Below are positions 1 to 64,000 of a stretch of 64,000 bases of DNA, in pieces. The stretch spans positions 4,030,001-4,094,000 of the forward strand of contig JAYWIR010000004.1 of NCBI GenBank assembly GCA_036172245.1. The letters run 5' to 3'. A model generated the notes under the pieces. It had not been told where the DNA came from. It worked only from the letters and a program-made list of their open reading frames with translations, and made no database searches. This DNA is from Raillietiella orientalis. Lineage: Eukaryota. A program made the translations under genes and the position numbers. Within the stretch, counting starts at the first letter, position 1; every line of letters begins with the position of its first letter.

Positions 1-1233
1 CAATGAGGACAGCAAGGCTGCCTCGCGACAACGAGGAAGACGATCGGAAAATTACGATCGCATCCCAAGGAGAGCAACCTGTGGCCAGTTGACGTGCTGA
101 GCGTCCGAAACTGGGAATTTTGTGGATAAACCCGCATAATTCTCACTGTCACACCCATCCACCAGCCGGTGAAATGAGCGCGCCGTACAAAAAAAAGATC
201 GGCTCACGCATCGTAAAGCAGTATTTCATTATAACTTGATAACAAACAGTGAGGTTTCCAATCTGAAACCGAAGGACAGTTTCTACGTTTCTCCCTCTGA
301 GGTGTGGTGCACAACTCTTGCTGCTGCCAGCTCTTCGATCGTCGCGAAGAATCAGACAAAGGGTTGAGCAGTTTTTTTTTTTTTAATGACCGAGGGGCAT
401 GGGTTTCTACGAATCATACGGCAGTGCGGGAAAGAAAGGGAAACCCCAGGAGGGGAACGGAGCTCCGGAGGTTCTCAAGTGACACCCAGGACAACCACCG
501 TATCCCCAAGTGTTTTGCCAGCAGCGCGCCGGATATCATTCCGGCACCGGATCCAGTTTTTCAAATCACGATGCATCACGCAGAATTCGGTACTCGTCGA
601 TGGTGGCGGCGAGCCGCCAGCATGTGCGCGCGAGTCTCCTCCGCTGATGAATTCGTTGCTGGGTGCAGTGCTGGAATTTTCCCTCCCCCCCCCCCCCTTT
701 CAAAAAACTGTGCGGCCGGGATCGATTCCGTATGCCTTTTGCTCTAGGTTCAGTTTGCTTATGAACTTCGAACCTCTATGCATATGTACGTGTTCATGGA
801 ATTCAATATTACTTTACTTTAAATGAGCTAAGGATAATATAGCAAAAGAGGTAGCGAGTACATATTGCACTTGTTTCCTAAAGAAATTGTGATGCAGTGT
901 TGTTGTTTTTTTTTTTTTTCCGCTTCTTCCACCGGAAAAAAAGTCTCATACTGCCGTAGAACGAATTCCTTGTTGACTTGTATCCTAATAAAATAACCCT
1001 TTCTGAAGCCTACCAGGGAAAAAATGCAAAAGTAAACAAAACCTACGTAGCAAAATAGTAAAGCAAACATCCATTTTTTATATGTTGGGTTTCCAAGATG
1101 ATATGCGTATCAAGGAATAATATTTTGCAGCCGATGATTTAATATGCAAAGTATATAAGACATTGAAATATAGTTGTAAATTTTCGTTCAAGGCCATAAC
1201 AATTTGACTATTACATATTTTTTTTAGGATAGA

Positions 1234-1765
1234 ATGACAGATGAACAAGAAATTAAAACATACAAATTAGAAGAGGTTGCAAAAAATAATAAAGAAGAAT
1301 CCTTATGGATTGTTATCCATGATGCTGTATATGATCTGACTAGTTTTCTTTGTGAGGTATGTCATGCTGCTTGAAATATATTTATTTGGGACATAGCATC
1401 CTGGAGGGGAAGCAGTACTGTTAGAAAATGCTGGAAAAATTGCAAGTGAAAATTTTGATGATGTTGGTCATTCTGCTGGAGCTAGAGAATTGATGAAGGA
1501 TTACAAAATTGGGGAATTAGTTGAAGTAAGTGATTTAACTTGATATCAGTGAGCATCTGTGAATGTTTAAAGGAGGAAAAGCAACATGCAGTACCAACAA
1601 CACAGTGGGATCTCAAATCAACTAAGGAAGGTTCTTCGTAAGTTAAGATAGCAAAACTGAGTTTTTTGTATAAATAGTTTCAGATGGTGGAAAGCATGGG
1701 TGTTGCCTTTAGCAATAGGAGTTGCTGTGTCCATCACAATACGTGCCTACTTTTTTAGCAGTTGA
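1234..1765 (+). CDS. Cyt-b5: Cytochrome b5, tail-anchored; 4 exons: 1234-1356, 1397-1525, 1573-1637, 1684-1765
   Basis: Spliced translation [19 protein letters not shown]...[30 protein letters not shown]...[20 protein letters not shown]... contains both heme-ligand motifs (HPGG, GHS) and a C-terminal TM segment [27 protein letters not shown] introns of 40, 47 and 46 nt preserve frame. Confidence 0.95.
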
Positions 1766-1830
1766 AAGCTTGAATTACCCTGATCCCAATCTGATAGAAA
1801 CACATTAATTGTGTACTTTTTTTTGGTAGT

Positions 1831-2710
1831 TCATAGACTGTTTTCTTGCTCACCACTGGGGTACTCAACCTTAATTTTAACAGATTTCGTATCAGGAATC
1901 TCATTGGTTTCTGGATCAGAAAAAACAACTTCCTCATCTTCTGGACCAAACACATCATCTGCTGGGCATTTTAAACATCTGCAAATGTATCATAAAACTA
2001 CACTTCCATGCTTATATAATCCACCTAGATTCACTGCTACCATAGTTGATACATGTGTGCCCAACACACTGACAGCAGCCATCATGAAACCAGCGATAAC
2101 CATTGGCTCCCATGGATAAGCAAGAAGCTCTACATTTACACCAAGACATGCACTGAGTCATGAAGGCTGCAGTGCAATTCAATGTTACCACATCTTGAGA
2201 GCTACTGGCATCTTGCTCTACATTACAACAGTACACACTTAAACACACACTGCTTCTCACCTTTTGATAATAGGTTTTTGTGCATACTAGTATGAAGCAA
2301 TTGTGAAGTGATATCAACAGGAAACGTCAATACAGTCCAACGGAGTTGAGGGTCAGGCACTTGTGTCAGAGCTGCAAATAATTCAGGAACAGGTTCTTGG
2401 AGGTCTTCCACTTGACTGGATCGGATGAGTGGTTTGTGAGTATTGTTGTCCTTTGGACAGAGATCTGAAAAAACTTAAGTGATCCAGATGAATATCACTT
2501 ACCTACACATGAGCAACACTCATCATACAGATAATCAAGACACTGGAAACAGTCTTGGCAACAGGTGCAGTTCTGCAGACTGCATTTACAAGATTGGGTG
2601 AGCATGCACTTGCTAACCACACTAGCACATACAGCCTCATTACAAGCATCACCTAGTCTCCAGCATCCAATCATTAAGTACATAAGCAGTACATGAATTG
2701 TCAAAGACAT
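1831..2710 (-). CDS. tsg: Twisted gastrulation / crossveinless family BMP modulator; exons 2710-2503, 2464-2261, 2217-2025, 1978-1831 (alternative in-frame ATG at 2740)
   Basis: Signal peptide, then CNEAVCASVVSKCMLTQSCKC...CCSCVDLCP, and C-terminal domain NCTAAFMTQCMSW.KCRASCLSMGANGYRWFHDGCCQCVGHTCINYGSSESRCLKCP, typical of Tsg. Introns of 38, 43 and 46 nt with consistent phases. Confidence 0.93.
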
Positions 2711-2820
2711 ACCAAGTAACCTGACACATACAGTCAGCATAGAACCATGTAAGAATGATGTAATCACCCACAGTTCACATAACTTACTTCCCCACCACGC
2801 ACAGACACATACACAGATGC

Positions 2821-2821
<1 letters not shown>

Positions 2822-2856
<35 letters not shown>
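2822..2856. repeat. A35 homopolymer separating the tsg 5' region from its decayed duplicate
   Basis: Directly visible run of A. Confidence 0.9.
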
Positions 2857-2859
<3 letters not shown>

Positions 2860-2864
2860 CAAAT

Positions 2865-3095
2865 AACATGTACAAGACTGGGTAAATACACTTGCTAACC
2901 ACATGAGCATGTTCAGTCTTATTACAAGCATCACATAGACTCCCAACACCCAGACACCAGTTACATAAGCAATACTACATTGTCAAGGATGTAACAAGAA
3001 ACCTGAAGCATGTATTCAGCATAGAAACATGTAACAATTATGTAATAAACCCACACAAAATTCAATTCAATTAGATCACAAAATTCACTTCTCCC
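2865..3095 (-). pseudogene. Decayed tandem duplicate of the tsg 5' region (putative 5'UTR intron, signal peptide and start of the Cys-rich domain)
   Basis: Aligns by eye with ~2580-2795 (e.g. cacttgctaaccaca, attacaagcatcac, cagcatagaa.catgtaa in both). Translates to DACNKTEHAHVVSKC..TQSCTC with a stop and frameshifts; the ATG equivalent to 2710 is ACA. Confidence 0.75.
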
Positions 3096-3162
3096 TTGCC
3101 CCAATAACCAAAACAAAGCTACAGTTCAAACATTGTGCAGAAATAGTGTCAAAGTTTGCACA

Positions 3163-6100
3163 TCACTGCTCAGTTTCCACATCATTTGGTTGTAGTGACA
3201 GGGCTAACTGAATATCAGTCAGTGCATCTTCATCTTGGTTCAATTCTAAGTATGCTTTAGCTCTGCATGTTAAGCACTTGACCCGGAAAGCCACCTTGTC
3301 AGCTGGCATTTCATCCAGTGCCTGAAAAATAATACTTTAATAGTTCATCCAGTACATTTGATAACCTACTTTTGTAGCTAGATTTTTAGCTTCAAGAGGT
3401 TTTCCTAACTCCAGGAGACAGCATGCATGATAGGTCTCAGTCACAGGATCATTTGGACACAGTTCACTGGCTCTTTCAAAAATCGGCAGTGCCTCAATAT
3501 AATTTTCTCGCTCAAAACAAAGTCTAAAATTCAATGAGACATACATTTACTGTAATTCATTCTTACTTGGCAACCTTGCTGAGAAACTTCCAAGCTTCTC
3601 CCTCGGTAACTTCTTTCTCTGAAACTTCTTGCTCTGAAGCTTCATCCTTTGAAACTTTTTCCTCTGGAACTTCTTTCCCTGAAACTTTTTCCTCTAAAAC
3701 TTCATCCCTTGAAACTTTTTCCTCTGGAACTTCTTTCCCTGAAACTTTTTCCTCTAAAACTTCATCCCTTGAAACTTTTTCCTCTAAAACTTCATCCCTT
3801 GAAACTTTTTCCTCGGGAACTTCTTTCTCTGGAACTGGAATACAGCTTTTTTCAACCTGAGTTTCTTTCTCAATTAAAGATTCCCGAGCTGCAGTAGGGA
3901 ATGAACGAGGAGTAAACTGTACAGGGACATGCACATTGTCCAGTCCTAGGTTCCGTATTTCAGGTAGCCGAATTGTATCTTCTGCAGCTATTGGTTTGAA
4001 AAGTTGATTTAACTTTCCTTCTTTCACTGATTGTGTAGTTTCATTCTCTCGGCTTTTTTCATTATGAAATAAACTTGCAAGTGTCTTCTGACGACTCTCT
4101 TCACGAGCTTCATTTATGCGATGACGCTGATGCTCATCTTTTTCAATATGTTTCCTAATAACCATTTGTTCATTATGATGCCGAAGCACTGAAATTGAAC
4201 AGAACTGATGATGCTTCATGAAGAAACTTCATGCTGGAGTTTGTGCTTAAAGTGGATGTGATTTCATTTCTCTGATAATGAGAAGCAATTTATTACTTAA
4301 TCTTCTATCACAAACTTTCCACATTGTTCTGATGTGCAAACTCAATCTTGATTCAGTTATTACTTTAAATTATGAAAGTGTACACATTGAATTCTAGTCT
4401 GCAAATGATAAATGAGCATGATCTTAAATTGGAATTCGATTAACATACCCCTTGAAAAAAAAAAAAAAATTTGTAACAAATTCCATACAATATTTAAAGT
4501 TTATTTAATTAATGGACTATAACTACTTAAAGAGCTTATAAAATTAAAGACAGAAAGATTAATACAATCACAATTGAAGGCCATTAATGCAATCTAGTTT
4601 ACTCTGTACTTCACTAGTGTCTTTTTTGTATTTACTTTAAATTATTATCTCAAGCACTGTCAATCAGAAATGGAACTAAAGTACTAACTGAAATATCGCA
4701 GATACTGCTTTTGTAAAATCATAAGTAATAATGCAGCAATGTGAAAACCTAAAATATCTGAAAACAGATGGAATTATGATTCAATTATTTAAAGAACTTT
4801 GTCTTTTCATTCTCAGTTTTGATCATTGTTTGAAACACATTTTCAAGTTGTAAAATGTGAAGTAAAAGAAGCATCAAATTATCCAAAATAAACCACCTGT
4901 TAAAACTAACAACCCATATAGAGACTTATTAATTAATCTACACAAGAAGGTGTTTACAGAATTGCTTAATTCTTATACAGCTTGCCAAATAATTTGTACA
5001 TAAAAAGTTATCTATGCATTTTTGCAACTAATAACTCATTTTGATGAACTAAGCTTCAATGGAAAATTTGATGACAAAAATATTCATTCCAACATATGCT
5101 GCTAACATTTGATCAATAACAAAATTTGTAAGGGAACTACTCATGGAAATTTTCAGGTGCATATTTAGAAAAAAGAATAGACCTGAAACTGAGAAAAGAT
5201 GAAACGAAATCACTTTTATGGAAAACTGATAGAATTAAAACTCGAAAAATACACATGAAGTATTGCATCTTCACATGAGAATACAATTAACATATGAAAG
5301 AACTAGAAGTGTAATTATGACCAATTGTTGATGAAAGAAACCAAGTTTCAAGGTAATTGTTCAAGCACATCAATATGTATTTGCAGGAATTCCTGAATCT
5401 AACAGAAATTACTGGAAAACAGCATGAACTCTATTTGAGACTGCTGCTTACAGTTTCCTCAATATTAATAAAGAAGTACTTCAGGAAACAGATTTTCATT
5501 TCAACTATTCCTCCAAATGAATCTGAGACAAGTGATGAATCTCAGATTGTCCCTGATGTCTACACGATGCATCTTTTCATTCTCATGAGAACAAAACGCT
5601 GCACATTATCTACTGCTTTAAGTATTAAGAGTCATTGTATTTTTCTGAATGTTAGCTGGTTTCCAGGGTAATGTTTTGTTAATTTAAACTCTCCAATCTC
5701 TACTGCAATACATCATTAAAAAGAAGTAGGCACAATTCCTATAGTAACTTGAAAATCTCATGACAATTTTCTGTGCATATTAATGAACCATGCATAAAAG
5801 TAACTTTATATTTGAATCTATTAGGCAATCAGCTGTAATAAATACCTTGTAATGGCATGTATGACTTTAATGTTAACTCAAACCTTTAAAACTCATTGCC
5901 TGAAACGTTCTTGAAAGATGGCTAATTAATAATTTTGCTTACCTTTGTGATTCTCATCTGAGGCCAAGCAAGAATTCTGATAGTCGATATAGGCTTTTTC
6001 TCGCCAGCTTACAGAATCCTCTTTAGTTAGGACCTCTGTAGCTGTCATCCAGCACACATTTGCTTTTACTTTTACAAGTTTCACTTTGAGTGAGTTCTCA

Positions 6101-6926
6101 CAGCATACAAGTGAACTTTCGGAGGGTACAATTTCATGTGGAAGAAATGCTTCAAAAAGAAATGGGCTTTGTGATATCTAAAATACAATACACCATCGCA
6201 AATCTGTTTTCAACAAACATGGAAAGAAAAACAACTTTACATGGTACTCGGGAAGAAGACAAAGCCTTCTAAAATTTCATTTATTATGACATGTTTGAAT
6301 TAAAATTGGTGCCAACACACAGAAGTAACTGATCTTTGGGGGCTTTCATAAGTAAATAAATGAAACCGTGAAAATTTGTAACAGCAATCGCAATCTGAAA
6401 ATTACTAATACATCAATATTCAAGGATTTTTGTAATGCTTTTTTCATACCGTCCCAAATTACGCTTCCACACACGCAAAAAATTCGTAAACTAAAAGATA
6501 TTGTTTTAGATGTGACGAATTCCTAACAGTACCTTTGCTTGCGAAAACATGAATTACACAACATAAACAGCAAATTTATGTCAGTTCTGTAAAATTACTA
6601 CCAAATGAAACCGAACAAGTCGGTAATTATCATACACTAAGTTGTACTATCATGTGGAGGTCAACGAAATGATGCAAACGTTTTGTGGGGCAAATGATGT
6701 TTACGTTTTGGGGCACCTAAGTTTACGCACACATTATTTACCAAAACAGTGATTGATTTGAACAGCCCAGACAAAATGCGGACTTTTTGTTTACAGCACT
6801 CACTTTCAGATAATCAGACGTCAAAAGAACTTCTATATCCTTTTTATTCACTTGAGGGAAATCGATGTCTATATAGAAAACAGTAGGGGATTGTGACCAG
6901 GTGAAATCTTTGAGTAATATGACCAT
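3163..6926 (-). CDS. DNAAF4: Dynein axonemal assembly factor 4 (DYX1C1); exons 6926-6804, 6177-5943, 4188-3567, 3523-3370, 3321-3163
   Basis: N-terminal CS/p23 domain (KDFTWSQS...TSDYLK|ISQSPFLFEAFL), conserved FTPRSFPTAARES motif and three C-terminal TPR-like repeats. All junctions are GT-AG and in phase. Confidence 0.9.
3606..3835 (-). repeat. Coding minisatellite (15-bp unit, ~15 copies, 30/60-bp higher-order structure) within DNAAF4 exon 3
   Basis: Units gaaactttttcctct / aaaacttcatccctt / ggaacttctttccct on the + strand encode EEKVS / RDEVL / GKEVP-type pentapeptides. Confidence 0.9.
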
Positions 6927-7207
6927 TGTATCGATGCTTGTACAAAATCATAAAAGGGAAAATCAATACTTTCACTAACTCTCGGCATCAGATTAACAGC
7001 CGAAGTTGTTACACATTTTGCAAAGCGAAAACTTTGAGGCCAAACAAGTTTTACCAGCAAAATCATGTAACTCAACTTATAACTGGCATCATCCATCAAA
7101 GTGAAGAATTGCTTTACGCCATTCATCACATTCCAAAGGACATGGAAAATCGTTTTACTTCTTTTTAGATAACAAAGGACATCAAGGGGGACTACATGGG
7201 CTTTTTT

Positions 7208-7330
7208 TTTTCATAACAAAGTCTTCGAAGGACTAACGGAATATTCCAGTTGTCAATCGTAACTTACTTTTCGTTATAAAGTACAGTTCAGAGCTATAAT
7301 CCATAAGTCCTTCGAAACTTTGCTATGAAA
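7208..7330. repeat. Imperfect inverted repeat (~35-bp arms) upstream of DNAAF4
   Basis: tttcataacaaagtcttcgaaggactaacggaatat versus the reverse complement of the right arm, tttcatagcaaagtttcgaaggacttatggattat. Confidence 0.65.
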
Positions 7331-9791
7331 GAAGAGAACACAAATTTGTATTCATATGGCTCAGAAAATCTATCTACAGTCAAACTTTATTGGGGATGAA
7401 CTGTACACACAACGCTCACTCCCGACAAAGTTTCACTATGTAAAATTCTATACTCTGTGGATGGTTTCTTTTTTCTCAACCCTTGTGCATTTCTCCTCAC
7501 GGACATATTTCAAGGACTCGTATTTTTCTGTTATTCTGAGGAGAAGCAGATACAACTAACATATGTCTAAATCTAGGGTGGAGAAACCTGGAACAAAGAA
7601 ATTCGTTTTGTTTTCTCATTATGCGATGATCTAATACACCAATAGCTGAATATTTAGGATAAATTATACATAACAATGAAGAATTTTTTATTCATATAAG
7701 AAAGTAATGTATTTGGATTCATTTTGCCGATGTAGTCCCCAAGATAAAATGAATGAAGAGCTTCAAATTTTGCATGTTTCCTTCAAAAGAGGGAGAGATT
7801 TTATCTCAAAATAAGTAAATAGCAGTGTAGGCAAAAAAAGCTCGTTATAAAAGATGTACAAGCACCAAAGATTTTAAAACTTTATTTGTTATTTCTCTTA
7901 CTCTGGTTCTTCCGTTTATTAGGTATATTTCATGCATTGAACATTTCCGTTTTTCTTAGGTATTTAATGTATGTATTATTTGTTCCATGCCACACATTCA
8001 TCCAAAAACTTATACAGTAGTACGCATTTTTGCTTGTTCCCATTAGATAAGAGGATACTTCAATGTTCAATTTTTTTTTTTAAAAAAGGAAACAAGAAGT
8101 TGATCATCTACCATGTCACAAAGTAGCAATATTTCTCAAGGAACATTGTTATGAGTCATTTTAACCAAATCATCATCATTATTATTGGTATTGTCTTTTC
8201 ATGCTGTACTACTGTACAGAAAAGTAAAGTAGTACAGCACGATACTGTACAGAGCTTGTTACAAAATCTCAACTGCATCGATTTTCATGAAAGAATGCCA
8301 GTTGCTCCTAAATGAAATGTGATATCACGAACGCCATTATCATTCGATTGAATCTTTCTATTGTGTCTTGGGTCTGCAGATACAACTAGAGCCTTATAAG
8401 TTTCTTGATGAGATCTTTGTCAAAATCAACGAGTATTACAATTTAGAGAATAATCAAGTAGAACTCTGTGCTCTTCACATTCCAAAATTTCTCTATTCTC
8501 TTGCAATTTAGAATCCGTTATTAAATAACCTTTCAAAATTTCCGTTTTCATTCAAAGAAGCAATATATTTTTAATAGCATCTATAGTTGGCATGAAAAAT
8601 AGATAGCGAAGATGTAAATACATCTGTTTAGATTGGTTATGCATTCTAGAGTTCTACAGTATTCGTTTTGCTTTCCCTTCACTACTTTAATGAGAATCGT
8701 CACTGACTGCTAATCATTCTTAAGTTAGATTCCTAATTCTATGCTTAAATGAAGGTCTAAATAGTTTACAAACTTGAATATCAAGATTTTCCATCGAAAC
8801 ATTCTGCTTCTCTTCAGCGGTTTGTTGTAACTTCTGGACGGAATTTCTTTGCTTGCTTATTTTCCATTTTTTTGCGCTTATCAGAGATACCTAATTGACA
8901 AACAAGCTGCACAGAGATGGGTTTCTTTTTCCTTAAGTTTTTTTCTTTTATAGAATCCTGGCAGCATCCTAATTCTAAAGAACTCGGACTTGGCTGTAGC
9001 TACGACCTCTCAAATTTAGAGTTCCTCCTTCTCTAAGTGTAGGATGAGGTTTTGAAAACTTAGTTTTTCTTAAGGATACTTAGGAATGCTTTTGTTGGAG
9101 TTTGCAGCAGTGAAAGAGAGATAATCAAAGTCCATTTAAAAGAGCAGAAAGAAGGCTGAAATATGCAGGGTGGATTTCCGTGTCAACCTTGAAAACATAC
9201 CTGCGGAACGAATACGATTCAGAATCCTTTTTCCAAAACACAAAACGTGCAAGCTTTTCTCTTTCATTAGTTTGCAACAATTAAACCCTTAGCAGATACA
9301 TCTTCAGGAATTTAGAATTCTAAAATTCCAGATGTCATAAAAGAAATGACGTTCTCAAACATATGAGTACCTGCCATTTCTATCTAAATGAAGCAGTCTC
9401 ATGCTGACAACTTTCACTATTGATTAATAGCTTCGAGAATTGATGCTTTTATCTAATGTGAATTTTCATTGAATAATCCCTCGCTACCTTTGGGGCTAGA
9501 GAAGGAACACAATTCACCTATTTAGGATTTGTTTAGGAAGAAGTTTCACTTTTTGATCTTTCCATACAACAATTCACTGAGCATAAATCTCATGTAAACA
9601 CTCAGAACCTATCCAAAGTTTATACTTGTAGAATCTTTTGGAGCTTGATAATTACTCTATGATTCCTTATTAGATCATCTGTTGAAAAATTACTGTGAAA
9701 AAAAAATGAATCATGAACTGAAACTGTCATTAATGCCATAAACTTCTAGAGATTATGAACCAGTGGATGATTAGGTTTTAGTTTGGCTTTG

Positions 9792-10148
9792 TGAGAGCTT
9801 AAACCAAAGAAGTTTTCTTTGATCATGCGTGTTCCTAATATTGGATTATACCTACTTATGAACTTGCGAATAATGTGCAAAAATCCTGAAGGCACTCATC
9901 TACTTGTTCATGTTTAGCTATCCTAAATAATGAATTACTACAGATGTAATAATGGTATCTAATGTGTTTATTCATGCAGAAAATGCGCACATTAATCATT
10001 TTACAGTCCTGTATGATGACAGAATGTTTGATCACTAATTAATAATTATCGAACAAGTGTTACTGTAAAAGTTTAAGAGGGTCATAATGAATAATGCACA
10101 TCGATTTATAATTGCTCGTTTTTTGACTGAAGCTTTTTCCTAGGAAAA
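9792..10148 (+). repeat. Left arm of long inverted repeat (partner 13346-13650)
   Basis: 9818-10061 is the reverse complement of 13381-13624 with 2 mismatches. Weaker similarity extends on both sides, with a ~50-bp indel at 10062-10111. Confidence 0.93.
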
Positions 10149-11154
10149 TTCGTTTCAAACTTTGTAAGCCTTCTTTTCGAGATACAGCTGTCGCCCTTCG
10201 CAGCTTCTGAGTGAACTTCAAAATCACAAACTCTCTTTCAAAGATGATAAATCCCTCAAAGATAATAGGTGTTAGGCTCGTTTTCAGGGTGCATGACAGA
10301 ATTATTCAGAACGACATTGAAATATGAGAATTCCGGGAATTCTCTTTAAACTGCGAGTATTTTTTTTCTTCAATCTGTGTTAAAACTAATGTTTTCATGT
10401 TCGTCTCCGATAATTCTTTTGCTACACTTTGTTTTTCATCAAGAGCACTTTCCTTCGATTCCAGAGATTCCATGACTGCTTTCACAACTAATAGCAAATT
10501 TCTGATGTACTTTATGGATAGAATTTTTATCAGTAATACCTATTCTTCAGAACATCCGATCTCATAAAGTTGAAATGCAATTCACTGTCATCGGTTGCAA
10601 CTTATTAGGAGTAATATTGTTCTATTCATATTGTACTCTACCTTATTATCTTTTTAAACGATCAGATGCTTCGCTCCTGTTCATTAATCAGAATTATTTC
10701 TTCTTGGAATCATCCTTTTCAATTTCAGCACCTAGCACAGGATTCGAGTATATAACGGATGTCTAATTTAACTTTTCTTGAGACCATAATAAAATTCCCA
10801 TATTCTTACGATAGATATTTCTTATTCATCATTGGTTGTGTGGTCTTTGGTTATTCACTAAGAGATTTGACTTATACTGATTTTATGAGTGTTCATTTCA
10901 ATGTTCTGTTAATGTCACTTTTTGACTTTGGAAAACCTCAGTCTTTCATAACTCCTAATGAATTTGTTTCTATAGCCGAAGACCTTTTAAATATTTTATC
11001 ATCAATGAAAGTTTCTTACTAGAATCCCAAATAATTCACATGCATTGGAAATATTCACGCGATCATGAGGAGTTTCTCATTTTTCTTAGTATCCTGAAAC
11101 TAAAAAAAATATTTCTGTGGCTGTCCGTAATTTGAAGTTCCTAGTGTCTTGCCA

Positions 11155-11520
11155 TTATATATCGTCTAGAAGAAAACAAACATTTTACTATTTGTGCATA
11201 TCTTAAATTAGTTTTTTTTAATTACCAGAGACATTGAACCCAAAATAACCACTATATTTAGAACCATTTCTGTACACATGGTAGATATCAGAAAGGTAAT
11301 TTCCGTGAAAGTGTACGAGGTTAGAGTCATTTATTGAAAAATTGTAATGGGGAAAGCATGTATTTATTCCCCATAACGAAATCAAAATGGAGAACCCCGT
11401 GAAGGTGAAGATTCTTGCTCTACTGGGAACAAAGATTTTGAAATTATGTGGTTTGAGGTGGTGAGTTGCGCACAATAAAACACGGCCAACTCACCATAGT
11501 GTACCACTGGAACATTTCAT
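11155..11520 (-). CDS. Candidate small secreted glycoprotein or 5' end of a decayed gene; exons 11520-11495, 11422-11226, 11165-11155
   Basis: Manual splice model gives MKCSSGTLCRARIFTFTGFSILISLWGINTCFPHYNFSINDSN...RNGSKYSGYFGFNVSDDI*, with a hydrophobic leader and four N-x-S sequons. No homology recognised. Confidence 0.35.
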
Positions 11521-11895
11521 CACTTTACGTGTACAGGGAAAGTTCACTTTTCCTGGACTCCATGTTGATGGTACAAATATAATCTGTGAAAGGTGAAAAT
11601 TGTGAAATTTACTTCCGATGTTTATGATGCTCTATAGCTCGGCTGATCTGCCAAGAGGTAAATCAATTTCAAGGTATATAAAAATCCCTTTGGACTTTGG
11701 AAAAAAAGAACCGATTATCAATTTGAAAAATTTTAATTCGGAGAAACGGAGTGAGCTCTCTTTCAGGGTTTGGTTTCGGATGAGTTATCACGCTAACATT
11801 TTTCAGAATTTTGATGCATAGGTTTCAGATAAGTTTCTATCAAGAGAAACTCTTGATGACTCTTGATGGAAATTGAGTCAATTAAAGTGGGCATC

Positions 11896-11998
11896 TTTAC
11901 AAAGCTTGACACTTGGATCTTAGCCAAAAGGCTCCATAGAGCAGGAGCTCGGGCTCCTGCTCTATGAGAGTATTTCTTTCGCCTTTTACAAAGCTTGA
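11896..11998 (-). pseudogene. 75-bp insertion (perfect hairpin plus 5' U2 snRNA fragment) between 14-bp direct repeats
   Basis: tttacaaagcttga at 11896-11909 and 11985-11998. Minus strand 11932-11909 reads GCCTTTTGGCTAAGATCCAAGTGT (U2: GCCTTTTGGCTAAGATCAAGTGT). 14-bp perfect stem with 4-nt loop at 11935-11966. Confidence 0.75.
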
Positions 11999-12165
11999 AG
12001 GTGGATAGGGCATTCAGATTCTAAATGAAAAATATATTTTGGCAGCTTCAAGTCACTATTAAGTACGTAGAATATGTTAACAGATTTAATCAACTTTAGT
12101 TTGATTCTTGCGTATCCAGTGTCAAATGTACTGTGATCTAATTGAATTTCTAGAATCCTTTAGAT

Positions 12166-12904
12166 CAGGGATCGCAAACTGGCGGCCCGAGGTCCGGACA
12201 CGGCCCGCGAGATATTGATGATTTTTTTTTTCTTCAAAAAATCGATGTTTCTAGAATCTTGAGGTGGATAAAAAAAAAATCATACTTTTATTTGTTTTGT
12301 GTCAGCTTTAATCAAAGGTGAAACTTACTACTATACTTCTTTGTATTATTTTTCTATTATAAAATGTTGCCAACACTAAATGGAAGTTAGATGTCACGCC
12401 AACATTTTAAGCCACATGATACGATGTCAATAGATTACGCGTTGCCATTGTAATGCCATAATATGTTAATAATAAGTTACCTCAATAATTTATTTATTTA
12501 TTTTTGCCCATAACAGTGTCCACAATACTTCATAGTGCACCACGAAATGAAAAAGCAGATACTGACATGTTAGTACGGAGGAAAAGATGCCAGGTGTCGG
12601 GATCAAATTCAAATTTAAAAAAGGACTCGCAGATTAACATATTTATTTTAGCCAGTCAAAATTATTTATTTTAATGATTTTCTCAAAGCAGGAATAAAAT
12701 GTAATTGAACTAATGTTTTTTAAACTTGTCATAGTTTAAAAATTTAATTGTCGGTGTAACTGTTTACGTAAGCCGTAAAGTCTGGCAATAAAATGGTCTT
12801 TGTAAGAGCATTTCTTTTTCAGTTTACGCTTTGGTCCACAGAATAATATTGAATACGGCCCGCGTCTGATTAAATTTTTGCTGCGTTTGAGTTTGCGATC
12901 CCTG
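12166..12904. mobile_element. Non-autonomous hAT element (MITE, Charlie/Buster-like), 739 bp
   Basis: Perfect 15-bp TIRs cagggatcgcaaact / agtttgcgatccctg, 8-bp TSD ctttagat (12158-12165 and 12905-12912), subterminal cggccc motifs and an AT-rich non-coding interior. Confidence 0.92.
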
Positions 12905-13345
12905 CTTTAGATTCTCACTGTTTCAGTACTTTACATAGAAACAGATAAGACTATAAAAAGACTTCGATACTAGTGGTGAAAAGCCTACAGCTGAGGATCA
13001 AATAAATCACATATAAAAGCCATGCTTCAAGGCTGCCAGCACTTTATTAAAATATTTGTATTTTACTTTCCGTTAGGGCGTGATATTTTTATTAAAAAAA
13101 AGAAATCCTGTAAAACATCTGTTTGAAACTGAAGACAAACATTTTGCTCCAAAAGATGTGTATAAGATCGAGCTTCATAGGTCATCCAAAGACCAAGGAT
13201 CTCATTAAGGTCCTTGGTCACGCATCTTTGGATCATCACGCATGCTTCTCTGGAAGTACTCAAACACACCTAAGAGAGGAATCTTCTTAAAGAGAACGTG
13301 CTGAGCTTACCTTATTAAAATGAAATCTCAATACAAATCACCAAC

Positions 13346-13650
13346 TTTTCCTGGGAGGAAATTTCAGTCAAGAAACGAGCAACACTTGTTCGATAATTAT
13401 TAATTAGTGATCAAACATTCTGTCATCATACAGGACTGTAAAATGATTAATGTGCGCATTTTCTGCATGAATAAACACATTAGATACCATTATTACATCT
13501 GTAGTAATTCATTATTTAGGATAGCTAAACATGAACAAGTAGATGAGTGCCTTCAGGATTTTTGCACATTATTCGCAAGTTCATAAGTAGGTATAATTCA
13601 ATATTAGGAACACGAATGATCAAACAAAACTTTTTTCGTCTTATCTCTCA
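13346..13650 (-). repeat. Right arm of long inverted repeat (partner 9792-10148)
   Basis: Reverse complement of the left arm; ~215 bp of uninterrupted identity in the core. Confidence 0.93.
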
Positions 13651-14329
13651 TATCTGGCATTGAAGAAGTCATTGCAGAAGCGAACCGTGTTAGGAACTTT
13701 CATTCTGCAAGAGACGCGGTGTCCAAAGTTCCATTCTTTATAAAAAACTAGGGAGCTGAAAATTCACTAATTCTGATTAAGTAGGAAAACATTCTCATAA
13801 TTTTTGCATTCGATCTTTTTATTAATTACCCTTTTCTTAAGTCATTATCTTATTCAAGGAATTCCATACCATTCATAGACGAAAATCTCAACTAGATATA
13901 TATAATTCTTGTACTGAAGAATAAATGATGTGTGTGAGTGGGGAGGGCGGGGGGGGGCAGGGAAATCTGATTTGTCCGGCAAGATATCCACAAAGAAAAG
14001 GACAACGGATGATATTTCGAGAAACTGATACTTTCAAAACCTCTGGAAAGTATGGTGAAGACTTGGATTCTTAGTGAATTTACAATATGAACCAAGACTT
14101 CATTGGTTTAAGAGAATGAGAACGAGTCTAGGAGAATGAATCTAAGCAACATCCATGAAAAAAGATCATATGCTTACTAAAAGTGCATGTTTGGTTTGCA
14201 TCTCACTTCTCATTAACTGTACAAATCATATCGATTGAGATCAACATAGCCGTTAAGAATTCATGCTGCCTTCTATTTCAGAGAAAGCACTATATCAAGC
14301 AAAGCACCAGAGCATAGCAGCTGGAGGTA

Positions 14330-16120
14330 GAAAGTGAAGCTGCTGAAGCTTTATCAGAGAACATTCAGCTAGGCGGAGATGAGGATGCTTCTCCACCTGA
14401 GTTCCATTCTCTGTCATCTGAAGAGGTGTCCTACTGGATGAAGAAGGCCGAAAATTCAAGCCCAAGAATCGATGGAATTAGTTACGCCGGTTGCAAAATG
14501 GTTGATCCTAAAGGAGTACCTTTAACGCCAATTTTTAATACATTAACTAAATTTGGCGAAGATACCAGAAGCATGGAAATGTACCAAAACAATATTGCTT
14601 CCGAAGACAGCATTGCTCCATGAACATACGAGATTGGAGGCCTATATCATAGGAAACAGTATATATAGGCTCTTCGCAAAATGCCTCACTGTGAGATTTA
14701 AAGAGTGGATTGTGGAGCAAAGGATCATTTGTCCCCAACAAAAGGGCTTTTCACCCTTTGACGGCGTATTGGAGCAGAGCTTTATCCTCCAGACACGTCT
14801 TGATCATGCCAGAAAGAGGTCTGAGGACCTGGGATTGGTGTTTCTTGACATATCCAATGCATTTGGTACAATCCCGTACCATCTTTTGCTTAATGCAATG
14901 AAGGAAGCTGGGACTGGTAATGAATTTATGAAGACTGTTGAAGATATTTACAAGGACGCCTACACATTTATTCAGCTTGACATGTCAATTACTCGACCTT
15001 TTTTGCTCAATAGGGGTATCGAGCAGGAGGGTCCATTGATCTCTCTTCTGTTCATAATGGCCATGGAATCTGTCCTTCGGACGTTCAGGGAAAGCTACGA
15101 AGAAGAATTCTTCCTTGCCTACTCTGATGACCTTGTCATCCTGGCAGAAACGGAGGAAGAACTGGATAATAGGATGACTCATTTGATTGATCTATTGAGA
15201 ACTGGACTTGCCATCAACCCATCCAAATGGGGGTCTTTCTACCTACATGGGGAAGCACCGAAGGGCATAAAGAACTTGACTCTGAAGACTGGAGGTATGC
15301 TCATTCCGAGCTTTGTCTGAAGCGTACAAGTATCTGGGTAAGGCCTTCGGTCTGGAGATTTTCCATAAGCATCCATCCAAAACGGACATAGTGTTATCCA
15401 CCAGGCTTCGAAGATCCTATTAAGTGGCACCTTGGCAAAAGTTGAATGCACTTAAGGCCTTTTATTTTCCCAGTCTCAGACTGGGAACGCATCCAAAGGG
15501 TGACTGAACTTATCTTGATAAAGAGATTCGACGGATGACGAAAGAGATGATTCATCTGTTCTCTAGAGCGGCCAATGAAGCTGATACGGTTATAGAAAGA
15601 AGGCTGTTTAGGCATGATGAAGCTGTCCAATGAAGCTGATACCTTTATTTCGGATTCTTGTTTTAAGCTCCATACTTCGTCGGATGTTACAGTTAAACAA
15701 CTTGCTATGGATTCTCTCCAGGAGGTGGTTTGGAAGAAAATTCTTTCTTCACCAACAGACGCGGATCTTGCAAAATATCTTTCAGCGGAAACTGATGGAA
15801 AATTTCAGCGAGATGGTGGTGATGTCAGAAGTCTATGGACGGTGGGAAGACAGGCCTCAAGAAGGCTGTCTGCATCTTGGGAATGGGTTGATGGTGACCC
15901 TAAGATCTGCATCCCGGAAGTGGTTATTGATTCTACCCACAGGAAGAAGGTTGCTTCGACAATTCGGAGTCTCCAGCGGGAATCAGCATGGCTTTCCCTA
16001 ATTAACAAGCACCCTGACCAAGGGAACGCTATGAGGTGCGTTGGTCTCCATGAAGTCTCCAGTTTCTTTCTGACTAGTGGCGACTATTTGCATTTCGCAG
16101 ATTTTCGTTTTATCCACGCG
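14330..16120 (+). mobile_element. Decayed RLE-type non-LTR retrotransposon (NeSL/Utopia-like), copy 1; RT region, truncated before the zinc knuckle and endonuclease
   Basis: RT motifs ENSSPRIDGISY, QKGF, FLDISNAFGTIP, GIEQEGPLISLLF, LAYSDDL, GLAINPSK; downstream KHPDQG...SGDYLHFADFRFIHA resembles the NeSL/Utopia motif. Several frameshifts and stops. Confidence 0.88.
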
Positions 16121-16147
16121 ATGTTAGCTAAAAGGCCCAGAGCATAT
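16120..16147 (-). other. Possible degenerate U2 snRNA 5'-end fragment at the break point of retroelement copy 1
   Basis: Minus strand ATATGCTCTGGGCCTTTTAGCTAACATC versus metazoan U2 ATCGCTTCTCGGCCTTTTGGCTAAGATC (21/28 ungapped). Confidence 0.4.
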
Positions 16148-19100
16148 AGTACTCCAAACAGCAGCTCCATTCACATCAGTATCTCAGGAGATATGCTCGA
16201 TTTGCGCCTTTAATTAGCTCAACTGCAAGTTACAAAGTCTTAATGCCGAGTTAGCATACTTCCCGATTTTCCACCTTATGAGAGCGTAATAAAAAATTCA
16301 TACCGGCAACCCTTAGACTCTACTTTCAGATCTCTGAATTCCTGCAGCACACTATGAAAGTGCATCAAAATCATTTAACTCCAATGCCAAAATAGCAAAA
16401 CAAACTTCTGAGTTTTGTTCAATGATCATTACTACATCTTGACGGAAAAATAGTTCGATCAGATAATGAGCTGTCTTAGTATCTTTTCTCAAATATTATT
16501 AACTGTAATTAAAGAAAATCGCTGGAAAAGACCTGGCAGAATTGCCGTTAAAGTCTTGTAATCATCCGAAACTTAAAGGAAACGTATTGGACTTGGCAAT
16601 TTTTCCCGCCTTTTCGGTGCACTTACTGGAAACCCTTCTTTATGTAACTGATGTGCATGTTCTCATAGAAGAGTCCATAAAACGTGCTTTGGTTTCTATG
16701 ACATCAGGAAGACAACGAGAACAGTCTTTTAAATTCCTTGGTGAAAATGTTCCATATCTGGTGCTCATTAGAGTCCAAACTGCCCGTGCATTGTATTCTT
16801 TTCCGAGATAATCATGTCAGTCCTGACTTTTTTTTTTTTTTATTTGCATTAAGAACATGTCTTAAAGAGTTCCACGAGTTTTGCTTTGAGAATAAATGAG
16901 TGAGTGATTTATCCAAAATTCAGTACCGTTTTTACTCGTGCAATTCGAGATCTCGTCTGTGAACTTTCACAGTTGTCTACAATTATTTGGAAAGCATCGC
17001 AAACCAAAAGCAACCTTTTTCATAACAGAAGAAAACTATTCCTTTTGAATACAGTGATTACCGGAGGCAGCTACTTCTCTAATTAGGGCAGGGTTCCCTT
17101 ATTTTGAATAAGGTTGACTGTAGTTCACCACCTTTACATCAAAATATTCGATGCGCAATCCTTTCAAAAATGTGTGCAAAAATTTCAAGCTATCGAGGGA
17201 AAAATGGAGTCTTGTTCTATAAAGTTGAGCATTTAGCATGAAACTAATCGGATTCTTCAAATCTTGCTCACTTCCTTTTCATGAGCAAAGTATTTCGACC
17301 TCAGTGTCTAATATGGTCTCGAAATTTGCTCTAAAAATTCGTGATTTCTGCTTCCACCTCTAAATCTAAATTAATCGAGTCGGTAGTCGAGGTTCAGTAA
17401 ACGATTGAACATGCATTTAATATGCCAAATTCTGATGAAGTCCTGGTGCTGTTTCTTCTTCTTACTCTTCTTTATACTAATAGTACTAGTTCTCCCGCTA
17501 AAATAATTTCTGGTTGAAAACATAAGGATTGCAAAGAATCCCTAGCATAGAGAGATTTTGCTCTCATTTATGAGATTTGTGAGATATACGCTTTCAGAAT
17601 TCAAACTGACATTCGCTTTCAGCTGCTGCTTACAACGAAGTAACAGTAGCAGATGAAAATTGTTTGAGACTTGAAGCTTATTTTCAATCATGATGAATTC
17701 AGTCTGATGGTTCCTTATCTGATAAGCTCGTGTATTGCGAAACTGTTGATCTTTGCCTATAACAACATGTGGGCAAACGGAGAAACAGCCTCGTAAAATC
17801 TGGTTTCTTATTGCAGTTCTCGAATGAACCGATTGTTTCGACGGTGGTCACTTAAGAACCAATGGTTCCCATAATGTGCGTTCATGAGCCTCAGTTTTGA
17901 GCGTGCATTCTTTCTTTTCTACGAGATGGAATGGAATGCAGATCATAGCAGAGGTTTTTCCATATGGCAATCCTCTTCACGTTGTCCTTCGCATCTATTT
18001 ATTGTATTTGAAAAGTAAAGAAGAGTTGACTCGTGCACTCCACACATTTATTTGCTGTAACGTCCCAGGCATGTATCGAGAATTATTAAAGCAAAAGACA
18101 TTGAGCTGTGGAAAGATCAAAACATCAGCATACATCTTGACTAACAGCTGCGCATGCTCATTCTAACGGTCGAACAACAGGAAAGAAAGAAATTTAATTG
18201 CTATTTAAGATTGCTATTTGGTCTTATAAAAACAGGAAATGAAACTTCTAGTCAACAATACTCGTTGATTGCCTACTATATGTCCCCATTAACTATTACG
18301 TATAGGCTCCCCCATTCGAATGGGTTAGTAATTCTAATCGTCATCGTACTCCAGTTTGCTGTGCAATCTGAACTGTTTAGAGATTTGCAAGTGCTTGTAA
18401 ATCTCTCAACAGCTTGAATGACTAAGAGATTTAATTATTCTAACTGACATTCGAAAAAAGGGTCTATTCTCCGAATTTTTTTCATGAAAATTTGATTTCG
18501 TTCTTTATGGGTTATCGAATTAAACCGGACATATGGTTGTTGTGACTGGCAATTGAGCTTCCGAAGAACAAGCCAGCAATCTTCAGTCCCAGCTCATTTG
18601 TATTTTTAATTAGAATTAATTTCTTCAAATCTAGCAATTTAGTAAGAGCAACAAATGGCTCCTTCACAGGTTGTTTTCACATATGTCCGCTTTTTCTCTG
18701 AAAGTATTTTTTGCTGACGAACCCTGGTCCACCTTCAACTTTCATCCTCTGATAATTAACCCGTGTACTTTTTATATTGCAAAGAAAGTTGACTTGTTAT
18801 GCATGGGAACGGAAGATACATTAGCCACTAACCTATTCAAAACCGTTTTTTTTAAAAAAAAACTTGTGCATCATCGTCCAGCAAGGTAAGAGCTGTGTTG
18901 CTGGTCCGTAAAAAAAGAAAAAAAACAACAACGGCTGCACCAAATCATTTCCATGAATTAACAGCGACCCGGTTACCTTGTACAAAAAGCTATACATTTA
19001 CCTTTTACGTTTCAAAAGGTTTGCAAAGTAGGTAGTAATGGACATAGCGGTTGAGTGCGCTCCAATGGTGCCAGCTTCAATCAGCAGCTGGTGAGGCTGT

Positions 19101-22100
19101 TCGGACAACGGATGAGGTGAAGGTAAGGCAGAAGCATTCGTTTTGTAGGAAAGGCATAAGTAAAAAAGTATCAGTATGATAACTTGCAGAATGCTCTGTT
19201 GCTACTAAATGTTGCTTGTTTTTCTCGTGTTAATTTGATGTTAGTAATTGAAGACAACCAATCCATTTTTATAGGTCTGAAAATTTGCAAAAGCTTCCGA
19301 ACGGCAATGTTCTATGTGTATACATGTTATGTATATGGCAACTTCGTGCATTTTGGAGAAGAAGGAACCATTAAAAACTATTAATAATGGATCACGATTT
19401 AATAGAATTCTGTCGTATGGCTCATCCCGGACAACATCCTGTATGTCGGCTTGGTTTCTTAGATTTAATGGAGTATTGTAAGAAGATGTGTGTGCATGTG
19501 GTTTAATATGTCAGTTCCATTATTTTATGTGATATCTATTTATGCGTTAATGATTGGATAGAGTGCATCTCGTTGCTAAATTTTTACGATCAAGCTCCAT
19601 TTTTGTGTACGTTTTTGTAAAGAAATAATTTTTCTTAAATGTAAGTGTTCTCCCATTAACTTGAAGTTATACTGGTCCAGTTCTTTTGTGTAGAGATTGA
19701 CTTGTAAAGACGTCAGTTTAATTACTAGGATTTTTTATATTTGGCTTCCTTCATTTTGAAATGTAGTGGTCTTTCAGTTCATAGTATCACGAGGTTTTCT
19801 TTGTGAAAGAATTGTTTTGATGTATGTTTTATTGATCCAGATTTTTTAAAACAAAATTGACAGATTATTCAAGTCTCCATGAATTTTTTATAATCACAAG
19901 GCAGTTAAAAGATTGAATACCCTGATATTATTTAATGTAGCTTTGTATTTAAAATGTGTATAAACTAATGCTTACTTTTTAAGCACATACTTTATCAGAT
20001 TTTTTGTTGACTGAGTGTGGCTAATAAACTGAAATTTTGAAATCTTATCTCTACCATAGCTTGAAATAAGAGGGTGATGACATGTAATGATATAAGAAAG
20101 TAAAATAAATCTAAAAATTTTATCTGGCTTGTAAAGGAAAAAAGATTGTCTTCAGTTGTCAAAAGCTCTTCCAGTATCTGAATTCTGATTTGGTTGATTC
20201 AAGACAAAATTGGTTGTGTGTAATCGCCTGTTCTGCTACAAGAAAAAAACATTATTCAGTGGTTTTATAACCTGATAGACTGCTGTACATATAAACATAT
20301 TCTGTTGACAATTCACAAAATGTTAAAATTAGCTGTAAAGAGAAATATAACAAAGGAAGTCAAACTCATTTGTTTTTGTCAAATTAATCAAGATGTTTTT
20401 TAAAGTAGACAGCATATATCAATTGTAGTTCGATTTTCATGCACAATAAAAATAAGCACTTCATTTAGTCTGATGTGGCATAATTATGTGATGCTCACTT
20501 ATGAATTTAGACTTGCAAGAAAGCTTTCACCACGTGCATTATTGATATGTAGAATTTATTCATGATATGAAAACGCACTGGTGTTTGTATTACTTTAAGA
20601 CCTTATTTGACTTGTTTGTTTTCGTATGCATGTATTGCGGAGAATTTAGAGATCTGAAAGTTAATAAAAAATATTTTGAATGCAATGGATTTTTTAAAAT
20701 GTAAACAACTTTAGTTCATATGAATCACATGGATGTTCATTGTAGATTGTAGATAAACTACAATGAACAAACTACAATGAATCAATTTCCAACAGAAATA
20801 TGAATAGTATAAGAATCAAACATCTGTATTTGAATTTAATTCTACAAGATTCTGAGAGCGAAGATTTATCGCAGAAATTGATTAAGTCCCATGATAAGCA
20901 GAATAACTGAGTGGCTGTTCCAATAAGGCACAAATGTTAATGCATACACCCCTTGAAATTCAGTTTCAATTTCAGCTAATCTGTTATATACCCCATCACG
21001 TGATGGGGTTTTCGAAGCTTTTTGATAGAGGGGTTTTCCAGATGCATGAGGTGCAAACCATGACAGGGTGACTCTCGGTGGCTATGCCCTCATGAGATTT
21101 TCTTGACGATTCCTATTTTCTCACAGTCCAGTGTGTTGTCATGAGCAGATTCTAAATGCACGAAATGGTTAGCCAAGGAGACCGATTGCCAACGAGGCCG
21201 TTTTTTTTTTTTTTTTTTTTTTTTACCAAGCATGCCGAAATCTCGAATGGAAATTTGTTTCCCATCTGACGTTTTTCTTGTGTCGTTACGTAATTTTCCT
21301 TTCCTGTGATAACCATAATTTGACCGTGAAAATTCTGTGCAATGAACCTTTACACTACGAGATGGTAAGGTCGGGGATAAATAGGAGTTTTTGATGCCAT
21401 GTGCTTGATTGAGGGAATGGATGGGTGCACATTTCTCCGATCCCCCCGCCTGTGTTGATACTTTTCCTGTAAATCTTGTAACATTGCTTTTTTTTTTTTT
21501 TTGTATTAGCATGTTACATCGGAGCCGTTTAATTATTCCACATATCTAATGCATTTGATGTATGCTACATTTAGTGCGTACTGTAAGGCGTAATTGTACA
21601 TTCTGAATGTTTTTTTTTTCTTCTTCTTTCAGTAGTGGTTGTGAATTCAGTGTTTTAAATCATACAGTGTTAAAAAAAATATCGGGAGCAAATTATTATC
21701 GATTTACTCCAAACTTGAGTAATACGAGTGAGCGGTCACAGCTGACTTGCCCTCCGTATGCCTTTGACAGGGGTGCATCTGTACGGTGGAATCGAACGGC
21801 ACGACGACGATCTCTGAGAAACTGGGATGTACATTTTTCGAGAGTCGCCTGCTGTTGCAATTGTGTGAAATTTTTCGAAGGAAATTTCGTGCAAAGAGGA
21901 AAAAGTCCGTTTCGGTAGGGGGTGGGAAAAAAAAAAAAATTTTTTTTTCTCTCCTCTACACGGAAATAGAATTCCAAGGTGTCTTACTGAGTGGACGTTC
22001 CAAATGATAATTTTGCATGAGTTAGTAGTAACTGCTATTCTTACGTAATTCTTATTGTAATGATCTTGCATAATGCACCTCAGGGTGGATGGTGAGTGAT

Positions 22101-24149
22101 CCCCAAAGTGATCCCCGTTTGCTGACCTAAAGAGTCTCTTGCCAGCCTGGAACGTACTTTTGTAAATATCCTTCCACGAATACAATATCGTTTTCAGAAA
22201 ACGGTTGGGTTCTATTATTCTGTCCTGTTTTGTTTCTAAATTATTCAGTGCTTAATAAAACGTATCAAGCACTGTGCCTGAAGAATTGTAACTGATGCTG
22301 GGATATCTGCAGTCTTAAGCAAAATTACTTAAGTAATTCAAATATCGTCGAAGACGTGAGTCTTTGCTAAGGAAATTGAAACCCTCCTTTGAGTTTGAAC
22401 TTATCGTCTAATTTGTTGTGCATTTAGAGTAATGGTTTATTTTCGAAGCTTCTTTTCAAGTAAGAATTTCAAGCGGCGAAATATCCGCAGGTAAACATTT
22501 GCTCAGATGTTCTGAGCAGGTCATAAAATTGCAGATTGCTCCACCGAGGGAAAAATTCGGCAAAAACGATTTGTTCTTTCTGGTGCACAGATAAAGTATA
22601 TATCAGCGTTACTCTTCTTGTCCAAGGTATTCCTACGCGTAATTGAGTAATACGAATTCTTACAGTGTGTGATGGTATTCCATTGCATGGTGCGTTGTCC
22701 GGGTGTAATCTGATATCAAAGCTGTACAGGTAACTCTGATGATGGGCATTGCGAGTTGTGTTTCGGTCCGTGTTCTTGAATTTATTCCCGGTTCCCATTT
22801 TTCACTTAAAGGACGGTAAACCTCAGAGCACGCAGTATTTGATGAGTATCTCGGTCAGTGGGCAACCCTTCCGTGTCTCTACTTAGTTTACGACGCTTCC
22901 GCTTTCGAGTTCTTGCGAGTGTTTCGCTGGAGTTTCTTCATGTAATTTTCTTTTGTGAGTCGATTCGGTTTCAGGTTCGGGTGCTTTGCTGTGCTCTTGC
23001 TATGAAATCGGATGTTTTGATACGCTAGTGTGCCGACAGCACCAGAAAGCCTGAAGCTGGTTGCAACTTCAAACAGCACAAGATGCTGCTCCTTTCTTTT
23101 TGAGCTTGCGATTTCATTAGTGAAGCCAGCGACTCCGAAACACTCTCTGTTTAATTTGCAATCACATTCTCATCTGTGGGTGTGCCTGTTGATTGCCGGA
23201 AAGCATGTTAAATGGCAGTCTCTTACTGAGGAAGAGATTTGGTAACTGAAAGCCTTTTCTTGAAATTGGGACCCATAAAATGAATTTTGATTAATGTACG
23301 TTGGTTTACAAGCAGCATTTTGTGGGTGTAGATGAACTTGAAACTGCTAAACATTTACGAGTACAAATCGCTTCCAGGAATTAAACACTACGTCGCCGTC
23401 TGCAAATTTCATGTTTTTCTTAGCCGAGGGCATTCAATGTGTGCACTCTCTCTGTGAGGAAAGTGACTTTCCTGACTCTTCCGGTACGCTTTGCGATATT
23501 CAGTCAAACTTGTTTTTTTCTTTGTCACTGAAAATTATGGCTTTTAAGCGATGTGAGATGTATTGCATTCCTCGTCGGAAGTTAAGCTGTTTTGTGATTG
23601 CTGCTTTGCAGCGTCTTTTGTCTTTGCAAATGGAAAGTTTTCCAAAACTTCAAATCAGTTTCATGGATTGCCGGAAAATTAGTGCTTCCAACCTGGGGTT
23701 GGCCAGCTGGGCGTCAATTTTTTTGTTTTTAGATCTTTTCCAGTCATCTGATACTTGTGTACATGCTTTTGTCTGTTCTCAGACGGATCACTCCATTTTC
23801 ACCCTCACAAGCTGTTCCTATCAGAAAGGATGTACTCCCTTCGCTGTAAAAGTGTCATTACTCCGTTTCATGAATCAAAAGTATTCCTCGCGGATGGGCT
23901 TTTTACAATTTGGTGTGGGAACATTCCAGTTGTTCACGGGAATGAGCTGTTTTTCTTACCGTGGTAAGGAGCTCGACCCTAGCCACACTACCTCTCTCTG
24001 TGTGCTTGTGCAATCCGTGCGTTCCGCGTGGATTCATCAATGAACAGAACGATCTCAATGGAAAGGGCATTACGGATTGAATCAACTTCTTTTCCAATTG
24101 CCCTGAAAAGCCCAGCAGTTTCGTGCCCTCTCCCGTTTTTCTAGCCTGC

Positions 24150-24550
24150 GAATTGGGGTGCTTGCCACTTTACGAGTGATGTGGGTTTGAAGGGAGCAAA
24201 CACTGTCCCCCAGTGTTGCACAAGAGTTGATTTGTCACACTTGGAACGCAGCCTTACTGTGAAGAAGTGTACTCGGGAGCAATGCTTTGTAAAGCTGTCA
24301 GTCGTAACGATTCAAGATGCCATGGGGGCAAGTTTTATTTTCGCGAGAGGTATCCGAATGCGGGAATGAAGTGCATACGAACCTTATTTGCCGAAGGTAT
24401 CCTTATTATCTATAGTGGTTCGTGTAAGCGGATGCTCTCTCGGGACTTGTATCAGAGCTTCGATAGGAGAGATTAACTTCTTGAAGATGCTGAAATTCGG
24501 ACTAGACAAGTCCAGAATCGGTCTTTCACTTACAAAGTACAAGTTGCACG
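24150..24550 (+). mobile_element. Possible ancient LINE reverse-transcriptase relic
   Basis: Degenerate motifs in the expected order across frames: VPQ, RTLFAEGILII (cf. LLFADDIVL), LKFGLDKSRI (cf. GL.IN..KT). Confidence 0.28.
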
Positions 24551-27500
24551 ATCCGCGCCATCATGTGCGGGCAACATCCCTCTTGATTCGGCACAGTTCG
24601 CTCGTGTTTCAAAGGTTTCTCCGTCCTGTTTCCAAGGTTTCTTGGTTCCGATCGCGTTTTCCCATCCTTGTTCGAAATCTCATGTGGATCAGGACCGCGT
24701 GCACTTTACATCTCATTTGCCCTCTATCCATTCACTTGCGAGGGCAGCATATCGCATCCTCGTAATGATTACGTGTAAAATTCTGCTTGATGTTCCCGTC
24801 CCATCGGGTAAACTTGTCCTCTGTGCTTTGACTTTGGAAGTCTCTCGTTATGAGCCTCGACGCCTGCAAACCCCACGACTGCTGGTTTCAATTCCGGCTC
24901 GAGCGCCATGTTGTTCGCTCCGAGGTGTGTTTACACGTGTGCTGCCCATTCTTTTCCGTTATCTGCCTGGCTGCCTCCTCAGATCAGTAGATGCAGATCT
25001 TGCCTCCCCCAGATCGAATCGTCGAAAGCTCGTTGCAGAATTTCGTTCTGGTGCTCTTTCATCATGAAATTCTGTAATGAAATCCAATCTTCGGTTCGTT
25101 CCGTACGTATTTGGAAAAAAATGAAAAAAGTAAAGCAAGGGGGCCGCCAAATCTATTGGACTTTAATTTTCCAGTTCGTGCTTTTATTCTAACGACTAGT
25201 TTTTGTATTGGTTGATTTGTTTGTCTATGCATGTGCTGACTTTAAGTAAAGTGGGTAGCCATTATAAATCATAATTATTATTTTCTCTGCAAATCATAAC
25301 GACTTTTCCGGTTGAGCCAGTAGTCACGTGATGCATTTTCCGACAGGCCTCAAGACGGAAATGTGTGTCTTCTTTATGAGCGATTCTTTAAGGACTCGTT
25401 TTTTAGTGCGATAGTTTTGGAATAGAGGGAGCTCATTTGGCGGTAGTTAGCTACTTGAAATCTCAAGTTTATGAATTAAATGAGTTTGTCGAATTTACAT
25501 ATTAAGTTGATCACATTCGGCACTTGTAATTTCTTGAGGTATTATGCCTTTATTTTCTTTAAAAAAAAAAAAAAAAAAATTCCATTTGGGGGAAGGAATC
25601 CATGTTGCAAAATCACTGCCTTTTTTTTTGTGTGTGTAATCGTGACGGGACTTTTAAGCATTGCTTTGTGCTATTTTTCACCTCAGCTTTCTCTGATGGT
25701 TATTACAATCGGTGCACGCAATGCCGATGGTTTACAACATGATGGCACTGCTTCCGTGTTTCCCGAAAGACAGTTTCCATGCCTGCCGAACAAGCAGTAG
25801 CTCGGGCCTGCTTGGAAACCGTTTATCTGCTCGCGACCGTTGAATTTTTCATTTTGCTTCTTGTGCTTCCAAATCGGAGGACGACCTTTTTTCCGAGAGG
25901 TTTGAAGCTGCACAGAGAAAGTACAGCAGCCCAAGAGACGCAATGTGTGCAACGCCCAGCGTCACTGTTTTCCTTCCGACTTGGATTTGCATCTTCCTTT
26001 ATCGGTCGTTCTTTATTTGTGCCAAGAGCCGAAAGCCAGTTCCATCCATGGCCCCAGTTATGCATTATTTATTCCTTTTGAAACTGGCCAGCCTAATTCG
26101 CAGCACTTGGGCGATTAACATTTGCGAGTAAACTGGGATCTCTCGAAATGGGCAACTTTTTTTTTTTTGTAAGAATCTGTTCTCGCATTAGGAACGGGCA
26201 CCGTTATCTTCTGCCCGTTTCTAGAAAACTGCTGCCTCTGTTCCGTATCCAGGGAAAACGAACCAGAAAATTTGCTCCAAGCACGTAGTTTTTATGTAAG
26301 TTGATGTTTCCGGATTCTCCGTAAATTCTCGGATGTAGAACCTCTTAATCTTTCCTTCGAACCCCTTTCTACTTTTCCTTTCGTCATGCTGGAAATCATC
26401 CATCCAGACTCTTGCTGTGTATTCAAACCGATGATTGTTTCCTTATTTTCGTTCTGCCTTTAAGGTTTCTCGTGTACGCATGAAATTTCGGTTTTCTGAT
26501 CCCCTTTCTTTTTTTTTTCTTTCTTTCTACAAGAGTCTTTGATCGGAAGGTTTTTTTCTTTCATGTCTCTGCTGTTTTTGCTGTGAGATCCCTAATGTCC
26601 CCACCAGAACCGGCGCTTAGGTTCTCCAAGCTACCTGCTGTTCTTCAAGAATCTGATTTCTTTCTCCACCTCTCTTGTTGTCATCAAGGTGTTTCGAGGT
26701 CTTCAAAGCAAATCCACATGGTTTCCGTAGTATCTCTGACATTTGCTGATGTCACAGATGTGCCTTCCCATTTATTTTCGATACGTTTTTATTTTGTATG
26801 ATTGCCATATTAATAAGAATCAGCATCATAATTTTTCATCCAATAATCATGATAATGTGGGAGGTTAAAGGATGCATTAAGATTGGTTTACAGCTCACCG
26901 GCTGGAGACAGCTCCTTCGACTTTACAGACAATTTTTCTTTCAAATGCAAGGTGCACCTGGAGCCCCGTGCGTTCATAGCATACACCACCCTACGGATGA
27001 TCAAGCACACTTAACGCTGCTGTGCTCATTAATTTTATGTTCTGCAGTACGAATCTTCCTTACACACAATCTACTGTTTTGTGCGATGGCATCGACTCCT
27101 TGAAAGAGCATCAGATTCCTTTCGGATTCTCACTGCGGAGCCTAAACATTTGTCGTGGAAAAGTAGGCATCCGTCAGATGAGCAGACTTTCAATGGTTAG
27201 AGTGATTCTGTTCCGATTCCATAAGCATTGCAAAAGGCGAACTTTGCCCCCCTCGAAGTTGCTGGGTTTTCTTGAATGTGTTCCGCCTTTAACGTGGGGT
27301 GCGATCCGGTTCAGCAGCTTGCAGTGCTCGTGCAGGCTTCTGACCGTCTTTCTTGTGAAAACAGCGTATGGATACTTTGCTCTGTGTACTCTTTGATTCC
27401 ATTTCCAATTTGGTGATCGAAGGAAAAATGCTGACCAGAACAGCACCTCAAGTGGAGTGAATGCCGCAGTTTTTTTCGCGATTTCAAATGGAATATACTT

Positions 27501-28050
27501 TTGGCACTTACCGATAACTAAAGACTGTTACTACGCGTGGTGGTAGGCATTCTCAGTAAGCATCGTTCTGGACGTTGACCATTCTCTCTCTTTTTCCCCC
27601 CCTTCGAACGGCTTATCAGACTATGCAACGAGAAGTCATTTCAAGGGTTTGTTTGCCCTTACTGTCCGGGCAATTGCGCCTTGAACTCTGATTTATTTCG
27701 TAAAGGTTCTTTCCTCAATCTGAAGAGTTCTTCATGCTTAAAAATATAGAAACAGAAAAAACTCTTTTTTCTCCGTGTTTTAAGAACAGGCTAGACTTTC
27801 ACGCGGAGCAATAGCTACATTGGATTCTTTTTCCCAGAACTTTTGTTCGTATTTATGCTTCAACCACATTTGACAGCGGGACGAAAAGTAGCGCAGCACG
27901 AAAAGCAAAAAAAAAAAAATTCCAACTTATCTCTTTTTCGGTGATCAGCGATTTTTTTTTTTTTTTTTGTTCTAAGAGAACAGAATTGTTTTCTACATCG
28001 GAAATTTGCTTTTACAGAGAAGTTGTCTTTATGGTAGCTTTTCTTTCCAG

Positions 28051-28829
28051 GTAATCGCAAGAGCGCCGTTGAGATTTTGCAGGAAACGAAAGCCCGTTAT
28101 GTGAAAACAGAATCAGTGCTCGATGCCAAGCAACAGTTAAAAAACTGTGACCATTTCCGTGTGAGCTCCAGACCAAATCTTGATGAATTGTTCCGCAGCC
28201 GGTCTCACGGAACAGTCTTCTTGCGTCCTTTCTCGTCTTTCAGGGAGCCACCGCTTCGCAGCTCCTCATACACGTGTGATACTCGTGGTGCCTCAGATAG
28301 GGCGCCGGAAATTCCGCCTCGCGCCACCCCTCGTCCTCCTCGCGTGCTGCCACGAAAGAGATGCAAGGTTCCCGAAGCTGCTGACACTTCTCTTTTTGCT
28401 CCTGGTGGCTCCTCAACACTGCAACCGGATGTCTGGCGGGATTTCGATCCTTCTCCGCAAACTCACGTCTTCCATAAATCTGTCCCTGATCTCAGCACCC
28501 TGAGCGATCTTCCTCCCTTATCGCACGTCGGTGACACATCGGAACTGCGATCTGCGAAAAGCCTCGATGGAAGAGATGCTGCCGGAATCGCCCTGGAAAT
28601 TCCTTCCGTCAGCAACTCTTCCGTTTTCATCGAAGACCGGAGTACCTCCAGCAGGAGCTCTTGGAGCGCCTGGAAAGCATCTGCGAGCGATTCGCCCGAA
28701 GATAGCCAGCCCCGTGTCGGCCTCCGGCAGCAGGATGTGAAGGAGAGAGACCGAGGCGCGACTTCCATCGTGGAGAGGAATGCGCGGATCGTGAAATGGT
28801 TGTTCGACTGCCGGAAATCTCAGTCCTGA
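28051..28829 (+). CDS. FAM110: FAM110-family (centrosome/spindle-associated) protein, main terminal exon; upstream exon(s) not located
   Basis: After acceptor ttttctttccag the frame reads NRKSAVEILQETKARYVKTESVLDAKQ (FAM110 N-terminal motif SAVERLEADKAKYVKS) and ends SIVERNARIVKWLFDCRK (C-terminal motif), with a Pro/Ser-rich linker. Confidence 0.85.
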
Positions 28830-29069
28830 GTATCCCAGCCATCTCCCTCCCTCTCCCGTCTTGTTTTTCGATGCGTCCAACTAGTCACATATTTTGTAAC
28901 GCTTTTTTGTATAGCTTTTGTACTCCACAGGAATTGAACAAGAGATATTATTGTAGTTGCTGAGGGATCGACTGAGCGTGACGCGCGTGCTCTTTTTCGG
29001 CGCTTTCCCGCGGATCGGACCTGCACCTCGGGGGTGTTTGCCTCCAGGGATGTCAAGGCAGACGCTTCT

Positions 29070-29560
29070 CTGCCTCGTTGCCTGTAGTGGATATCCCAAA
29101 GCTGCATGCAGGACACCCGGGGTTCTCACACAGCATCTGGCGGTTGGAGGAACCCCCCAAGTTTGATCGAGAATGGGAAACCGCTCTGGTGGCATTAAGC
29201 TCATTGGCGGACCTGCGCGCGCTTCCTTGTGGACGAGGGCGGATCGGTTTAGAGGCGCGAGAGTGCACGCATGCCCCTGAGGTGCCTCGACGGGGGAGGG
29301 GAGTTGCTTAGGAGGGTAGGTGGGAGGGAGGGGGGCATAGACGGAAAGGCCTGCAGTCTGCGTTCGGCGCTGCATACCTGCGCTTGACATACTTCCCAGA
29401 GTTCGATGTACGGAAGAGGTCCGCGTAACACTTCGACGGAAACACCGTGGGAAAGCGCACACGCCGCTCCCTGCCCAGAACGATGGATAAACAGCGGGCT
29501 CTGTCGCCAAATCGGTATTTTGGTTTGCTTCTCCGTTTCAAAGTGGATGCGCTTTGAAGG
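29070..29560 (+). mobile_element. Possible degenerate Ty3/gypsy integrase relic
   Basis: LHAGHPG...W....PKFDREWE resembles the integrase zinc-binding segment; later PERWINSGLCRQIGI loosely resembles the core. GC-rich relative to flanks. Confidence 0.3.
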
Positions 29561-31984
29561 CCGTCTGCCGAGACGCCAGAGGGTTGCGGGTTTGCAGGCA
29601 GTGGAAAATTCTGATGAGTTCTGGTCTTGGGTTTCCCCAATACATCTTTTTGTTTGCCTTCTTTTTCTCTTCGATTGAAAAGTGAAAACCAGAAGTGCAT
29701 CCACGCATACGTGGCATTCGTATCTATTTCCTCCGTGTTTACGGCGGCGAGGATGCGAAGTGAAGCGTGGAGACCAAGAAGCTCCTCGACCTTGACGAAA
29801 TTCGCAGTAGCTGGTCGCTTTCCTTTCCGAAACATCGAACAAGTTCACGGTCAGCATTCGATCGCCGAGCTTTGCCACGTTGCTTTTGGTGCCCGCTAGA
29901 AGGAAAGTTTACCGTTGCTGGTAAACTGTCTGGAAGGCCGTGAGTCAGCAGCACTCCATGCACAGTTCACCTAACCACCTCCGAGATGCTGTCGGTGCTC
30001 GGGACTCTGTCTCAGGTTGCTCCTCCCACGGGAACGAACAAACTAACTATGAGCTTCGGAGCGTTCTTCTTGCCCAGAAATCGATGTTCGCGCCTGCGTC
30101 CCAACTACCGGGCTTGACTTTGAACTTGTGCACATGACACGCCTTTTCCTCACCCTTGCAAAAAGGGATGCAAAGAATCTAGACGGAGCGCTTCGCGCTT
30201 AGAAAGAATCTCTGTATCAACAGCGTACCTTCCCACATGAAAGACTTCCCACATTTCCATAGTTGAGGGCATGGTACAAACTGAAGGCGAAGAACTTCGA
30301 CAGCTTCTCAAAACCCTTAAGACAACAATCCTTCAAACCGATATCCAGATGCTGTTAGATCTGTGGTACAAACAGGAGATTCTCTCGTTTAGTAGTGCAC
30401 CAAGGCAAGAAGCTGCAGCGTAGTCCATTTCAGGCTTTTGCGCCCAAAATTTGAAGGAGACGCGCCTGCGTTCATCGCGTTCTTCCACCGTTCGGTGGAG
30501 GAATGAGATGAGATTGCGGCAGGCTCTCAAGGATTTGAAACTCCACTGCAATGTTGGCAACACTTGTAAGACTCAGCTCTTACTGCATTGGTATTAGCAT
30601 TCATTTACATACATCAGCTGACCTAACCATTTTATAAAATCCATCTCTTAATAGTTGATGATGCTTTGGGTAATTAATCAGAAAATTTTCGTTAATTGTA
30701 ATGGCAGTGTCGAAAGTGGATTGCAAGTAAGTCAAATTCAAACTTGAATCGAGAAACCGAAAGTGCAGTCGTTTTCTGTGTGCAGGTAAGCACCAAGGAG
30801 AAAGCGTGTAGAAATAAGAGGAAATCATTCACTAATGGTTTTCGCATTTCCTCTGATCCTTCTAAAGAATGTCTGTTCAACCTTTTCGTCAACCAGATAA
30901 AAGGAGATACTCGGAATGTATGTTTTGTTATTTATTGTCTTCGCTTAACTTTTGTTTCGATTCGCAAAATATAATTCAAGCATGCAAACATTAAAGTGTG
31001 CTAACACCTTCAATCACAAGGACCGAAAAAAAAAAAAAAAAAACAAGGCTTCTCTGTCTTTCGTGTTTCCGCCTTCCTTCAGTGACCCCGAAGTTTCGTG
31101 CAGGCAAATGATTAAAGTTCAAATGTGTTTATTATTTATCGACAACACGAATGTACTCTTTAATTATAGATGTGTAAAGTGTACTGCTGACAAAGAGTAC
31201 ATCGTTCAGATCAAACGTATTCTTCAGTATGCGTTTGATAGTCACAGTTGAGCAAATTTAAGCAAGTACTTAGATCTACGTTCAGCTGCTGCATAGCAAG
31301 TTCAGCAGGGCAAGTGGTCCAGGCTCCTTGCGCTTTTGAGCTGTCTCTGGAACCCTTGAAAAGGTGATCAAGTTCACAGCTGGCAATGATCACGTCTCCG
31401 TTTCCGTCCTCGGATACGGTACTGCCCTTGTGCAAAGCTGAAGAGGTGATTGGAGCCTACTTAGTGAAATCAGGACGCATTCAATTTTTCTTTCCTGCAA
31501 AAGTGCTGAACTATCGTTACAACGACTATTGGCGTGAACTTAAGAATCGCGAAAAAGTGTTTTCGAAATGTTTCCTCATTCAGAGACGGAGCACCAAACA
31601 TGTTCTCGGAGAACACGCAAAAAGAAGGGTAGCATGTGACCCGGACTATCTGGCACACTCCATTGTGTTTGTTTTGAAGGAAAAAAAAGAGAGAAAAGAA
31701 GCGACTTTCTGAGGCAAATTGACAGTGTATTTGAAAGCTGGAACCTACATCGATGAAAAATTCCGTGATGTAAATGATTGGCACATTTCCAGGGTGTCCT
31801 CAGAACAAAATATATTGAAAAACTTTTGACTATTCCAACAGCAAACGTTCAGCTATTCTTGTAATGTATCCTTTGGATGCAACGTGATAACTTCCTAGCA
31901 ATTTTCTCTGGATTTTTCGAAGGATTCAGGAGCGCCCATTCTCTACAATAGCTGATCAATAATTAAATTCTACAATTTGTACTT

Positions 31985-33340
31985 TCATCTTCCCCCCCCC
32001 TCTTGCCTGCGCATTAATTTTTTTTCAATGTTTCTTGCGCTGGTTTTGGTGGATGCGCCGTTGCCCTCTCTTCCGTGGAACTTGTCCTTTTCCTCATAAT
32101 TCCGAGGATTGACGTTCTGCAACTACTTCGCAAATTCTTCAAGTTCAACTACAACGAAAGGCTGCATACCTTCATGATAGCAACTGCAGTCACAAGGATG
32201 CAGGTCATGTTGCTTAGCGTCAGGCTCAAGCTGACTATTCCCAGACAACCCATTTCATAGATCATGTTGTCCGAGTACTCGATCTCATAATCAAGGGGGA
32301 GTTGGAAGGTTTGAAAATCAAGCCGGGACTTGAGGAAGATCAAGGTTGACAAAGACAGGAGCAGTCCACAGTTCACTAGAGGCGGTAGCAAAGTAGCCGA
32401 AATAACTCCCCCTACAAGACTCGTTGCGTTTTCTTGAAGAAGTGAAATGGCCACACCAACTCCTGAAGGCAATGCGATTAGAGCACCGATCCATATCGAC
32501 CTCAGGTGCCCTCTATGGTTAAAACAAATCACTTTAGTTTTGTAAGACTGCTTCCGAATGTGTCAACCTAATGATCATTTCAGAAGTTGGTAATTTCACA
32601 CTCCATCTGCTGGTCGCCGCTATGATTCCAAAAAGATAGCTTACTGTTAAGCAAAGCCCCATGCTCATTAGCTCTTTGGCCACACATCGCCGAATGGACG
32701 AGGAATTCATAAATGTGATACCTAGCGCTCCTTCTAGTATGGGTGCCTTTCGTATAACAGATTTTTGATACTTCGAGACCGTCTGCAGAACTGGGTTACC
32801 ATAAGTGGTGAAATGAGAGTTCCGGCAACGATTATGATTCCGCTGTTTTCGATAAGACCCATCGCGGCAACCAAACTGTAGAGAATTCAATGCGACGAAT
32901 CAATTCCTGAAAGTCAAGGCATTCTGCAAAGCACCTGGCAGAGATCAAAAGCAGCACGTAATTTCTTGAGAATGAAGATTTCGTTTCGATCCTTTCCGCA
33001 AACTTTGTTGCCTTCACTATGGACGCGGCTACTTCCGTGAGGCATCTTTCCGGATTGCTATGGTCTCCCATTCCACTGTTACCACCACTCTGAGTCCTCT
33101 CGGAATCCGAGTGGCATAAAACCGAGGGGATCTTCTGTCTGGGGAACCCATTATGTTCCGTCAGAAGAAAAGAACGTTTCGGCTCTTCGCTCGGTGAGTT
33201 TTAAAAGATTCGTATTGCACACACATGAATGGAAGCCTACCTTTGTTGCTCAAGATCTTGGTCGCTGCAGTTTCCATCTGCATCGTACAGCGTACACGGA
33301 ACAACGCTGAAAACCAGTGTAAGGTGACGTACTTGGCCAT
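31985..33340 (-). CDS. DUF389-domain multi-pass membrane protein; exons 33340-33241, 33184-32935, 32875-32800, 32746-32568, 32512-32170, 32116-31985
   Basis: Motifs LVAAMGLIENS..IVAGTLISPLMAPI, PTSEMIIRG, IALPSGVGVAISL, SLVGGVISATLLPPLVNCG. Introns of 53-59 nt are all in phase. The first exon is less certain. Confidence 0.87.
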
Positions 33341-36069
33341 GTCGGAGGCGGTGCTTTGTTAAAATACAACTTGTTGATGACCGCCAAAACGGCAGTTTGG
33401 TTCGTTATGGAGAAGAGTGCCGTTTCGTGCACCATACTACACAGTGATCTTTCACGTGCAACTGTTTCTGAAGATGCGAATAGGAACGGAAGCGAAATTT
33501 CGTTAGGGGCCGGGTGGACACGAACTCGTAAGCTAAAGCAGAAAGGAACCGTTGCAGGAGCTTGTGCTTGGAAGATGGTCGAAGTTTCCGCTGGCATGCG
33601 ATTGAGTGTGTAAGAGAGTGTGGTGCGGGTGTGCAGCCTCCCCGTTGCTTGGAATCTCTGCAGCAGTCACGTTTCGCTTCCTATCAGAGGGAGGGTCGCT
33701 CTCTCGCACACGTTTCAATTTGAACATTTCCGCGGAGCAAAGGAGAGACAAAGAGAGTCGTGCCATCTTCGCGCCTGCCTTTGAAGATTGACGTAAGAGA
33801 AAGAAAGCGAAGTGAGGATGGGCGAGAATTTTGAGCTCCAGCAAACGAACACACACACAAAAAAAAACACACATGCGTAGGAGATGCACTTCCACCCTGT
33901 CAAGAATCGGAACCGAATGGGAACGAATTTATTTACCTAAAAGTCGATTGCGATGAGTTTGCTATTCCACTGTTTATTAGATAGCTTGAGATCGAAGTGT
34001 AATCTTCAGCTGGGCACGTAAGAGAAACCTAATAAAAGAATAGAGTCAACGAAATGCAGTTATTGCAAGGACTTCGAGAGAACAGGAACACTTTGTTTCC
34101 TTTCATAGATCTTAATTCGGAATATCAGTGTCATATCAGTGAATATCATTGACAACGACTGGCGCTCGATAAAGGTCACGCTGGTAATCGACAAAATTAT
34201 TCAAGAAATTATTAGATGGAAATGCGGATGAAATGGACGCCCCTTCATTCAGCTCTTCACGAACCTGCCACGTAGTAAATGTACGAACAGTCGCACGAAA
34301 GTAGGTAAGTAAAATGGGAAACTTGACGATGGAACTTCACGCTAATTGCAGAAAGTTCGTCAGAGTTCACAAATGATTCCAAAAACGCCATAGCATGCAA
34401 TCACTACTGCTGTTTTCAAAATGGAAATCAAAGACGGAAAAGGGATGGATTTCTTCTTTTGCAATTCTTCAACTAAGAGGCGGATACTAAGTCATAAATG
34501 ATTGAACGACCACCGACCAGGAGAATAAACACAAGACAGTGACGACTATTGCATCATCAACTATGAGGACCACTTATGACTTTAAGAGAATGTAATTTAT
34601 CCACGAAAGTGAAGTATATCTGCATCCACCAATCGAATGAGAGAAGCAATCAGCGCTTGTTGAGAAGAGACAGAGACAAAAACAGTTCTGCTTCACGTTT
34701 ATTGAATTTTTTTTTCTTTCTGAAAAAAAGAGTTTCGTTTAAGGTTTTCAAAGAAAAGGAACTTTGTTTTACTGAATGATAGAAGCTCAATGCGAAAGTC
34801 GGTGGCAGCTGTCAATGAGCAATTTACGGGCATCAAGCAGTAAATGCTCCTTTTAGTACCATCGTTTTTTCCTCACCGTTAGTTGAGCGAATGTTGAGAG
34901 ATTAGATTGACTGCTTCGTCGTAAAGATTCTAGTTGTAGCTAGGCACTGCATCACGCGCAGTCAAGTAAATTTCAGCATAGTTTGAGAATGTACTTCATT
35001 CACCAGCCTTCTCATTCATTCTTTTCCTTCTGATGTACTGTCATCTCACGCTGAGATCTGCCTTCGAAACTTCGAAGAGTTCACTCTTTCAAGGATGAAG
35101 ACGCCTGCCTACGGGTCACGCCTGATGTCCAAGTCAATTTAGGAAAGAAGAAGGATCCACTCAGGCAAACTCTGCATCTCTGAACCTCGACACCACCGCC
35201 ATCGGAAAACCCCTACCACTCCTTCCTGCTTCCAGCCGCTTCTTACCTGGTAGAAATGTTTGCACTTTGTGAGCGTCCACGACAACTGGTTCACTCTGAA
35301 CCTGCGCAGAATCCCTTCCACTACCTGCAAAATAGGTTGCACGATCAAAATGACTGCCTTTCCCTGCTTTGAATCTTTTGTTAATATTGATAACTCTTTA
35401 CCATTTCAAGTGGTATGAAATTCAGTCTTTGCGGCTGATGGGAACTTTGCTTGCCTGCCGCAAACGGCCCTTTGCGTGAAGACTCGGAAACGCAAATCTC
35501 GCTCTCAGGCTTGATGCTCGCTTCGCTTTCCAGCCCGCAGTCGCACTGGCCTGAGTCCAGGGAGAAGCTTTTCCTTTCAAACTCGCAAGTTGGCACTTGG
35601 ATCAGGAACAGCACTCCGTCCATAGAAAGGCTCATCTACATCAGAAGTATCTAGAAGTACAAAAGGGCGATTGGAAGAGACAGCTGACTCGAAGGACAGG
35701 TTCTCGGGATGTGCAAATTTGTTGCTTACTCGCCCTTTGGTGACTTTCACGGAAAGTAGCTGTTGATGCTGCTGCAAAAGAGGTTCTAGTCTTTCCTCTT
35801 CCCAAGCGAAAACGTCTGTTGCAAGAAATACCATTTTAGGTTTTTTTCTTTTCCTTCTGCCGTGCCGATTTTATATTTGAATTTATTTTTTATATGAATG
35901 TTTAAAACGGGGTGTAAACGGACGGACGGGAAAGATCTGCACCATATTATTCTCCTGTATCTTCTCTAGAATTTATCCCGCAATCTTCGAGGATGATTTC
36001 CTTATGGGCTCTGACCCATCCGACGTTTCCAATATACCTCCGGGAATGATGTCTGCCCGAGCATGTCAC

Positions 36070-37320
36070 TTCTTTTATTGATGTGCTTCGTCAGCTTCTT
36101 ACGAATTCCCAATCCCCTCAACACTTCGCCCTTTCCCGGTCCCCAAGACCTCAATAGCTGGACCTGCTACGACACCTGCAACTAATCTTGTAACAGCTGG
36201 CCTCCTCTGGAAGCGAACTGGGGCGTCAACCCTCGATAGCTGCTCTCCTTCTTCCATCTTGCCTCTTCCGTCGTGGAACTTAGTACTAGTAAGGGCAAGC
36301 AAGGTTCAGCGTGACTACTTTTCCTCCTCGTTGGAGCAATTGACGCGGTTTTCGGTTCCAATGTGTCCTTGGAGTAGTTTGGTAGGCAGCTCCCACCGTT
36401 CCAGGGTCTCCTTCTTGGTCATGTTATCGTGTCTCTCGTGATCGTGTTCTGGTCAGGGGTGCACCTGCCGAAGGTTAGATTCTTCTCGTCTTCCGCACCT
36501 TTGGCACAAGAGAGTGAGGCCGTCTCCGGGGGACTCGGGAGTGCACAAAGGAAGACTGAGTCGCGCCACTTGGATGAGTCCATGCACTGAGAATTACAGG
36601 CGTCTACCACTGAGATGTCCGAAGGCCGATGCTGAAACAGTGCAGGACTTGGTCTTCCCTTGATCCGGGTGTTTTGTGATCAGGGATGACCATGCTGCTG
36701 CCTTGCGTTGAATTTCGCATGGGCTGGAATAAGGGAACATTCCATACCGGAGTGCCATTACCTCCCAGCCATATCAGTGGTGACTGATCGACGGGATCTA
36801 GTGCCAGTTTTCCAGAGGTGTTCTCCCTGTTGATGGAAGGCAAGGTTCTGTGTTCTAATTCCTTCCCCCTCCCTCCCTCCCCCTTCAGATTCTAGCAACA
36901 TGAGAAAATGAATATCTTCAGGGTCATCAGGTCTTAAAGACATTACATGCGAAAAAATTGTCTTTCTGCTAAGACATTAGACTTCAGTGAAGTCTCGGGC
37001 GTTGTTCTCTATTTTTTGAGGGTGAGCAAAAAATAGCGAGGATGAATTCGGAAAGTCCTTCTACAAAAGAAGTTCGAGTTTTTCCATCTCTACCTGCCCC
37101 CAATTAACAAGTTTCGAAAAGCTCATCCCGAATTCTCTCAAGTTTTCATCCCGAATTCTCTCAAGTTTGCGCTTCTACTAGGGGGATTGTTCAGGTCTAC
37201 TCAGTACTACAGATGTCTTCCGCTACGGAAAGGTTTGCTCTGTTCCCTCCGGCTGTTTTGATATCCAGCACCCAAGCAGCGTTTTGGCCTTTGCTGCAGC
37301 TCCTCTTACACTAGGATGGA
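36070..37320 (-). mobile_element. Heavily decayed copy 2 of the NeSL/Utopia-like family, including the C-terminal region
   Basis: Minus-strand frames give AWSSLITKHPDQGK (copy 1: AWLSLINKHPDQGN), ARLSLPL, CQRCGRREE, RHDN, VVTLNLACP and VLRGLGIRKK. The 5' boundary is uncertain. Confidence 0.7.
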
Positions 37321-38049
37321 CATTAGTTGAAAAAAAATACTCGAGGGGACGTTTCTAGATGCTTTGGATGAATCGCCTTGGGCACCGATCCATCCACGTT
37401 CTCAAACTTGAAATCCCAAGCAAATGGGAAGACAACAAATAAAAAAAGAGAGTGAGCGACTTCGACGGACAATCAGTCCTTAGCTGCCGGCGAAACGTCG
37501 ATCCGCAAATGAACAGACGTGTTAGATTGATGAACGTCACAGTTTCAGCATGCTTGTGGACGCGTGCAGCTTGAAATACTCTACGTGGCCTTCGTGCACA
37601 CATTAATAATGTACGTGCATAGTTAATACAAGTGCCGATTAGAAACACTGACGTCTGTGTGCAGGGCTGGGTCGAGGCAAGCGGCGCTTGTGCTACCGCT
37701 TTCTTCTGGCTTTCTTGGAGCAGTTTCGCTCCAAAGACTCTTCCACAATCATTCTGCCATCAGTTTCCTGCTTTGCATAGCTGTGCACGGTAATCTTTTT
37801 TTTTTTTTTTTTTTTTTTTACAAATGAGGTCGAATAAAGGCACAAGAATGTTTTGTAGGGCGCGCGAGCGTTTTTTTTTTTTTTTTTAATTGCCACTGTC
37901 TGCATTACTTCTCACGAAGACCATCTTACCACAAGTTTCGAGGAAGAATCCAACCCGACTCTTTACATTATGGTTTGGACCAGCGCATGCATAATCTCGA
38001 AGCTTGAGTCTTGTTTTTTCCGTCCTTCACGGTGGAAGGCTTACATTCG

Positions 38050-38790
38050 GCATAATTGGCATGTGGCACGAAGCACATCAGCATGCCTTCTCAGTATGCA
38101 ATCCTTATGTCTCCAATAGTGTCTTGACACCCTCAAATTATAGTTGGTAAGTATGCTGACCTCAAATATCTGTTCGAGAATTTCTCTGAAATACCTTAGA
38201 ACTTCAGAGATGTCTGAGTGGTTATCACGAGACACTCAAATGTGTCCACCTTGCTACTATATTCCAAGTGATTGCCAATTCTGTCGTGGAATCCTCCCAG
38301 CTGTCAGATCAATGATGCAAAAAAACCTGAATCTGATGCATTTCTTCGGCATTCCCGCAGAATCGGTTCAGAGGGTCCCGTCTCTCTGGATTCATTAAAA
38401 TGCATGTTGATATGGTAACTTGCAGAATACTGGTGTTTACATGACCAGCATACATGCCATCACACACATTAATTGGTTTCTACATTCAACAGAAAATTTG
38501 GCTTTGAGAATGGAAGTTTCGTAATCTGAGCAGCGTCTTCATTTTCCATTCCATGATTCCAACGTCAACATTTTCGCTACGACCATCTCGAACGATTTGC
38601 ATTCACTGAATTCAATTATTTCGCAAGATGAGGAGCTTTGTGAGAACAAGATCATGTCGATCACAATGAAGAGACTAAAGCCATTCTCAAACATAAAAAG
38701 AGTGAATCGCACCCCCTGTCGTGGAAAAAACGGCTGCTCCATCACCAAATCGGACTGCAAGAAGCCAACTGCTCTGTGGTTAATGCTGGA
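38050..38790 (-). mobile_element. Possible ancient RTE-like LINE relic
   Basis: Degenerate RQGV..FSLFIVIDMIL followed by VDTFECL (cf. V..F.YLG) in the expected order. Confidence 0.28.
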
Positions 38791-41390
38791 ATGGTGCTCT
38801 GAAGAGAACTCAACGAGACCAAGTACGTTTCCTGTGCGTCCGGGCTGCGATATGATTGTATAACGATCCTTTGAAATTTGGTTGTACGATCATGAATGAT
38901 TGGTGTTGGTTAGCTAAACAAAGCCCTAAAAGCATTTAGTAAACGTACGCACTTTGATGAGAAACATCTAATTTCTTGATGTTCGTCGCAAACCATGTCC
39001 TTTACGTATTTTAGAAAGAAGAAAATTGTAACGAATAGAATTATATTTAGCAGACGCCTACTCATAATTTCATAGTGCACATTCTGAATGTGTATTACGT
39101 ATTGCACCCATATCTTTCATCACACAAATGAGAGTATGTATATTGCACGAAAAAAAAAAAAAAAATTCTTTGGGATGAGAAACAGATGACTATTGAGGTC
39201 AGCTTAGCTTTCGAATGGGATCCGGGAACCACACCACAGAAGAATTCCAGAGAAAAGCCTTCAATCTTGTTTCGATTTCCGAATACGGCCGCAAATTACT
39301 AATTACTGAGAGACGTAGGAAAGCACTGCTGTCACCTGAATTGGACAGCATTTTCCTATTGCTGCTCAATGCAAAAAGCTCTTCTCAACGCAAGCACGGG
39401 CAATACCATGGCCGAGGGCGGCAACGGGGAGGCGCGGCTTGACTGTGGCTAGTCGGAAACCTCGGTGCAAACTCCCGTTTCCAGGACTACGAATGGATTT
39501 CACAGCATTGTCCCGATCTCCCGTCTGAGGTCTGATCTGAGGTCTCCCATCGATAATAACCGAGTAATATTGGGGGCTTTGGGAGAAACGGAAATCTACT
39601 TGGTAGAAAAAAGTGGGAGGTAACCTACTCTTCGGAAAACGTAAATTCTTCTCTTCCCATTAAACGCAATAGGTTTTACAAATCAATTGGGGCAGAAGTG
39701 GACAATTTTTTTTTTTTTTTCCCGAACTCGAAGCTGATGACACGCCTGAAGTTATTTATTTTGGGTGCCTTTTACGAATGCTTGGGTTAGAATTTGATAT
39801 CCATGACTTGGGGAAAGGAAGACTAGAGTGTTTCTGAAGAATTTGGAAGAGTCAGCAATGAAACACAATTGTGGCGTGCAGTGCAAGGGGTAGATTCCCG
39901 CTTCCAGGATAGTGTTTTGTCATTATGCTATTAGAATTTTATTAAGTGTTTGGAAGGCAGCATCGTGTTAAGACGAATTCCTCTTTGCGGCCCTTGAAAT
40001 GTCAACAACTATTTCACATCTTAACCATTGATTGGGTAGGCTGTTGGACGTTCAAGTCTGATTTCACATTCTATTTGGCAATGGTCGTTTTTTTTTAATT
40101 ACATTGGGTGCACTAGATTTTTTACATTCATAAAGATTCTGTGATGGTGGATTCTTTGGGAACGGAATTCGGAAGAACAACTTCTGCATTAAACAAAAAT
40201 CACATGGATTTTAGTCATTTTACAAATTTTGCAAGCCTACCAGAATCAGATGTTTCATAGATGTTATTCAATACATGTGTTCCGATGGGAGACTGAGAAT
40301 GGAAGGACCTTATCCTCATCAAATATATCTTGATAAAATTTCTAATGTAATATAAATGTGAGTAATCTTTGGAAATATCAGCCTGCTTGAGTTCTTTAAT
40401 CTAACTATATTTAAAAACCAAGCCTTCCGAATTCGAACCATCGGGTAAAATCTTTTCGGACACAAAAGTTGTCCAGAAAACCAGGATTTCGAGACTAAAT
40501 TTGATATCTCCATCTGTTACTCAAAATCGTCTCGATATTTGGTCTCATGATTCAGCATAAGAGCAATGATTTTTGGCCAGCAACCATTTTAAAGAAAACG
40601 TGGTTCATCACAAAGATTTTTTTTTTTTTCTTTTAAATGCACTTGAAAGATTTAAAACTTGAATTGTGAGCAGATAGGAAGCACAGTATTCCAAAATGAA
40701 AGTATAATTCGAGGGATGAGTGACTACCGAAGGAATTTTGCCACTTTTGCTATTCCGAAAATTCATCGAATCGTTGCACACAAAAGCGAACGATGAATGG
40801 TTCATTCAAAATTGAGATATCGGAAATGTACTGACAACATTTAGGAGACTGGAAAGAGATAATGAGTACTTTAAATACTATCCAACGAAGTTCCATTTAA
40901 CGACTTTGTGGACTGCTAGTAAAGCATCTCGAAACGGTATATCAGGGTAGAATTCTCATCTTGAGAGACGGACAGCAACTTTGCATTAGCAAAAAATCAT
41001 TGCTACCTTACAAATTGTAATTTTCCCTTGAATTGCAGACAGTCCGAAAATGACGAGGCAATGAATCCAAACTTTTAAACAAATCCAAATAATAAAAGTA
41101 GGGTAAATCCACTCTTCGGGTGTAAGCTACTCCAAGTTTGGCGAAGATTCTTCGAAAACAAAATCCACAGCAAAGCCAGCTCTGCATTTAATTTCAAGTA
41201 TCAAAGAGAATTTATAGAAAAGTCACATCCATAAGAAGAAAGGAGTCACATCATCGAGTTTAGAAATACCCAGAGTCGTTATTACCACTTGATGTTTGGG
41301 GCGAATAATACGGCCCCAATAAAGTGGACGCTGAGAATCACTACGAACTTAGGACAGATATGGATTAATAAAAACCACAACTAATAACCG

Positions 41391-41467
41391 GGAGAGATCC
41401 TGAAGTGCAGGATCAAGAATAATGACTGTAGAGTCCTCATTCTTGATCCTGCACTTTAGGGTGATCC
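41391..41467 (+). ncRNA. Pre-miRNA-like hairpin
   Basis: cctgaagtgcaggatcaagaat (41399-41420) pairs with attcttgatcctgcactttagg (41439-41460) with one G:U; the 18-nt loop has extra gact/agtc pairing. Confidence 0.4.
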
Positions 41468-42274
41468 GTGGTGGGCAGAATCAGAAGCAATCTGTCAAGA
41501 ACGAAGCTTAGAACAATTGGAAAACGCAATTGTGCCAATTTTCAATTATTTAATGCCATTCCAACGGAGTCGAATTAGGTCTATGCTGCGTATCTTTGAG
41601 AAAATCCTTTACACATGATTGAGTTCTTCCCAGTTTTCGGGGGGGGGGAATCGAACTCAAGAATGCAACTTGTTGATAGGAAAAACGACGAGCTGCGAAT
41701 ATCGGTTTTTCCGAAAGGGCATCAAGATTGTGGATTTTTATTTCCTTCATGAATAAGACAAAACTGAGCTTGGGGGGATTGTGCTTCACCAATATACGAG
41801 TGCCATTTTATCCTCATAATCGATAAAAACTGACATTAAGTGATAAATCCTTCACAAGAAAAGTAATTGACCTTTGGGTATTGATAGATCAAAAAGCATC
41901 ATTTCAAATTTTGCATAAATGGAAGGCAATGCAATTTTCAAAAATACGATCCGCTGGATGCATTATGGCTGGGAATTCCCTGAATAAATTACACCAATGA
42001 TATTAAATCCATGTATTAAATTAAAGCTTATGTAAAACAATGGATTTGGCTTTACAGCACCACCAGGTTTCTCCACTAAACTCTGTTAATTCCAGTGACT
42101 GATTTTGCTATCATAAAACAGGATTCTCAGGGATGTCCACCTTCCCAACAAATAGTATATATGCTGAGATAGAGGTGAAGCAGAAGTTTACTAGGGTGCA
42201 AGGTTTTTTTTATCTCAAAAATGCCTGCAGAATAACTTCCATCATATGATACCCACTTTAAATAATACAAAATT

Positions 42275-44041
42275 TTACGCTGGTAAAAGGTCAAAATCAT
42301 TGCTAACATGCACCATAGGCACTAGCATATCATCAATATGAGGTGCCACTTTGCACTCCTGAAGATCTTTCACTTTCCACTCCCAGTCCATGCGCTGTAC
42401 TGCATGTAATGACTCTGCTTCATTGTGATGCCGTAGCAACATTTCTTCCTGATAATCATAACTCATATTTGATCACATATGTCATACACCAACCTTAATC
42501 TTCTCCCATTTATCATCAACATCTTGCAACCAAGACAAAAAAAGTCGGCCATTATAACGACTTCGGGCATGACGATCTTTTTCCTCTTGTTCAGGTGTGA
42601 TTGGATTGTATATTTCCTCATCTTTTAAAATAGCACACACAGAGAATGGAAGTGATTGATTGGCCAATGCTCGAGCAGCTCGACCATGTACCCTCAGAAT
42701 TTCCTGCTCCACAGCCAAAACTAGTTTTTCTTTCTCCACCAGATGCTATACAAGATACATAGATAATGTTTCATTTTTTGCCATCTACCTGCAGCCTAAG
42801 TTGATATCTTTCTTTTTCTTGCTCAGCAAAGAGATCTTTTAGTGAAGGAGGCAAAGACTGTGGCACAGGAATCATAGGTACTGAAAGCCTAGAAGCAGCA
42901 TTTCCTGCTAATACATAAGTGCAGCGATTCATCAAATAATCTTTAAATCCTTGTGGAGGCTTGGGTTGTACAGGTAAAAGATTCTGTCTTCTTTTAGCAA
43001 TCTGAAGAATGGTTATGTCCTAAACTGAAGTCATCCATCATCTACCTGCTTACGAATGTTGAAAAACATCTCATAGCCATTCACAAATGGCTGATCAAAA
43101 CCAGAAGTCAACATCGCTGAAGAAGGAGGAGGAGTGGCTGGGAAATCAGAATCTTTTTTAAGCTTCCTTTTTCTTGGATGAATTTCTTCCATTTTCATTT
43201 CTTCAGATTTTGCAGCCACTAAATTATTAATTCCATGGCAGCCAATAACAGATGTCAAATTATTTGCTGCAGTACTCATCCCAGCATCTTCTTGGATTTC
43301 CTCTTGATCTCCTAGCAAGAGAGGACTTGAAGATTTTTGGGAATTCCTTGTAATTCTTTGAGATTTTTCTTCAGTTATATTTAGCAAACTGCCTGTAGAA
43401 AAGTGGGATTCTTTGGTTGTTTTGTCTTCCAATTTGTAAGAACATACTCCATCTGGGACACCAACAGCCAATTCTTCTATGGATGCAGAGACAACATAAG
43501 GAAAACCATGGTGCCTGGTAGTGGTGCTCTTTCCATTTTTGAACTGTTGTTCATTCTCCCCAGCTGTAGGAATGACGATTTTCAAAGGGGGAACTTTAAG
43601 AATTTCACTTTTTTGCTTTTCGATGTCATCCATATCAGTCACCTCACTTGGTAGGTCTACATTCTTGGAGGATCTTGAATTGACAGCATTATTGTTACTT
43701 TGTCGGTGTGTTTGATACTTAGATCCTACTGATCTTTTTCCATCTAAGAGAAAACAACGACTTTGAGAAGTTTTCCCCCTCTCTCTCAAAGTGTCTTTGC
43801 CCCCATCATCTTTTTTTTTTTTTTTCTTGATTTCATCCTCTTCCAGGTCAGCAGCACCTCTTTTAGGTGCAGTGGCTGCTGTTATGTTGGAAGCTACATT
43901 TTCTGAATCATTATTTTTTATGCCAGAAATTCCTTGCTCAGTTTGTGGTTCTTGTTGTGATGGGGTATCGCTATATTTATCGTTTGCACTATCATTCCTA
44001 AATTCTTCATGACAATCAGGATTACTTTCACGATTAGCCAT
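42275..44041 (-). CDS. ANKRD11/ANKRD12-like chromatin co-regulator (C-terminal domain), ~544 aa; exons 44041-43046, 43001-42789, 42745-42494, 42448-42275
   Basis: [91 protein letters not shown] and HNEAESLHAVQRMDWEWK match the conserved ANKRD11/12 C-terminus. Introns are 44, 43 and 45 nt. Confidence 0.88.
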
Positions 44042-47000
44042 GGATCATTGGTTTTCGTGTCTGAACAGAAGCATAGTGCACTGCAAGCATTGAATCATAT
44101 TAATTCTTGATCTGACAATAATCACAAATTACTGCAGTTGTACAAAGAAGTAACTAAATAACTATCAAACTGCACTGTTTCATTTCATTTGAGCCTTGAC
44201 TCAAAGACATACTTTAACTTATCTAGTAAACTTATTTGCAGTTACTTAATCATCGTAGCATCCACAGTATATCAAAGCAATTATGGCTAAAACAGAAGTT
44301 TCATTTTGATTATACCCTCTTTATGAAATGATTCCAACATTTTTCAATTTCTACTGTAATCATGGCACTCAAAACAAAAACCTCCATGCTAAAAGCCTAA
44401 TTAATAGATCCAGAATTTCTGGTTACATTGTATTCTGAAAGTACAATCACAGAAACTATACTCCAATAATTTGGTAGCTTTTTGCACATATTTCGCAGGT
44501 AAAGGTAATTTCAGTCATATCTTATCTTCTTAGACATATATGCAAATTTCGAAACAACAGAAATCCGCTTATTAAAAATATTCTGGTCCTATTTCACTGC
44601 TTACTCTATTTACAAACATTTTCGTTTTGAAGGCGTTTTCTTGCCATGACCACCAACTGCAAATATTAGGTTTTCTTATGCTTGTAGCAAGACAAAATTT
44701 AGCATTTAATTTTACTTCCGTAAAATCCTGTCCTAAGAAACTGATAAACTAATCGACTACAGCATTCGATCTTTGGGGTACAAATCATCATCAATTTAGC
44801 GCATTCTGTGTTGTGTATTCTCAACTTTTAAATGGATAAAACTTTCAATACTTTAACATTCATCGGTCATACGCTTCATCTCCTGCCAATAGTTTCAATA
44901 TGGAAATGGATTATTGATAAATGGGGGGGGTTACTTGCATGCTACATACGAAAAAAATGCTACATCATGGTAGCCAGTGCGAGAATCACTGCTACTCCAT
45001 CCACCGATACGTCGGTCAACAATGGCCAGAGGCATTTTGCCAGGTAGTTATTAGATTTCCAGGACATCCTTATATATTAGTTGTTTTATAAAATTGTTTT
45101 TAAAAAAAATTATTGAAATTTTTTGCAAAATAAATTTTTGCCCTTCAGAGTTCTGACTAGTGTTTTGCAGTTTACGTTAACTAAACTTCATTTCATGTCT
45201 AATTCTCACAGCTGATTAATTGTAATGAAAGTTTCAAACTTTTTCAAAAGGCTGAGAAGTTTCGTAGATGTACAACACAAATGTACAAAACAACCTACAT
45301 AGAGAAAAATATCGATTTTGATCACCGAACGCAAATAACTGATGTAATAAGGTAGCAATAAAAACAGAAAAATATCAAGGCAATTTATAACTAAACAGAA
45401 AAGACTCATACTTGAAGAAAGCTTTGACAAAATTCAACATACCTACTCATTGCAAAGTCAAAACAAGGTATTCATTATTACACAGTTGCATTTTCTTCCA
45501 GACGCTGCTAAAATGTTTTGTTTCCATAATGCGTTTATTTAAGCACTGCATAAAGGGGGATTTCCACTGGGTTAACTGAACTCAACTGGTAAGCTCCAAA
45601 TGTATCTCTAATATCATTACAATTCAACTTCAGAGAGATCGGAGTATATGACATTTGAATCAGCTGTAACATACACAGGTTTCCCCGATTTAAAGTGCGG
45701 TTAAGAGATGGAACTTTTCCAAGCAACATGAAATAAAAATACTTATATGCACATCATTCCGATTACCCAGACATAATTCGAAGAAGCAATATAGTTTATG
45801 AGTTTCTAATCATTCTCCAGATCCAAAGGAGTGAGGAGAAAAAAAATCCTGCCCACATAAAATAAGCGACGTTTTTGAATTAGTCTCAAGTCCATGGTAA
45901 CGCACATAATACCTCATCTGCCACTGCTCCAAAAAACCTGATGTTCAGAAAACCAAGAGTGTTAGCATTTCTGTTAATGATAAATTGCATCCTGATATCT
46001 TAGAGAGCAAAAATGTCAAGTAAAGGCATGGAGCTTGAGCATCAACGAAGGAAGGAAGGTATTGCTTTCATACATATTACTTTTTTTGTTTGCTGTGACA
46101 TGTCTTGGATATATCCTGTTCGTTAACACTGTAGGGTTCCAAACTGTGCTATTCAATAAATGCTTTTGAGTTTCTATTAAATGCATAATGTGCTGCGAAG
46201 CCATTCAGTCTATTGAGATTTTCAATATTTCCAAGTTGTCCGTACTTTCTTCGAAAAAAATTTTGGAAAATATTCCAGGATTTACGATATTTTCAATTAA
46301 GTTCTTTAGCTGGAAGGTATGATTAAGTTGTAAACAGTCTAGATTATCATACTTTTGCCTCGCATTCACATAATTAGTGGCTTTGGCTGTTCCCAGAACT
46401 GAATCTCCAGCAATACTATGTGCTTAAAGATTTTTTTCCCTTCATGTTAAAAATAAGAAACACACCTTCTGTCTTCTTTCTTGGTCCTTTGAGCTCAGCA
46501 CTCGAATCAGATAGTGATACTTTAGATTGTCTTGTGTACTTCAATTACCTGATCAACATTTGAAAACCATTTTGAAAAGCTTCGTTTCCGGAATCTTTTT
46601 CCGAGTCTTAGGAGGAGTTTGCCATATGTATCACAACTCGAAATAAGTAAATTACTATAGTATAATGAATTATGAGTGTTGAGAACTGATTAAAAATCGC
46701 AATATTTAGTGATCCCCAAAGTCAAGAAGCTAATGTGTCTCACGGCTTTTGGGAGAAGACGCTGTTCATATTTTAAGTAAAACAGAAAACACTGTTTTCA
46801 ATAAGATTGCAACCTGTGTCCTAGGACATCCTGCAGAATGAAGATCCCAAGGCAAGGTGCTGACCTTGAAGAACTAGGACACAGTTCGGAGCACGTTGTT
46901 GAAAATTTCAAAATAAGTGAAAAATAAGTGATAAGGGGTTTCACTACCTTCAGTATTCGTAGCTTCAGTCTAGCTTTTTGTTTTCTATCTTTCTTTCTAA

Positions 47001-47350
47001 ATTTGAATTTATTACTTCATATTTAGGGTTAATAAAGTTAGTTCATTAAGAATTTAGATAGGGAGAACCCCAAGAAACAAAGATAACGTTCCTTGATTGA
47101 ATTCCTTCCTTGAATAGAAATTCGTGTGCTTTCAACTTTGACATTCGTAGCAATTCTGTTACCGACATTCCCATAAAGTGAATACGAATCCTTTAGGATT
47201 TGGCAACAGCAGCAGAAATGACCGGGCGAATGCTCAAATAAGAATGAGGATCATGGTTTTTTAACTCTTGAACAGTCATTTGTGGCTCAATACATAATTC
47301 GTAATGATCCTAATAAATGCAAGTATGAAGATAAAGGAAACCCACCTGCA

Positions 47351-47372
47351 TGTGTGTGTGTGTGTGTGTGTG
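47351..47372. repeat. (TG)11 microsatellite
   Basis: Directly visible. Confidence 0.9.
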
Positions 47373-48599
47373 TTTAACCCTTACCGATAAGCACATGCAA
47401 GTTTTCATTGATGTTTCTATGGTTATTGTCGATCTCCATGATCAAGCATCGATCTCTAAGTATTCACAAAGGGACCAGTTTTGTTTTATATGTGCATTTC
47501 CAGAGAGCTTTGCATAAGAGTAATGTAGATGTGATATTTTACGAGTTAAATAAAACAAGCTGTAAGAAATGGAGGGCATTTTTTTTTTTGAAAAAGTGGC
47601 AGCAAAAGAGAATCACCAGAAAAGAATCTAACTACATGGAATACTGTACTACATGGAATTGACAACTGACCAAAGGCAGACCATGGTGATGAAGATACAA
47701 TTTTAGAACTTTTAAACTACAGGTTTCATGTTACATAAACACCGATGCTGAAAGTCTGGCAGAATATGGAACGTTGGCATTTCAAATACTGGGTTTAACT
47801 CCCGAGTCGGCTCTCTTTTTCCACAAGAAAATTTGTAATCATTTTTCTGGATTTCTAAAACTGGTATGGTTGTTGCATTTTCAATTAATGAACCTTCGTC
47901 TCTAATCACTGAGCAACTTTAGCTGATGATTTGCCACTCGAACCAATCGATCCAGCAATGGGGCACGAAAGGCTGAACTAATGTGGGGAAAGGGAGCTTT
48001 TGATACACAAAATGGTAGATGTTTCTTCAAAATAACCCAAACTATCTCCAGAAAATGGCAACCATTTCCGCACCTGAATTACCTATTGTTCTCGTTCAAA
48101 CGAAGAATAATAAATACAAGTGATGACAGAAAGGATTAAAAAAAAAAAAAGGATCAGCATGGAAGATGTGAACACCAACATATTTCCTATTTGAGAATGA
48201 AAAAAATCTCAAGGAATCTCATTTTTGCAGATTTATTTTCTGATAATTCGCGCACTTTGCGGTTGAAAGCCGAGGGTTTTGGATTCCTTCTGCTGTTGTC
48301 CATTCAAAAGCAACGTCCGATCTCCAATAAATTAATGTTGCAGGTCGGGTCAACTTGACCGAATGGGCACACAAAGTGGCAACACTCCTCTGGAGCATTA
48401 CATTGGACCGGGCAAAAGCGCCGGTCTTTCAGATTGCTTTATGGATTGCTGCCATGTCTTTTCTACTGAATGAAAGTGGAGAGTAACGAACTACAAGGCA
48501 GAGCTGCATCTGCGTGCTGCTTTTTCTAAAGACAGCAGACAAGCATACGTATTTCTTTACGTATGCTTGTATGCTTGTATTTCTTTACAACGAATCTGT

Positions 48600-49420
48600 G
48601 GATCGCATCGAGACCAATTCACTCACGAGAAGATCGAACATCCGCCCCCGAATTTATTGCAGAAACAATTGCTAGGCAACGTTACAGCTTTGAACATTTC
48701 CGTGAATATGTAGAAACGTCGAGAACTGTTCAAGGAACTCAAAGATGCAGTACAAGGGAAGCCGATCAATTGGTGAACCTGTACTCGACAGATACAAGAC
48801 TGCACCGACTGTTCAAGTTTGTGTCGAATACCCTAGTAACCTTATCTTGAGTTTTCGTTTAGCGAGAAACTGTCATATATGATCGAATATGCTTATCATG
48901 CGGAAAAGTATGGGATTCAACATCAAACTCAAACACATGACAAAAAATGACAAAAAATCAGGTGTCAATGAAGAATGTTTCATTGGAATTGGTATTTTAC
49001 TCGGGTGTTGAGGTGATACAGCAGATACACATTGCAGATGTCCATTTCCTTATCATACTACAGAATTCACCGATGTTTGATCATTTATTAAGATCGTTTA
49101 GTCAGTCACTTGATGCCGGAAGAATGCATTAGATTCTGGAACTTAAGACGACCTCTTTTAGAAGTACACACATGGAACCGCTGCAGGGGATTTTATTACG
49201 TAGCAACAAATAATTCGAAGATGCTCTATAAAAAATCGAATGAGAAAGGTTAGTGTTGGAGTTATATCTATAATTTCCTTCTAAAAGAAGACTCTCTCGT
49301 TCAGTCAACACAGAACTTGGTAATTGTCAATCAACTTTCCATTATGCAAATAACCCCAAAACTTTGGAGCGCATGGCATCTGGGACCATTCGTGGTCGTA
49401 GAATGGCTGAAGTTTATACA
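48600..49420 (+). mobile_element. Possible degenerate Ty3/gypsy integrase relic
   Basis: Ordered remnants AETIAR, RETVIYDR (cf. PE.I.SD.G), KYGIQHQT and PKLWSAWHLGPFVVVE (GPF/Y module). Confidence 0.35.
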
Positions 49421-50480
49421 AAGAAATGGAACGATATGGAATTTAAACAGTGTTCAAAGACTTGCAGAAGAATCTTGGTTTACGAGTGTGGAGGTGCATT
49501 GCTGTGGAATGTGGCTATATGCAAAATACTAAGGGCTTTCATTTTTAAATGGAAACACCTCTGCTACACGTTAGCAACCCTTAATAATAGCCTTTAGTAT
49601 CTCATAAGCGGCTTCGTCTTTGACAGGGCAAATAAAGTTGCGTGTGAGAATGAATTCATAATCCAGTAATGAGAAGGTCAAAACTGAGTATTTGAAATTA
49701 AGCCCGTGCTCGGCAACTTTCAGTAACGGGATATGCTAAAATTACAATGCAACTTGATCAACTAAAAGCATCACTCCCAAGGAGGCATCGGATTCGTATC
49801 GAAAAAAGGATACAACTCATGTAATTCAATCACGAGACCGAGAATCTATGCAACTTTGAGAACACCCAGAGAGAGAATGCCAACGTCGGAGTACCACAAT
49901 GCTAAAAACTTCGACGTACAACGCTAGAAACAAACTTCATTTAAGTTGAAGACGTTTCCGTGATCGTTTTACCAGATGCGGCTCTTTACAGCTGGAGTTG
50001 ATGAATTTATGATCCGAATTTATTTGAAATCATGATTTTTTTCGTAGTATCTACTTCTGTATTCAATGACTCCTGACCTTTAAAAATCATTAAATCCAAG
50101 AAGACACGAACTGAACATTGGATTTGGTTTGGTAGAACATCCTTCTGCTAGCAGTTTTCTTAGAAGCTGAATTAAGTGACAATCATCTGAGGGCTTGTTT
50201 AACTGATGTATAACTATCAAGCTCATTTTCGATCGACATCATCGGCACCACCCTTTCTTCCATCTAGCTAAGGGAAAGAGAGTTCTCTTTCCCTACCTTC
50301 CAAGAAGACAGTTTCACCTCTGGTTGAACAAAATCCTGTACTCAAACGTATGTGCAATGCTTGGTGCTCAGTCGTCAGTTCTTACGAATGAAACTGTTCC
50401 TTCATTTAACGTTAGGAGGATAAAAATGGTCAGGGAAATCCTGTTCTCGAAATTTATAGCAGTATAAGAAAAAAGCTAGC

Positions 50481-50740
50481 ATGGAACTCTTATTTACTTG
50501 TTACCTTCTGTAAGGTCCATTTGTTTTGCAATGCCCAATTAAAAAGAACAATAAATGATGTCTATGTTTATTTATTTTTTCCTTTATTTATAAAGGTTTG
50601 CAGCTGCCACCTGCGGGGGGCACTGCGGGGAAAGTCCTGCTTGCAAAGACCATTGGTGCTTCGCTCCCAATTCGCACGAGTCGGAAAATTGCGTGAAGCC
50701 TCCGACGAAAACCCTGAAACCACTGCCGGTTCACCGTTAG
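50481..50740 (+). CDS. Candidate small secreted Cys-rich peptide (57 aa); exons 50481-50509 and 50596-50740
   Basis: Donor CT|gtaagg and pyrimidine-rich acceptor ...tttataaag|G join to give MELLFTCYLLFAAATCGGHCGESPACKDHWCFAPNSHESENCVKPPTKTLKPLPVHR*. No homology recognised. Confidence 0.38.
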
Positions 50741-53700
50741 ATGCGTGGCCTATCGGGAAATAACAAGGGATCTCGAGAACACTGCAAAAGGAACCGGGAA
50801 AAGCGATCCTTGTTTTTCCTTTTTTTTTTTCCTTGGAATAGGATGCGAACGAGATAGGGTCTGCTGATCACCTAGCAGATATAATCAGGATGGAGCCCAA
50901 TCAGCTGCACTTACTGTTTTGTACGAAAATCGCAACCCATGACACACCCACACGTGCGGCTCCTGGACGGTTATCAAGATAACAAGTACACTTTGTGCAT
51001 TTCTTGCCCTTAGATGAATCTGGTTTGTGCTGCTTGCGTTTCAGGGATTGTTTGCCAGACACTTGGTGAATAACACGAAGAGTCCACCAAGTGGTCGAAA
51101 GACAAGAAAGGCTTTGCACGGTGCACCACGAGGCAGAAGGCGGCGACGACGTGCAAGAGTAAGGAACGGAAGTTACAGGAACTTGCTTTGAGAGCAAGGG
51201 ATGGAGGGAGCACTCCTAGCTGCAAACCCGTGGAGTCGCGCTGCACATGTGCGAAAAGTGTTAAGGGTTGTCGCAGCGCCGAGAGGTTCAAGGAGCTCGA
51301 CGAAACGGTCGTCAGCCAAGAGCCAGTGAAAACAAATCCTGAATACGGAACATTTTGAAACGAAATTCTCAACTTGGTCAAAAGCACGTGCGGATAGGGA
51401 ATAATTTTTGTATGATCAGATAAGGCTCCAGAAGTAAAAAGAGAAATGAAAGCAGCTAAAAATAGTATTCAGATTGCGAGCTCAGCTGGAACGTCTGAGA
51501 TCATTTCAATGTGGAGTGATACGAAACGAGAGTCCACTTGTACGTGTGATTGTACGCTCAAGCACGAAGCCTTCACCGGATAGGTCGCTTTTGCTTGTTT
51601 CTCCAAATATTCGCTTAAAAAGAAAAAAGCGAAAGAACAAAAAAAAAAAAAAAAAAAAAAAAAACGGGGCAGATTGAAAACGGTAGCTAGCAAACTGGAA
51701 AGAAATCGATTTCTTCATCGGCCCGTTCGTTGTGGGGGGCAACAGCATTCAAACTCCTTTCTGAACTGGAAAAAATCCGGTCGGCGCCGCAAAGTACCAG
51801 AATTAGCTTGCCATCATTCGAGGTGGCCACAGGGCAGGAACGACTCGCAACAGAACTATTAAGCGGCTATGGGACTTGCTAGTCAGTACGGAAGAATTCT
51901 CAAGTCCCTACATCCTCCTCACAAGAAATTCTCAAGCTCCTACATACACACACTTGGGAGGAAGCAAGAGTAAGGAGGGCTGAAGGGTTCTTTTCCATAC
52001 AAAGGGACAAGCCGGTGCTTGGATGGCGTTTACCTTTATAAGAGATGCTTTCGTGTAGGGAGGACAGTTTGCTGTTTTTGCCATGTGATTGTGAATAATG
52101 TTTCAAGTGAATTGCACGCACAGAGCCAGCTTGTGACTAATCACCAGCGATTTGCAAGTTGATTGCATCTTCATCCTACTTCTGTTTAGGTTTTTGGTAT
52201 TCATCTCTTTTTTTCACGTTTCCTTATCGATTTATTCAGTTTGAGATGGTCAGTGTAGGCGTTTTCCCACTTGCTTTATTGAAATTTCTAATTACTTAAT
52301 ATAGCCGTACGTGTCACCTTTTTTTTTTTTTGGCTCCTTTTCTGTATTCCTTGGTTTTCTCGTCACTTTAGTATTTTCATTTCTTGGGCAAATGTTGGCG
52401 CGGATGATCCTCAGATCGCAAGAACACTTTAAGCAGATTATTTATCTTCCATTAGATTGTAATGAGTGGTAAAACAGGTCGCCTTTTCCACCACAGAATT
52501 ACGGCCGTCAAAGTTCAGTTCTTAGAGTTAGTATTTAGCACGTCACGATATATTCAGTGCAATTCGGGTTTTATCGAAACTTCAAGATGGTGTCTGATGT
52601 ACAGCGAACACGAGCAAATACCGAAATAAAATGTAAATCTGAATGAATGCGGTGCGGATGATGAGAAAAAGAAAAAAAAAATCGAAAGAATCAGCCTTCA
52701 ATACGAGTCACTTTATCATAAGATTCATTGAAGACACTTTACAAGAGTACACTTACCTTTTGACTGTGATTCTAAGCAATGGTCGAGTCGGGGACGTGAT
52801 CCATGGTAGTTCTACTTCCTTCGCTAAGGTACATTTTTTGCAGTACAGTGTATTACCATTATTGGTCACTCGCATGTTTAGCCACACTAATTATACTTAC
52901 TGCTGCGCTTGCAGAATGCATAATGCAGAAGAGCAGTCAAACAGTTCTGCCCTGCATATTACATGAGATCATCGATTGTTGCTATCCGACAAGAGGCTCT
53001 AAGGGATTGATGGACCGATTATGGTTCTCATATTGGGAAGATTATTTAAACATCCTTCGATGTGATGTGAAACAGACTCAACAGGCCAAGCGCAGTTCCT
53101 GGGTTCCGCCGTTTCTTTCGAGTAAACTGGACGACGCATGCAAAATGCTGCACATCTCGTGTATTCTGATCCGTGTCACACTCTTAGAGATTCTGAGCTC
53201 TTCGCATAACTCTCATGCGTGTGTGTGTGCGTGCATGCGTGCGTGTGTTTTCAGTGTACAGTTCTGTCATTCTGTTCGTTGACGTTCAACCATGCATCTC
53301 CGAGGACATATCCGGAAGAGCGTGCGTGCTGGGACACGCAAGCAGTCTGTGGATGTTAAACGTTCAAGGAAAACGGAAGATGTCTCGTAGAGAACGACAA
53401 CATGTGATTTTATTTTGGATTCTGCTCCCTATGCAATTTGCAGCTCCGTTCGAAAGCGAACAAAAATTTCTGCCGGTTCGTGATGCTCATCACCATCTCA
53501 GTTGCCGCAAGTCAGAACCACTGGAACCTTAAGGCATCCACTGGCAGCTTTTAATTCGGAAGCGCGTCAGCACGATGGGAAAAAAATCGAATTCTGCTAT
53601 CGGCAAACGTGAGAATGTTCGTAATTTCAAAGTAGCATCGACATTTTTACGATAATCTTTCGCCACGGTAACGCAGTAAGAAAATGGAGAATGCTAAACA

Positions 53701-56700
53701 AACATCCGAAGGAACGAAAAGGTATCGTGATGAGTCAGCTGCAGAGTTTTCCTTGGATAGAAGTTTCAGTTCGTTCAATTAGAAATGGGATTACTCAAGA
53801 AACAACGGATGTTTCAGCCCAGAAGCGCACAAACAGCGGCCCACATTTCCGAGCTGTAAAGTTAATGAGGCATTGTCAAAGTAGGAGCACAAATTTTATA
53901 TCTGTGGGTGGCATCTGGAAACGAAACGGTAATCATGTGGACAAGGGATAAACCAGTGATAACGAATCTTCGGCATTTGATGTGACCTTTTGAGTGTGGT
54001 GGTTTTAAAATGACAATGCTCAAACGTCACTCATTAAGAATATCCCCCCCCCCCCCCTTCTACGATAGCAATATGCAGGACGCTCGACCCAGTCCTCAGC
54101 AAACGCCATTCCAACTCTCCAAGGGAATTCTTTCTATTTCTAAAGCATGAAAACGAGATGTTCAATCTAATTAGAGAGAGACAGGACAAACGTGCCAGTC
54201 GGTAGGGAACGCAGGAAGATTCGATTCGGAGGACATGTTCGGGAGCTACAAGCAGTTGATTTACCAGGGATTCTGCGATTCCGGCCTGCTTTCAAATGAA
54301 CCGTGCAACATGCGAGCCCTAGCATGGACTTGCAGCTGAGGATGCAAATGATTCGGTATGGAACAGTGCCTCGAGCGATGGCTCAGTTTGGTGTTTTCCC
54401 TCCAGTGGAGTAGTGACTATGCCGGAGAAAACTTGGCTTCCTTTTCAGTGGTTTGGAGACCTACACAGAACATCCCTCACCGCTTGCTGCAAAGTTCCAT
54501 GCGTCTGAGAGAATCAGTTTGCTGCTGAAACGATAGTTCACGAGAAAGGGCTGTTGAAAAATCGGAAGAGTAATTGATCCCGAACACCTAATGAGCAAGC
54601 ATCGAACCTATTCGTGAAGTGCTTTTGTCAATAGTTCTCCAGAAAAAAAGTAAAAGACAAAGCACGAGCTGCAAATGGTTGATTCACAAATCCATGAAGC
54701 TTTCCATCTGTACCCTCGTCTGGAGGAATATGAAGGTTCAGCGGTTCGGAAAGTTTTCAAGTAACTATTGGCTACAAGGAGGAAGCCTTCTGAGTTGTGC
54801 TACAATTGTAGATCTTGGACAACAGCATTCAAAAACCGCCTCTTCACTGATGAGGAAATTCCGCTCTTGCCTAGAGCTGCTGACACAGAATCTGGTCTTT
54901 CGAAAAACGAAAGGTCCGAGGCAGGAACGAAATTTGCGGAGATGGGAATGTGATGCGACCTTTTTCAAGATAAGATTATTGGGACGTTGTTTTTTATGGA
55001 TCGGATCATCGCAAGCTCAAGTATTTAGAGCTCACACAGGCGATCTTTGGTTTCTCGACCTTAAGATTCAGCAAGTTCTTTTTCCTCGGAAAAAGGCGTT
55101 CCTCTTCAGTTACATAGGTTTGCTGATAACTGGATATCAGGAAGATGGATCAGCAGATGAGGTTCCTTTTCCTCGTTTCTCCGCTTTCTCAAAAACTCCG
55201 ATTGTCCAGTGAAATCATCTCGAAAATAAAGCCACAGTGAACAGCAGCAGCTCCGAAAGAAACAATTCCTATGAGCGAAAGATTTTAGCAAGAAAGTGGA
55301 AGGAGTAGCTGGAGTAGTACTTGGTATTTTTCCCTTCGAAGTGCATTCATGAATTAGGCAATTTTAAGTGCATCTCACAATGTTAAACGACTGCCGCTTT
55401 CCGTCATCAGTTGGCTGCAAGTGCTTGAGTGATCTGTGGACTATGTGTGTGCACACTCAGGATGTTGCACACTGGAAGCAATACGTTGCACGTGGTCCTA
55501 GGAACGTTTTGTCACTGTTTGCAGGAATTCGTTAGCAAAACATAACCGAGGTTCGAAAATAAGCGACAGTAATCAAGACACATACTTTTGACAAGTGCAG
55601 ACGAGGAAGAATGGAGTATAATAAAGAAGCAGACAGCACAAAGAGGTGGTTAGCCGTTCAGGAATGAAGCATTTCGAAAACGCTCAAGTGGATCCACTTA
55701 AAAACTTATACCTATCTTACCTTTTCTCAGGAAGCAGAATTTCTGACAAGTTATGGGCACAGTGACCTGCAAGTGAGGAAAAAATTAACGGCATTCGGAT
55801 GGAATTTTCTACCACAGCAAAATAGGTGTTCTTGGAACAGCTTGGAGTGGATAAAAAAAAAAAAAAAATCTAGACCACGATCACGAACAGTAAGAGAAGG
55901 CAGCATGCTTATGGACGTGCTCGTTTCCATACTTGGGACAAGCTGAGATGGAAAATCAGAAAGTGAAACACCTGGAGGATCTAAAGAACGTACGAATGCA
56001 AGAAAAGAAAAGAGCACAAGCGAGCTTCTAACATTTTCAATTTGGAGACCTGGTGGTATGGCTGGCATTCGTGGGAGCTTCAGGTCCTCTGAAGATGCCA
56101 ACTGCGCCAACAGAAATACGTCATTCACTTCGCGTTTGATTCGAAAGGAAAACGTGACCATGCGAAGAAATAAAGAGGGAATTTTCCTGGATGCCGATCG
56201 CTTGCATGAAGCATTTTGCTAAGGAAACAGTACTCATTCTTCATAATTATTGACGGCTGGTCTGCACTTATCTTGAATGAATGCGGATGGGATTTAACAA
56301 ATGCTTGCAGTACGGTAGCCGTGATCATTAACAGAGCAGAGAGACAAATGCTTTGACGAGAACGCTTGCAGCTACTGGACTTGAGAAATCAAAGAAAAAT
56401 GGCGAAATTCTCCCTCAGATCAAAGTTGGGGGTATCGCTACGGTTGGATTATTGTGGCGATCAACAAATATAAGAAGATCATCGATAACATAGAACGGAG
56501 ATGTTCTTTGGTCAAGAAGAGGAACGTCTCTTTCAGAAAAAAATACTTTTGAAAAGTGATCGCAGCCACCGTGCTCCAGAAGAAGCACTGCACTCACTAA
56601 TTATTACGGTGGACGCTTGAAACAACGTCTTGAAGTAGTGAATCGTATCAGATGGATGGTTTCTTTATTCATGCACCATTGGAATCGTAGATGGACCGAT

Positions 56701-59379
56701 GCATTTGAAAAGGGTGGTTTCCTTTGATCCAAAAATACTCCATTGATTTCTTGTACCTCTTTTGATGTGCATAGAGCAAGCAAAAGATTATAGACACATC
56801 TAATGGAATTCTTGTGTATATTTGCAATTCTCTTTTTTAACCTCCACAGCGAGAGTCCTTTTGAATGAAGGAGAAGGATTTCACATACTAAATAACGATG
56901 GTAACTTATTTTCAACTCCATTTATCATCTCACTATTGGGTCATCATTTTAACTTAGAAAAATTTCCATTTATTTATATTCTGCATTCATAGTGCATACT
57001 TACTAGAAAAAGATCTGAAATTTGGCTTTTTTTCTTTCTTTAAGAATTCTATGCACATCGTTAAAGGATACAAATGAATTCAAAATGTTGACAATTTGTT
57101 TTATTTCTTCACAAATGCTTCATTTAATCGCTTTAGAATTCTATTTGTTTGGTTTATCGGCTTTTCCCCAAGCAACCTAAAAATTCGGTCCAGTTTATTC
57201 AACTTCCAGTTTTACATATCACCATGGCCCAGTAGCTGTTTTCCATAACCGAGTCCTTTTAGTCCATCCGAGAAGCATGCCTCTCTCAATAACTATAAAT
57301 ATATATATATCTCCTTTTATGTTTAGTATGTACTGAATCTTTTGCTTCGTTTGATTTTTGGTACACATTCCCAGAAGATATGGTACATGGCTGGTGATCT
57401 TCATTATCGCTTTCTATCCAAATAATTATCTTATCACTCATTGATATCCAACGTGCTTTATTTGGATTGCCCCAAACTTATCAATATTTTTGTCCTCTTC
57501 ATTTGAGTGAGAAATTCTCATCACTGATGATCAATCCCTATTTTCTACCTATTTCTTTCCTTTTTCTATCATCATTTTTTACCGTTTTGAGGCAATTAAC
57601 CATCTCTCCACAACTCAACTCTGTTCTCTTTATTTGTTCAATTTCTCGACTTACCTCCTCTTCGCTGTTGTCAGCTTTTTAAAAATCCACGCTGAATCGT
57701 GATCTGTAACTGCTTTGATCTCTTGAATGATTACGATGAAGCCTTTTTAGCACATATGAGTTTTTTAAATCTTCGGAAGGTCCTTTTCTCCACATCCTCC
57801 GATGTGTGAAACATCCAGGATCATATATGTTTCATAACTGCCGTGTATACATTCATTAGGAAACAAGTAGTATCCTTTCAAGAATTGGGGCGAATTACCT
57901 TAGTAGAGGATGTATATTTTCACACCCATGGCACATTGTATCCCTCATCTTGTGCATCCTATCCTTCAGGTAGCATGGAATAAGACCGACCCTTGTTCTA
58001 CTGCTCTCTAAACCCCTCTTCCTAGGATACATTAATGATGGCCTTACTATGGCTCCCAACATGATTACTGGTTCCACTTTATAGTAAACTTGACAGTAAA
58101 TTTGTTTCTTAATTACAAACTCATTCCTATTTATAACGTTCATTACCAAATAATCTTGAAGTGGAGGTGTAGTGGATTTCAGTCCACTACACCACCTTAC
58201 GATTCTTATCACGCGGAGGCCATCTTGTTGCTGCCCCCTTTTGGAACTTTACCCTTGACAATTTTCATGAGAAGATCAGCAACCTTCAACCCGTCCCGGC
58301 ACCAATATTAATTGCTATAGCGTCCCAATCAGAAAAAGAGACCTTGACCTTTGATCTTTCGTAACAAGGAAGTCCCGTACAACTCTAATACAGAAATGAA
58401 TCTAAATCCCTGGAATTCAAACTCAAATCAGGATGGGTATGGTTGTCCGGGTGAAGAGATGAACTTTGATTTCTCTTTTCCTACTGATGTTTAATTTCCA
58501 TTTTAATTTTCACTCCTTGCTGGAAATCCCACTGGACCGTAGAGGACATTCAGGTCTCAGGATAAAGAAAAATTCCCATTCCATGCCATCCTCCACCGAA
58601 CGAGGCACTTTCGGTTTTTCTTTCATCGTCAGGCTCAGGTAGCATCCCATAACCCATACATCTAGCTTACTTCTACTTTTACAACGCCACGCCTCTAATC
58701 TTCTGAACTTGAAACAGGTTTCCACCTGAATACCAAAATACTCTTTACTCGATATAATCTTTGATGCATGCCACTGATTCAACAGCTAATCCTTACACTA
58801 CCTCAGAAGAGCCAGATACCACAGTCAAGAATAATAAGCAGCTGCTATCTCATATCAGTCATTGGAACATGCCTTTGTTAAGTATTCATTAACCAATTAT
58901 AGATGCCAATCACTCGGTCTGATCTGTAATCTCTGCTTTCATGATTCAGTGTCTCATCGTTAGAAGATCTTACCGTTTTTTCCCGCTAGTCCAGCTACAT
59001 TTTCATGATAATTAAAAAAAATCATTTCTCATAATGTCGTCTATTTCTAATTTTACCATAAATTTTTTATATCATCTGCTTTAAGAGCTGTGCTACCCCT
59101 ACCGTCGGAGTAACCAGAAGTACCTACTCATCAGCATAATGGCTCTGTACGAGATCCGTTGGAATGAAGCTTGCTTGGCGCCAATCGCATCCAGGCTGAG
59201 AACTCCTGAGTGCCTCGCATCCGTCAAAGAGAATTTACCACGAACGCTACCCCTCTAATCATCTGTTCTTTTCCAGTTCTTTCCCACCTCCACAATACGA
59301 TCTCATGGTTGGGCACAGAAGCAACAACGATGTATCATGTTCTTACTGTCTTTTCGTGCTTCAGCAACTCTCTGCATCC

Positions 59380-59620
59380 TCAGATGTATTTGGGAACCGA
59401 CTGTGCGGAAATGAGAATCACACAGGAAGAAATCGAGTGGCCCCCAGCGCTGAAGAACAATCGGGCCCTCCCCCTGAAATGGCAGGAGTCGGCACTTCTG
59501 CCGCTGCACTGGGGTCTCCCGTGCAACGCCCACCGGTCTCACTGGATCCTGGGGGCTGTGGACCCAAACTGTTGCAGGTGCGGGGAACGGGAATCCCTCC
59601 CACACCTGCTTGTAGACTGT
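59380..59620 (+). mobile_element. Non-LTR retrotransposon C-terminal CCHC (zf-RVT-like) fragment
   Basis: LHWGLPCNAHRSHWILGAVDPNCCRCGERESLPHLLVDC fits the LH..LP...C..C....E...HL...C pattern. Confidence 0.55.
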
Positions 59621-60299
59621 GCTTGCTGCCCTCCGTCCCCTGTGGTTGCCTTACGCAACGGCCCTTGGGGCACGAAAGAACAACCGCAGAAACGTATTGA
59701 AGCGCCTCTTCGTGAGCGATGCCCTTTCGCCTGCCCCATCTCTAGCAGTTCTTTGCTGCCTACGAGGGATTGTGGCAGGCTGGAGCTACGCGAGAGGAGG
59801 ATGGCGTGATAGGGACGCCATCTGCTTCGGTCTGTGCTTCATGAGGACGGTAGCAAGATGGCCCCACCTGGGACATACTCAGAAGGAACTTGCTGGCATC
59901 CTGGAAAGGATACAGAGGACACTCTCCAGCACCCGGTGATCCTTTCCTTAATCCTCTCAATTTTTGCATACACTGTTTTTTTTTTTTTTGTTCGCTCTCT
60001 TCCCCTCCGCTGTCGAGGCGAACCTTGCTGGCCTGCATGCCGGTTACTCGGCAGGTTCCGAGCATTTTCGGACAAGGTAGGACCGATGGCCCTACACGTA
60101 TGTTTATTTTTTTATAATAAACGTCCCAGCGTGACGGGGTGATAAACCAAGACGTCACTCGACCGAGGGAGTCCTTCGCCCGGAGACGAGGAATGGCGGC
60201 TTCACCAACTCGCCCTTCTTGCTGCCATCCAGGAGTTTCTCCACTCCTGCAATTCTGCAGGAGAACGCCCACCCTGCCGGTTGGCTGCTTTCATCGTTT

Positions 60300-61750
60300 G
60301 CCCTGAGGGTAGACAGTGCTGCGATAAGGGGTGCAACGGCTTTCCGGAACCACTACGTTTAGTTCAGAAGATCTTCCAGCTGCTCGCACAGGAGTTTCCG
60401 CAGCGGACACAGGTCCTCTGGACGCACTTCCAAAGTGGCAATCTAGGACTCCAGTGCCTCCTGCCACCAGGCGTTCCAGTTTTGGGGGCGGCAGTAGAAT
60501 TGGTAGCACAGGTGAGCTACCAGAAGTGAGAACAGATGCCTCAGGAAGTAGCTAAATCCAGTCATCCCTTTTCTTTTCAAGCCTTTTCACTACAGGAGGT
60601 CAGGGTATTTAAGGGAGGAGATTGAATGTTCCTGAACAGCAATATAAGACAACTCCTGAAGAAATACTTGAATAACAAGAGGGGCAGCCAAGTACTGCAT
60701 CTATGCTGATCACTCAACGGGATGTCTCTTCCTTCCGAATCTGCCTGACGGGGCTGACCGACGGAGAGCTGTTTTGAGCTATTAATCTTACCGGATCGAG
60801 TACTCACAAGAAACAGTGCAGACGACGGTGAAGATGTGATTGCGTGCATCACCTAATAATGCAGACTTGGGACATCTTGTTAGGACCCAGCGGTGACGTC
60901 AAAAGTACTTCGGCGGTGGGAAGATAAGCGCCTGGAAGACTAAGAGTGCAGTGGCGCTTCGAGGAAAGCAACTCAAAATTGCAATCAGAGATCAAAACTT
61001 TGAACAAGCAAATGAAGAAGAAATTCACTCTTGTTCTGAGCTCGATTCAGAGCAAACCCTAAAAATTTTCAGTGAGTAAAGGAGGGTTTCCCCTCATGGG
61101 AAGCACCTGGACCAAGGAGAGATACTTCCTGCGTGGAGAGCGACATTGAACATCGGCGCATTTCCTGTTCAGCGACGAAAATTCAAGGCCCTTTGGTTGC
61201 AGGTTCATTCATGACGGGCGTTTCAATTTATTACCTGCGCGAACGACGTTGACTGCGTACAGGATCGGCCCCATTTGCAGGGTGCGTGTGGTATGGGAGT
61301 TCTTCAACCGCGTCCTCAACCGTCGTGCCTGAAATTAGAAAATAACCATCGAGAGGTACGTCGAGCTACCATCCCGGAACACGAGGACTGCTCAGGAAAA
61401 GTAAGAAGAGCTGGTGGTTTCCGATCAACCTGTTACCGGGACGCATTCCATGGTGCAACTGGAGTTGGTAGGTACTGCAGAATGATGGCACCTCCTCGGT
61501 ACACGTATCTCTCTACGAGTCTTCTACTGAAGCGCTAGAGGAAGCGAGACGAATGAAGGAGCGCAAGTACGCAGGATTCAACAAAAGAGTATCAGCATCC
61601 GTCAGAAGGATCGTCGTGGTACCTTTGGGATCACGACTCTGGCAACTGACGAAGTGTTAAGACATCTTTTGCTCGCTAAGATCTCGAGTCTCTGTTTCGT
61701 GAAGGCGCAAGCTCCAAGAGATGGACAGAGAGCACCAGAAAGGAAAGAGT
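60300..61750 (+). mobile_element. Heavily decayed copy 3 of the NeSL/Utopia-like family, RT end through RLE endonuclease
   Basis: Collinear with copy 1: ESCFELL (DSCFKL), SGDVKSTSAVGR (GGDVRSLWTVGR), KHLDQG, SAHFLFS...RFIHDGRFNLLP, then YESSTEALEEARRMKERKY and IVVVPLGS (RLE C-terminus). Confidence 0.72.
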
Positions 61751-62790
61751 GCTCCAGTACACGCCACTCTGGGGATATCCACAGAGGGCACAGTTTGGAC
61801 CACCAGCCGAGATTAACAACCCTTCGAGAGACCACAGCCTCTAGTGGAGAGCAAAATGGGCGTCCAGAGAGCGAAGATGGTGGGGAACCCCCTGATCGCT
61901 GGTTGTACCTCGCGGCATATCACTTGTAAAACACAAGCGTGGATAAAATCTTCCGCGCGCCTTGCTTGATGGTGCTGCTGTACTTTCGGACAGGCAGCAG
62001 GGTGTTTTGAAGAGCCTCATGTCGTATCCTCTAGCATCAGAGAGCATTCTACGGTCTACATCATTGCCATTACACAAAAGGTTATTCTACAGGATGTCCT
62101 CCATTCTAGTACGGCCTGACTCTTCTATGTCGAGGGATGAAGCGCTTCGATGATCTTCGAGCTTTCTTGCGGTAATTCGAGAATCCGAATTCACCTCACG
62201 ATGGCTTCTGTCATGACTCTCTTTATTTTTCCAGTGCGAGGGTGTCCACTGCGTGTTTTTCCCATGAAAGACCTTTCGGAATGAACTGAGATGGACCATC
62301 CAATGAGATGAATTCTTTTAATCCTCAGCACACCCCTCAAATGAAAAGTTACAAAGAAAATGAGGCTGCATCGATAAACAGCCATCGCACATGGAGCACT
62401 CAACTGGTGATGCGTAATGTGCACCGTGTGGCAAACACGACAATGTTTCGTACATATCAAACGAGGCATGGGATATGCTGGTCACGCACCGAGTCCGGCC
62501 GAACTAATTACTGCTTGGCCAGCTCGAAAAGATTTTCAATTTCGTGAATGCGGCGATGCTGTCCGAGAAAGTTCGAGGCGAAGATGCTGGGTTTCCCTAG
62601 CTCAGACAGGTGGGGTTGGGGTGGGGTGAGGGGGACGCAACACTTCATACCTCTCCACAGTGTCACACAGAGCTTTTCGTCGGCGACGTGTTTCCATTGG
62701 CGTCCATATCTCTCCGGTGATCACCCACCTCCAAACGGATCCTGTGCCTTCAAAGCCGGAGTGGGTTGTGACGGTAGCAAGCTCACGGCT

Positions 62791-63050
62791 GTTGTCTAGG
62801 AGGTAAAGGATGTGTAGGGAGGGAAATATGATTGATAGAAGGATGAACGAGGGGATAGAAGTTCAAATGAGTTCCATGAGGTGATTGTTGAGTAAGAGGA
62901 GTAATTGGTGTAAGAATTTGATAGGTAGGTAAAGGTGCTGTATAGGCTTATTAAGCAGATGGTGATTAAGATAATTATGATGTAGTCGTGTAGTATAATG
63001 AGATGTTCCATGAGGGGGGAGTATGAGTTTTGGAATATGAGTGGGGTTAT
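62791..63050 (-). pseudogene. cox2: Nuclear mitochondrial insertion (numt): 5' third of cytochrome c oxidase subunit II
   Basis: Invertebrate mitochondrial code gives FQNSYSPLMEHLIMLHDY...[frameshift near 62900]...LMELIW(TGA)TSIPSFILLSIMFPSLHILYLLDN. Strong A/C-rich strand skew unlike the flanks. Confidence 0.9.
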
Positions 63051-64000
63051 TACTAAGTATTATTAGTGGATAGCAAAATGAAAATCTTGTCAAATCATTT
63101 TGTGGAAGCCGACATTTCTCGGGACGCACTCATGCGCATTCGACAGCCACAAAGCACGTGCCCCACCCTTCCTTTTGTGTGCACGTGAGTTTCTTTCCTA
63201 CTCGATCCATTCACCTTTGAGGTGCACATGGAGACATCCGAGCTTGAATTTTTCTTCCTCTAATGTCATGCATGCATGACATATGAGAAGGTACCTCGCA
63301 TCTTATTGCAGATTTGGCTGCAGCAAACGAGTTTACAAGGAGTCAAGATCAGTAGAAGCGTTTCTAAGGCTTTCTACGCAGCTCTGTTCCCCGGGATCGA
63401 CGTGAGAGAAGCAGGGTGCATTCTTCTCATTCCCACTGCATAACTGATCCAAAGCAGCAAAATCGGTGAAGCCTTATTAGCGAATATCAGAGATTCAGTT
63501 TCCCAATCATTTCTTGGACGCGCATGAAGTGGCCTCCGAATCTGACAGAAGTCCTTTCATCCTTGAAGTAAAAAAAAAGGAAAAAGACAAAAAGGATAGA
63601 TGTCTTTCCGCAGGGAGTTAGAGATACAGTTTGTTTCTTGACGTCTCCAAGTTCGCGTAGGTCTGTAGGCACCTCACAACGCAACGGATCCAAAAAGAAA
63701 AGAAAAAAAAAAATCGAAGGGTCACTTCTTGTAGCTTCTTCTCGAAACTGCAGAACGCGATTTTGAGAGTTAGAACCTGCCATGCCAATCCAGTAGTCTT
63801 CAGTCGCGGAGTGCACGCGACGACCCGACAGTGAACGTGCACTATGCACCCCGCAGGCAGAAATCGAGCGATCAGCCGAACTATCTGAATCTGTTGCAGT
63901 CGGGATCGGCCTAGGGATGAAGAACGGATCACGGTTTTTCCTGATGTGCATCGACACTTGTGGAAGCGACCGCATTACGGACATATTCGTGTTTTGACGT

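Follow-up and report, generated by a model that had tools for sequence, protein, structure and literature searches.

Tailless retropseudogenes are reportedly the subject of work by Schmitz from 2004. In the accessible text of Noll et al, 2015 (PMC5322556), tailless copies are described from therians, a lizard and, in a few cases, maize, and the words "chimer" and "invert" are absent from the main text. For L1, Kojima (2010; PMC2912911) gives duplication lengths that peak at 14–16 bp. Doucet et al (2015; PMC4476161) describe 30 repeat-associated snRNA copies from human, 7 of them twin-primed chimeras, in which the U5 pieces end at nt 36–48, within the same loop as the U5 piece reported below, and the partner is L1 or SVA. 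Duplications accompany 70–100% of the human copies, and the accessible part of that paper lists "template choice" models as alternatives. According to a 2026 survey of LINE-1 chimeras (PMC13174262 and its preprint), twin priming leaves the pieces in opposite orientations.

In insertions made in cells with the R2 protein (PRINT; PMC11371274), 5′ junctions with snap-back have been described, often after full-length cDNA synthesis. Utopia (PMC4640811), a protein-coding element (RT/RLE), resides in U2 genes and has the U2 3′ part behind it; in arthropods, its families insert with no duplication. The SINEU elements of crocodilians (PMC4494074) are multi-copy, snRNA-derived SINEs, and a template switch from U2 to U1 has been proposed for SINEU-2. 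Here, we describe a 75-bp insert of Raillietiella orientalis that is best read, from its sequence, as a retro-insertion in which two RNAs, U2 and U5, form a head-to-head chimera.

Architecture of the insert

The insert is flanked by exact 14-bp direct repeats within a 64,000-nucleotide stretch (the window) that is animal DNA, as indicated by Tsg and FAM110 domains. The bases bordering the two repeat copies differ from each other, and none of 900 random control positions gave a repeat of at least 14 bp, with at least 10 bp being reached in 0.3%. We infer, rather than observe, that the repeat is a target-site duplication, because no empty site was found in the assembly, where both the flank and the surrounding 3.9-kb inverted-repeat element are single-copy. 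Neither end of the duplication fits the L1 endonuclease consensus, and the target is not A-rich. The 75 bp contain no retroelement sequence, LINE-1 or SVA segment or poly(A), and all of them except a 2-nt linker could be assigned to U2 or U5 (Table 1). The two pieces lie head to head, in opposite orientation, with one 14-bp duplication around both and no second duplication between them. The original prediction had correctly located the insert, its exact repeats, the perfect 14-bp stem with its 4-nt loop, the 2-nt linker and the U2 piece, and its proposal of a retro-insertion with target-site duplication is supported. It was also right in calling the insert a chimera, which we find to consist of U2 plus U5. 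The template switch that it offered as an origin does not fit the layout, since after a simple switch both pieces point the same way (PMC13174262, legend to Fig. 7), whereas here they face apart.

Table 1. Features of the insert and its flanking repeats, in window coordinates.
Feature	Position	Strand	Remarks
Left copy of the putative 14-bp target-site duplication	11896..11909	.	Last base is also U2 nt 35 (minus strand), a 1-nt priming match
U2 snRNA nt 12–34	11910..11932	-	3′- and 5′-truncated; one mismatch at nt 29
2-nt junction between fold-back arm and U2	11933..11934	-	Untemplated bases, or a 1-nt slip extending the arm to U5 nt 24–25; ambiguous
Added inverted copy of U5 nt 13–22 (10 nt)	11935..11944	-	Joins U5 nt 1–4 to give the first 14-nt arm of the hairpin
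U5 snRNA (variant here named U5B) nt 1–45	11945..11989	+	3′-truncated in loop I; 44/45 identical to the full-length U5 at L047
Right copy of the putative 14-bp target-site duplication	11985..11998	.	Shares its first 5 bases with U5 loop I, a microhomology for priming

The U2 piece matches nt 12–35 of this genome's own U2 at 23 of 24 positions, one of which is shared with the left repeat. Its identification as a 3′-truncated U2 fragment ending at the branch-site recognition sequence was correct, although the single mismatch had been overlooked. Its end at nt 34 is the commonest U2 3′ end point in the genome. A search of the window with a U2 17-mer gave 2 matches, against 0.18 expected. The second match (16120–16136, minus strand, two mismatches) is ambiguous and possibly represents a decayed U2 5′ fragment.

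The perfect stem (11935–11948 and 11953–11966, with a 4-nt loop between the arms) had been taken as replacing or interrupting the normal 5′ end of U2. Instead, the stem plus the 18 bases before it are U5 on the other strand. Nucleotides 1–12 of U5B (numbered according to the Rfam alignment) make up a native mini-hairpin of 4 bp and 4 nt; the inversion turns there, and the 14-bp stem is this mini-hairpin lengthened by an inverted copy of nt 13–22. At the other end, U5 nt 41–45 are common to the U5 piece and the right repeat. Since Rfam searches of the region and of the insert named neither U2 nor U5 and returned only sub-threshold miRNA-like hairpins, each of them far below its cut-off, the U5 call is based on identity to full-length copies that pass the Rfam U5 cut-off, such as the one at locus L047 (77.5 bits against a cut-off of 40). 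A genome search with the insert gave 22 matches. At other places there were 15, all restricted to the hairpin half (query 6–56); none of these extended to the second hairpin arm or to U2, and 7 coincided with loci scored as U5 beyond the Rfam cut-off. We discarded the idea of a hammerhead or a SINE tail for the hairpin, as its genomic matches overlap U5. Among the U5 loci L043–L072, we observed at least two strongly diverged U5 types, with differing stem sequences and a constant loop I, and dispersed retrocopies of both.

The junction between U5 hairpin and U2 is single-copy: of three hits returned by a pattern search, the two besides the insert itself contain nothing of U5 outside the 9-base seed. 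According to the original prediction, a single copy would mark a one-off chimeric pseudogene, and this is what the assembly contains. This result also bears on two origins that it had considered, a variant U2 bearing an additional stem at its 5′ end and a tiny U2-derived mobile family. Stem I of U2 stays paired in the insert, which folds stably (z = −5.5; none of 200 shuffled sequences was equally stable), and snRNA-derived SINEs are described from crocodilians (PMC4494074). Yet we find either origin scarcely credible, given that the hairpin is opposite-strand U5, that the junction occurs once, that the U2 piece lacks nt 1–11 and all that follows nt 35, the Sm site included, and that 41 of the 90 U2 copies we read elsewhere start at the ordinary nt 1. 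None of the attributes of a functional variant U2 gene (full length, an Sm site, a score above the Rfam cut-off) was present, and there was no U2 Rfam hit at the insert. Almost certainly, this well-preserved insert is a non-functional fossil, a dead copy of two snRNAs.

The surrounding sequence is AT-rich, with no reading frame of at least 120 aa across the insert, and is part of a 3.9-kb stretch that is single-copy and has long inverted ends. Two 273-bp inverted arms (9792–10064 and 13378–13650), 97% complementary and 3.3 kb apart, enclose the insert together with a 37-bp inner pair. No other copies of these arms were found in the genome, and they are possibly the relic of a foldback-type transposon or a local inverted duplication. 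An element of ~740 bp at 12161–12909, with short terminal inverted repeats, an 8-bp direct repeat and two other copies at 77–83%, is presumably hAT-like. Further downstream, a reverse transcriptase fragment (14547–15317, plus strand; Pfam RVT_1, E 2e-19) is probably a decayed LINE.

Fragments and paired inserts elsewhere in the genome

A 17-base motif from the 5′ part of U2, with up to two mismatches, had 685 matches in the genome and 22 in the control, which leaves about 660 copies over background in 210 Mb. We read 90 of these copies, drawn from the first 100 exact matches listed; one duplicate (L094, of L093) was left out of the tally of 3′ ends. In the remaining 89, the ends cluster at nt 34–37, with the mode at nt 34 (23 copies). 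Exact duplications of at least 10 bp flanked 13 of the 90 copies, compared with 0.3% of controls, and none of the 13 begins with three or more A, unlike L1 targets. The 5′ motifs of U1 and U6 had 80 and 129 matches (controls, 1 and 0), and the U5 loop motif had 87 (control, 39). Other U5 copies that end in loop I also carry duplications, of 15 bp (L211), 13 bp (L224) and 11 bp (L225). Inspection by eye of the 100 bases upstream of 47 of the 87 U5 loop matches revealed no other fold-back arm and no U2 partner. As a separate observation, among the 20 best U2 Rfam loci that we read (L023–L042), 19 are U2 3′ parts, starting from about nt 39 behind AT-rich sequence; their downstream flank is mostly common and they resemble the 3′ ends of LINEs that target U2. 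None of these 20 was an intact U2 gene.

Although the U5/U2 junction is unique, the head-to-head class recurs in this genome. We found three U1/U2 head-to-head inserts, with duplications of 13 bp (L081/L189), 12 bp with one mismatch (L098/L190) and 11 bp (L261), two of which join at the two bases that begin both RNAs. Three of the five hits of the U1/U2 pattern search were dropped as chance. Exact two-motif patterns miss decayed copies, and L261 was missed by the first pattern and found on reading copies. A tandem U1-then-U2 pattern had no match in the genome. Inverted U2/U2 pairs number at least eight, 7 being clear among 10 pattern hits (L193 was set aside as chance, L196 and L197 as ambiguous) and one more being L301. 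With exact two-motif patterns, no U6/U2 or 5S/U2 head-to-head pair was detected. The single U4/U2 hit (two in the control), with 8 bases between the motifs, was taken as chance, and no convincing U4 piece was seen beside the 90 U2 copies read. Pairs in the same orientation also exist: L100/L307 (U2, repeat, U6), L150 (U2 then 5S rRNA) and L329 (U6 then U5).

Some of these inserts showed additional peculiarities. In L189, L190 and L261, the U1 pieces differ past nt 20 from both of the full-length U1 types that we read. Such sequence after nt 20 also occurs in many short U1 copies, which suggests that the genome may hold further U1 variants. L192 and L199, which are independent U2/U2 inverted pairs, carry an identical change of one base in their inverted copies.

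The frequency of the fragments bears on whether the insert might have arisen by two separate insertions at one hot spot, with a U5 retrocopy first and one of U2 landing at its edge afterwards. Copies of the U2 5′ part are abundant enough for such an encounter to be conceivable, and in L100/L307 the U2 and U6 pieces are each bracketed by a repeat. Here, however, a single duplication surrounds both pieces, and the hairpin arm would be left unexplained. Independent insertions should give only about 0.005 U1/U2 neighbours, a figure that applies equally to chance adjacency of the pieces here, and all 4 U1/U2 and U5/U2 neighbours found point away from each other. We therefore regard two successive insertions as very improbable.

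Proposed twin priming and its alternatives

We favor twin priming on U5 and U2 at one break, combined with snap-back of the U5 cDNA, and give this reading a probability of about 0.6. The order of events that follows is reconstructed from the identities, orientations and junction matches of the pieces and from their recurrence. A staggered double-strand cut, some 8–14 bp wide, would have exposed two 3′ ends. The minus-strand end would have paired over the 5 bases seen at the right junction with loop I of U5, and a reverse transcriptase would have copied U5 to nt 1. This cDNA could then have folded back, its last 4 bases annealing to the complementary stretch 4 nt away, and have been extended by about 10 bases with itself as template; the perfect hairpin that we observe would result. 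The plus-strand end, with a match of 1 base only, would have annealed to U2 where the branch-site recognition sequence is single-stranded, and synthesis would have run from nt 34 to nt 12. Joining of the two cDNA ends through 0–2 bases and fill-in would leave one duplication around both pieces. Both outer ends of the insert, at U2 nt 34 and in U5 loop I, are at usual truncation points. A protein of a non-LTR retrotransposon, working in trans, probably served as the enzyme. We do not assign the cutting nuclease to the L1 type, because the cut sites have no L1 motif (0/13 duplications A-rich).

Inverted inserts elsewhere provide precedents for individual steps. In L191 and L198, the inverted U2 copy reaches nt 41 and 44, respectively, and the forward copy ends at nt 34 and 37; the inverted copy outruns the forward one, and the second cDNA was therefore made from RNA. 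In L195 (C20:1732603), a palindrome is centered on a U2 fragment and its arms reach about 87 nt into the genomic flank, and hence snap-back copying does occur in this genome. The inversions turn where the first bases of the RNA have an internal complement, of 3 nt in U2 (L191, L195 and L198) and 4 nt in the U5B of the insert. For U6, turning at a 4–5 nt complement was seen in 3 of 30 copies read (L318, L320 and L325 are U6 5′ copies with an inverted segment that turns at the first four bases), and for U1, which has an internal match of 2 nt, in none of 70. This rule is compatible both with snap-back and with annealing of two cDNAs.

Twin priming might also have acted with the hairpin arm made from RNA. 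The U2-primed cDNA would then have jumped onto a second U5 RNA at about nt 22–25, copied it to nt 9 and annealed through the 4-base complement. This route yields exactly the same sequence, which alone would not separate it from snap-back, and it has parallels in the RNA-templated inverted copies of L191 and L198 and in the jumps between small RNAs that L150 and L329 suggest. It demands three templates and an internal jump, however, and the turn is located exactly at the 3′-terminal mini-hairpin of a full-length cDNA; snap-back itself is seen at L195. We consider the second U5 unlikely. The predicted fold of the cDNA of U5 nt 1–45 has its 3′ end paired up to the last base.

Snap-back and junctions of 0–2 nt are typical of theta-type end joining. 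A host polymerase copying free cDNA or genomic snRNA fragments, instead of RNA at the break, might thus produce junctions like those observed, and the lack of an L1 motif at the cut sites would suit this process as well. Against it, both pieces stop at landmarks of the RNAs (U5 nt 1, loop I and the branch-site region of U2) with no donor flank, and a duplication of 14 bp is what target-primed insertion typically leaves (L1 peak at 14–16 bp; PMC2912911). These features make theta-type repair highly unlikely in our view.

Twin priming with snap-back could be one instance of a broader process, in which a reverse transcriptase free of its own RNA routinely closes staggered germ-line breaks by priming both ends on exposed snRNA loops, with head-to-head U5/U2 and U1/U2 inserts as its signature and U2 and U5 maybe taken from one assembled spliceosome. 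This generalization seems distinctly doubtful to us. Capture from one spliceosome is conceivable because the primed loops are those that bind the pre-mRNA. The partner counts (three U1/U2, one U5/U2 and no U6/U2) are too thin to show spliceosome-specific capture, and U2 is simply the commonest fragment. Head-to-head joining is not the sole route, because same-orientation pairs also occur.

Comparison with known systems

The value of the insert lies in what it records of mechanism, namely of the way in which reverse transcriptases exploit the two ends of a break. Inserts composed of two bystander RNAs demonstrate that each end of a target can be primed while no retroelement RNA is left in the product, and they bear on the "template choice" models in the accessible text of Doucet et al (PMC4476161). 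The set also supplies natural examples of a second, RNA-templated cDNA (L191 and L198), of snap-back (L195) and of turning points predictable from the first bases of an RNA. With its many U2 5′ copies and its non-L1 cut sites, this genome is suited to identifying the enzyme.

Utopia and SINEU (PMC4640811; PMC4494074) share with the insert, as far as their accessible text describes, the involvement of the 5′ part of U2. The original prediction mentioned Utopia as an element that targets U2 genes, but nothing in the insert is derived from that element; unlike Utopia, the locus lacks the 3′ part of U2, and coding sequence is absent both from the insert and from its borders. SINEU consists of many dispersed copies of one composite, whereas the junction described here is single-copy. 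The insert resembles R2 PRINT junctions (PMC11371274) in that a cDNA 3′ end primes synthesis on cDNA or nearby DNA before the junction forms. PRINT products are engineered and located in rDNA, in contrast to this natural germ-line fossil of a host snRNA, which is joined to a second cDNA.

With tailless retropseudogenes, as described in the accessible parts of PMC5322556 and PMC2912911, the insert has in common 3′ truncation in single-stranded regions, the lack of an A-tail, a duplication and microhomology priming. Those copies derive from a single RNA at L1-type, A-rich targets, whereas this one, from an animal outside the groups listed for them, is an inverted chimera of two RNAs at a target that is not A-rich. 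In addition, tailless copies have a nearly complete 5′ part of the RNA adjoining the duplication, while here U2 is without nt 1–11 and nt 1 of U5 is internal.

The closest match is with the human twin-primed snRNA/LINE-1 chimeras. In both, U5 is cut in loop I (nt 45 here, nt 36–48 there), the pieces are in opposite orientation within one duplication, and priming relies on short complementarity at the second nick (here, 5 bases for U5 and 1 base for U2). Exact duplications of at least 10 bp flank only 13 of the 90 U2 copies read in this genome, compared with duplications in 70–100% of human copies in the accessible text of PMC4476161. One cDNA of the insert carries a fold-back arm, unlike the human chimeras. 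A LINE is retained as first-primed partner in the published twin-primed snRNA chimeras, but not in the insert. The literature searched contained no LINE-free head-to-head snRNA pair, and this snRNA/snRNA form thus appears to be unreported, although supplementary tables may list cases. The insert works like a twin-primed snRNA/L1 chimera, and it stands outside that class on two counts: its partners are two snRNAs, where the human chimeras have L1 or SVA, and its cut is not L1-like, where theirs begin with a first nick by the L1 endonuclease.
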